Shown here piece by piece: positions 1-64,000 of a stretch of DNA of 64,000 nucleotides. A model generated the notes under the pieces. The model was given only the letters and a program-made list of their open reading frames with translations, searched no databases and had not been told where the DNA came from. The stretch lies in contig JAAILG010000356.1 in the NCBI GenBank assembly GCA_012026655.1, positions 1 through 64,000 of the forward strand, read 5' to 3'. Made by a program: the position numbers and the translations under genes. This stretch comes from Hydrolagus affinis. Its lineage: Eukaryota. Numbering within the stretch: position 1 is the stretch's first letter; each line of letters opens with the position of its first letter.

Positions 1-3000
1 TTCCCAGTAACTCCCCTATATTGCTGTAAGGAATGAATCCGCTCATCAATTAAAAAATTAAAAAGCATTTATTTTGCCTCACCCCACCAAACATAAGAGA
101 CTCTCACCTTGCTTTCGGTTAGATGTGCAAAACCTTAAATTGTCTTCTATGTGCAAAACCTTAAATCGTCCCTAGGCTCCACCACGATAAAGGGCCAGAC
201 TCAATACCTTTATCTCTATCAATGGAGGTGCTGTCACTGATCCAAACAACCATTATGGGGCAAAAGATTCAGGGTTAATCACTGTCTGGTTTCCCTCATT
301 ACGATCGTGGAATCTAGAAAGAGATGGGAGAGAGATCACATCAGATTATAAATGAGATTGTAGAATCTGTTCCTGTAATAACCCTTATTAAACCAAAGTC
401 ATTTTAAAAACATTCAATGAATCTGCACATTTGATGTAATGTGATGCACATGTTCTAGAGTTATCAATCGTTTCTCACTTCAAGAGTAAAGGGTCATCAT
501 TACGCTCTCTGAATTTATCAACAAGTTAATTACTATGCGTTCAGGCCTGGATAGATAATGGCTCATAGCTCTTCTTTTAAGCATTTTTAATTTATTTCTA
601 TGGGAGTGGCGAGGGGCATATTTTACACTCAAGCAACGTGACAGTTGCCAGGAACCAGAAAGGCTCGACATAGATTTATCAAGACTTCCAGTTATAAAAG
701 AAAACACTCACTAATTTTTCCAAAGCTTTGGGAAGATTAACATTCACTTCTAGGTGAGATACATGGCAGAGATATATTTGAACCAAGCATGGTAGAACTG
801 CGATTCGTGGTATGATGAGTTTTTGCTCCCATGATGGATGAAATACATCTCAGCAATCGGAGTTCGGCTTACAAGGGGTTAATTTTTGTTTGTCTCACAC
901 GTCCAGCATTCCCTTACTTTGCATTTCAATGTCCTGAATTTGCTGCAGCATTTTAAGACAACCCTTCCTTCCACACTGATTATGTTGAATTTAAAGTAAG
1001 CATCATTAGCAAAGTTTGCTTCAACAGTTATAGTTAATTTTAAGACAAAGTTAGCCAAATTGAACTCGCAAACCCACTACGGATCAAGTTATTGCTAATG
1101 GCTCCTCTTCCCAGATTTTTACATACATATATATATTTATGTTGTTTATTTTCCAGATGAATTAAATGAAATTTCATTACACTTGCTCAGTTAATGGCAT
1201 TTATTTATGGTAAGCTGTATGAGGCCACAGTGCCTTTTGCACCTGAGAGTGCTCTCCCACAGGGCAGCCGGTGCACAGAGGTAACATTTGGCCAGCTGCC
1301 CCCAAACGGCCTTCTGGGACCCTCAATCCAATTGAAGCATCTTAGCAAATGTGAATTTCAAGGTTACACCTGGGTGTTCAAGGGCAGTGCCAAGTGTAAT
1401 TGCCACTTAGATTGTGGATTAATCTGATTTGCGATCTATTAGGTTTGATTCTTCCTCTTTCCCCGAGCTAGGATTATTGTGATAGTTTAAGATAATGGAA
1501 TCTTATGGAGAAGGTCGTGTAGACATTCAGATTGAGGCACTGCAGATAATATGATTAATCTCAAAGCTCTTTCAGAAGGGTCACACCTTCATACATTTAA
1601 TTGGCGAAGAGCGGGCCAGGGAAAAGAAATAGCTAACTAACTCACTCCATTTCAGACAACTGGATAAAACCAACTTAATCCATCAAAAGGTTTCCCTGTG
1701 TACTCTTTACATATTTATTACAGCTAGTCCATTTCGCTCAGTGTTTTTTTTTCAGCTTCTCTCTAACATGTGTGATGTAATGTAAAACTGGTTCTTTTAA
1801 CCCCTTAAGGAGCAGACATGAGGGAATGCTAAACTCCACGTCTTAAAAACACTCGACCCAAAGCCGTGTGATTGTTGATATTCATGCACTGAATTCAACT
1901 GTGGATTATGAACAAATGCAGAGTGAGGTTTCAATGTGTTGCTTCTATAACTGTGCTATGTCATGCAGGAAAAGATGCAAAATATATAAATTATTTTTAC
2001 GTTGCTTTCTGCAATAATATTGTATCAAGTATCAATAGCAATCATGGAAATGAAAAGAAAAAAACACAGGGGCACCATACAACTTGCCATTTACCTATTC
2101 ATTAGGAGTGGAACAAGGGAAAACTATTTCTGATTTTATTGCAATGTAACAGGAATTCTTTTGCAATGTAACCGACATATCATGATGGTGCTGCACTATA
2201 AACATTTTTTGTCATGTAGAATCGTTCATTTCACATTGTAGACTGTATTGTAAACCTTACGGACTCTTAAATAAGAAATCCTATCACAATTCTCTTAAGC
2301 ATTAAAACTCCAATCCTGAAATGGGTTTACATCAAAACAGAGTTTCAGTGGGCCAATGTGGTATAATTCCAGTTCCAGTTGGAAGGAGTCCAAAATTGCC
2401 CAATACAAATTTCTTATTAGGCATACCACAAGTTAAATCCCATCATTACCTCCAATGGCAATGTGCAATAAATGAGTTTGATTAGGTGCCTTGTTTGTGT
2501 ATGTGTGCACTATATACACAAAACTGGGCAGTACAGTATATATAAGGTTATATAATTGGAAGTGTACACTGTGGGTCCACAATACATTATATAAAAATCA
2601 TGGAAAATTGCCTTACTCATTATCAGTTTATTACACCAATTCTCCCCCTCCCCCTCTCCACCCACCTCACCATACCCCCATTTCACAAAAAGAAGCAATG
2701 TTCTAGCCCATAAATGAAACATTAATAAGTTCAATCACCTTCTTCGTTGCTCATCTTTAATTATCTTTTATTTTCAATGACCTCTTAAAAATAGAATAGA
2801 TGGAAAGGAGATCAGATCATAGATCATTTTATCAATAGCAAATGGGGGAAAAAAAAGCCTGTGACAGAAGCACTGCTTCAGACCTCAAAGGTTAGGGCAT
2901 TTCAACGATTAAAAGTAAACAATGAGATTTTAATCGCATGTCAAGTCTTTCTACATTACATAACATTGGAGTCTGCTGTGGCGCGTGGCACTATTCCTAT

Positions 3001-4989
3001 AGCTTTAAACAGTGATCTTGGGGTGAATTGGAGTGCCTACATTCAGATTTAGGTCATTTCAAGCTTTGTATTATCAACTACTAGATGAAATAAATTGGAA
3101 TAAACAAATATCAAATAAATAATGACAAATTCATTAATGAAAATATGGTGTGGCGCCGAAGGGCAAATAATATAACTTTGAACAAATAAATATTATGAAT
3201 TTATAGATCTCTAAATAATTTCTTCTTTTTGGTTCAATCCCTTCATGACTGTTTATGCTTCTGACCTGTCACATTCTAAACTGGATAGTTTGATAATTTT
3301 TTTATTACAATTTACAGGAGATGAAAATCAATACATTGTACAAGAAAAAAACCGACATTGATATCAAGTGCTGGGGTTTGATTATTATGAGGAAACTCTC
3401 AGTAGAAATCTGGATATGATAGAAAATCATTAAATAGGGCACTACTCTTAAATTACATGGAGAAATACACACCGGGGGAAACTTGCTTGCTATGGTACCT
3501 TTACCGTCTATCTGAATAGGCAATATGGGGACCTTAGTTTCATATCTGATCTGAGGATGGCAACACTGACAATTCCCTCCCACCACCCACCCCAGCGCTG
3601 CACTGGAAGATCACACTAGTTCTCCTTAAAGCTTTTGTTTGAAGCCAATCAATTACAAGCAGTTCAGTCTTAGTTCAGGTTTGTTCTTATTCCACCTTTG
3701 CTTTGCCATTTGTCTATCCCATACCAATTTGTACATTTATTGAAATGTTCTTGTGTTCAAATCGCATAATACAGTGCTTGTAAATGCTAGACTCTGAGCA
3801 TACATGTTTTTGAATTGTTGTGGTGTCAAGTCATTTTCAGGTTATAGTAAAACTACCAGAGGGATTTTCTCTAAGATTGGTTTATTTGTGGTCCAGAGAT
3901 TTGTGCCCTCGTGATTGGCAGTTACCAAACACAGAGCTTGGGCTAATGCGAACTCCTTATATTACATATGTTTAGTCAGATCCCTGGCTTTCATTCTGTA
4001 GGAAATTACATCTTTTAGAGCCTGCATTTTCAATTTGTTTGGACACAGGAGGGTCAAGTCTCCAACCCCTTAAGGATGTTTAGATCTTCTGCATTCAACC
4101 CATAACCGCTAAAAAGTATGACATTTTCAAGATCTGCAATTAACCCTTTTGGCAAACGTAACCCTATTATCACAAAGCAAATATGTATTAAATATTAATC
4201 ATTCCCTACATATTTGTCATGCTTTAATCCAGCATAAATGTTGTACAGAATTAAACCCCTGAAAAACTTTTATCATTGTGTTAATTATAAATATTTTCAA
4301 GGGTTTCTTTATTGCATTATCTGCATGGGAGACACAGTAACATGATGTGAAGCAGGGTTTTTTTTAAAAAAAAATCAGTGAAACAACCTGTGGTACTCAA
4401 CACCTCAATAAGAGTTTATATATAAATGGACTGTGTTCAAATGAGCCAGGCTGATAAGCATGTTCAACTTCCAGCTCTGTTTTGAACTATTCACGATAAT
4501 GTTTGCAGAGGCATTTGAATAATTTACTTCAACTAAACACACACCCAAACATAATTCCAAACTAATTGTAGTGTTTCTTTACCCCCAAAGCACATCCAAT
4601 TCACCCTCATTGCAACAAAAATCTCTGATTCAAGCAGGTTTGCTCATTCTCCATAATATATCATTGAGCACATTTTGTCTCACTGCTATTCTACATTTAA
4701 GGTAAGCAAGGCATTTCGGAAAATTAATCACTTTTTCCATAGAGCATTTGCAAGTGTTGACTGATACAGCATGTATTTTTTCCCCTTCAGACTGAAGTTC
4801 AAAAGAATTGAGTAAATGGGCTGGGCCACACATATTTTTAAAAATTATGTCTTTTTGTTTGTAGCCTGAGAAAACAAACGGATTTTCACATGACACTTAC
4901 TGGCAAAATAGTTATCAGAATTCAGTTTTTGAACTTTCCCTAGCCTTGCTTATTTATATGCCAGGTCCAGAAGTAGCAAGTGGCTTTTC

Positions 4990-5138
4990 ATAATAATAAT
5001 AATAATCATTGCTTTTGATACAGAACCTTATCACATCACTGAGACGTCTCAAAGTGCTTCACAGTAAATTCTGTAAAGTGAATTGCCTGTGAATTTCGTG
5101 GCCGGAACGCGGCTGCCAATTACACACTGCAGTGTGCC
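4990..5138 (-). mobile_element. 5'-truncated SINE (3' half, L2-type tail)
   Basis: (TAA)n, then reverse complement of the tail of the full copy at 45775-46084 (gagacgtctcaaagtgcttcacagtaaattctgtaaagtgaattg). Confidence 0.8.
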
Positions 5139-6784
5139 AGTGTTATAATAGTGTGGAAGAGGAGCTTTAATCTAAAATATTCAGCAAACGGAAACATTGA
5201 TGTCTAAGAGCAAGCTAATAAGGTCTGAACCGTGCCCTGGTGCATTTGAAATCAGAATAAAATCAGCCACAATGAGCACAAGAAACCGCAAGCGCTGAAT
5301 TTCGTTCAGCACGAGAAGAAGATGCCTTTGACTTTAGCAAAGCATGCAAAGAAAATCAGTCTTGATGAATGGAAGGAAGAATTATTAAAAGCAAAACTGA
5401 AGAATGGCTTTCTACATGATGTGAACAGAAATAATAATGTTCTAGCTGCAAAGAAAAATGGTGTGAACGCTTCTGATAGATCATTTTTTGGGGGAAAAAA
5501 AATTGGAGATCAAAAATCATTTTGGCAGCTCAAAATTGAATTTGTAGTGAAAGGATTGGCAGGCCAGTCAAAAAACTATTTCATGGCCTGCCATTCAGTC
5601 AATTTAATGGGACATGCATGAATCTTTTTACTAACAAACATGAGTGACAACTCAAGGGTTTTGGAAATAAAGTGCAAAATATTTTTGTTTTCACTGATAT
5701 TTTCTGGCCGTAAAGCAAACTTATGATCACATATTCACGTCTTTGCCAATACCTGAATGTAACTTTATTTCACTCACAAAAATCTGTTAAATAATACTTA
5801 AATTTATCTTAGTTTACTAGCAGCCAAAGCATCCCATGCCTGAACAGCTGATAATTGGACCAACATTTGAAGAACTCTGACTGTGTCGTACCTATATAGC
5901 CAACACTTGCAATCAAGCATAAAGCCCCATTAATTGGAGCTTAACTGCAATGTGAAGTAACAGGGAGTGCGAAACAAGTCACTCCTGAGGCTCAGTTTCC
6001 TGTTCAAGGGAAGGATTCCATTGCGAACGGGCTAATACCCCATTTTAGTCAGGAAACAGCAGTGCAATAAAATCACTGTTTCCTGCTCGACCAACACACA
6101 GAGAAGTGACAATTTCTGTCTGTTTTCTGTTGCAAAGAATGAATGTTCCACCCACCTTATATACAATGCTCAGGTTTTGTTTCTAGTCTGAAAGTCATTA
6201 CATTTCTTGTAATTTAATTATGTGCACCGTAATATACATTGATGTTCTGTTAGCTAAATAATTATTTACATTGGAATGAAAGTGATACCTTTTTAATACC
6301 AATCAATACTGATTCAGTAAAGGCAAGATTAGAAGCCCATTCAAGCTTTCCCCCCACCTCCTCTATTTTCTTTAAATTGAACCTATATTTTATAACTAGC
6401 CAGAGTCATATATTTTTAAGTATCTTGGCCATTCTTTAGGATTGTATTTTGAGAGATAAGGTACAATTATCTAAATTGTCTTAAGATCAATAAATTATAG
6501 CACATTTTTCATTCAACTTTTTTTTGAGAACTATAGTAACATTTAGCATGAAAATGACAAAGACTTAATTTGACTTTTATTCTTGAAATATTAAAAAGTG
6601 AAGAATCATGGTCTTAATATATTTTTGTAATTCCAATATTTATGTATGATTTCTGCTCTTTGCATGCTCCAAACATAACACAGTAATCGGCAGGGCTAAG
6701 AGCAAATGGGGAAAGTGAGACCAAAATTATTCACTGTTAAAATATCAAGATCTACCTCGTTGAACGTGCTTTCTGTCATCTTTT

Positions 6785-6886
6785 CCATCCCTCCTCCCAA
6801 TCGGGTACCAAGCTAAGACTGTCAGCACCTTGGGACGTCCTTCTGACTTGAAAAACGCTACATAAATGTAAATTTGTACTGTGTTG
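6785..6886 (+). mobile_element. L2 LINE 3' end remnant
   Basis: ccttgggacgtccttctgacttgaaaaacgctacataaatgtaaatttgt matches the tail of the L2 copy at 61906-62140. Confidence 0.7.
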
Positions 6887-8805
6887 CAATGCCTAGAGTC
6901 CCTTGTTTTCATCAGCAACATTTAGCTAATGGAGTATGTTAGCAATAGCTACTCAGACTCAGAAAGTGTATTGGAAGAATTCAAAAATGAGAGAGACCAG
7001 GAAATGGCTGAAAGTTGTATCAGAAGATATCCACAAATCAAATCTCTCTGGTAAACAACGGGATGGGTTTATGGCCTGTGATTTAATTGGCATGAAGTCA
7101 GGGTCAAATCTGAAATCACCATCCTCTCCTGAAGCTCACTAACAAAGTGAAGTGATGGCTCATCTCCAATTTTCCATTTTCTCCGTTGAGAAGCAAATAA
7201 AATTGCTCTAGTGAGGCGCAATTTGGATCCAATTCTTTTGATAAGCCTGGATTTGTGCTCAGCCCAGCAAAATAATGGTGTCACTAACTCAGCAACAATG
7301 ATAAATACATTTGCTTTAAATAATGAGCCCTAAAATGTTAGTACAACAGCTGCACTCGGTTAATCATATATCAATCCCTACTTATCTATAAATCCTGTTT
7401 GGTGTCGTGTTTGTGACATATTATGCATTTTACATTAGGTGGAGCACATGGGGTCAAACAGGTAGCACTTAAGGTGTTTCTAAGGCTCTAGCAATGAATT
7501 TTGTAAAGTTCTCCTGTCCTGCTATGCATAAATGAGCAAAACTTCTCTCTCTAAAATTCATTGTCCTAATGTAATACAGTGAAAGAATTGACAAATGTAA
7601 CAAAAAAAGTATGTTATTGGAAGGAATTGCAATATACAAAGATTACAGGAAACATTGTATAATAAAAATATTTCACCTTTTGAATAGTTATTGCTTTATA
7701 TTAGTTCTGGCTGTATATTGCAGCGTTTCTCAATTATTCTTAGGATGCCACCTCCATTTACACTGAAATCGGGAAAGACAACTGCTTCTGCAAATATAGC
7801 TCGCAGGGAATCCTCTACATATCAAATCACCTGCATTTCCCAGTGTATAAAACTTTAAGTGAGGCATTAATGAAATGCAAAGCTTTCTATAAGACCTGGG
7901 CAAGCCATCCCATCAAATCATCTGAAATATTTATTCTGTCTCCTGAATAATTGATAGAAGCATCAACTCTCCTGGTCAATTGATTTATTAAGGACTATTT
8001 GGAATTAAACAGCTTAAAGATATTAGATTTAGCATTGACCTTGCCTTGTTAGCATATTCATTTACCTACAGGAGCCACATTAGATATTGTTAATACATGA
8101 CGTACCAGTCATGGCCTAGATCTTCTAAAATTACATTACCAATGCTTTGTGTGCTGCAGAACAGCCGAATTGATTGAGTGCTTAGTTTGTTCTAATTAGA
8201 TTTAGGCTGAAAGAGTCCTAATTTTTATGCTTCGCGTGATAAACCAGAAATGTCATCACTGTGGTATTAAATCTATGGACACACAGCACTAGGGGAACAG
8301 AGGGATTTTCTTATTTTATTATTATTGAAGACTTCACAGCGAGCTAACCCGACAGAGCTAATGTATTGTAAACTTCAGTGACATTTCTTTCTGAAGGTGC
8401 TTAAAGCTTAATATAAGAGTTCTCCTGATGTTTTGTCACCTTAATGAAATTCCACTTAAAGCTTTGATTCTCTGCTTTTTTTTGTGCTTTACACAGTAAA
8501 TGATCATTACTAACATGCTGAAAAAAGGATAGATTGCCTCCATAGCAAACACATAGCACCTCAGCACCTCAGCCAGTATTTAATTAAAGGATATTAAAAT
8601 TGCGGAAACACTGATCAGGAGCAAGAATGCGCATTGTTGACAAAGATCCTGCTGATCTGAATTGAATTTTGATCCTAAATTTAACCTATTAATGAAAAGT
8701 CAATTATAGAAAAACAACACTGCATTATTGTGGCAGGTGTGCATTGCAATCCAAGTGTATTTATACTAACGGAGGAGAAGAGACCACACTATTAAAAATC
8801 ATACT

Positions 8806-8985
8806 TCTGTCCATTGGGTGAGGCATTAACCCGAAGTCTACCTATTCAGTTGGACATTATAGATCCCATTGCACCACTTGAAAAGAAAAGAGGATCTCCG
8901 CCAGTGTCCTGACCAGCAATACTCCAGGTAAAATTGTGGGTCACTTCATTGATGTTTGTGGGAGCTCGCTCTGTACATATTGAAC
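8806..8985 (+). mobile_element. Deu-domain SINE fragment
   Basis: gacattatagatcccattgcacc...ccagtgtcctgacca matches the Deu core (AAAGATCCCATGGCAC...GGTGTCCTGGCCAA) and the copy at 25481-25785. Confidence 0.7.
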
Positions 8986-10214
8986 ATAGTGCATTTCAAA
9001 TCGAAGGGTTCTTATCACCAAGCAATGGAGTCTTTAAGAGCAATGAGATTCACTGCCTCCAGTACAAACACATTGATTGGAAATTGCACTGAGCCTCCAA
9101 ATGCTCTGGTCTGTAAAAGGGTCTTGAAGCTTCCATTGAACGACCCAAAGACTTTCAACGGCCCATTTCTTGATATTATTTAAAGAGTCGATTGTGCTTT
9201 CAGTAGTACAAACACAACACAAGACTTTAATTTAACCTCAAGGTTCAAATGATATCCATAAACCATTTGCACTTCATTTTCATGGCTTATGATGTCATCT
9301 TAACCCCTTGATTAAATTACAGTTGTCTTACTCATTCCTAAACAGCCATAACTCTCGATATTATATACGATTGCTCTACTTCTCGTAGGTGTGCACCAAC
9401 AAGGTTTAACTCTAAACGTCTAAGACATGATATTAAACATTGATATTAGTTTAGTGAAAATGTTCCACTGAAATATTCAGCTTTTTATTAACCCTGTAGC
9501 AGTAGTACCTCAACAATTCATCATGGCAAACTGTTATTAGAATTTTTATTACCTCAGCCGCTTGAAAGCTGACACAAGCTGGTTTGCAACATTGAAAAAT
9601 AAATAAGACAGAAATAAATAAAACACCTTGTACATAGCACGTCAGTATGTCTCATTTCTCAGGCTGCTACTTTTTCTAAAATAATACACGCTCTATTTAA
9701 ATGAATTCATCCGAGTTTAATTTGCAAGTGGTAGCCCATCCTCCCGACAAATGTCCTGTCCAAGAAACTGAAGAGCTCCAATAATTCTGCAATGCTTCTA
9801 TTATGGGTACTCAGGATTGAGGAAAATTGGTTCTAAGTATCAGATTTTAAAGTTAATTGTACTTTTAAACTTGGGCAATGTTATGCATTATGATACGAAA
9901 TTAAAGCACAAATATATGAACACAGATTTATCAGTGTTTTGTGCTATTACAATGCTGATAAATATTTTTGCACGACATCCAAATGTTGGATTGCACATGT
10001 GATATGCTGTTTGCAGCATATCACTACTTCCATCAATACTCATAATGCATTCTGGAGCTCAGGTGATGACTCTCAAGAGCACATTCGGGTAATGGCTCAT
10101 GGTAGAGAGGGGTTACTGTTGTTAGTGCAAGATAAAACTCCTTCAATGGCTCTGTTGATAAAGTATGAATTTGGCTGAGTTAACCAATCTCAGCCCTGGT
10201 TCATACATTGCAAA

Positions 10215-10300
10215 TGTGTGGAGAAAGGAAATGTACCCAAACTTTTGTCCTGCCAGGAATCAAACCCAGGTCTCTCACTTGTGAGGCAAGTGCTCAGCTA
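10215..10300 (-). mobile_element. tRNA-derived SINE head
   Basis: Minus strand reads gagcacttgcctcacaagtgagagacctgggtttgattcctggcaggacaaaagtttgggtacatttcctttctccacac, homologous to 45780-45872; CTCACAA anticodon-loop-like motif and B-box-like GTTTGATTC. Confidence 0.75.
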
Positions 10301-10462
10301 CAGTAGTGCACAATAGATGAAGCATGGCTCCTTGAGCAAGGTACCCGATGCTGGTTAACAACCAGAGATCTGTTGCTCAGTGTAAGTCGATGTCATCAGG
10401 AGGGGGAAACTGGAAGAGGATAAGATGAAAGAGAAATCCCTTTGTTCTTCTACTTATGTTCT

Positions 10463-10690
10463 CTAATAATAACATTTGCATTTGGTAGAATGCCTTATCA
10501 CTTCTTTGTGATGCCCCAAAGTGCAGCGTATTTTCATGGCAAACGCAGCAGCTAATTTGCACACAGCAATTAAGTGAATGACTAATTTTATCTTAGGGAT
10601 TGTTGGCCAGGTAACTGGGAGAAATTCAGTTGTTTTTCCAAATTGTGCCATGGGATCTTTAAAGTCCACCTGAACAGGTAGATGGGAACC
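10463..10690 (-). mobile_element. Deu-domain SINE, 5'-truncated
   Basis: Tail (taataataacatttgcatttg) plus gtgccatgggatctttaaagtccacctgaacagg, the reverse complement of the Deu core. Confidence 0.8.
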
Positions 10691-13600
10691 ACTTAGGCAA
10701 CTGCAGGTGAAAGGGTCCTTCAATGACCAAGTCAGTTGAGTTGTGTTGAATACTTAGAGACAGTTGAACTCCTTACATCTTATTTACCCATGCAGAATAG
10801 CACATCCATCTTACTTAAATGTTAATGGATCTTTAGCAAACAGTAAAACCGAGTTATGTAGGCTCACTTGAATCCCACCATAAAAATAAATGACAGCTGT
10901 GGACCGTCTAGAAAGGTAAAGCAGTATGCACGATGATAAGACATCTGTAGCACATCAAACTGTTTATATGCACAACAGCCTGTGCTGTAAAATATTTACT
11001 CCGTGTTGACCAGGTGCAGCAGAATGTTATCAGAAAGAATGTTTACATGGATTTTTAATGCAGAAAATATTTTTCTTCTTTCAGAATAATAGGTTGACAT
11101 ATTTGAAGTATATAAACCTTCCTCCACCACAGCTGTTAATAAATGTTAACACACAAATGCCCCCCACCCCCTACCCCAAAAAAAATCAGGTCATTTAGAG
11201 CATTTCTTATTTCCAACCACAGATGCGGGAACCAGATCACAACTCATGACTTCCGTTCTGAATATCGAGGTTTTAATTAAACCTTTTCAAGTCAAACTCC
11301 TTCCAAAATGCCTTCTGGTCTTCATAGAGTGAGTCTCCCGTCATGACATTGGGCTGTAATTGGAAACTCTCTTTCACTGTAGGTTAAAAAAAACTGTAGG
11401 ATTTGCAAAGTGGCATGTTTTCGGGGAGAACTTGATTTTTGTTTGGTCGTAAACATTTTTGACCTTTCCTGGGTTACTGAAAAATGTTGATGTTGCATCA
11501 CTATGCTTAATAGCTTCCAAACAAAACTCCTGTATTAAATATTCTATGAATTGGCTGGTAATGAAGTGTGTACCCTCTAGAGACAGGTTCAAGATACTCT
11601 TCTATAAGACAACTCACAAATACCAAGCACCTTGATGTTCCAGTGATCCAAATTTCAAAGCTACATACATATTCCCAACCTGTTTAATTCAGATCCACAT
11701 CTAAGGGGTTCTTGGCAAAGAGATGTGCCCTATATCAAGTCAACTCCACCTCTAGGATCCTGAATGATATGTCAGTGTAGGCTGTAGTTCTGCTTCCCTG
11801 CAACCCTTTTCACCAGCACAACCACCCCCCTTAGTTTGGTCATACATCTCACAACTGGGCTGTAAGAAACCCTTTTGGTTCATGTCCAGGATCTCCAATC
11901 ATGAAAGTGAACTGTTTGGACACACATCCTTTATGCTACATATTAGCCAGTGGAACTTTGCCATCAATGAAGAGAGGAGAGAAAGAATGAAGTGCCCTTT
12001 GCCTCTTTTCAGTGTGGTACTTAAGGAGTGTCCAAGAAAACATAAGTGTCTTTCATAATCCTTCAGTCCTGTGTACCTATGGGAACTCCTTGCACCATGG
12101 ATAACAGTATCCATATCAGAGCTCAAGTGAATGGCTCTATGTATCCCTTTCCCAAGACAGAATAAAATAAACATCAGTATGAGGCTTGGATAAATATGGG
12201 AAGTGGCATAGGGGCTATGACAAAAAAACTGTTTATTTAAAAATACTGGCATTGATGCATTTAATTGTTTTTCTCTAGGATAATATTCGCTCTCAGTATT
12301 GAGAAAAATGCTTATTTTTATATTGATGTTCTTCAAGGACAGGCCTTGGATCCTGAGGATCTAAATGGTTTTGTTCCTCTGGGGAGAGGTTACTACCTTC
12401 CTGTGCAAATCTTGGCACTCTATGTGTTTGCGTGTGCGATTACCGTATGTATTGCAGTTACCTGTTTGGTCCATATTCTCAAACTCTTCCTAGAAGCAGA
12501 ATAATCTAGCATGGGATTGATCAAACCAGTGTAGAATAACTAGGACAGGTTGAAATTGACATTCTTATACATCATATAATGTATATAATCATAACCTTAC
12601 AGAGCCCTTTTTAAAAAAAAGCTGGTATTATGCAAATGATTTAAATTGGCCCCACTAACAAAGCATGCCTTTGTTGTTTTAGTAGTAATGCCTGTGTGAT
12701 CAGTGCAGACAGCCGTTAAGCAAATGAAGAGGGAAGTAACATCGTCAGAGAAAAGGATCAGACTGTTCCAGCTGACACTATCCTAATCTTCTAGGACCCA
12801 TTAAAATGCAGTTTGAAAGCATTACCTACAATAACATCCTTGAATATCACTGGTTTTATTTGCAGTATCAAGCATTTCATTTCATGCACCATTAATGACG
12901 AGATCAGAGTTTCAAAGCAGCTAAACATTTCAACAACTACCTGGACTAAATAGACAATTAACTTCTTAGACAAAACGGCCAATTAACCGCAAAGGTAAGG
13001 CTGTCGCCCTCCACTTAAATTAAATTTCTTCGCTAACGGCAGTTTGTCTCAGCTCAACCATTAAGGGTATTTAGACAACCACAAAAATGTGTTAAGCAGA
13101 ATTAGGAGAAAAGGGGAATTAAAAAGGACAGAGGGAAATCTGCAAATGCACTCTATTTGGGATTTCATTCTTTATTCTGCGCTTGTAAAATTTTTTTGGG
13201 GGGAGGGGAGTAATCATTCTGATGCATCCAATTGTTGCTCACCATTATTAGAATTAATGAACTGCTCAAAAAACATTGCAGGTACATTTTGTTAATTTCT
13301 ATTTTGTATTCGATTCCAAAATTTCTAAAGTATATCAATTCTCTTTATGGCTGCCCTAAAATATGCTGGAGATCTTCAACAAGGATTTCAACATTGTCTA
13401 AAACTATAAATCAGTGTTGACTCAAAGAAAATAATATTTTATCCTATATTCTCGCCATCAGACTCTTAAACAATTTCATTTCGAGATTGCTTCCTGCAAC
13501 TTCAAAATGGAATCTGTGTTTGTCCTCTGTACAGTGCATGTATCACAAGTAGCACTTTCTATACTGTGAAACTGAGCTAAAGCAAATAGCTACAGGAAAT

Positions 13601-14242
13601 ACTAATAAGAACCATGTTAAGTCAATATTTGTTGAAACTTTTGTCCTCCTCCTAACCATAATAACTGCCCAATATGCTTTCTTTTTCCAATTTACAGGAC
13701 GTATGCAACCCCCCCAATTTTAATGTTCACTCTCTACATCCAGCAGCCCATTTCCAACTTGACCTTTCCTCTCCAAAGTGCTGGGATGCCTCGATGATAT
13801 TCCACCTGGCTCCCACTTTCCTTACATTTTCCCTGCTTGAGCCCCTCCAGTCCAGTCTTCCAATTTATATAAATGCAAGTTGTAATATTGTTTCATGAAA
13901 AGTTTCTCATGAAGTTAACAAAGAAACAAAAACAGAAAAAGAATTCAAAATTTGCAAGTTTTATTCTTTGAAAACGAATAACAATCAAATTAACGCTTGC
14001 CAACTGCTTATTGAGCCATTGATGTTAAATGGGAGAAATCTAAGCCTCTTGTTCTAGTCATACATCAAGGATATGACCTCACATATCAGACTGTAAATTA
14101 CAATTAACTTAAAACATGCAATGTGAAATATTTAAAAATTTAGCTTTCTTAACTTTTTAATAAATTATTTCCTCAGTACATTTTTGAATGAAATAAAGAC
14201 ATCTTGGAAGTGCACAGGACTATATCTTACTGATTATTATTA

Positions 14243-14320
14243 ACTGTGCTTTGGGACGTCCTCCTGACATGGAAGTCGCAAAACAAATGCAATTTTGTAT
14301 TGTAATTTTTGTATTGTAAC
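14243..14320 (+). mobile_element. L2/SINE 3' tail remnant
   Basis: gctttgggacgtcctcctgacatggaagtcgc...aaatgcaattttgtattgta. Confidence 0.65.
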
Positions 14321-17300
14321 TGGTAATTTGGTGAACCAAACGGGGCAAATAATCAGGTACTGTTATGCTACCTAAACAGCTTCAATTTCAGCTTAAACAG
14401 CTTCAAAGAGTGACACAAAGACCCCAGAATCTAACTATGTGCTGGGTTCCCTGTTCTCGCAGGTCAGAAATATGACCTGAAACTGAAAAGTTTGTACACC
14501 CCTGAAACGATAGTGTGAAGTTGTTTCCTGTTGCTGAACTGGAAATATATATATATTTTTTTAAAAAGTTTAATTCTCTCAACAAGCATTCTCAAATCAA
14601 ATTTTCAACAAGTCTTCAAAAACAATGGTAGCGTAACAGTGGCATTGTCAACAGAATAGGAAAAAATAATTCAGGGAGTGATGCGTATAACTTTACATGG
14701 TTTAAGTTATTATTTTTAGCATCAGCAAGTCAATAATCCACCATATCTGTTTAGATGTTTGTGCGAGTGTTGCTCAGATTCAACGGCTGGTCGGCCCTGT
14801 ACATGTGATTCAATGTACAAACCATGTTGAATATGCAACTAAATGTACAGTATTAAATAGTGCATGTCCTAACTTCTGACCCGAGCAGCAGTGTTTGTGG
14901 TTCCTCATGTTGTGTCAGGCAGAGCGTGTTAAAATTTGGCAAAAGGTCAATTTGGTTATCTGAGCAGAAGGGCCGAGCATTATAGAGATCAAGCAAAGGT
15001 CGAATAACCTTAGAAATAGGAGACTTGCTTAGCTGGATTAGCATACATTATAATCACCTCCCTCCACATCCCTCCTCTCTTTACTCAACCAGGAGCAAAA
15101 CATTACACCAGCATTAGAAAGGTACTGTACTAAAGTACACATCCATTACTTTATGCCTATAGTGAGACATTGCAAATTTTCTGTTGCGTTTGCCTACAAA
15201 GTAGTTATTACATTTCAAAGTAAGATGCTTCGAGAGTCCTTCCAACATGAAGGGTGCTTTATCAAGTTTAAGGACTATATTGTTGTTGTGCAAAATGGGC
15301 ATAGAGCATAAAATCACAGATTAAAATCAAAATCTTAAAATGCATACTGAAAATGAGGCATTTAAAACTACTTTTTAATACATAAATCTGTGGCAGGCCC
15401 CGTCATTGACATCCTACTACCAAAAGAGTTGGATTCTTCAAGAGAATTCCAAATCAGATGAATTGGGATTCAGCACTTCCATTTCAGGGCTAGTCTCCAG
15501 CTTTCATCTGTGAATGTGGCATTTATTTTTTAATATAATGGCAAGCCTTGTAGATGACAGACATCAATTTTCCTCTGGCTTCGAGCCATGTCCAGCATTC
15601 GAATTCTTCTACATTTGTTCCAGATGTCCTCTTCGTAATCTTAACAAAATCTATTGTAAAAGATAATGGAATGAAATCCATTCAATTCACTCCTGCTCCC
15701 GATCCCTTGGCATCAGTAATTCAACAGACAATCTGCAAAAATCACCACTCCATGCAGTAATTTTATTCTATGGCCTGAAATTGTCACTACCCTTCACAAC
15801 ACTTAATTAATTAAAAAAAATCTCTAGTTTGAGTGATGAAGAGTTCTGCAGTACTTCCATTGAACTTGACCTGTAATGCAGTTACAGCCATCAGCTACTT
15901 CTGTGTTGGGTGATGATGTGTTAGTCCCATATCTAGTAGTTCACAGTTTTAAACTGACCTTTTAGGCAGCTGATATGTGACCTCTATAAAGGCCTGGCCA
16001 CTTGAATATATGATTCCTCCTTTCCACTTGGCTAATAAACTACTGCAGTCATCACCTATTATCTTGTTGTATGTGCGCATACACACACTTTTTTTTGTCT
16101 TATGTTAATTCAACCTTCACGAATTTCAGTTTTGTTTCTGTAATGTGGATTTCGAACAAAGCAGTTTGGCCTGAAATTGCTGTTCCTGGAGCATGTGTCT
16201 AACGTGAATGAGGAACTCAAGCCCCCACCCCACCCCCAAGCCTGTATCAGTGCAAAATTTGTGAATTTTTCCACAGGGCACCGAGTAGTCAAACCTCATT
16301 AGGTAAAATCTATCTAAGTAAGGTGTGGCACAAATGCTTGCCCTTTGTGGGGGGTTTTTTATATTAAAAAAACTGTCTCATGGGAGGGCTGGACATCTGC
16401 AGTGTTCCTGAGGTAAGTGGTTGTTGCTCTTATTACATAATTCTTCTGTACTGTGCTACCAATTTGTGTAAATTAAGATTGTCTGTTTCACTGCATTGGA
16501 ATTTTCTCGCAGTGTAAAGAGGCACAAATAGTGTTTTCAACCGAGTGCATAAGAGCAAGATTGGATCACATCTGCAATTTGGTATGGTGAAGGTGTCCGC
16601 TTAGAAAATTATATTGCACATTCCAAAACCATGTAATGGATTGCAGGATTGGATTCCCAGAAAGCAAACTGCAGCTCAAGGATGAGGGATTAAGATTCTT
16701 TCTCAGTAAATTTAATTAATTACAAGTTTCCGTTTGCATAACAAACTTCCCTCCCTGCCACCACCCCCACCCATAAGAAAAACTGTACGTTTCAGTTCAT
16801 TTAATTGACTATTCAAAAAGCGCAGTTCTGCCAATGAAGGTGGATTGACACCATTCCCTATGAATGTTATTCTATGTGGAGGATGTTTTTTTTTATAGCT
16901 GCAAGTGGTAGTTGTAGTTCCAATGTCAATTGTAATGCAATCTTTCATGTTTAGTCGTGGGCTGTTGCTAGCCTATTGGTTCCTCGTTTCTCCGAGTGCT
17001 GGCAGCTGAGGAGCTATATCAAGGATTCAGAGAAGGGAGGTGATTCATTGATAAGGACTGGGTCAATAATACTCTCAGATTGTTGCATAATTTGTTCAAT
17101 TGTGCATATGTTTAACTGAGATCTGAATGGCTGGAGGTTGGTTTTGGGGGATGGGGGTAGGGTGGGGCGGTGTGGTGGGGGGGTGGGGGTGGTGATGATT
17201 AATCTGCACCAGAAAGTCATGTAACTACCATGAGTAAAATGAGACATCATCAGTGTATAGTATAGAAGTAGGATTCAATTTCCGTGTGCTTAATAATCCC

Positions 17301-17623
17301 AGTTAAAAAAATACATACTGTATATATATTTCCTGATATACATCGGACTGTGTAAATGGAAATTGCTGGCTTTCAATGGGAGCATTGCTTACACATTGCT
17401 GCACAGGTACTTCTCAGCAGTGAAAGAGGTTTGGTCACACCTCTCATGTAGTAGATCGAGCAGGGCAAGTGCAGGAACAACAGGGATGTGAACTGCTTAC
17501 TTCTCTGCCAGATATCCATTGTTTGGATCCCAAAAGCTCGGCTGTAAATTGCCAGGGGGCACATGGCAATGGGGTGAAACGGTGGAGAAAGGATCATGAA
17601 AAATGTTCCCTATGCAGCCCAAA

Positions 17624-17722
17624 AAAAATCCTTACATTTGATACAGTGTATCAAAGGATGTCTCAAAGCGCCTCACACGATTTACCATAAACTGAAATGA
17701 CTGCACGTTGGTAGGCAGACGT
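17624..17722 (-). mobile_element. SINE 3' tail fragment
   Basis: atccttacatttgata...gatgtctcaaagcgcctcac...gaaatgactg is the reverse complement of the SINE tail. Confidence 0.65.
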
Positions 17723-17940
17723 AACACCAACAACACCAACTTGCATTTATATAGCACCCCTCACACAGGGTAGAGTCCCAAAGTACTTGTTGCAGCGCGG
17801 TGCAATTGCGCACAGCAAGGTACCGCAAACAGCCATGAAATACATGACCAATTTTATGTGGGGGATTGCTAGCCAGGACACCAGGAGAAACTCCCTTCTC
17901 TTTTTGTACAGTGCCATGAACGTCCGCATAAGTTAGCAGG
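17723..17940 (-). mobile_element. Deu-domain SINE, 5'-truncated
   Basis: (CAA)n-ttgcatttatatagcacc tail, caattgcgcacagcaa, gccaggacaccaggagaaactccc...gtgccatg. Confidence 0.8.
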
Positions 17941-19075
17941 AAAAGTGACGAGCCATGAATTTGCATTGTGCAAGTGTCGTTCTGTTCTTCATCAGGTGGC
18001 ATGTGAGATGGAATTGCCCATAGAATTTTGAAAGAAGAGACAACCAGTAACCTTTCGTTTACAATCTTATTAATATTGATTTTTTTTTTTGCACGCGCGT
18101 GCGTGTTGTTCTGCTGAAATAAGGACGTCAGAATGACAGTGCCTACAAATTGTCTGCGGTACTAATGAATCAGATAAAAGTAAACAAAAAAAGGAGCATA
18201 AAATACAATTATTACTGCCCTTTCTCACAGGCAGACGACTGCATATTATTGAAGATTCAATGGCCCACTGTCTCCAGCATAATAAGTGAAATGAGACAGG
18301 GACACAAAGAGATAAATTATTTCTGGTGAATTTTTTTTAATATATATCATGTTGACCTTTAGAATGAAGATGAAGTCAGACTTGGGTAAAACAAATAGCC
18401 ACATTTCATCTTTGGTTAGCCTTAGAACCCGACCTTTGAACTTAATTTTCCATCTGAACCTATTTCCATGCACCATTTCCCCACAGTACCGATAAGTGCT
18501 TGGTGCTGAGTGACGATGATTAGAAACATATTTTATTTAGTGTGATAAGAAAGCATTACTTAATATGCCATAATATTCCTTTCTAACACGTCCCCATTAC
18601 AAGACACCAAGGGCTGATAGATAGCTGGGAATGAGATCAAAAAAGAGCCACATACAGTGCTTCAACTTCCCACTCCCTTCATATTATTATCGTATCATCA
18701 ACCCCACTATCTCTAACATAAGAGTCAAGGGGTTGGAAGCAAAGATATTTATAAGAGAGCGCGAGATTGGGCTCGGGTCAGACGAAAGGGTAATTATTGT
18801 AAAATGTCAGGTTAACACTGAGAGTCTCAGTTCATCCAACTGAGAGGAGATTAGTCCAGATGGAGACATTTTCTACACTGCGACGCAGCCAATGGGAAAC
18901 GTTCAGGATTAGCTCTGCACCTTCTCTCATCTCCACTCACTAAAGGTCATTTTCTACTCATTGCTTCTCTCCTAAGATGTGCCTCTTTATTTGTGCAGCT
19001 CAGGCAGGAAATAGGGCCTTTTTATCAGTAAATTAAATATTCAGAGTTTAAAAGCCGGTATTTTTGTGACCATTT

Positions 19076-19099
19076 TCTCTCTCTCTCTCTCTCTCTCTC
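19076..19099. repeat. (TC)12 microsatellite
   Basis: Directly visible dinucleotide run. Confidence 0.95.
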
Positions 19100-21304
19100 A
19101 AGACCACTTTCATCTTGGTTAATAGGGGGGGAATTGTTGTAGAAAAATGTCAACCCGGCAGATTTTACAGTGCTATTTTTTTTAGCTCGATGGATTTAAT
19201 CATTTTAAATGCTTTGGAGCTTTTTTTTGCAAGCTTATAGGTTAACCATCACGTTATAAATTATATAGGTTTTCGATATGGCTGCGTAAATGTCTTAAGA
19301 GTTCAGCTCATGGGTCTGGTTTGGTGCTGTGACATGTAGTTTGACACCAGAACTAGCTACATTGGTCACTGTTAACGGAATGCATTGCTTTTGCCTTCTT
19401 TTGGTTAGGGTCATTTGCTTGAACTTTCTGTTACTTCAGTGTTCGGTGGATTAGGTGAGACCGAATTTTGCTGATTTTCTGCTGTTAGCTTTGGTACTTT
19501 TCCAGGTATATCATGCTTTTTCACTGGTGGTTTTACAGCATTGTGCTGAAGCTCTCTCTTAGTACAGTAGTTGGAGAAACATACTGATCAATGTTTATGG
19601 GACACTGCTGTGCGCAATTGGCTGCCATGTTAATATCAAGTTATTGTCTTCACAAAATCCTCTAAAATAGAAAGCAAGTACACATCTTGAAAGCCGAGAA
19701 AGAAATTAAATCTGCAAAAAGTTAATGATTGTTTTGATGGACAAATCTAGCCAAATTTCAAAGAAATGAGAAGTACACACGTATTCAATTTTGTGACTTT
19801 TATTTAAATAACAGTTTCCTTTGAACAAACTCTCACTCATTCATCATCCGTAGTTTAAGCAGTACTGAATATGTTCTCTCTTGAACAAACTCCCTGAAAT
19901 TAAAACCTTTTTTAAAAACAGTTCTATTTTATCCAGTCCACATTGTAAAAAGAAAATAATATTCCAAGCTTTGTTTCACAAATTATTTTTGTTTTAAAAA
20001 ACAGTATTATTCAAGTATTTCTTACAGATGGCTGTCCTTATTTCATATATTCTAAATTTAAATCTCTTCCTTGCAGATATTACTAATTATCTGGCCTGAA
20101 AATCTATACAAAGACTAGCCTCATCCCTCCAAAAGAGAATCTGTGTATCCCAAACCCCCTCCCCACAACCCACCCCCCATCCCCAGATCTGAAAAAAACA
20201 TTATTAAGAGAGCAATGCGTCAACTCTGCTTTGACAATATTATTCCGAGGTGGGTTGTGAGAGGGTGGTGTGGGCGATGTAAATGTCAGATTGCAGTATC
20301 AGGAGCGCCTCGTAATGCTTGGGATTTAGATATGTTAGCGGACAGCACAGTGGTGGAGTCTCAGTGTTAATTCACACAACTCCAAGGCAGCATCAGGCCT
20401 GCGAGTATTTGATGTGGTCATTTCTTCACAAAGATGAGGGCCCATTCCTGAGAAATATCAGTTCTCACTTTGCGAAGCAAGAAAGGTGGCAATGTACGAG
20501 TATCTGGAACACTCAACAAAGGCAACCAGCAAAACATAATGGAACTAAATACTGGTTACAACAATAAAATTTGACTCACTCAATGTTTGGACATTGCACA
20601 TTTTAAAATAAAACTCTGTATAATTAGAACTATTCAGCGCTATCAAAATAATAAATACTCTTGATAACGTTTTCTTTCAACATATGTTCATTCAGATCAT
20701 GTCAATATCCAGGAAAGACATGTATGAATATTAAATATGAAAAGGTTATGAAAATAAAGCTCAAAAGAAGTTCTTCCGATTTAAAACACGGATGCCAACA
20801 ATAACTTAAAGCTGAAAGGTTTTTAAGACAAGTTTTACTAATGTATTGCCAATTTAAGTTATTAAATGAAAACATAAAAAGATGACCTTCAGTTTCAACA
20901 AATATAAATTTATGATGTTCATCATGCAGGACATGGGAACTAAATATTTTCAGTGTTCTGTGAAAGGAAAAGATAACATGAACCAAAGTATTCTGCATAT
21001 TTTATATCATCTGTCACAGAAACTTTGACATAACTTTGTCAGCCCATTAAATTAATGCAACAGTATTTTTTTGCTGGCCAATGTAGATCTGCAATTAATT
21101 AAAAATAAACACATTCTCATAGGCACCAATGTGATGTACATCAAAATGATTTCATTCAAATTGTTTAACAACATCTATGAAATATCCCTTTTTAAAAAAA
21201 ATGCAACTATTTGAATTTAATCAGTTTGCATTTACTTTAAAGAACAATTTAAAGAAATAAGAACTGTGCAGTTCATCACAAGCTTGGTAGAAATGTAAAA
21301 TGGT

Positions 21305-21665
21305 GCATAGTGTAATGGATAGAGCTTAAAGACTAGGAAATTATTGGCTTAGATCCTGGTCATGCTGAGTTTGCTGTTCAGTGCATCACAGCTTGCCTAG
21401 GATTAGATGGGGGTTAACAAGCCAGAGTTCTTGCTCCTCGCTCCTCTGCAACACTGGTTTTGTGTGGGTGTGGCAGCCGGGCGGGGAGAGGTCAGACTCT
21501 GCTCTACACCATATAAACTTGAGTGGCCTGCCATTGCTTGGTGTCAAGATTTGCACATGGTCATTTGATTGGGAAACTGGAGGGCAACCAGTGTCTGTGG
21601 AACCACAATCCACCACCGCAAGTGGAGGTCAGACCAGGAGCAGAGTAGTGGGGAGAAAATTGGAA
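21305..21665 (+). mobile_element. Old SINE, AmnSINE2-like
   Basis: Degenerate tRNA-like head, then colinear motifs gctgagtttgctg, agccagagttcttgctcct, actggagggcaaccagtgtctgtggaacc, ggggagaaaattg resembling the AmnSINE2/shark consensus as I recall it. Confidence 0.5.
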
Positions 21666-22189
21666 GAAAAAATTGGACACACTAAATCTCTTGAAAGAAA
21701 AATGTAAAATGGTTTGCAACATTACTCTGAATCTGAAATAACGGAATAGGTTAAAGTAGTAAGTTATCTTCATAATAGCATTAACATTTCATAAATGTAA
21801 TGAGTTTCAAATGAGATTTATTGGTTTTCTTCCAGTGTTGAAATGAGCTGGTCGAACTGAGAGACCTTCTGACTCTTTGTGAAACTCCACACTGCCCTGT
21901 TTTGATTATATGTGCTATGTCTGGCACCTGACTCTGTGTATCAAGGGGATGAAAAAAACTGAAATCCAACCACAGCAAATTCGAAATATCAGAAGAGGAT
22001 AAGACCTGGGCTGCAGTGAAGCCTTGTGCTGATTAGAGTTTGAATCTTACAACACATTTTTAAAATATACATTGAAGGATAAATTCACATGTGTTCTCTA
22101 ACTGTAAATTAACCAGTATGTGTGTGGATTAGGTAGAGATTAGAAAAAAAAAGTGGATGGGAGGCAAGAAGAAAATAAGGGGAATAAAG

Positions 22190-22365
22190 ATTTTTCTTCC
22201 TGCAGAAGGATACTGGAAAGAGTGGTTAGTGTAATAACATGTAAATGGAGTGAGGAATTAACATTCGAGTTGCATTCTATGATTCTATGATTCATTGCAG
22301 GTGCTTGAACCATTGTAGGCTCAGTAGGCTACAAGGCCTCTTCCTGAACTGCAAAGTTTGATGTA
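22190..22365 (+). mobile_element. CR1 LINE 3' end remnant(s)
   Basis: CR1-type terminal octamer repeat attctatgattctatgattc, followed by ggctacaaggcctcttcctg resembling a CR1 3' UTR. Confidence 0.5.
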
Positions 22366-24967
22366 TGCCACTTCCACAATGCCAGCAAAGATGTTTTACC
22401 ATGTGCATGCCTCCGGAGTTAATTTAGCACCACATTGACACTGCGGATCAGTCCTTGCAGGCAATGAGGCAACAGTTGTAACTTGTGTTCTTCCCTCAAA
22501 AAAAGCACAACGAGGAGAAAGCCATTATCCCATGTGTTATACGAAAAGGTGGTTTTTATTATGTTGGAAGGAAGTTTGACTGCTGATAATTAAAAACCTC
22601 TCAACATTCTGTGCAACCGTTCTAGTTTAGGGATCGATAATCAACGTGTACAGGATGCCTGTGTTGATGTTACACCAAACTGGTAGTTTGGCTTTTCATC
22701 ACGACAGAGAAATGAACAGCTCGATCTCATTAGTCCTGTTCGCTTCAGAGGCACTCATCTACACTGTCTCACTTCTTGTTAAGCAGGTAATGTTGCTCTT
22801 GTCATGATCTTCTTCAAAACCACATCTATTTTAATTGGGTAACGGGCCAGTTTGCTTCAAATGCCTCAGTCCTGTTAAGCCAAGATTAAAAATTCACCCA
22901 CCAATAAGTTATGGAGAAAGGAAGTAAGGCTAATAAATAGTGTCAGACCATTATCTAAATATATATTATACAATCTGCATGTAACATTTACAGCAGTTAT
23001 CTCCTCTAGGCAATATATTTGGACTAATTAAAATAATGGGGCGAAGCTCTCTCCAAACAAAAATATTCAGCTGATATTTCTAATACACATAAACAAAAAT
23101 ACAATCCAGAATATATTTGAACAGTGCATGCAATTAGATACATATAACAAGTGCGTAATCAATGGACAGCTTTTAGATTGTACTTAAAAATGAATATGTA
23201 TACAGCATTTATTTAGCAATTATTGTGTCCTTTATTATCTACCTGTGAAATGGACTGTATGCTACTCCAGCATTTACCACTCAAATGATCCCTTAGAGCT
23301 GAGATCTTGTATTTAAGCAATTGTATTTGCCTCTCTCTTTTCCCTGTCAAATCAGAGTGTGACATTGGAAATAGCATTGTACATTACTACTGCAAGTCTG
23401 TAAGTCCCAAAGATCAGTTTATCCATATTATTTCAAGTACTGGCTTTTTCCAATGGGAATGAGGTAATATGGGGTGGTGAGATGGGGGTTAAGACTAACT
23501 TAATCTTTAGAATAATGCAAAAATATTACGTCATATTATTTATAGTCTGTATAACCCTCCCAATGCTAATTTGTTTCTGAGCTTATGAATGCAAACAGCT
23601 TGCACTCTGTACCAATCCTGCTATGTAACCTGCCCAGGAAGAGAGGCACAAGAGTGAGCATGCCCATTGCCAGAGTCTAACCTCTGCTTGGTTCCCGGCC
23701 TCTCCTCACTTAGATTAGCTGAGGGTAGGAACTCTCCTTGTGGGAAATAACAACGATAAACCTGCTTCTGAGTGCTCCTAACCGCACAATAGTTCCAACT
23801 TTTTAAAATTGGATATAAAAAGTAAGATAAAACAAAAAGGTTTTTTTTTGCTAACGTGCGTCTCTTAAGAATTTTCTGTCCACATTAATAAAAGGGAATG
23901 AACCTAAAAAGCCAATGGTAATGGGCTTGGCATGGGTCATAAAAGATTGACTGGTCTCTGTAGGATTATAAAGCGTCTTGCAATCAGAAATAGAGTGCAT
24001 CAATTGAATGACAGCAAAGTGATGATTTATGATAATTTTCACCATTTTAAGGATTACTTTCCCTATTATAAGGCAGAACCGATGCAAGATGTAATATTTA
24101 CCAGCAGAATAATATTTTCAAATGATCCATCCATATGATTTAATGGACTGAGCCCAAAGTACATTAGTGTTATTTTTTTATCCCCAAAAAAGGTTTCACA
24201 AACTAATTTGAAAGAGATTGCACTGAAAATAAGGACTTTATAGAAGGAACACAAATAAAATTTTCATAGCGTACAGAAATGCCCTTAATTCATTTATCTG
24301 ATGCTAAATAATGTGCTGTCACATGTGCTATGCCCAACTGCATTTGGACATAATTGCTTGTAGTAAGATTGAATGTTTAAATGTTATTCTCAGTTACAAT
24401 TAATCAACTGCAGTTTTCGTGTTTTTTTTAAAAAATGAATGAGTTTCAAAAGGGCTATTGTACCAAGGCAAAAACTATCACTGTAGAACCGGCACCCAGA
24501 AATATGCTGAGAACTGTACATTTTATTCTGAGTATTAAAATAATATGAAGTTATATAAACACTGATCTGCAGGATGACAGCTTACTGAATTTATATAGGA
24601 AGATTGTCACTGAAAACACACATTCCAAAAGGCAGGGTTAATTGTTCGTCTTCCTTGGTGCCAGCATTCGATTTATCCCCCTGTGCTCTCCTTCGCCACT
24701 CTGAACTCTGCTGCAAACTTCACCGCTTGTCAGTCCTAAACTGATGCTCTTTGCGGTTAACATGCAAGCAAAGGGAATAATCTGATCGCTATCTTTGCAG
24801 CTGAGATCTGCATCGTAAACCTTATGATTTTCTGCTGTCTTGCACAAGCGCTTTCATCACATTTAAATTAGTTTTGAAGGACTATTATAATTTCACTTCA
24901 TAGCTGCCGTAATTGTTCTGAAGCATAATTATCTTTTTTCAAAATCATTTTGTCTCTTTTTTTTATA

Positions 24968-25172
24968 ATCCACCGTCTTTTGTCTCATTCTATAGGGGTA
25001 GTGCCCCTTTCATCCAGCTGCTTTCTTTTATTTTTTTTCCATTGAAATTCCTTTAATCCTGGCTGGAGACAGACAACCTTTCCCTCCCCTTCGTTGTCCA
25101 TTTTATTTCCCCCTCCCCCTTGCCCCTTATTACTTCAGGCAATCTAATCTGCATCTTTAACTCTTTCTAGTC
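24968..25172 (+). mobile_element. Possible Penelope-like element 3' UTR/pLTR remnant
   Basis: Pyrimidine-rich tract ending catctttaactctttctagtcc, resembling my recollection of the shark Penelope segment just upstream of the CTGATGA hammerhead core. Confidence 0.35.
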
Positions 25173-25480
25173 CGCTACGGCATTCTTGCCTTGTATTCAG
25201 AATTACCACCAAAATCAGAACTGCCCAATTTAGTTAGACAGCACCAACCACATCACTGGACAAGCCTTTTTGCCCGTCTGTTTATATCCATCTAGCAATT
25301 GGAAGAAACTGATGTTGGCAAAAGATATTTACAACTTTTGTAAATTTCATTTCCCTAAAATGTGCAATTTCTATTTCCCAGGTGGAAAACATTTAAAGGA
25401 ATCCCAATTATCCTTTCCCCCCACCAACTGATGTCATAGTCTCTGCTGACTCTCTCGTGCAGTGATGAGAGGGGTAGGGG

Positions 25481-25785
25481 AGGGCTGCATTGTGTGAGGT
25501 GCTGTTAAACCAAGGTTCTGCCTGCCTGTTTTGGTTGACATTAAAGATCCCATGGCACTATTCGAAAAAAGAAGGGAGATTCTCCCTGTGTTGTGGCCAG
25601 CCAAATAAAATTGGTCATTCACTTCACTCTATTTGTGGGACATTGCTGTGTGCAAAATTGCTTGCATCTGTCTAAAAAAATACAGTCACTTCACTTTACA
25701 GCAAAGATCCTGCAAAGAGCTTTGGGACATTCCCCCCAATGTGCGCCAAAGGCGCTAAATCAAATGCAAATATTATTATATTAAT
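25481..25785 (+). mobile_element. Deu-domain SINE (body and tail)
   Basis: gacattaaagatcccatggcactattcg (near-perfect Deu core), tgtgggacattgctgtgtgca, tail aaaggcgctaaatcaaatgcaaatattatt. Confidence 0.85.
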
Positions 25786-27207
25786 ATAAATCTGAAGTCT
25801 TTTCGCAAAGCAAGGGAAAACAGCTCTCCCGGGGAGAGGTGCAGAGCTGAAAGGGTTACTGTCATACTGCCAGAGCTATTGATGCTGCTCCAGCTTTCTA
25901 CTTCGCACATTGGGACCAGCCGACCATCGCCTCATTGTTAGCACCTTTGGCTCCACAATAGAAGCCAATTTGTTAGAATTTTTTTACAGGTCAGAGGCTG
26001 TTTGAAGATGCTGAAGCTGCAGCGGCTGAGAGAAAATGAAGCTGTATTTGCTCGGCAAATTACATGTCTCCCGCATTTTATGGGCACAGTGCTTCAAAAA
26101 ATTTTTTTTTTCCCCTTTGCATGCATGTGTGTGATATCGTCACAGATCCAGTTAACGGAGGTTAATAGATTGATTTCAGTGACACGGATCATAATGAACA
26201 GTAAATTGTTTTATCTCTTAAGTCTTATTTGGTCAGCCAGGAAAACATATGAGGTAATATGGTTCAGAGTAAATGGGCCATATAATAGATCTCCTGCTAA
26301 ACCATAAGGACAGGGGTGACAGCCCTGCAATGATTAATGAAAATAATAAAGTTCCTGAAATTGAAATTTTTCTAATTTTTTTCCACCAAAACATCAGCAG
26401 GGATGATTTGTGGCAACTGAAGAGGGACTTTTGCAATAACCGGATTGGAATTTGTTCATGGCTTCCATAATCAATTCCTTACTGATTTGAACCAGGCAAA
26501 ATATTTTCCTACAAACACGTTCATCACTTGCAGTCCAGCTGACGTACAGGGGTTGTGCCCTAAAGTTTTTCCCTTTAGAACATCTCTGTAGACGTCCTTG
26601 AATTTTAGGCCTCTTTGTTTGCTTTGGGTGGGGGATTTGCTTACCCTGGCACAGAACTAAGACTGGTCAAGGTTTTTATATTGTGTTTATTGGGTTTTTA
26701 TCATCATATCAGTATCTTCTTCACAAATTCATGTCAGGGTGTTATGAGCCCGTAGGGATTTCATGCTGTTGTTCTTGTCTTCAAACCAAAAGGTAAATTA
26801 AAGGGTGAAAGGACTGCATATGTTAAAGGAATTTGCTATCCGGGGTTTATAGCTGTGCGTTAATAACTCACAAAGAGATGCTATCTTTTTGCTGACACAG
26901 GCCATGAAAGAAAATTCTTAAAATCTCAAGTCAAATCCATATACTTTAATTCTTATAATAAACCGGGAGTTTTGCCAAGTCTTAAAAAAAACAACAACAA
27001 GAAACTCCAGCCAGTTTTAGAATTAAAAAAAACAATTCTGAACCACCAGGATTGATTTTTGAGTAGAATTATGCTTTCTTTGTGGGAAGAAGTGTTTTTG
27101 TGCATTTTAGGCAAACTTTTCAGACTTATTGAACTCGTGAAAAGCGGCCTGATTTAGATAATCATTTTGAATGATCACGAGAAGGTTGATGTTAATGCCA
27201 CAATTTA

Positions 27208-27265
27208 CAACAACAACAATTTGCATTTATATAGTGCCCTTCGCTCTTGACAGAGTTTTGAAGCC
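27208..27265 (-). mobile_element. L2-type 3' tail
   Basis: caacaacaacaatttgcatttatatagtgccctt. Confidence 0.7.
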
Positions 27266-29009
27266 CGGGAACATAACGTTCTCCAACCTCTGACACAGTT
27301 CAGACTATTCCTGAATTCTTTACTGTAGAAATGAACGCAGCAGAAAGAGGTGTCTAACCCAACCTAGAGACAGACTGTTTACTTAAGGCCACCCACTTTT
27401 TAATCCATAGCCCTTTGTTCACCTCTTCCTGCTCTGGCCTCTAGTCTCATTAGTTGGCAGCACATGAGTGAAGATCCTCTAGTAGACTTCACGTGATTAG
27501 AACTAGTTTCTTCCACAACGCAGCTCGTGGGTGCACGTCTCATTTCTTGGCCACAGACACTTCAAGGCACATTAGCTGACCAGGGGTGTGATTCAAGACA
27601 ACCCTACCCCCCAGTCTGATCTCAAGGGCTATAGTTCTCAACCATGACGAAACGCAATGTCATACTCCATTACCTTACCACCAATACTTCCTTATACACA
27701 TTCGCTGGCAGTGGCATGTCCCTGCACTAACACCGTAACAATGCAATACCCTGAAGAAAAGTACTTAAAAGGTTTTTAGGATTTACTCTTAAAATCATAG
27801 AAGGCTAAATTTTGGCCGTACTGTAGTCTTTTTCTGAATAGCCTTTTGAAATAATTTGATATGAATCCATACGTACACTTGGTTATATATCTTTTAACCT
27901 ATTGCTTTCTGCTTTAACTACAATGCTTTACGCTCTGCCGCTGTGGTTTTTAATCTCCGGCATCTTGCTTTCCTTTGCTCCTAAATCAGTTTGATACCTC
28001 GGTCATGTGCCTTTTAACCTTAGGAGAGCTGGGCATTCTGTCAGCAGTGTAATATTTGCTCAGATTAATTGCATTGTTCTTATTACCCTCATAAATAGAA
28101 AAGGATTTAAAACTAATAAATTAATAAATGAGACCAAAAGTACTTCCATCTTCCATTGCTGGGGACTGCAATTTTTTTGGCGACTTTCATCTCCAAAGCA
28201 CAGGCCAAGCCATTTGTTGTTTTATTTCACTTGGTACCTAGATTTTCCCACAATTATTCACTTCTGCATTCCCACCTTTTTATGGTCCGTGCTATTCATC
28301 CTGAGATACCACTCTTGACCCTGTTAACTGTTCGTTATTTTTGCTTTGAACTGTTAGTCCATTTAGTGCTTCTTACTTCTTTTGTTCTTTTGTTGTTTAA
28401 TTTTTTTCCGACTGCACCCAGATGATGCTTGGTAGAAAATTCCAAATGTTATTATGTCATGGTTAAGGACTGATTTTCACCTGATATCTTAATGTCAGCA
28501 AATTGCTGGTGCTGTTGAATAATGAAAACTTAAGTGGGCCAGGAAGTTATTTCATATGAGACAAATGCTAGAATTCATCATGAAGTCTTCCCATAAATTT
28601 CCAAACATGTTTTTGTTCTCCATGATATGGGATTAAAATCTGATCCAGGGTTTAAAAAAAGAGGGAATTGTAATCATTAGAAAAATTAAGAGAATAACTA
28701 TATTTCCGGTTGTCCATAATATGTAGTTTGCTGTAAATAAAATTATTGTCAAAATAGGTTGCTACATGACCACATTACGTTTAACAAATATATGTAGAGG
28801 ATTGGATTTGTTGATAATTTAGTTACTTTCAAAATATACAATCTTTGAGTGTTATTAATTTTAGATTTCATCTGCCTTGACTGAGGTGGATGTAAAGGCT
28901 CTTTTGCTACAATTTAAAAGAAATGTGGAGTTTTTTTCTTCTGCTTTAAAGCCCTCCCCCCACCCTCAACCAATCAAAATGTACCCTATATTCACATTAA
29001 TTAGTTGCT

Positions 29010-29170
29010 CATCTCATCAGTCTTTATGGGTTGTTGCTGCAAGGATTAGCAGAACCTTGTTTATATAACAACATTTCACTTCATGTCGGATCAATTATAG
29101 TTTGTGAAGCTCTTTGAGACTTGCATTTTTAATGCGAAAGGTGCTATATAAATGCAAATTGTTGTTGTTG
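29010..29170 (+). mobile_element. SINE/L2 3' portion
   Basis: gtgaagctctttgagac...gaaaggtgctatataaatgcaaattgttgttgttg. Confidence 0.75.
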
Positions 29171-30450
29171 AATAATGAAGACTTGACATAAGTGGCTTAT
29201 GAGGTCATTTCATATGTGAAAAACACTCAAATCAATCATAGGCCTCAAATGTTCAGTTTACTGTATTTGACACCGAGTTAAGTCAGGAAAAAAGGCAACA
29301 ATATTTAAGGATGACATTTGAGCAGGTCTGTGGTAATCCAACTGAAGAGTATACAAAATTAATTTCAAAAGGTCACAATTCTTTCAGCATGCAAAATATC
29401 GAGCAAGCCGCAAACTATCAAGAACTTTTGTTTTCAAAATGATTTTATAAAGGTAAAAGAATATGGAAAAGAAAAGAATGGGAATTCACAAGGACATTAG
29501 AGGATTAGCACACTATAAGCAGTAAATGGCCACCATTTACAGTATTAGTGTACTACATATCTCGGCACATGGGAATACTTGTATAACTAATGCATTTACT
29601 GTGCTTACAAGATCTGAAACCTATTCTTTCTAAACAGAAGAGCAATTTCCTCTATTATTTTCTAACTTAATACAAGAGATAGCTCAGACAGAAAGCGTGT
29701 CAACTCCCAATTTGGGATTTTGAAAAAGGTTGCACTTAGGGTTCAGAATGTGTGTGTAAAAAAAAATCAGGTTACAATGTGCGACGTTGATTTAATAAAT
29801 TGTCTCTCAATTCAATCAAAAGAAACAAATTTAATTTGAAGTCTGTCAGCTCTGGCCTGCTTAACTGGAACAGATCTTTGTAGCTACAAAACAGATCAAT
29901 ATAACTCCTGGAATGCTAGTTTCACTTATTTAATCCTTAAAGAATTTACAAAATTCACTATTGACTTGTATGGCTTGGGTATTTGAATCCTCTTCACAAT
30001 GTGACCATAAGTCGTATTGCTTCTGTATAAACCAATAATACGTTTTTTATGAATTATTACTAGATGTTGAGTGTAGACCATTTCACTTTAATGTTACCTG
30101 AGAATTCATTTTCTGTTAAGATATGGAGTGCAATTTGTGACTGGGAAGGTACAGCTGATCCCACTCTGAGAGACTGAAGTACAGTCAAGGATATAGAGTG
30201 CTATCCAAATGTGATCAGCAGAGGGCAAGAATATTCAGCTTTTAGATATATTTATATCATGGCAGTAAAACAAACAATCTTTCAAACACGGCTCATGTGG
30301 CTCCAGAATCTTTAATTATTTTGTTTCCAACCAATTATATATTATTCACTATTGAAAGGTGCTCTATCAAATGCAAGGATTATATTTGAAAAATACTAAC
30401 ATTTATTATTTTCTCATTTTGCTTGTGTATGAAAATGGTGTTATTGAACA

Positions 30451-30561
30451 ATGATAATAATCCTTGTATTTGATCTAGCACTTCATCGCATCAACGAAAC
30501 TTGTCAAAGTATTTCACAGGAATTGCTGTAAAGTGGAGTGACTGTATTTGTAGGCGAACAG
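30451..30561 (-). mobile_element. SINE 3' tail (faces a short + strand tail at 30352-30384)
   Basis: aataatccttgtatttgatctagcac...ctgtaaagtggagtgactgtatttgtaggcg. Confidence 0.75.
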
Positions 30562-30744
30562 TCAGGTTACAAAATGTGATGCTGATTTATTAATTCAAGT
30601 CACGTAAAATGTTAAATAGCTTGCCTGATGTACTATGTTGGCTCATATCAAGTAGATACACATAAAGAAGTAAATGAGAATGGTTGTCTGGATACATTTG
30701 CTTGCAAGAGAATTTAACCAAGATAGTACGTAGAAGCAAGTTCA

Positions 30745-32400
30745 CTTGTTTATTAGTTAAATAATATTGGGTTTGGGGAAAAGTCAACAAAGTTAACACA
30801 GGCAAGGTTTTGCAGGAAACTCTACAGAGACCGGTAATCTGAAGAAAGGTTATGTAGGATTAAAGTTATTTCCTGCTGCAACTCAAAATGCTGCAGGGTA
30901 GCAATTCTTATCCACAAGTCCTTGTAGGCAAGAATATTAATTTCAATGATAATAGTACCAGAAGTGGTTCAAATTGAAGTGGGACTAGTAACCTTGGCTG
31001 TGCTCACGTGTTCTTTCCTACTCTGGCAAATTTCCCTACCATCCCGCCGGAGTACACCTTCATTTTCAAAGCAGGAATGGAACTCTGCGGAAATCTTATC
31101 TTGAACTGGTTCCTTTTGGGAAGGCTGCCTAATGATCAAGATAGGCTTCAGCCTTGAGGCCTTTACTGGAGAGATGAGATGGGCTGCAGTTGAAAGTTGG
31201 TTAACCTCAAAAGGCATTGGTTACAACTTTTACTTGACTGCACATCAGTTCGAAAGCTTGTGCTTCCAGTTTTTTAATTGAGTGACTTTCCTAGTGTTCA
31301 CTAAATGGTGATACATGGCCCCAGTTGAAATAACAACAGGTGGGTTCTCAACTAATCTTTTTTGCAGTGTGTTGGACATGAACAGGGTGCAAGGCTGGTG
31401 TGAGAAGTGAACAAGATTGTCCAAGTACTTTCTCTTTGGCTGGTAAGAAGAAACCTTCACTTCAATCTGATTTGGCGATTGAATCTCATGTCTTTTACTA
31501 GAAATGTAATGGAACAATGAGGAAAGGCATCTGAGACGTTCGAGGATATATGCTCTTTGAATTGCTTCATTTCTTTTGACCTATTTAAACCAAGATAAGG
31601 TTTCAGAAATGACCAATTTTTACATTTTTTTGTGTTAAATGAACACAAAAAACCATAATGAAACCATAATGGACAAAAATGAAAGACACCCATCTGCTGA
31701 AGAAATGTTCTCTTCTCAATTTGAGCTTTTTCCTCGATATAATAATATAACTGGCAGAAAAAAAATTGTTCAAATGTTAGCATTTTTGAAATTGATCAGT
31801 CGGATAATATTTCTGGAAATGCTAGACAGACATTTTCTAGATATGCGATTTCAGTAATGGACAATGTGAGATGGAGACATATCTGTACTACGCCCCAGGC
31901 AAACTGTCTGTAATGCAAGATTGCAGCTTATTTCACTCTGAGAAGTGTTGGATAGGATTTACATGACTCTTTGCGGTCTATGGAGGATGGGAAGAGATGC
32001 ATCTTTCTGATGCTGGAAGTGCAAGGGTTTTGAGGTGTGTTGTTCCTGGATAGGGGGTTCCTTTGAAGTAAAAATGTATGGTGTAAAGGGTATGACATGT
32101 TAAACATTGTCTTATTGTTAGATCCCACTAAAAGTCGAGATTGGTGCTTTTTGTAGATTAATCTCTTTTGACTGAGTTGGCCTTCTTTAAGACTGGGGAA
32201 GGAGAAAGGTGAGCGGTATCTACTTATGGCTGAACCGGATCAAAGAAAACATGTATTGCCAAAGCCAGGAAGAGGGTCTCAGTAATTCAAGGCAATGTCG
32301 ATGGTGAACTAGTTTGGTCGACTGGCCTTAATGGTGTAGACATATCCTCACTTTGCAGGAGCAAAGCCTTAATGATCCTACATGGACAAGCACTGTGAAA
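30745..32400 (+). mobile_element. Heavily decayed L1-clade LINE ORF2 relic (endonuclease start joined to C-terminal region)
   Basis: Hand translation across frameshifts: LQET (30810-30821), SCCNSKCCRVAILIHKSL (30871-30924), ISFDLFKPR*GFRNDQFLHFL (~31569-31631), CNARLQLISL*EVLDRIYMT (31909-31968), CWKCKG (32011-32028), KKTCIAKARK (32243-32272), colinear with fish-type L1 ORF2 motifs. Confidence 0.75.
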
Positions 32401-33069
32401 CACATCAGTTTCACACTCATAAACTGCTTAGTTAGAATTCTGTATATTATGTATCGGGCTGACCTGTGCCTCCAGCTTCACTCATTAAAGGATGCCATTG
32501 GTAAAGAAAAGTTATTCTTTTGAATAGTGGAAGGCCAGGGAATAGTAAGGAAATAAGAAGGCCACTACTTCAACCATTGATGCTAGCCAAAAAACTGACT
32601 GTAGAAAACCTGTCTGATTAATCAGTCATGAAATGAGTTGAGACAAATTTTCATTTAGCACTATCTGGTAGCTTGTATAGTTCCTTGGTAATGTTGCTGC
32701 ATAGGACCATTATTATTCCTTTTGTATCAAAAGTATGTGTCACAAGCTCATGTATCACTGATTACATTGTTCTACTGTCCTTGGATATTTTTCAACGAAC
32801 AAAAAAAAAGAGAGACTAAATTGATCACGTCAATGATATTGATGAGATAAATCACACACAAAAAGCCCAACATTGAAGCTGCCACTATAAAAAGTTATTC
32901 ATGAAACATATAAAACTAAGAAAATAATCATGGAGGTCACTTGTGAAGGATCCAAGTTGCAATAGTTGTATATTCGCTGCAAGGCAGAGTTTCCCCCAGA
33001 TGCTTATGATTTAGTGGAGATTTTCAAGCAGGTTATTTCATGAATTACACAGTCCGCAATTAAACAGTC

Positions 33070-33420
33070 ACTACACCTTAGAGTACATCTTATGAGACAC
33101 CCTCCTGATGTACAAGGCCCGAGTGGGGGCAGAGGGTGGGGGGGAAGATGGGGAGTTGGCATCCAGTAGAGGGTAGGAGGGTGGCCGAATGCATGGTTGA
33201 GGAAGAAGGTCCTGAGGAATGCCTTGAAGGAGGCAAGTGAGGGAACGAAGCAAAGCGTATTTGGAATGGAATTCCAGAGGGTGGAGACAGAGAGGCTGAA
33301 GGCCTGACTGCCAAAGGTGGATTGAGCTGGGTGTGGGCCATGGTGCAAGGTGGAGTCTGACGAGCAGAGGAAGTGGATAGATTAGTAAGGGTCGGCAAAG
33401 CTATGATGGGCCTTGAAGTC
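33070..33420 (-). mobile_element. L2 LINE ORF2 C-terminus and 3' UTR
   Basis: ORF 33004-33348 contains FGSQAFSLSVSTLWNSIP...SLASFKAFLRTFFLNHAFGHP, the typical L2 ORF2 end (AFS...LWNSLP...SFK..LKT.LF..AF). Confidence 0.85.
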
Positions 33421-34139
33421 TAATAAAAGAGAAACTCCTTGTTTTAAAGATTCCCCCATTGACAGGATAACTCAATATAAAGCAGATTTTGTATTCTTAC
33501 TATAAAGTTTGTCCAAAAAAATCTATTTAAAGAATTGCTTAATTTTAAGGTGAATTTTGTGGGTATTAAAAGGTGCCAAAATTGTACCCAAAATGGAACG
33601 TTTTTCAAACCAGATTGATACTTGATAGATCTTTACCCCTCTATTGTTTCCTGTTATTTAAAGGCTTCAAGATACAGCGCATGTGAAGGTGCTATATAAA
33701 TGCAGGCTGCTATTAATTCCCCTTTTTTGTTAACACACCAGAAATTACAATTTACACTAGAATTTCAGAATTTGCATTACATTTGATGATAGACATGAAG
33801 AAATTTACATCCATCTGTTTTTCACAAAATTAATGACAATCTCAGTTTACTACTGAGTTGAAATACCATCAGACGTGTCAAAAAACAAAACAGCAATCCT
33901 TCGTGTCCAGGAATAATTTACAAAGTGGGAAAAGGAATTATAAATTCAAATGAAAACTTCTCATCATCAGATTCCTTAGGCTATTTATAACCTATATATG
34001 TTTCAAACACATTGTACATCACTTGCAGAAAGATTAGAAATAAAAGCTCAAAGCAACAAAATAAAATGGAATGAAAAGAAAGTGGAGGTTTCAACTATTT
34101 CTATGCTACTTTATCATATCTTGTAAGTACATAATGATA

Positions 34140-34520
34140 AAATTAGACTTGCTAGGGCTCTTCAGTTTTGAGAAGATGTCTCAGGTCACCTTATAGAGTA
34201 TTGAAAAGAGACCTTGAATGGGATTGAATAATTAAACTACGAACAATACATGTAAATGTGCCCAGACAGTAAAACACCTAAATTTTGAGTTACAAAGGGA
34301 AATTGCAAGACAGATTCCAGGAAGGGTTTCTTTACCTAGAGGGTAATTGACACCTGGAACAGGGTCCGAGAGAAGCCAGGATGTTATATTATTTATTATT
34401 ATTTAAGGAAATGGCTTGATGTTATGATGAATGGACAGTAAAGTGGGTATTCTGGATGGGTGAGATCATATTGGACAAAGATCTTTCTTCATTTGAACCA
34501 ATCTTATTATCTTGTGATTG
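34140..34520 (+). mobile_element. CR1 LINE ORF2 C-terminus and 3' UTR
   Basis: LGLFSFE near 34153-34173 and KGNCKTDSRKGFFT*RVIDTWNRV from 34295, matching CR1 motifs LGLFSLE and RK.FFT.RV...WN.L. Confidence 0.8.
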
Positions 34521-37500
34521 TTCATAAATGCTATAGTCTAATCAGGCATACTACTGCATATAAGAAACATGCTATTTAACTATGTTTTAGAATTATAATA
34601 GAATAAGATCGAGACTGCTTTACAGCTATCGCTGTATTATTTAAACTGAATCTCTCTCAGATAGATTAACTAAATAAAAGATTGAGTCTTCTTTGGTCAC
34701 CAGATGTACAACACTTGTGGAAACCAATCAGTGTGCTTAAGACTATCTAAAGCAGACAAGCTTCATATAGACACACAATATGGAAGTTTTTCTTTGTCAC
34801 ACTCATGTGTTATCAGTTAAGTTATTCTGTTTTTATTTCTGGATGCCTTCCCGCCCCATCCTGTTGGCTTCCTCCAACTGCATCCCTCATTATTTTGCCA
34901 TTGCTAGTAAGAATAGCATTTGTGGCCATGAACAAGTTAGTTGAAATTATTTTGGAACTAAAATAAGTATTTTTTTCATCATTTCTCATCACCAAATAGC
35001 TCAGTTAACTCCACCCATAAAATGCCTTTCCTTATATTCAAGATGTGGTTATGCCACTTCTGTCTATCCATCTCTCTCTCTCAAACACACATCCATTGAA
35101 AAGGGGGAAAAGGGAGGCTGTCCTTTACCCTATATAAGCTGCCTTCAATTACTTCATTATTAGTCTAATGAGGTAATTGCATTTCCCCACATGGTTTGTT
35201 AACTGAACCTGCCTCTTCTGGTTCAGCTGTTTCCCCGGTCATAAGCACCAAGACAACTGAATGGCTCAGTTATCAAATTGCGTGGAGTGTAATCAGCAAT
35301 AAAAAGCTTCTGGAAGAGGGTTCCTAGAAGTCAAGTGGAATTCTAATGGGAATCCCATTAAAAATGTTACAAATTATAGACCTAATTCCTTATTGTTCAT
35401 TTCTTTGGAGCAAAGGCAAATCTATCAATTCTTCATTATATATTTGGTGAAAATAGAACACAGACAGGAAATTCAATCAATGATATGTTCCTATCAGTCC
35501 TAAACTGCAATGTATTGAATCTAGTGATTTTCACCTGCTGAACAATGGAGAGTAAGCATCATAATTTCAAAAAAAGAGAAAAGTAGGTGAATATGATAGT
35601 CAATTTGGGTACAGCAACATCCACAAACAGCCATGAAGTCAATCATCAAAGTGAGTTACTGAGAAGCATACAGTGGACATGCTCTATGCATTTCTGAAGG
35701 TTAAGGGTTACAGGAGAAACACGTTCTTGTCAGGTCCAATGGAGTCTTGGGGATATGTGTCTACCACACGGACAACTCCACAGTTCAAGAATGTATTAGT
35801 GGTGGCATGTAAAGGCTTGTGCAGAATGCAACAATACCAATATGCCATGTTAAAGGACCTAACATGATTCCGATCTGCTTCTCGGACTGTTGCCATTTCC
35901 CAAACTAGAAGCTGTTGAAAAATTATCTTGGTTTATCATTGACTTCACATTGAATTCTTTCTGTCTATAAAAGAGTTAGTTTAAATGAATGTGTAAAAGA
36001 GCACATGGTTTTGCTAAATCATTTTTAAAGTGTGTAAAATATTCATTACATATCAACATACAGTGAATGGATATAATATGATGGGCCATGAATAATCGGT
36101 AAAATATTGATCTAACACTGAATTTTTGAATGGTTTGATAATGCAGATGGTTTAACGCTGTTCCATTTTGTTGTTGAGATTGATAGCAGTTCAGATACAC
36201 TTATTTTACACAGCATATATGTAACTTTTAAGACAAAATGACTAACCAGTAAAACTTTTGAGTCTATTGAGATAATCTTTGATTATAGAATAAGACCCCA
36301 CATTTCTGATCATTATGAAAAGCTGATGCTATATATGGAATGGCCCAATAGAGTGGCTTAACAACTGATCACGTGGTGTCAATATCATATATAAGTAGGT
36401 AAGATCATTTCATGTGACCATCACAATTGTAAATGAGTTTAACAAATTCAACAAGAGAACTTGAATTCACGCAGGGTAGTGTCTCGGAGTGCTTAACAGT
36501 GGTAGAGCTCAACACCAAACTGAGGAGTTAAATTTCTGAGTAATCCAGACGCAGGGTTCGGAATAGAACAGAAAAAGAACAACTGGATACAGCATTCCTT
36601 AATCATCGTTTCTTTTTGCTAGTAGCTGAAAAATCTTATTTTGTGCAGACTTGAGACCCATCATTTAAAGTGATCAAAAAGCATTTCCCACTCACCAGAT
36701 TAGGCATTTTGAACACATTAGCGAGGAGGAATGAAATCACAATAATTTATTTTCATCTTCAATTAGCATCAGTGGAAAACGACTTGTTTGTCAACAGTAA
36801 AAGGGGCTTTATTTGTCTGGTATTAAATTGCTGAGGGTAGAAAGGGGGGGCAGTCATTCTTTAGCTGTTTTGGTTTTCAGCCACCTGGCTGGATTGGACA
36901 CAGTGGGAGGGGTTGCTTAACTCCTCTCTATAAAAAGATATCAGCTGAGAAGAATGCCTTTCTATAAATCAGAGAGATATATCATTGCACAACGTGTCTC
37001 ACTGCCAAAACTGAAGGGCAAACTGAGCCAAGGCTAGGAAAGCAGAGCCTCAAAGTATTACATTTAAATGTGGCAGGCTGACCTTACTCTGATGTGCTTG
37101 ATTGTCTGATGCCATGGTTGTGACTAACTTGTTCCACATTTTATTCGATGAGGAATAATCTGGCTCTTATCCCTTCACACAGTGAGTTCCATGTATAGTA
37201 CCCAATAGCATTCTGCATGATCTATCATTAAATTAATGGTTACGTTCTGGGGAGGGCTCGAGGGGAAGTAAGAGGCGGTCTCCTTGGGTATGAGCTGATT
37301 CCAAGGTGACGTGTCTGGCAATAGAAAATCAGAATCAAGTGGATCCTCTGTGGTCATCTCAGTCATCATTTACTGAACCGTGTGGGTTCGCAGCACTGCT
37401 CCTGATAGGCCAGGATGGCTCATTGGCAAGATTCAGAAGTGCAGACTGGTCACTGGGAGCAAAGGTTCTTCCCACGTGGCTCTTGTTAATCCTGCAAGCC

Positions 37501-37689
37501 AAAGTACTAATGCATAGAATGGTCCTCGGTGGGCAAGCAGCAGGAAGCTTGCCAGACAGTGCTTACAATGACTGGGTTTAGCTGGTTAAACTCCAGCAGT
37601 GCCTCATCATATACTCTGTGACTCCAGCTTTCCCAAGCCTTGGCTCTCACCCATCTATGCCTAATGCTTTCCAGAATTAACTAAGCAAG

Positions 37690-37764
37690 GTGTGTACTTC
37701 CGTGGGGAGTGGGATGCCCTCCCGACGTGAAAGGCGCTCTATAAATGTAATTTTTGTTGTTGTT
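37690..37764 (+). mobile_element. L2 3' tail
   Basis: gggatgccctcccgacgtgaaaggcgctctataaatgtaatttttgttgttgttg. Confidence 0.75.
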
Positions 37765-38869
37765 GAGTGTGAGCATTCCATTCTAAACAAAGGGAAATGA
37801 CATGTATAGGTCGTATAAATCGATATTAATTGTGGCTGGTTTGGAAACTCTTGAACAAAGTGATGGGTTTCCAGTTGACCCCAAAAATCTGTACAATATT
37901 GTAAAAGAGAAAATCCTGTACCTATCATTTCCCTCTGTTTCTTTTGCTTTACTTGACAATTTGCCTGGCTGAGAGATTGGGCAATGATCTGTTCCAACCC
38001 ATTTCAAGCATTGTGTAAAACTAGCTGCTAGGAGGTGAAAAGAGCGCCTTAGTTGCCTTGTCCATTAATTTAACTTGCTGCCCCACCATACAAGCACACA
38101 CACACAACCCATTGGGGAAGCACTTGGTCTCCACTTGGCACGTTCTGTGACCATCTTGAACTTGGCCATATGCAGAATCGTAGAAATGAAGCCCTGTCTC
38201 ATCATTGTGGTGCTCATTACACAACCCTTGGGCTATTTGCAATCCTCCTCCCCTTCAGCTGTGGCCCTTGGCAGACTTGCTGTTCAATAGATACCCGCGA
38301 GCCTCCGTTCATGGCCTACCAGCTGTGGAACATTGACCGAGCTGAAATTCAGCCGTTTTTTCCTTTATGTGTTGTCCAGCAAAAGAAAACAAGGGAATAC
38401 TACTGTGTAAGGAGGCAGGCTATCCTGACTTCCATACAGCTAAATAAAAGATCCTATTAGAGAGGAACTATTCAATGCAACCGTTAACCTTGTAGCATTT
38501 CTTCTCTTCCTGTGCAGAAGTGGCTGGCTTCAGCTTGGCAATTACAGTACTTAGAATGTTTGAACTAAGGTGCCTATTACTGTTCTCTGACTTTTCCCAC
38601 TAAGATACTTGTCCCACTTCTCATAGTGATTCCTTGAAGCCAGTATTGGCTTGGATTGTTACCCTCCACAAATTTATTGAATAAGACTGACCTATCACTG
38701 TTTGGAATACTGTCAATACATCCCATCATCTGTATCATTGAAACCAAAACCAGCTACTGTGCTGAGGCAGCAGTTAAGCGTTGGGGCATTTCTGATGTGA
38801 AGAAATCACTGGGTAAAGTATCACTGGGTAAAAATGAAAATTTTTTGTAAATTCGTATTGCCTCTTCAA

Positions 38870-39095
38870 AACCCGATCTCAATCAGCAAGCTTTCAGCCA
38901 ATTTGGCCTCGCTCTCCGGAACTCTCTCCTTAAATCCCTCTTCCTGTCCCCCCTCTCTGCTTCCAAAACTAATTTAAAGAATTATTTCTTTAGCTGCTCC
39001 ACCTATCACTCATCCTCACCAGGCTCCCATTCCATCTCTCTGACATGTTCTCGTATCTGAAAGGTTCTGTACAGATGAACAATTCCTGTTGTTGG
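38870..39095 (+). mobile_element. L2 LINE 3' remnant
   Basis: Translates QAFSQFGLALRNSL...SKTNLKNYFF, then C-rich UTR and a degenerate tail (tgaaaggttctgtacagatg...ctgttgttg). Confidence 0.65.
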
Positions 39096-40719
39096 AAGCA
39101 AAGCAGCAACACTGTGCACTAATTGTGGGTCACACATTAGTTGTCAGGCCCATCAGAAGCCTTCAAGAAATCCAACAGTACTTTTGTTGACGTAGTTAAA
39201 GTGCTGATTTAGGATTCTCTGATAATGGTACACATGTGGTTTAAAAAGAAATTCCAGCACTTAAAGAAATTGTGTATGACAGGTTACAAGCACAAATAGT
39301 TATCCTTTTATCTGCATCAATCACTGACAATTAGACCATCCATTTGTCCACAAATTGTAGTTATCTGTCATTGTACATATTCTTTTGTAATTATGCCTGG
39401 TAGGATGGCTTTGGAAAGGCTGCCTTGGGGTAGCTTTGTGATTTGTGATTGTTCCATGGGTATGTGGGTGGGTGGGGACTGGTGGGTGGAGGGAGGCGTG
39501 ATCTCATTCAATGATGTCTATCATTAAATCTAGGCTTTTTGTCTGTAAATATTTATTTTTAATGTTGAAATAATGTTCATTAAAATACCAAACTATTTTT
39601 CTCAAATTAAACTCAAATGGAATACATTTGTATTAGACTGATATTATAAAGATGGATTTGTAGAGTGGATTTGGCGTGACTAGCATCAGTTACCATCGGG
39701 ATTCAATATTTGTAAATCCAATATGAATCCAGATTGCAAATTCCATGGATTAGACTTCATTACTACCCTTCTCTCCAATCATTAACATATAATAGAGAGG
39801 GAGGAAATTGTAAACATATGTAGCTACAGCTGTTTGTGGACAATGTTGATGATCGCATGTGCAGTTTTGGAAGACTCCTTAAATTCTCTTCCACCTCCTC
39901 ATCCTCTCCCTAGATATTCAGGACTTTTCTGGATGTTAGTGCTAATCGCACAGCTCCCTCCTCCTCCGATAGTCTTTCTCTCGCCAGACCTTCTCCCATA
40001 AGCTTTTCTATGTGTATCACAGCCTTTGATTATTTCCTGCAGCATTTCCTAGTCATATCCATGTAATGGCTTATGTTGGTGGATGTTATAAGAACTTTGC
40101 TAGATTTCAAATGTCAACTCAGATTGGCAGGAGATACCTGCAGACTGATCGTTTGAGGTTGGGGAGAAAAAGCCAACCTGGAGTACTTTAAAGGGATATA
40201 ATGGGCCTAATTTTCGAGCGTTCAGTAATATTGCAGCTAAGTTGCTATTCCTTTTTGGATTGTGAACCCATTAGTAACCGTGACTATTGTAATCAACTCA
40301 GAGTTATTGGCGTTGTTCTATGATAAGATTGCCCTTCACCAGCAGATATATTTTGCATTTGCTTCCCCCCGTGCCTTTGCCCTCAGTGAATTTCACTTAT
40401 TCACTGATGAAACTTATACTGTTTATTTTTTATTGAAACAGAATCTGTTAAAACAGACATAACTATTCACTGATATGACATATAATCATCCAGCTAATGT
40501 TAAATATTCATTTCACTTTAGCTAAATTAGAACTAAAATAATTTGCATATTTCAATTAAATATAATTTGTCTATGGTACTAAAGATTTATGATGCTCAAC
40601 AGTTTTTTTTGAAGAATTTACTACACCTCCAGTAAGTTGTAAAAACATCAATACTTAAGAAGGACACAATACATTTGAAGACTGTTCATAAACAGCTCAA
40701 ACCTTTGACTTTCAGGGCA

Positions 40720-40850
40720 ATAAAGAACAGGGTTCACACTCGTGGGTTGCATTAAGTTGTGATGTGGGAGGACGAAAATGGGAAAGGACTTTTTAGAGAT
40801 ATCAAAGAATTGGGAAGGTACAAACAGGAAGAACTGGGAATAAAAGCAAT
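40720..40850 (+). mobile_element. Possible CR1 ORF2 end remnant
   Basis: TRG followed after a frameshift by IKL*CGRTKMGKDF, loosely like CR1 TRGH..KL...R...R..FF. Confidence 0.3.
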
Positions 40851-40893
40851 GGTTGATATGTAATATAGCAGGGATTCTTGCCAGAGAATGTAC

Positions 40894-41068
40894 TAATAAT
40901 CCTTGCATTTGATATAACACTTTTCACGACTTTTAGACATCACAAAGCACTTCACAGAATATGCAAAAGTGAATTGACCATATATTTGTGGGTGAAATGC
41001 AGCATCTGATTGCGCAGAGCAATGTCCCACAACAGTCATGGATTGAAGTGACCAATTTATTATTATTA
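40894..41068 (-). mobile_element. SINE 3' half
   Basis: taataatccttgcatttgatata...aagcacttcacagaatatg...gattgaagtgaccaattt is the reverse complement of 45900-46084. Confidence 0.85.
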
Positions 41069-41282
41069 CCACCAGAACCCTGCATTGAAGGTTTATTTCT
41101 CCCACATTTATATAACCTAACCCAGCTGTAATCCGTCTTTCTTATTAAACTTTTTAAAATTTCAATTGTATCCAATGGTATCCTTTACATCATAATCTTA
41201 AACACTTGAGTTAAGAGCCAATCGAGAAATTTATAGCAGTGAAAAAGCTTCTCAGCACACTTTAGCAAGCCTCCATTCCTTA

Positions 41283-41372
41283 CAGCAGGTCAGGCAGCAT
41301 CTATGGAGAGAGGAAAGGGAGTTAATATTGCAGGTCGATGAACTTTCTCCATAGATGCTGCCTGACCTGCTG
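41283..41372. mobile_element. Penelope-like terminal sequence in inverted arrangement (27-bp perfect inverted repeat)
   Basis: cagcaggtcaggcagcatctatggaga (41283-41309) and its exact reverse complement (41346-41372); cagatgctgcc.gacctgctgagt resembles chondrichthyan Penelope ends as I recall them. Confidence 0.7.
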
Positions 41373-41377
41373 AGTGA

Positions 41378-41447
41378 TTATAATGATAATAATCCTTGCA
41401 TTTGATATAGCACTTTTCATGTCTTCCAGGCATCTCAAAGCGCTTCA
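41378..41447 (-). mobile_element. SINE 3' tail
   Basis: aataatccttgcatttgatatagcacttttcatgtcttc...ctcaaagcgcttca. Confidence 0.8.
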
Positions 41448-41509
41448 TGTTTTTATTTTACTTGATTATTTTACACTGTTCACTTTACTCAAACAGCTGC
41501 CTGATGGTG

Positions 41510-41640
41510 TTGGCTGCTGTATTTACGTACAAATGCACAGTCACTACCCTTTACATCAGGCCACTGTGAAGCACTGAGTGATGTTTTAATTTTGCAGGTT
41601 GAATATCAAATCCAAGGATGCAACTATTATTATTAATAAT
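41510..41640 (+). mobile_element. SINE 3' portion, diverged
   Basis: acagtcactaccctttaca...ctgtgaagcact...atatcaaatccaaggat...(TAT)n. Confidence 0.6.
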
Positions 41641-44527
41641 ACTGCATAGTTGCTTTTGCCTCAGTTGGAAACTGTTTTCCACTGCCTTTTCAAGAAATAC
41701 ATTTTTGACCGTCAATTTCTGGCTCACAAAAATATATAGTCCCTTTAGTTCAGAATACTCAGTGCACCAACCACATCATTTTAATGCGAATAGCGGAACC
41801 ATATTCATTTTAACATATCATAAGTACCTTTACTGGTGTCTATCAGTAGAAAATTTTGAACGTTTTTCACTTTTTCTTAGTGCTGTACAAACTGTACAGA
41901 AAAATCCCATGGTTCGGGCTTGTAAAGTAATAAACCTTATTTTTATATGCCACTGAGCCCAGTAGTATAGGAATGTTTGCACTTTTTGTCTCTCCAGGGT
42001 GGCTCTCTGATGTCTCAGTTTACAGCCATAGTAACTTAAACTTTCGACTTGCCTGGCATTTATGCAGAGACACAGTCCTTACACGGCAATAAAAGGTGGC
42101 AAGGTGATAAATTACCACTCTTCACTTACATTGATCACTTTATGATCCTATACTTGATGTGACAATTGTACAGTCACTCAGAATAGACTTTAATGGGACA
42201 AGAGATGAAAACCATTAGGTAGAACCATTTGTGATAATTAAAAATTCACATGGACTGAGAAAACAAAGAGGTGAACAGAGTTACCTTGAAGACTAATTGC
42301 TTATCTGTCATCAACTAATAGTTACAAGGCCTTCTTTCTCCAACTTTTCCAAACGAGGCCACCGTTCCTTGCAATAATAGACTGATTGTAAAGAGAGCTG
42401 CCATCAAATTGACCTTAAGTACTAGTCAGTATAGGCTGCACAGATGATACACTCAGAATAATTGCTTCTGCCACAAAGAATAATGCTGCTTTATGGTACA
42501 ATGGAGAAAAGAGTCACCTGCAAATGGAACCTGCTCTTGAAAGTCTTAAAGAGACAGTGTTTCTTTTTGTTACTTTGAGTAGATGATACATCCACCAACT
42601 GTAAGAAAATAGAACATCGTTAAAATGGTCCATGTTATTTTAAACTGTGTTTGGTCCAGTGTATTATCTCTGCGAACCTATAAATTTAGAGAGTGCTTAA
42701 TGATAGTATTTTTCAGAGGTCTACCTATCCACCCAGAATATGCTGTTTGTTTTAAAAAAAAAGACAGGATCCTGTCCACAGAGTCGCGGTGAAACTACAA
42801 TTTTGATTCAGTTCAATTCTTCCGCTGTTGTACCAGAAATGGCGACGCAATGAATATCTTTTTTGTAGGTCTGCGCTTTTTTCAAACTGTAAATTTGTGG
42901 GCTCATCGCTCAGCCGCAGCTGCAGAATATTTTCAGATTACGGCTCGAACATTCACTTGGGAGTGTTGGAGATTAGTAACCAGGTGGTGTTCAAAGACTC
43001 TATGGACCCACAGATCAGCAAATCGCAGCAACGAGAATTACACCTGATTGCCTTAGCCTCTTGCTAACTATCTGGAAAGACTGTGAAAACCTGACAGCCA
43101 TTGACACTGAATAGATTTCAGGCAACTCGGCTCTCTACTGTGCTCGGAGTGTGATAGAAAATAAAGGTGGGAAGCTCTGCGGATAGCTTGAAGAAATTAT
43201 ATTCTACCATCTGGTCTATTGATCGAACTAAACAAATACCTGGATAACCGGGAGGTATGAGCTCGGTGAACTGTCATTGTTGGACCTCTTCAATGAGCTC
43301 AAGGCAGATGTTAGTCCAGGTCTACCAGAAGTTAGGCTCTGCTCATGCATGTCAGATTCATAGGCACATTCAACTCTTTTTTTGACTCTGGCTTACATGA
43401 GGTCTGTGAAGGACATGGCTGACATCACCCAGGGGTTCATGTCATGAAGTGTATCATGAGAGTTTTGCTTTCATCGGGAGAAACAGTGTTAACGTCTCAT
43501 TCTCACAAACAACCAAATTAAAAATGGCCAAAAGTAAGCCAAACATTAGTTCAACACAAATGCATGGATCTGTGAGAAACGAACATGGAATCAACATGAA
43601 TCCAATTTGAAAATCTGAACTCACTCAAATTTCAAGGGGATCAAATTAAATTGGAAACTTGGCATCGTGATTCAGAGTTGGCCAGTTGTTCCTATTTGGA
43701 AATCCCAATGACTGATTTGGCTCACTCTGCATCGCTCATATTCTATCAAGTTCAAACAGATTTTTTTCCTTCAACAGATGTTTCAGATGGTAAACTCTTA
43801 ATACAATCCTTTCGCCTGCATGGCTTTCCGGGCACATGTCTCGCACGTGTGCAACAGCTGATCAGCACCAGTAAATGCACAATATCGCAAGAAATATTCA
43901 GATTAAGAAGGCCCTGCATCCCCTCTAATCTCATCCTTTCAAAAGCCTCCCATTACAGCAACGAGCTGTCTCACTGCCCTGAGACACCCTTGTTTAATAA
44001 GCGACAGGCTTGCTAAATAGATCACTCTGGATGGGTTGTGTTTGGCTTTCTGAACCTTGAACACCTTTGCATGTTTGAGGGTTTTATCATGTTTTATCAG
44101 TCTCACCTATATTAATAATAAGTAGCAGAATATACTGTCATGTAAAGCTGAGTTTCAAATTGAGCCTTTTGAAAAGTACACAGATAATTACTTACAAACA
44201 TAGAATTAAAACAGGAGATTGTTAAGGACGGGAGCGTTGCTGGTTGGGTTGTACTCAGAACCTTTTCAATCTTACTTACAATGTCTAGTGAGTAACCATA
44301 CTGTTACATACAAGACAAGCACAAAAAAGTTCATATCCGTCTTATTCACAGCAGCAACTAAAGAATGAGGGAGCACAAGAAATTTGCTTATTGCTTAATA
44401 CTGTACAATTCTATGTGTTAATCACAGCAACATCAAACCTATTCTGAGGTAGATCTGTATAGTTAACTGAACTGAAAGCGTAGATGATTTGTGTCCACTC
44501 TCCACTACACTAAATTATAAAAGGGCA

Positions 44528-44595
44528 TCAAAACCAGTTTTTGGCACTCAGAGGTCTCACTCTCCGCCTCGTCTCCAGTCGCAGCCTGCGTGAAT
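44528..44595 (-). other. Candidate terminal exon (coding part) of an unrecognised transcript
   Basis: Minus strand ttttccacattttctgcaccaacacAG|attcacgc..., GC/CpG-richer than flanks, (D)SRRLRLETRRRVRPLSAKNWF* with TGA at 44530-44528; miRNA sites downstream. No homology recognised. Confidence 0.25.
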
Positions 44596-45139
44596 CTGTG
44601 TTGGTGCAGAAAATGTGGAAAATTCTCATGTTTAGTTTCAGTTCAAATGTCTGAAATGGCTTAAATATCAGGGGAGGGGAAAATAGACAACATTTAAATA
44701 TTAGGAAAATATTCTTGTTGAAGGAATAATTATTCCTATTGTTCAAATCTATGAAGTTAAAGCGAAGTATAGGGTAATTCTTATCTGCTTAACTTTACTG
44801 TGTTCCATCATCAATCAGGCAGGATCTCAAGTTGTTCAAAACTGTTATGAGTACCACTGAGACTAATTAACTAGGAGACAATTTCATCACAGTGTATCTA
44901 AGCATGGCATTCTATTCCATAAGCCTATTAAACAATCGCCTGATTTATTAACATTTAATATCCTGAGGAGATAACGCGTGCATAAATAACACTAATGCCT
45001 TGAAGATTTTATAAAAACAAAAGTGACAAGATTTGTTTGCAAGGCCAGTGTGCCTTTGCTGTTGATGGCTCAAATAAAATAACAGAGAGCGACTCTGTGT
45101 GGTATGTCTGCTTACAAACTTGTATCATTTTGGAAAATA

Positions 45140-45239
45140 NNNNNNNNNNNNNNNNNNNNNNNNNNNNNNNNNNNNNNNNNNNNNNNNNNNNNNNNNNNNN
45201 NNNNNNNNNNNNNNNNNNNNNNNNNNNNNNNNNNNNNNN
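45140..45239. other. Assembly gap (100 N)
   Basis: Run of 100 N, typical placeholder for a gap of unknown size. Confidence 0.99.
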
Positions 45240-45240
45240 C

Positions 45241-45388
45241 CCTTTCTTCCCTCTTGTCTTCTTCCTCCCCCCACTGCTCTGGTCCCAACTTTGGGACGTT
45301 GTTGTGTTCTGTGAAGTGCTTTGAGACGTCGATAAGATGTGGAAAGCGCTATATAAATGTAAGGATTATTATATTATTATTATTATTT
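45241..45388 (+). mobile_element. L2/SINE 3' end emerging from the gap
   Basis: C-rich tract, then gtgaagtgctttgagacgtc...ggaaagcgctatataaatgtaaggattatt. Confidence 0.75.
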
Positions 45389-45774
45389 GCTCGTGATCTA
45401 AACATTTTGAGTCAGACTCCCTTTGGGATAGGTGCTATATAAGTGTAAATTGTATAGTATTATTTATTCTTGCTTAAATGGTGGATAGCCCTATTGATAT
45501 TGATAAAGGTGTGAGCACTCGTAACCATTTGCTCGACTAAAAAAAAGTCTCCTTGAACAGCAACCTTTAATGTTGAAAATCAAGATTTTTTTTCATTTTA
45601 AAAACTGTCGTTGACATCAGAAAGGCAATTTACTACAAAATACAGTGACTGGTTATGTCGCAGGCAAACAATGAAGTGATGTCCCACAAACAGCCATAGA
45701 ATGAATGATCAATTTTACGGAAGGGATTATGGGCCAGGACATTGGGAGAAACATCTTTCTCTTTTCAAAACTCA

Positions 45775-46084
45775 CCACGTAGCTCAGTGGTTAGAGCACT
45801 CACCTTACAAGTGTGAGACCTGTGTTTGATTCAAAGCAGGGCAAAACCTTGGGCAAGTTTCCTTACTCCACATGCTTAATAATAATCCCTAAAAAAAAAT
45901 TGGTCATTTCAATCTACGACTAATTGTGGGACACTGGTGTGTGTAATTGGCCGCAGAAGAGCTGCATTTCGCCCACCAATATACAGTCAATTCACTTTAC
46001 AGTATATTCCGTGAAGCACTTTGAGACGTCTAGAAGACATGAAAAGCGCTATATCAAATGCAAGGATTATTATTAGTAGTAGTA
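45775..46084 (+). mobile_element. Near full-length tRNA(Val-like)-derived SINE, ~310 bp
   Basis: A box TAGCTCAGTGG (45780-45790), anticodon-loop-like CTTACAA (45804-45810), B-box-like GTTTGATTC (45824-45832), tail aaaagcgctatatcaaatgcaaggattattatt. Confidence 0.9.
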
Positions 46085-46116
46085 TGGATCTGAACAGGCA
46101 GAATGGACCTTATTTT

Positions 46117-46190
46117 AATAATAATACTTGCATTTGATATACTGCCAGGAATCAACTGCGAGTGCCCTAACCACTGAGCTATAGGCCTCC
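46117..46190 (-). mobile_element. Internally deleted mini-SINE (head fused to tail)
   Basis: Minus strand: ggaggcctatagctcagtggttagggcactcgcagttgattcctggcag joined to tatatcaaatgcaagtattattatt. Confidence 0.7.
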
Positions 46191-47850
46191 ACAAAGGTGG
46201 ACTCCACCTTGGTTTAATGCCTCACCTGAAGCAAGGATTTGTTTATCTACTAAATAATGTAAATAACCATATACTGCAGCCCCATCCAATGAAATAAATG
46301 AAATATAGTTGGATATAAAATGGTAATTGATTAATGTTTTTGATGGCTAATAATGCATTGGCAACCTGCAATGTAGACTGTCTGTGAATGTCTGTGACAT
46401 AGTCAATCAGATAGGTACAGCAGCACACGTAGTCAGCTTTGCAAAGTATTTGAATTATGACATGTTGCTGTTGTCATGAAAGATTTTAAATCATTTTACA
46501 TTAGAAATTTTTCATTAAAGTTCTGTTTCATTGTTCAGAAGCACTAATCAAACAGGACCTTTCATGCTAATTTGGCAGTGATTACTGTGTGTAGCGTAAA
46601 ACAAATTCTGAAATAAAACGCTGGGTGTTGCCACCCAACATACTATGCGCTAAATTAGTCTGACAATCCTGTTAACTGGCTGCTCTGCTTTGGTTCAGAT
46701 ATCCCAATTTTAGTTCTTCAAAAGGCTTGTTAATATGCTACAAAAGAGCTGGGGCAATTGCTAAGTAGGCAAAGGTCAAGAGCCTTTAATTCAAAGTGAG
46801 GAGTTTTTATGAAGAAATAGGTTGTCGAGTCATGGGATGTCAGTACTAAGATGGTCTTTAGGAGATTACGAGAAGTTAAAACTTATGAAAATTGCTGTAT
46901 TTTATTTTCTTCTCACTTTGTCAAAAAATTTGTTTTTTAAAGTCCTTCTTCCTTTTTACCAAACGCCCACACACTGCTTGTTGCTGCAGCTGATACGCAG
47001 GCTGTCATAACAATGAAGCAGGAATTTGGCGAAGCTGTTAGCTCACAGCACTCACCCCAGAGCCTGTCTGGCAGGTTTTGGCTTCTTCTCTAGAGAAAGA
47101 AAGAGAAAATGAAAAGTGATATATATACAATATATATATATAGTGAAATGGAGAAACGCACTTGCAAGCTCTCCTGCTCTTTTATTCCCAAAGTTATTTT
47201 TTTCACCTAGATATTAGAATGGAAACCTGCAAATCTATTTGAAAGCAGTAATATATTCACAAGTGTACAAAAAGTTAATTTCCGAAAGCGTTCCAAGTTG
47301 GGACTCTTTGTGCCATAATCTATATAAAACACTAATTGTTTTTGATAAGTGAGGAATCTGCATCAAACACTGCGCGTTTTCACTTCCTAGATTTAATTTT
47401 TAACTTATGTTAATTTCCAACCTATGCCTCGCTGAATAAACATAAACTCACAGATGGGTTAGCGCAACAAACAAACACATTTTAAAGCATTACTTGCGCT
47501 TTTCATTCTGTCCGGCGCAGTGCAGATCAATCAACCGATAATGCTTATAAATACCCAGGATACAATCGCTGCATCATTGATGCACTCTAAGGACATGTAT
47601 GACCTGTGACCCAAATTACCTTCAAGCTGCCGCTATTGACCAGGTGGGGGAGATACTCTTCTTCAGTAAGGCGAATCTGATCCGCTCTGCTGAAGGCCGT
47701 TGCCTTCTTTGAGGCCCCTTGAGCATGTTTGCCAACAAATACATGAAAAATGCAGCTTTCTTCTGCATCCTGGTTATCAGAATCCACAGCTGTTTCAGTC
47801 AGAGACCTCGCGGAACGGCTAATCTTATCTCCGACAGTGTGCCTACATAC

Positions 47851-47923
47851 CTGCGCATTGCTCAGAGCCACCGTGTGTTGAGTTCACAATAATGCCAAGG
47901 CTATGTAGCAGATAATATAGACC
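47851..47923 (-). other. Candidate 73-nt internal exon
   Basis: Acceptor catgtttctatttgtaccAG|G and donor CAG|GTATGT; one open frame GLYYLLHSLGIIVNSTHGGSEQCA. No homology recognised. Confidence 0.25.
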
Positions 47924-48562
47924 CTGGTACAAATAGAAACATGTTTCTGAAAGTACACACTGGCAGCTATACGTTTAACTCCTAGTGAACAGGGGGAACT
48001 CAAGCCACTGGCAAATCCAGAGATTTTGTTTATATCTTGTATCTTGCTTAAAGGCAAACTATGAGATTACCAAGGATTTAAGTTTGATCTTCATGATTTT
48101 GTTTTGTCATTCCCTCCAAAAAACTATTTCTATCTCCAATAAACTTTTTTTGATTTATGAAACTTGTGAAAGCTATATATCCTGTATCTACTGAACAAGC
48201 TACAATTTTTCCGAATAATTTAATCAACTAACAAACTAGTGACCCCCCTGTATTTGTGTTTGGGTCCTATGGCCCATGTGTCTGGTGTGGATCCAACTCT
48301 ATATTTGAACCATGTCATGTGAGCTCCTACCATCAATGTTTTATGACTCAAAACCTCACCTCTTTAACCAGGAGTTTCATATCAGTACAACAGCCTTAGT
48401 ATCAAAGTACCCTGAGCCTTTGAACTGTGCTCGTTATTTCCATAAAGCAGGGGATGCCACTAGGATAACACAATGTTAGTCGATTTCCTTCCCTCCTAGG
48501 TTACTCATTGCCAGATTCTTAAGACCTTGGTCCATAACGAGGGTAAACTGTAACATTGGTAC

Positions 48563-48940
48563 ATAATAAAACTCATTTGATATACCGTGTTAAAACATCT
48601 CAAAGCATTTCACACAAGAGTTACTTTGAAGTTTTTTTTAAAAAAAATTACAGTTAATCTGTGCAACCAATGGTAATGAGAAGAATTATCTATTTATATG
48701 TGAACTGGTTGAGGACGGAACTTTAGACAGAACATCGGGATAACTCTCTGCTCTTCTTCAAAATAGTGCAATGAGATCTTTGAGGACCTGATGAACCATC
48801 GGGCAGCATCTCAGTTTAAAATATCATACAGAAGGACAGCAATACTCCCTCAGTATTGCACTGGGATGTCAACCAGATCATGAACTCTGTGATCTGCGGT
48901 CCTTCTAACCCAGCGGTGAGAGCGATATCATTTGGGCCAA
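48563..48940 (-). mobile_element. Near full-length old Deu-domain SINE (SacSINE1-like)
   Basis: Tail, ctctctgctcttcttcaaaatagtgcaatgagatcttt (Deu core), actccctcagtattgcactgg, and head remnant ccttctaacccagcggtgagagcgatatcatttgggcca. Confidence 0.75.
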
Positions 48941-49778
48941 ATCAACATCATTTGATGCAAAGCTGTATTGTTACAAATCAAACGTAAATAGCATTTCAGA
49001 GAAAATAAATGTGATTAGATCTTCACATAACTATAGAGGAAAGAGCAGGTGAATGATGCATAAGCTTTAGCAGGCAAACCTTCATGAATGTTTATCTATT
49101 CATTGTTGAACAGTTACTTTTGGGTGCTGATTTGCAAGGGTTAAATTCCGAGCTCACTTACCTCTTAATAATTTTAACTGAAGGTTGAGCCACACCTGAA
49201 ATTGGCCTTAAAAAAACCCTTGAATTGCTGCAAAATCAACAGTGCAAATGATACTGTTTCACTTGTTCTGTCCACACAAATTTGAACACAAAACCAAGAC
49301 TATTCTTTCAGCACAAGAACGGTCTTGTAAGTTACACTCAAGGAACCCAATGTGAGTCAAAAGTGAGAATAGTGTAAAGAACGCATAAACATACTGTATG
49401 ATTACTTCATGATGGTTTTTTTTTACCATGTGTTATATGTTCTGCAGAACTCTGGCATCCGTGAAATTAAAAGTTCCAGTTAGACTCAAGGGACTGAAAA
49501 TTAATAAATCCCCTGGATAGATGAACTATGCTCCAGGATATTTAGAGAGACAAACAAGGGATTTGTCAAGTACTGGCAGGCATCTAAAGGAAGCGATGGA
49601 CACTTGAGAGGTTCACACACTCTGGAAAGAGGAGTATGCAGATCCCAATATCAAGAAGGGCAATCTTCCAACGACTGACTGACGTGTCAGACATGAGTCA
49701 TGGAGAGGATTTGAAATGGTAAGGGGAACATATTTAGTCAGGTAATTGGGACTCCTGTTCCGAGTATAAGTATCAGCC

Positions 49779-49846
49779 AGGCTCATTTGGTGGCATGTTC
49801 ACCTACAAGGCAAAAGGTTAAGGATTCTGGTTCCACGCAGGCAGCT
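49779..49846 (+). mobile_element. Degenerate tRNA-derived SINE head
   Basis: ggctcatttggtggcatgttcacctacaaggcaaaaggtt: A-box-like start similar to 57412. Confidence 0.4.
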
Positions 49847-50059
49847 TGGAGCTTGCTTAAAATCCATATTTCACCCACATACATATCCATACTACTGGCC
49901 GTACAAGCAGATGCATAATAAGTATGAGATTGACAGGCCTCAATACCAATTCAAAAGCTTGCTGGAATCACCATGAAAATGAAATATATTTTGCAAGTTT
50001 CAATCTCCCTGCCCCACCACAACAACATGAACTAGATTAGAAATATAAGCTTCCCTTAA

Positions 50060-50208
50060 CACACTACAGTATATACAGTGAAGCACTTTGAGACATCTCA
50101 AAGACGTAGTAAGGCGCTATATGAAATGATAATAATCTTTGCATTATTTCAAGATTGCAAGGATTATTATGATTACTATTATTATAATATTATAATAATA
50201 TTATTATG
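50060..50208 (+). mobile_element. SINE 3' tail with AT-rich expansion
   Basis: gtgaagcactttgagacatctc...aaggcgctatatgaaatg...tgcaaggattattat and (TAT/TAA)n. Confidence 0.8.
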
Positions 50209-50698
50209 ACTAAATGTCCTAGCTATCACACTTAGATACAAATGCACTGGCAGGAATTTGGACCCAGATGTTCCACTGTTGGCTGATCATCTCTCTGTTG
50301 GACAATTAAATGTTGGGCAATCCCCCTTCCTCCCAACTTCATTAAACTGGCAGGTATTAAATAAAATAAAGTCATTTTGTTAATTAGATTTGTTCTTGTG
50401 CCTCCAGTCACAGTCAAGAAGAGGGAACACATTCCCCCATCCTTTGCTCACATAAGTCCTAAAGTTGAGACTTGAGCAAATGTGTGTAAGCATTAATTAA
50501 TCTGAAATTGCCAGTCACCCCCCACCCCCTCCACTCCGCCATCAGTTTGGGGGTAGCTGAATTCACTCCACACCATAAACCAAAGCTTGATACAAATCTG
50601 CCATTGAATTGAAATATAATTTGAAAATCAGCACATGCTTTAGGAAGGTAAGGTCAGTTCATATAAGACCTCCTATACATAAAGCAGACCTCATTATA

Positions 50699-50911
50699 CA
50701 GTAAAAGCCAGTTTATCTGGCACCCTCGGGACCTGGCCAATGTCAGTTAAAGCGCGTGCCGGATATTCGGCTGAAAACACACAAAAAAAATCCCCCCCAA
50801 AATGTATTTTTCCTGATAAATTGCGGTTAATTGAATGCGGACCTTTTTTTCGAGGTGCCGATTATATGGAAGTTGCGGTTGATCGGGTCACGGATAAACG
50901 GGCTTTTACTG
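50699..50911. mobile_element. Tc1/mariner-pogo (Tigger-like) MITE, 213 bp
   Basis: TA|CAGTAAAAGCCAGTTTATCTG ... CGGATAAACGGGCTTTTACTG|TA: 21-bp TIRs (19/21) and TA target duplication. Confidence 0.9.
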
Positions 50912-53564
50912 TATAATGGGGTAGGATGAAATCATTTCAATTTATCGGTACATTGGTTCTCAAGAGTCTGAGAGTACAACCAGAGCTATTCCACTGAAAC
51001 AACATGTGTGAAACCATTCATTGGAATGAGTAGTCACTACCAATCTTATTGCTAAAATAAATTATTTGTAATTAATGCCATCTAGAGTACCCCCCCACCC
51101 CCTTTTATTTTGACTATGAATACATACTCAGATAGGCAGACTAAAGCTTGCTTACATACTGGGGCCAAATAGACAATGGAAGAAATTTATGGTGATTTGT
51201 AACAGATTTGTTCAAATACCACGACTAACGGATTATGAAATGTGGCAAATCTCAACCCACGGAAAATGTTTAATTCTCAATACTGTATAAGCACAGAATG
51301 AATGGGCTGTGGCTGTTAGTCATAGTGAGCGGAACTGTTAGCTAATACTATGATTCAAACTGATCTGAGCTTCAAATCCACTACATCAGGCTCTTGAACT
51401 TGGTCTTTCTGTTTGGGTGAAAGTTGACATCAGTATTGTCCCAATGGGAGAGAATGAACTACATTATTTCACAATTTATCCTTGTACCTCTCAACAGTTG
51501 TATATCCAGTTTTACTTTGAGTTAATCTTGGAGTAGCTTGTCCATCTGTCCTGGACTCAAACTCAATCTAAACGTTAGATATAATACATAGATAAGAGTG
51601 TTTTCAAATAGGAAGGGTTTAGATGGTTTAATAAAATTAAACCTTATAATAATTTTACTGTCTTATAAGACCTCCCTTTCATTTCTCTCTTCCTTGGATA
51701 ATAAAGTAGCAGTTACAATTGCAGTTTATGGCATTTCATAATACAGACTTCTCAACACACCCTGTCAAAACTTTAGCATTCTATTAACAAGTTTCAGACT
51801 ATCCATCTAATCAGAGTATGATTAAATATCCCAGTGTCACAAAGCCTCAGAAGAATGAGTTTATCCCAGTTTATTGGCTAACATGTAACTATTGCTTGCT
51901 CCTTGTAAGCCGAGAGGAAACTTACAACTTCTGTTTGAAACAGACAATGCTTCTGGACTACTCATACTCTACTTCCATCAATGATCAAGCAATGATTTAC
52001 CACCGATAAAGGACAATGGCCATTATGATTGAACATAATCTATAATTTGTGTTTGCAAATCCCCAAGTACCTCTTGATTCAGGGTGGTGACAGAAGGCTT
52101 GCAGTTTACCCAGTGAATCAGGTGACATTAATGTTTTGCAATGTTAAAAGATGATGAGAAAGCATTTCAATACAACTGTACTTTTGTTTCAAATTAGCTC
52201 CTCAGTTTCCTCTGCAAAATCAGAACACTGTACATACCGGTTAGCATTTGGCCGTACCATTTTCAGCACTTCTGAATCATTACTGACCAATGTGCCATTG
52301 AGATGCATATTTAATTCAAATAGAAAGTTAACAAACTTACATTCATTTTTCTTCATGCACAAAACATTAGATAGTTATTTGCTTAATTATTTGTACAATT
52401 TCCAGCAAAGCAAGGCAGGAGGCAGTTAGAATGGCAGCTCTGTCAGCCTCGGTTAAGAGAATGCAATCTTTGCACCAAAGGAATGACTGTGTCTCTCTGT
52501 GATTTGGGATTGAATCACAATGCATCAATGTGCTCACTATTGGCTATTACTTAGCATTATGCTTTCCATTCAATGGAATATCAATGTCATAATATACTGG
52601 AACAAAAATATTAGAAAACACACAAAGTGCCTTTGTATCCTGCAATGGAAGCATAGCGTTTGAATTTATTAAAATGAAATTATCAACAAAAGATGTTCCA
52701 TGGATAAATCACACGAAGGTGCTTTGAGTGTTTACCAGAGTTCTTGCTACTTCACAATGTACAAGACTATATCAATGTTGTGGTTAATGCTTAGCTCATG
52801 AATGATTATAATCAATATGCAAGCTTCATATAAATAGTTCCATATTGCATTACAAAGCACACATTTTCCTGCAATTCACTCTGTAACAAAATTCAGTAAT
52901 ACTTCAAGTCCTGACATATAATCCAATATACCTAGTCTTGTCAAAATTGGGCAAGATTCCTTTGTCCTGTAGCATAAAATGCAACTATGAAATCCGAACA
53001 ACATCACCTCAAAATCGCCTACATTAAACAAGTGGATTAACATAACGGTAAGAAGACAATTTGTATTGAAAATTCACGGTCTCACATGGAGCGTGCCACC
53101 ATAAGGAATCCCTCAATTGGATTACTGCTTTGTAAATCTCCGAGAGGTGTTCATGGTTGTCTACTTAATCCATACTGCGTGTGATCTCTCCCAACACCCG
53201 CGCTGTAATTTTGCCAGATTTTAAAGTTTTTTCTCTTGCAAAGGGGAAATCAATCTATGAAATCGGCATCAAATTCCTTACCAATGGCATTTAACAGCTG
53301 AACGCTAGCTGTTAATAGAGTGACACACTGATATTCAATTTCAGATTGCCCTTCTGCATCCTTCACATCCTCATCTCAGTTGTCATCGTGGTGCATCCCC
53401 ACACCACATTGTCCCATTAATTGTTTAGGAGAGCAGGTACATGGTATATGTGCTGCTCTTCAATGCTTCTGTTGCAAATACTGCATCTCCCTAGTTTTTT
53501 AGTTGCAGTTGGCAGGGCAATTGAGCAATAGTGGCTTGTCCAGCACTGGAGTACAGAAGGGCAT

Positions 53565-53670
53565 CCATATACAGTAAATTTGTTTTATAGTATATTCTGT
53601 GAAGCACTTTGATAAGTCTCAAATGTGATAAGGTGTTATATTCAAATGGAAGATGTATTATTGTTATTAC
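53565..53670 (+). mobile_element. SINE 3' tail
   Basis: agtatattctgtgaagcactttga...gtgataaggtgttatattcaaatg...tattattgttatt. Confidence 0.7.
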
Positions 53671-54183
53671 TGTATTAACATTCAGGATAGGATACTTAGT
53701 TGAAGGACAAGCCTGTCAGATTTAGTTATTCACTCAAATTGCCTACATTCCCACTTGCATCCTACCTCAAAGTTTTATTATTGTTTTATTGTTATTCAAA
53801 TACAAATACATTTCTGGACAAAATGTTTAATAATGATTTTTTTAATTCATGTCCCCCACAAAACCCACACTCCCCCCACCACCACCAATGCAGGCCAATG
53901 CTTGAGGAGAGGTTTGGAGTATTGGATGAGGCAGCTCAGCAAGGTCAGAGGCAGTCATGTGAAATATTGCGTTAAACCTGCCAAATGCTGTTCTGTTAGA
54001 TTTTTGTTTCCAAATGCTTTACTTCCCCCCCTCCCCCCCTACACCCTCCCACCACCACCCTCCCAAGTAAAGGAGTAAAGGTGCCAAAATATCCCAAAAT
54101 GAATTTCCTCCTTTTTCCTCTGTGGGTTGAGTGCTTACAGCACTGTTGGAGGCAGCTCAGGGAGACTGCAGACAGCTGTGTGA

Positions 54184-54250
54184 GGTTGCACGATGTGTCC
54201 TCAATTTTTCATACTGTCCTTCAATTGAAAATTGAGGACATCTAACAACC
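54184..54250. mobile_element. Short palindromic, possibly hAT-derived MITE remnant
   Basis: ggttgcacgatgtgtcctcaatttt ... aaaattgaggacatctaacaacc; ends resemble GGTTGCCAGATGTCC-type hAT TIRs; no 8-bp TSD seen. Confidence 0.45.
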
Positions 54251-54929
54251 AAGCAGAACGCAGGAAGGCAGGAATGGCTAAAAGTATAATCTAATCTATC
54301 TAGTGGGAGTCTGCCTAGATGCCCATCTGAGAACTGATGAAACTCCTGATACAGTTAGTTAAGGAGCTGTATATCCATCAATGCAGAGACTAGAACTTAC
54401 AATCATAGAGCTATGAAGTGAGGATTTTAGTAACTGCACTACTGCGCTGCTACGTGACAGAAAACAGTTAACAAATAATGAACTACATTGACTGCAGAAG
54501 ATATCAGCTAAACACCAAAGTCAATCTTGAGGGATGCAATAGTGATTAGAGTTGCGGTCAGTAAATCAATTCACCTTCTAAAATAAAGCCACCAAGATGC
54601 AAACTAAAGCCAGCAAGAATGATTCTTTGAATCCCGCAACAATTGTTTTGATTCTCCTAGAAAATAGCCAGTGTTGTGCTGTTAAACTATGTTGACAGAA
54701 AATTTCGAGTTGCCTGAAAAAGGTAGCACAAGCATGAGCAATGCAAAGGCGAGGAGGGGGGAGTTGTTTACTTTATTTTCGCTGATTAATCATTAGCATT
54801 AGGGGTGTCAAAGATGTGATATTATTTAACAGTAGCAAATATTTCAGGAAATTTCAATTGAAGAAGTAGGAAAGGAAATGACTTAATATGTCAGTCAAAA
54901 GATTAACTCTTCCTTAGGCATAGAAAAAT

Positions 54930-55135
54930 CATAATAAAATAATTATTGGATTTGATATAAGGCCTTCCATGTCAGGAGGATGTCTCTCGAAGTGCTTTAC
55001 AGGATTTACTGTAAAGTGTAGTGACTGTGCATTTTCTAGGCAGGCACTACAACCAATTTGCAAACATAAGTATCCCTCAAATAGCCTTGGTGTGAATGGC
55101 CAATTGTATCTGGTGGATTGTTGACCAGAACACAA
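54930..55135 (-). mobile_element. Deu-domain SINE, 5'-truncated
   Basis: atttgatataaggccttccatgtcaggaggatgtctc...ctgtaaagtgtagtgactg...gattgttgaccagaacac. Confidence 0.75.
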
Positions 55136-55188
55136 CTGCTGGGTAACGCCAGAAATGTTGCCAGAAATAGCGACGGTCAGTAACTCTT

Positions 55189-55319
55189 CCCTTGTAAAAA
55201 AGTACCATGGTAATGGTGATAGTACCATGGTAGTACTATGGTACTACCACCATAACCATGGTACTACCATGGTACTTCCGTGGTACTACCACCATTACCG
55301 TGGTACTTCTTTACAAGGG
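55189..55319. mobile_element. Palindromic MITE, CMC-EnSpm-like, 131 bp
   Basis: CCCTTGTAAAAAAGTACCATGGTAATGGTG ... CACCATTACCGTGGTACTTCTTTACAAGGG (28/30 inverted identity), interior of GTACCATGGTA-type units, TT on both flanks. Confidence 0.8.
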
Positions 55320-57287
55320 TTAAGTCTCTCTAGGAGATTTGAAATACAGTATTTAGCTCAGAAACATAATAATAGAAGATGGCAAAACAGCACCATCAAA
55401 ACTAGGAATGTGCCAGCACCATAGTATATTTTTATTTCCCTTCCTACCAGGTACCACAATAATTATGCTCTATAAAATGGCAAGCTGTTGTCTATTAAGC
55501 CACACAGAGCCATGCGGAACAAACACAATCTTGTTACCCTCAATAACATCTCAGTTGAGCACCAGACTTTAGATGGAAAGATTTGGGTTTGAATCTTTCA
55601 GTGAGCACAGTGAGCCATATCCTTCTTTTGAAAGCTTTACGTGTTTTCATTGGGAGCAAGTTAAGCAGTATCAGTGTGGCTCTAAACAAGCTTTGAGGCG
55701 ACAACCTTGATAAAGATGTGTAGTAGGTACACCAGAAATACACAGCACTGTTCATGATCGACTAGCTTCTCTGGATTTTCAATGAGAATTTTGTTGGTGT
55801 AGACTGTCTAAACTACAAGCTAAAGCCCTGATGAGTGGGAGGTACTCTCATTGACAAGTATGATGCTCAGTATTTACTATTTGTTACTGTCACGCCAGCT
55901 ATAAACAACAAATACTGAATATGCAATCTACTAAAGTAGCAAAGCATTGTGTAGCAATGGTAAAATGATAGAGAGATATAAGAGAAAAGAAAGGAATTAT
56001 TTCCTAACCATAGACATTCAGTCATTTACTAAAACCAGTGGTTAAATGCAAAACTGAATCAGATTCACTACATTCAGTAATAACCCTAATTGAAGCCTCA
56101 GATTCAATTACTTTGCTAAACTCACTTTTTAAAACATCTTTTATCATTTCCTGTTGTATTTTAGAATCTGAAGAAATGGCTGCTGAGTTAAATCGAATCC
56201 ATCCAATACATTCCTTTGACAATTGTACTCTTTTTTCTTATTCAACAGAAAGTTATTTGAACTTTGTCCGCTGATGTCAAGAATAAAATAAAGCAAATAT
56301 TTACAGTGAGAAGTCCACAGTCAAAGAAGCTGCATTAATATTCCTCCTACTGATAATTGTTTGCAGTGTCCCCCTTCACCCGTGACAAATGACCTGATTA
56401 AATGATTTGCAAACAAAATATGCGAAAAGCCCTTGATTTATTGGCCCGGAAGACAGATCAAGGTACTCTCCTGTTACTTGACCCTTGGTCTTTGGCAGGA
56501 GTGCCCACGGTTAGGCCTTAATTGTCTACCCAGTGGCAGAAGGCCAGCCAAGTTAAACTGCTGGTCAACAGACAATACACAGCTTAGGAAGTGGTCATCT
56601 GGGCTGGGAATTGGGGAGTTAACCCACCATGATTCACAAGCAGCCGACATTTGTGGAGCACTTGGGTCATAGGAAGCCACTGTCTGACTGAAGCTAGACA
56701 AATGTGATTAACAGCTCCGCCAGCCTCTTGTGCCGTAGACTGATTAGCAATGTATTTGTACTTTGGCTAAAGGCACATCATTTTCCTGGTAGTCCCTTTC
56801 TGTTCCACTGTTTCCAGTAGCATATTAGCTTTAGATCTGCTGCTTTTCATTAGTCACCATGTTCCAAGTGGTCACTGAAGCCTTTCCAGCTGATTTTTTA
56901 GTTAAATCATTTTCTGCCCTGTCACTGATGGATGGCAGCAAGTCCCTTACTCAGTGTATCACATATGAATTATTAAGATACACAAGTACCTCTGATATGT
57001 CATCTCACTCATTTGCATGACACATTGCTATTATCATAGATCAGCATAGCACACTCACTCATTTTTTCTTTGATGGTTACAATGGTAAAGAATAAATGAT
57101 AAATATCATCTTAAATGACACAGTGTCTCCTCTATACTTTAGATCATGATTAAGCACCCCTACAAAAAAAATCACATTACAGGGTCTGCCATTAAACCAT
57201 ATTTAATGTTTCATGTAGTTTTATAATTCTTTTTAAAAAATTGGGAAATGACAGAACGGAAATGTTTTGATTATAGCTCACCCGGAT

Positions 57288-57325
57288 CACAGAGGGCTGT
57301 TAAAAACACAGAGGGCTGTTAAAAA
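57288..57325. repeat. Perfect 19-bp tandem duplication
   Basis: cacagagggctgttaaaaa x2. Confidence 0.95.
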
Positions 57326-57411
57326 GAGTCGAATGCAAATATAATCTCCCAGTTTATGAGCAGCACAATTATGGGTACAGTAAACTTCTTTCTCAATCGA
57401 TCTTCTTCACC

Positions 57412-57806
57412 TGGATCAGTTGGCAGCACTCCTGCCTCTGAGTCAGAAGGTGGTGGGTTCAAGGTCCGTGTTGGGAATTTTGAACTGACTGTCTATACTG
57501 CAATGCCGCTGGTCATATTGCTGCATTGTTTGAGGTGCCGTCCTTCAGATGAGACAGAGGTGGACGTTAAAGGTCCTGTGGCACTACTAGAAAAATTTAG
57601 GGTGTTTCTCCTGATGTCCTGAACAACAATCCCCCAAACTAAGTTGATCTTTCACATTGTGGCTGTTTGGCGTGTCTGAGCACATTAGCTGCAGTGTTCG
57701 CCTACAAAATATACAGTCACTACACTTTACAGTATACCCCGTGCAGCTCTTTGAAACTTCCCTTTGTTCATAAAAGGCACAATATCAAGCTAAAGGATGA
57801 GGATAA
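57412..57806 (+). mobile_element. Full-length tRNA-headed Deu-domain SINE (SacSINE1-like)
   Basis: Head ggatcagttggcagcactcctgcctctgagtcagaaggtggtgggttcaag; Deu domain gaggtgccgtccttcagatgagac...ttaaaggtcctgtggcact...tgtcctga; L2-type tail. Confidence 0.85.
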
Positions 57807-57880
57807 GTTTTTTTCTCAGCAATCTTACAAACCATAAAACTATCAGATCAGGAATTCTAAGAGGACTTCACTAATCAGCT

Positions 57881-58230
57881 AATAATAATAATAATGATGA
57901 TAATGATCCTTGCATTAGATATAGCACCTTATCACATCTTGGAGACATCTCACCACAGAATATATTGTAAAGTGAATTTACTGTATATTTATAGGAGTAA
58001 AATGTACAAGTTGGTGAAGTGACCACAAAATAATAATAATAATAATCGTTGCATTTGATACAGTGCTTTTAACATCTTCTAGACGCTTCATAGAATATAC
58101 TGTAAAGTGAATTGACTGTATATTTGTGGGTAAAACGCGACAGACAATTGCGCACAGCAGTGTCACACAAACAGTTGTGGATTGAAATGATCAATTTTAT
58201 TATTGTGTTTTTTTTTTAGGGATTATTATT
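57881..58230 (-). mobile_element. Two tandem 5'-truncated SINEs (57881-58025, 58030-58230)
   Basis: Each starts with (AAT)n-tgcatt(a/t)gata and is the reverse complement of 45890-46084. Confidence 0.85.
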
Positions 58231-59014
58231 ACCCGTTTGCATACAATTTGACTGCAGCACTTTCTTTGAATGGCAGCATGGCATAATTTGACTTGATTTG
58301 CAGTATTAAACCCAAAGCCAGGTTTTGAATCAATAACTCTCTGGTAGCAGTATATTCAAGCTAAAGGATTCTCCCAGTGCTCCAGTCAGATAACCTATGA
58401 CCCAAAGTTGAAAGGTATAGGGTTTCCCTCTTAAGAGAATAACTGATATTCCATAATTGGTTCTCACATCAAATATACAAGAACAGAGGAGTGCAATAGG
58501 ACTGAAAATGACTTATGAAGAAAGTAATTTGTTCAATAAGTTGGTGTTTAATTTTTACTTTTGCATTAATAGAATGGTTTAAGGCAGTTGATACGAAACT
58601 AAACTTATACAAAAGGCAAAAGTAAATGAGCATTTGCAGAACACAAAGTGCAGAGTATTAATATGCAATTTGTTAGGTATTACAAAGCTGCATTTAAATA
58701 GAAAAACATATTCTCATAGTACAAGTAGCAAAGTTCACATATTTAATACTGTAATCAGTGAAAAATTATTAAAATGTCCAGATCAGTGGTATAAGCTTAT
58801 GAAGAGTAGACAATATTGCCAATGGGTTAAAGGTTTGTAACTAAAACTGCATCTTAATTTAACAATCTCTCATGCTTCTGAGCTGAGTTCAAATCATAAT
58901 ATTGACGTCACCATTTCAACTCCCAGCAGTTCCAAAGAATTCCAAACACCCTGGGACATTCATTTTTAAAAAAAAGTTCACACACTTTGACCACTGAAAC
59001 AAATATAAAAATCA

Positions 59015-59170
59015 CAATGGGTTGTATGTGGAATGTAGCTGTGTGCAATTTAGCTGCTGTGTTTTTCCACAAAAATACATTCACCATCCTTTACAGAAAA
59101 TCCTATGATGCTTTTTGACACATTCTCCCGATGTTAAAGGCAGGTGCCAAATGCATGGATTATTATTATT
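59015..59170 (+). mobile_element. SINE 3' half, diverged
   Basis: gctgtgtgcaatttagctgctgtgttt...ctttacagaaaatcct...caaatgcatggattattattatt. Confidence 0.65.
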
Positions 59171-59954
59171 AACATTAGATAAAATTAGCATTAAACATAG
59201 GATCAAAATGCAACAGAGAGAAACAGAAAAAGGTATAGAGAATAAATGAGGGCCAACAGAGCCAGCATAATAAAGTTTTACAAAAAGCTTCTTGTTATTT
59301 TTCAATCATGTTTTTTATTTCAAGGGTCAGGATTAATATCCCATAAAAATGATAGCACTATGGTAACCAGCTGCTTACTCTAATAGTGGTATTTAAATAG
59401 CGCATCATCTGAAAACCTAGTCTCCAATAACCTCCAGGGAACCTAACTTCTTTAGACGACAGTATCACTTAAATGTCTAATGTTAACTTCTGTTCAGAGA
59501 TCTGCACACTGCAAGTTGTTGTTCATTGTTGTTCACCTGTTTGAAGTACTATGTACATATATGTTCAATCAATCCCACAGCTTCCTCTTTCATCCTTCTG
59601 TTTCAGATTGATATGCGAGGCAGGGAACTTGAAAAGCCCTGTATTGGCTCCAAATGCCAGTTTGTGGGCCAGTCGGGAGATTTTGTGCTTTTGACCTTGT
59701 TGTTTTATTGGGGTGACAAATTATTGCTCTATTTTCAGAACTCAAGATTCATCCAAAGCACCAACTCGTCTCTTCAGAGGGTAGCTGAGCGATGGCCAAA
59801 CCAGTTAACATACTGTTCAGCACATCAGGAGTTAACACAATAAATGTACACTATAAATGCATCTTATTTTACTGTCCCACGTTTTCTAAAATTAATCTAA
59901 GTAGATTAATTTTAGAAACCTTTCCATTGTGACACTGTCACATGCAGATTACGA

Positions 59955-60255
59955 TACCCTCATCTACTTACCCCTTTCATAGTCTCGCACCTCACTATCT
60001 CTGTGATTTCCAACCTCAGTTTCTTGCTCAGCCTTCTACCTAGCAAACAGCTGCGTGTCCCCTGTCTCCTCCACATCACCATCAGCAACTTTCTCTTTCT
60101 GTCTTCAACACCCGCCTAAAAATCTACCTCCTCTACTTAGCCTATGGCCACCTCCCTCCTCCCCTCTTGCTCGGATCCTGTCTACAGAGCCAAGCTGCTA
60201 CTCAGAGTTGCTACTCTGTGTGAAGGGTGCTATATAAATGCAAGTTGTTGTTATT
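59955..60255 (+). mobile_element. L2 LINE 3' remnant
   Basis: C-rich ORF2-end-like text (ttcaacacccgcctaaaaatctacctc...gcctatggccacc = FNTRLKIYL...AYGH) and tail gaagggtgctatataaatgcaagttgttgtt. Confidence 0.75.
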
Positions 60256-61905
60256 TTCTACATTGTCACATATACACTGCAATGTGGTTCATCTGACATC
60301 ACTCAACCACTGCTCTCCATAACGGATGACCTCTGTCTCGAACCCATTCTGACATGGCACCAAGCATTTTTCACAAAGGGAAAGAGAGGGATAAATAGGC
60401 TCTTGTATATATCACTACAACTCATGGCTGACCAGGGAATGAATTGCAGAAGTAGATGGGGTCCTGATTCAGTATCGGGTTCTTATAGATTTCTGCAATT
60501 CACTCCTAACCATTCATTATTCTAATGGAACCAACAACACATCTCACTCAAACCCAACTCAAAACCACCGTTAGCAAAGCTATTATAGAACATAGGACTT
60601 GAGCTTCTAATCAAAAGCGTGGAATGAAATGAAATTTGTGATCCATACAACGAGTGCCTGTGGTAGGCTCATATAGCAGAGATTTGTCTTCACTCTTAAC
60701 ACATGAGTGTTTTTAAGCTGCGGTTAAAACTGCAACAGCAGCTGGCTGCTGAACAAACTGAATGTGTAAACCCAACAGCCAGGACAATGTACAATGATTC
60801 TGTGCATTCTTTGCCTTTTTATACCTTTGAGGCTGCTGTTGTTGCAAACTGATGCCTGAGACCTCTGACCCAGGACTGTCCAGCGCGTGACATGGTGCGA
60901 CATTGCAGTGTTCAGTGTTCCGCTGAGGGCAGTCAGCAGATAAACCACTCCTGAAATTTCTTAATCACGTCACCTTAAGGGACGAGTAAAATAATTCTAA
61001 TTATGCTTTCCGATAATGATTTATCAATCACGCTTTCCAAACAAACAGCGCACTTTTGAAAATGCGGAGGGAGACACTGTGCACAGAAAAAGATTGTGGT
61101 TGCTGGAAATAGACTAGCCTGTATTCGATCATTGCATGAAAGAAAAAAAAGTTCACATTTCAAATATGGTCTTTCACAAGATCTCACGAGTGGTCGTATC
61201 CAAATCCTCTTTCATGTTTGTAAAAGTGGAACAAAAAGGATGACTAGTTTCCGCAATTGATTCACCTTAGTCTCTGCTAACTTTCCTTCCTGTTCTGCGT
61301 GGTAATTGACTCTCTGTGAAAGTTTTACTAAAAAAAACTTTCCCAACTTGATCTGTGCATTTGTTTTTTTTCTTAAAAAAATGTGTCCAGCTGTAATGTT
61401 TATCTGAACGAAGACAGGTCCTTGGATGATTTTATCTCTTCTTTCAACGCTGATCATCACATGTATCGGAATGTAATTACTGGAGGAGTTAAGGACATGT
61501 CACTCGAAGAGTTAATGGAGTATTCTCGGAATGCTCTGAGAAAGAAACTGGATTAATGAGCAAATGCTCTTATATAGGTCACCAAGGATTAGATTTTTTT
61601 GCTATTATTGTTGATGTTCTAATGATTGGGAAACTTGAATTTTTTTATGAGCTACTCATGCCTGGAAAACTCCCAGCTTTTGAAAACATCCTGATATCTG
61701 GGCCAAGCAAGTGTGGGAATCTTTGGATGGGAAATATCTGAATTGTTGCTACTCGGTGGATTGTATTGCGGATGACAAAAAAGGGGGATTTTTAATGAAC
61801 AATTTCCTCATTTCCTGTCTTTGATAAAAACACAGACCGACACTTCCAGAATTCACATAACAGTTTTGTAAATTTAACTAAAGAAACAGATCAAGTTATT
61901 GCATA

Positions 61906-62140
61906 CAACAACAACAACAAAATTACACTTGTAAAGTGCTTTTCAGGTTAGGAGGACGTCCCAAGGCGCTGTACAGTCATTGTTTCAGATCCGAGCTGCG
62001 GTCGGGGCCGAGGAGAGTGGAGGGAAAGTGGGGGATATGGGATGACCGATGGGACCATCGAAGAGGAGTGCCTTGAGGTGGGACTTGAAGGATTCCAGGG
62101 AGGGGACAAGGCGGAGGAACTGCGAGATGGAGTTAGGGTT
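61906..62140 (-). mobile_element. L2 LINE 3' end
   Basis: Minus strand encodes LESFKSHLKALLFDGPIGHP (compare 33070-33420), then cagcgccttgggacgtcctcctaacctgaaaagcac...(TTG)n. Confidence 0.85.
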
Positions 62141-62325
62141 ACTAACATCAATGTTACTGGTACGTTGTGTTAGAGCAGTAAAATAACTCTAAAGTGTTTC
62201 TTTCCAAACCTATCTTGTGTTGCTGTAGCTGCAAAGTGACTTTATAGTGTATATTTTACTAAATAAGAATCTACAAATGTGTAATATTAAAATAAACCTT
62301 TTATATTTACAATGTAATTTAATAC

Positions 62326-62390
62326 GAGTGTGGGATTTGAAGCTGCAACCATCTGGTGGGAGAAGATAGTGCCTATGCTGTCAGCCTCAT
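62326..62390 (-). mobile_element. Degenerate SINE tRNA head
   Basis: gtgggatttgaagctgcaaccatctg...tagtgc resembles the reverse complement of the 57412 head. Confidence 0.4.
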
Positions 62391-63228
62391 GAGCTGTCAC
62401 TTTGTTACATACCTGAACCCTATAATAATTCTCATGATTTCTCTAAACTCCGTCAGTTACATTAGTTACAGTCTTAAATTCTGTCAGATTGTCACAGTTA
62501 TGCATGTACATTGAACCACAGGTACTGTGGAAAAACTTGCATCCTGCAGCATTGACTGTAATTTATAGTCAAAATGGTATTGCTGTCAATAGTGGGCAGC
62601 TTCCCCTGTACATTACTGGACACATTGACCTGCAATCTCTTTTTAAAGGTAACAATATTGGGTAGATTAAGCTAGCCAGTTATGGAGGCTTTTATCTGAA
62701 GATCACATCTTTTCTATTGTTACAGCAAAAAGCAATAGTTGTTTGTAACAATTACGGCAGTTTTGAATATCATATGTTACTGACTCATCTACCCAATACT
62801 TGCATTAAGCTGTCACTGGTCATTTGACTATTTGATAACACGACATATTATTGTGTAATGACTTGGCAACATTATGATCATTTAATAAAGAATATGACAC
62901 AGTGCCATGAGCAAAATAATCCCCCAAGTGATATTAAAGTGTGTATGAGTTATTTAGTCTGGATCAGGAGTGAATTATATTGCATATTTGTCTTCCAAAG
63001 ACATGCATTACATGTCTACAGGAACCTGTAATGATGTGAATATTCATCACATGAGATCTCAAAGCAATACTACAAGGACTGGGATGCGAGTATTGCATGG
63101 CATTCAGGGAAAAAAAATGAAATCAGGCTGAGGGGAAAAAAAACAAAGGAAATATGGTGCTTAATAACTGAACATAAATTATAACCACTCAACGCATTGT
63201 GAAAATGCTTCACCATTAGTTAAAATAT

Positions 63229-63480
63229 ATAATAATAGTCCTTGAATTTGATATAGCACCTTGCATGTTGGGAGGACATCTCAAAGTGCTTTACAGTAAA
63301 GTTTAGTGATTATATTTTCTAACTGAACACACCAGCCAATTTGCTCACAGCAATGAAGTGAATAATGAATATTTTCTTAAGGGGTTGGGGTGGTGGGGGT
63401 GGGATGGTGGTGGTGAGATGTATTGGAGGTGGCAATGTTGGCCAGTTGGCCAGCATACCAGGAGAAAATTCCTTCAGAAA
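63229..63480 (-). mobile_element. Deu-domain SINE with internal G-rich tract
   Basis: Tail tccttgaatttgatatagcacc...ggacatctcaaagtgctttacag and Deu part gttggccagcataccaggagaaa. Confidence 0.75.
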
Positions 63481-63861
63481 AATAAATCTATTGAGTTACA
63501 TAAAAAGAATCAGACCCTAACATTAACTATACTCAGACACTGTGTGTACAGAGCGTTTTGAGCTTAATCAATGGACTCCTTTCTGATACACATCAATCAG
63601 CTCCAATTCTAGAAGGGTACGATGAAATTTTAATGCGGTGCTCTAGTTCCAATAAAGATTTCCTGTCATATCACTAATAGAATAACTTGCAAAGAAAAAG
63701 AGGTCTAAAGGAAAGAATTATTGAAGAATAACTAGTTTTTCTTTCTTGATTTGGAATCCCTGAAGGGACATGTAAAGCTATCTATCCTTTATGTAGTTCA
63801 TCACCAATTCTGCACATTTCTGTCTGTTTTCTGTTGCGGAAATCAAAGATAGGTGGGAAAC

Positions 63862-63920
63862 AATACAAATATACAATTATCTAGCACTTCTCACATTGGG
63901 AGGACATCACAAGGGGCTTA
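63862..63920 (-). mobile_element. L2/SINE tail remnant
   Basis: tctagcacttctcacattgggaggacatcacaag. Confidence 0.5.
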
Positions 63921-64000
63921 AAAATAGTAGTTACTGGCTTGACGACTGAACTGGGAATGAGCACCATGGAATAATGCAAACGAAAACTGCAGTCAAAAAG

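What the first reader, a model, noticed from the sequence alone, without database searches (positions are those of the whole stretch)
44445..44464. let-7 site with TDMD-trigger/sponge architecture on the minus strand
The minus strand reads 5'-AACTATACA-GAT-CTACCTCA-3'. Against let-7a (UGAGGUAG-UAGGU-UGUAUAGUU; let-7f has the same ends) this gives a perfect match to nt 1-8, a 3-versus-5 central loop and perfect pairing to nt 14-22. Seed plus central bulge plus long 3' pairing is the established layout of target-directed miRNA degradation triggers (Cyrano/miR-7, Nrep-libra/miR-29b). Rough estimate: 17 fixed bases over 128 kb and about 5 spacings gives about 4e-5 for let-7 alone, higher in AT-rich DNA, and perhaps a few percent across all miRNA families. 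It lies 64-83 nt after the stop of a candidate terminal exon. Function is inference.
Basis: partly seen in the sequence, partly recalled or inferred. Interest (0 to 1): 0.7.

Follow-up and report, generated by a model that had tools for sequence, protein, structure and literature searches.

The report
Stray copy of LIN28A let-7 site
The let-7 binding site is real, but it lies in one of seven scattered, decaying copies of a short piece of the LIN28A gene's RNA tail; RNA reads from a related species match the LIN28A original rather than this copy, so the site here is likely inert and the original is likely an unusually well-paired but ordinary let-7 silencing site.

Summary
The 20-nt site is there as described. 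It does not belong to a gene in this window. Window 44284-44650 is a 367-nt copy (7.5% substitutions) of a stretch 3.9 kb behind the stop codon of LIN28A on contig C24914. Six more fragments of the same 525-nt stretch lie elsewhere; the other parts of the UTR that were searched have no such copies. One of three RNA runs from a related species covers the LIN28A exon and UTR on the sense strand through the site; at three diagnostic indels 45 of 45 reads are LIN28A-type, and none enters the window's flank. In the copies the site decays like its flanks (7/80 vs 110/1070, p=0.85). The 'terminal exon' is mutated UTR. Verdict: a likely retrocopied, inert fragment. The source site fits the known let-7/LIN28 feedback loop. 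It passes TDMDfinder thresholds but sits at the weak edge of validated triggers (3' pairing -9.7 kcal/mol, offset -2), and similar mouse Lin28 sites were already predicted. Open: why all seven fragments come from one stretch, five ending within 27 nt.

The parts
44445..44464 (-). let-7-complementary site, identical to the site at L019 5156-5175 (C24914:7155-7174) in the LIN28A 3' UTR
44445..44452 (-). 8mer seed match (nt 2-8 plus A opposite nt 1)
44455..44464 (-). 3' pairing block: 9 Watson-Crick pairs to let-7a nt 14-22 plus one G:U at nt 13; -9.7 kcal/mol for nt 11 onward
44284..44650 (-). 367-nt displaced copy of LIN28A 3' UTR (L019 4965-5332), 27 substitutions in 360 aligned bases plus small indels; CpG sites 5/19 changed against 22/341 others
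44646..44652 (-). 7-nt word AGACATT straddling the 5' junction; candidate target-site duplication (inferred)
   Evidence: chance about 0.006 (strict) to 0.04 (loose)
44280..44286 (-). second AGACATT straddling the 3' junction; its first three bases are shared with the LIN28A source (microhomology)

Best explanation
Window 44284-44650 is a decaying copy of a piece of the LIN28A 3' UTR, likely made by reverse transcription of LIN28A mRNA in the germline, and the let-7 site in it is likely an inert passenger. Shown: homology to the LIN28A locus, six sister fragments from the same 525-nt stretch, neutral-looking decay, expression of the source in a related species. Inferred: LINE-type reverse transcriptase copied the RNA from a preferred start near L019 5330 and fell off at varied points, giving clustered 3' ends and scattered 5' ends. 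At the source, let-7-loaded Argonaute likely binds through the 8mer seed with added grip from nt 13/14-22 and represses LIN28A mRNA, the mRNA arm of the LIN28/let-7 double-negative loop (known for mammalian LIN28A and LIN28B; untested here).
For: Source: C24914 carries a spliced-type last exon with both zinc knuckles (PF21890 E 4e-15; best PDB hits LIN28A), 88% identical to Callorhinchus milii LIN28A, in the LIN28A clade at 100/100 while the second locus C7026 groups with LIN28B. RNA run X3 covers L019 881-5586 on one strand at depth 19-74 outside a repeat bin, zero in the upstream intron bin, with molecule ends near 5613; runs X2 and X4 show no such coverage. On the window, X3 depth is 39-62 only over 44306-44671 and 0 over 44672-45139; loose ends at 44650 and 44284 continue in LIN28A sequence; 45 of 45 reads carry the LIN28A-type indels at 44399, 44402, 44419. 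Seven copies, 5.4-12.9% from the source; pairwise distances roughly additive; source nearest the majority of the others (3.3% against 5.4-13.1%). 5' ends span 4816-5220, five 3' ends fall in 5312-5339; 0 of 200,000 random placements put seven such fragments within 530 nt of a 4.4-kb UTR. No copies of L019 2640-4815 or 5333-5740, one unrelated 74-nt hit for 886-2400. Site divergence in the 4 copies that span it: 7/80 against 110/1070 flank, p=0.85; one copy has a broken seed. Substitutions are strand-symmetric and transition-rich. let-7 sites in Lin28A/B 3' UTRs are described (PMC7767241, PMC12465051; passages).
Against: No poly(A) tail on any of 7 copies, and the shared 3' end lies about 280-340 nt short of the RNA end seen in X3. 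A 7-nt repeated word near both junctions was found in only 2 of 7 copies. The stretch has no intron, so splicing cannot prove an RNA step. Three copies share the lack of a 4-nt block and four the lack of a 1-nt base that the source and organism B both have: either later changes in the source or one common master copy. The window's own site has 0 changes in 20 (p=0.19 under its flank rate), so selection on it is not excluded. RNA comes from three runs of one sample of another species, about 30% of each read. The letters that X3 reads at the site itself were not among the rows shown.
Confidence: 0.78

Rival explanations
1. The source site in LIN28A mRNA is a true TDMD trigger: LIN28A mRNA would destroy mature let-7 through ZSWIM8 while LIN28A protein blocks let-7 biogenesis. 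(Compatible with the window copy being inert.)
For: 8mer seed, 9-10 contiguous 3' pairs to the miRNA end, MFE ratio 0.86 for let-7a and 0.89 for the let-7f-like mature: passes the TDMDfinder thresholds (>=7 pairs, bulge 2-8, ratio >=0.7). It is the only such perfect let-7a site in G000 that could be placed in an expressed RNA. TDMDfinder lists mouse Lin28a/let-7b, let-7i, let-7k as predicted and Lin28b/let-7i as high-confidence (supplement rows).
Against: 3' pairing energy -9.7 kcal/mol is at the weak end of the validated range (-9.6 to -17.1, median -13.5; a different program). Target loop 2-3 nt against 3-11 in validated triggers; offset -2 against 0, -1 or +2 in the cases named in PMC8940178; loop length matters for ZSWIM8 binding. 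let-7 serves as an unaffected control miRNA in Zswim8-knockout fibroblasts and trigger assays. The site is predicted to be mostly paired within the UTR. Extended 3' pairing is also a feature of ordinary let-7 repression. Teleost-like LIN28A UTRs from metagenome contigs (L042-L044, partial) and this genome's LIN28B UTR have seed sites but no such block.
Confidence: 0.1
2. The 525-nt stretch is a small mobile unit (or one early master copy) that spread by itself; LIN28A is either one recipient, which then kept the let-7 site, or the donor of a single capture.
For: Only this stretch is multiplied; shared indels among copies; the longest copy abuts a tRNA-derived SINE head.
Against: No terminal inverted repeats or long direct repeats; no second copy shares the 5' end (two further exact 17-nt hits and five one-mismatch hits did not align); internal T4-T6 runs would stop Pol III (sequence); the source is the least diverged member; a second let-7 site with the same 12-nt core lies 1 kb upstream, outside the unit.
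Confidence: 0.1
3. The window copy is transcribed on the minus strand as part of a spliced non-coding RNA and acts as a let-7 sponge or trigger.
For: Site intact; AG acceptors at 44651 and 44596; an exon-like 34-nt piece at 47056-47089 and a CpG-richer stretch at 47-48 kb; the copy is also present in organism A.
Against: No window-type reads in 3 RNA runs; copy diverges from organism A like its flanks (4/211 against 47/2834 and 6/634); nearest canonical poly(A) hexamers are at 43998 (ATTAAA) and 41457 (AATAAA); none of 300 window ORFs and 70 downstream ORFs reached a Pfam cut-off.
Confidence: 0.05
4. The fragments arose at DNA level (break repair or microduplication) with no RNA step.
For: No poly(A); junction microhomologies; no intron to test.
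Against: Does not explain seven events from one stretch with clustered 3' and scattered 5' ends.
Confidence: 0.07

Closest known systems
let-7 sites in the 3' UTRs of mammalian LIN28A and LIN28B (LIN28/let-7 double-negative loop; PMC7767241, PMC12465051, passages)
   Same: Source site is a let-7 8mer in the expressed 3' UTR of a LIN28A orthologue; a second let-7 seed site lies 1 kb upstream.
   Different: Chimaera-lineage gene with a UTR of about 4.4 kb; perfect pairing to nt 14-22; positional homology to the mammalian sites was not tested; the window copy is outside the gene.
Processed pseudogene fragments / retrocopies (bioRxiv 10.64898/2026.06.26.734816, passages: 14,081 retrocopies in cartilaginous fishes, 95.7% species-specific; PTENP1 named as a miRNA decoy)
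   Same: Dispersed, 5'-variable, neutrally decaying copies of a cellular mRNA; carry a parental miRNA site.
   Different: UTR-only, 89-520 nt, no poly(A), ending short of the mRNA end; no evidence of expression, unlike PTENP1.
Validated TDMD triggers (Cyrano/miR-7, HSUR1 and m169/miR-27, NREP, BCL2L11; PMC10899785 section 10 part 1)
   Same: Seed plus central loop plus at least 6 contiguous 3' pairs.
   Different: Weak-end 3' energy, short target loop with offset -2, no conservation or ZSWIM8 data, and in the window no transcript.
TDMDfinder predictions for mouse Lin28a and Lin28b with let-7 (PMC8887481, Table S1 rows seen)
   Same: Same idea: let-7 degradation element in a Lin28 3' UTR, predicted only.
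   Different: The mouse rows have 4-7 consecutive non-wobble 3' pairs; this site has 9.

Membership tests
TDMD trigger | Seed match, usually 8mer | tested here: met
TDMD trigger | At least 6 contiguous pairs to the miRNA 3' end | tested here: met
   9 Watson-Crick plus 1 G:U
TDMD trigger | 3' pairing energy in the validated range (-9.6 to -17.1 kcal/mol) | tested here: inconclusive
   -9.7 for let-7a, -9.3 for the let-7f-like mature, -5 to -7.3 for three others; different program from the review
TDMD trigger | Central loop of suitable length (3-11 nt in validated triggers) | tested here: inconclusive
   2 nt with the wobble, 3 without; offset -2
TDMD trigger | Site lies in an expressed RNA (window copy) | tested here: not met
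   0 of 45 window-type reads at three indels; depth 0 beyond 44671; three runs of a related species only
TDMD trigger | Site lies in an expressed RNA (LIN28A source) | tested here: met
   continuous stranded coverage from last exon through the site in 1 of 3 runs
TDMD trigger | Both paired blocks conserved across species | tested here: inconclusive
   No shark or Callorhinchus UTR available; organism A contig has 1 substitution in 207 nt around the source site; not conserved among copies; not seen in L042-L045 or LIN28B
TDMD trigger | ZSWIM8-dependent loss of the miRNA | not testable with these tools
   needs experiment
Retrocopy (processed pseudogene fragment) | Homology confined to transcribed sequence of a parent gene at an unlinked place | tested here: met
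Retrocopy (processed pseudogene fragment) | Variable 5' truncation with shared 3' end | tested here: met
   5' ends 4816-5220; 5 of 7 3' ends in 5312-5339
Retrocopy (processed pseudogene fragment) | Poly(A) tail at the 3' junction | tested here: not met
   0 of 7
Retrocopy (processed pseudogene fragment) | Target-site duplication | tested here: inconclusive
   7-nt word in 2 of 7, exact at both junctions only in the window copy
Retrocopy (processed pseudogene fragment) | Loss of introns | not testable with these tools
   the stretch lies within one exon
let-7 miRNA gene | Hairpin precursor matching RF00027 | tested here: not met
   no Rfam hit there; folding z-scores -0.87 to 0.52
LIN28A orthologue (source gene) | Two CCHC knuckles and placement in the LIN28A clade | tested here: met
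   only the last exon was examined, the cold-shock exons were not located

The most novel reading that the evidence does not exclude
LIN28A mRNA of chimaeras carries a natural let-7 degradation trigger, so the gene attacks let-7 twice (protein on the precursor, mRNA on the mature form), and a discrete germline RNA fragment bearing that site was reverse-transcribed at least seven times, seeding let-7 decoy sites across the genome.
Probability: 0.07. Interest if true: 0.75.

Novelty: new member of a known kind. Interest (0 to 1): 0.27.

Why it matters
For this window: little; it shows how a displaced UTR fragment can mimic a regulatory site behind a fake exon. The useful by-products are a precise, expressed, strongly 3'-paired let-7 site in a cartilaginous-fish LIN28A, which extends the LIN28/let-7 loop to that lineage and gives a concrete candidate for testing whether let-7 can be a TDMD substrate, and an odd set of poly(A)-less copies from one UTR stretch that may record how non-L1 retroelements copy cellular RNA.

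Tried and rejected
Degenerate let-7 gene on the plus strand: no Rfam hit, no hairpin. Host protein gene: 300 of 333 window ORFs of 52 aa or more and 70 of 198 downstream ORFs scanned; none reached a Pfam cut-off; the Intu_longin_1 hit at 20705-21001 (20.6 bits, cut-off 23.7) reads like non-coding DNA. Window as parent gene with a spliced upstream exon: the source's upstream sequence is not in the window. DNA transposon ends: none. ADAR-type A>G excess in the copies: none (A>G 19/423, T>C 22/505). LINE-like stem-loop at the shared 3' end: no better than shuffles (z 0.36, -0.16). LINE tails fused to the copies: flanks of 8 junctions searched against held loci, only one SINE hit. Extra copies by end patterns: none new. 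No RNA holder listed for the window itself; X2-X4 were added by study and are another species. Metagenome scan for the site: 0; for LIN28 loci: 6, four real LIN28, no UTR homology (a 16-23 nt match in L045, E 0.75, taken as chance). Literature: 12-mer sequence search gave 24 unrelated listings; no paper with 4 of 5 of LIN28A/let-7 site/UTR/retrocopies/pseudogene; let-7+TDMD+LIN28A searches gave no validated let-7 trigger in the listings; lin28+chimaera listings held nothing on this site; one search gave one unrelated review. The library lacks most subscription papers and bioRxiv supplements were closed, so absence from print is not shown.

Full report
Observation. Ten let-7 hairpins were found in the window's genome; with their matures the site gives 8 seed-side pairs, a short loop and 9 Watson-Crick pairs plus a G:U to nt 13-22, -22.7 kcal/mol for let-7a. 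It is not a let-7 gene: no Rfam hit and no hairpin. By base composition such a two-part match is expected 1.1e-4 times per window and 1.9 times per genome; the genome holds 9, of which 6 are let-7 genes read backwards, 1 is in a decayed SINE, and 2 are this site and its twin on C24914; the reversed control gives 2.

The surroundings are a copy. A DNA search with 44300-44700 hit seven other contigs. Homology stops at 44650 and 44284. The best match, C24914 (L019), carries 3.9 kb upstream of the site an acceptor, a 117-codon frame with two CCHC knuckles and a stop. It matches LIN28A structures and Callorhinchus milii LIN28A at 88%. A tree of 34 of the 120 listed homologues plus the two last exons of this genome puts it in the LIN28A clade (100/100) and the only other hit, C7026, with LIN28B (the two genome rows fill under half of the columns). 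The organism is therefore a chimaera-like cartilaginous fish (inference from these hits).

Expression belongs to the source. No RNA holder of the window was listed; three raw RNA runs of another species (organism B) were offered. In X3, 274 reads were laid on window 41500-45139, nearly all on 44284-44650, on the strand expected for a minus-strand RNA, mostly 90-95% alike; their loose ends at both borders run on in LIN28A sequence and 45 of 45 carry the LIN28A-type indels at three places; depth is 0 over 44672-45139. On L019 the same run covers the exon and the whole UTR on the sense strand, none in the intron bin, with ends near 5613; X2 and X4 show only repeat-derived reads. So the site is in a mature LIN28A mRNA about 440 nt before its end. 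The tables were cut, so the letters X3 reads at the site were not seen. A DNA run of organism A holds both the source and the window copy.

The family. Source plus seven fragments: window (L019 4965-5332), C10599 (4816-5339, broken by later insertions), C82415 (5131-5329), C24522 (5184-5327), C15632 (5123-5212), C3971 (5220-5312), C9017 (4992-5153, cut by an insertion). They differ from the source by 5.4-12.9%; distances are roughly additive and the source is nearest the majority of the others (3.3%). The rest of the UTR that was searched and the last coding exon have no copies (L019 2400-2640, which holds a repeat, was not searched; counts are lower bounds). Four copies span the site: 7 changes in 80 against 110 in 1070 flanking (p=0.85), one with a broken seed. 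CpG sites decay faster and changes are strand-symmetric.

How the copy arose (inferred). Scattered 5' ends with five 3' ends inside 27 nt is the pattern of reverse transcription from a fixed start with early fall-off; random placement never gave such clustering in 200,000 trials. In the window copy a 7-nt word straddles both junctions, as a target-site duplication with microhomology would (chance 0.006-0.04). Against: no poly(A) in 0 of 7, the word test succeeds in 2 of 7, and the shared end is about 300 nt short of the RNA end. Shared indels among copies leave a single master copy open. What fixes the 3' end is unexplained. Retrocopies are common and mostly species-specific in cartilaginous fishes (10.64898/2026.06.26.734816, passages).

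What the source site does (inferred). let-7 sites in Lin28A/B 3' UTRs form the known feedback loop (PMC7767241 and PMC12465051, passages); the chance of this match falling in the LIN28A UTR is about 4e-6, and a second let-7 seed site with the same 12-nt core lies 1 kb upstream. So it is a selected site. As a trigger it passes TDMDfinder's thresholds (PMC8887481, passages; ratio 0.86), but the same pipeline already lists mouse Lin28a and Lin28b let-7 pairs as predictions (supplement rows), and the review I read reports 20 of 37 tested predictions working (PMC10899785, passage). Its 3' energy (-9.7) is at the weak end of validated triggers and its target loop is short (PMC10899785 section 10 part 1); loop length affects ZSWIM8 binding (PMC13083262, passages); offsets named for triggers are 0, -1 and +2 (PMC8940178, passages and section 6 part 1); let-7 is used as an unaffected control in such work (PMC13083262, PMC8653786, passages), is argued not to be an EBAX-1 target in one worm cell (10.64898/2026.01.07.698237, passages), and uses 3' pairing for ordinary repression (PMC9161110, passages). 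PMC10735318 (passages) had nothing on this site. I put repression well ahead of TDMD (about 10%).

Verdict. Observation real; interpretation misplaced. The window holds a likely inert, likely retrocopied fragment of the LIN28A 3' UTR. New member of known kinds; interest 0.27. The bolder reading, a LIN28A-borne let-7 trigger spread as decoys, stays at about 7%.

Noticed in passing
L019 4816-5339 and seven contigs: All dispersed fragments come from one 525-nt stretch of the LIN28A UTR and five end within 27 nt, about 300 nt before the RNA end; cause unknown (old poly(A) site, internal priming, cleavage product or master copy).
   Followed up: partly
L019 about 4104-4135: Second let-7 site (7mer-m8 with upstream pairing, -18.0 kcal/mol) in the LIN28A UTR, sharing a 12-nt core with the main site.
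   Followed up: partly
L019 3965-4059 and L048 4640-4739: LIN28A and LIN28B 3' UTRs of this genome share a 100-nt block (70%, E 4e-8), each followed by let-7 seed sites: a likely relic of the gene duplication.
   Followed up: partly
L019 887-1240 (P0002): Cartilaginous-fish LIN28A keeps a long C-terminal tail resembling that of LIN28B, which bony-vertebrate LIN28A lacks; database names for these proteins are mixed.
   Followed up: partly
window 47000-48000: CpG-richer stretch (o/e 0.57) with a TATA-like word on + at 47546-47553, a 55-codon ATG frame at 47725-47892 with a hydrophobic start, and a minus-strand exon-like piece at 47056-47089; no Pfam hit, no RNA laid.
   Followed up: no
window 45140-45239: 100-base assembly gap 490 nt from the copy.
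   Followed up: no
window 45779-46081: tRNA-headed SINE (Rfam tRNA hit at 45779-45837) with many relatives in the fetched loci.
   Followed up: partly
L054 (C31:30375-30397): A second perfect two-part let-7 match, inside a decayed SINE: an example of a chance site.
   Followed up: yes
L003 about 880-927: The 3' flank of the C82415 copy resembles a CR1-type LINE tail (label recalled) and shares a 7-nt word with the source just past the junction; no match among held loci.
   Followed up: partly
L019 in DNA run X1: Contigs at the LIN28A locus have word depth 21-26 against about 53 at the window locus; haplotype splitting, GC bias or hemizygosity not distinguished.
   Followed up: no
L051 3261-4052: 264-codon open frame that looks like a decayed L2-type LINE fragment (label recalled; no Pfam hit).
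   Followed up: no
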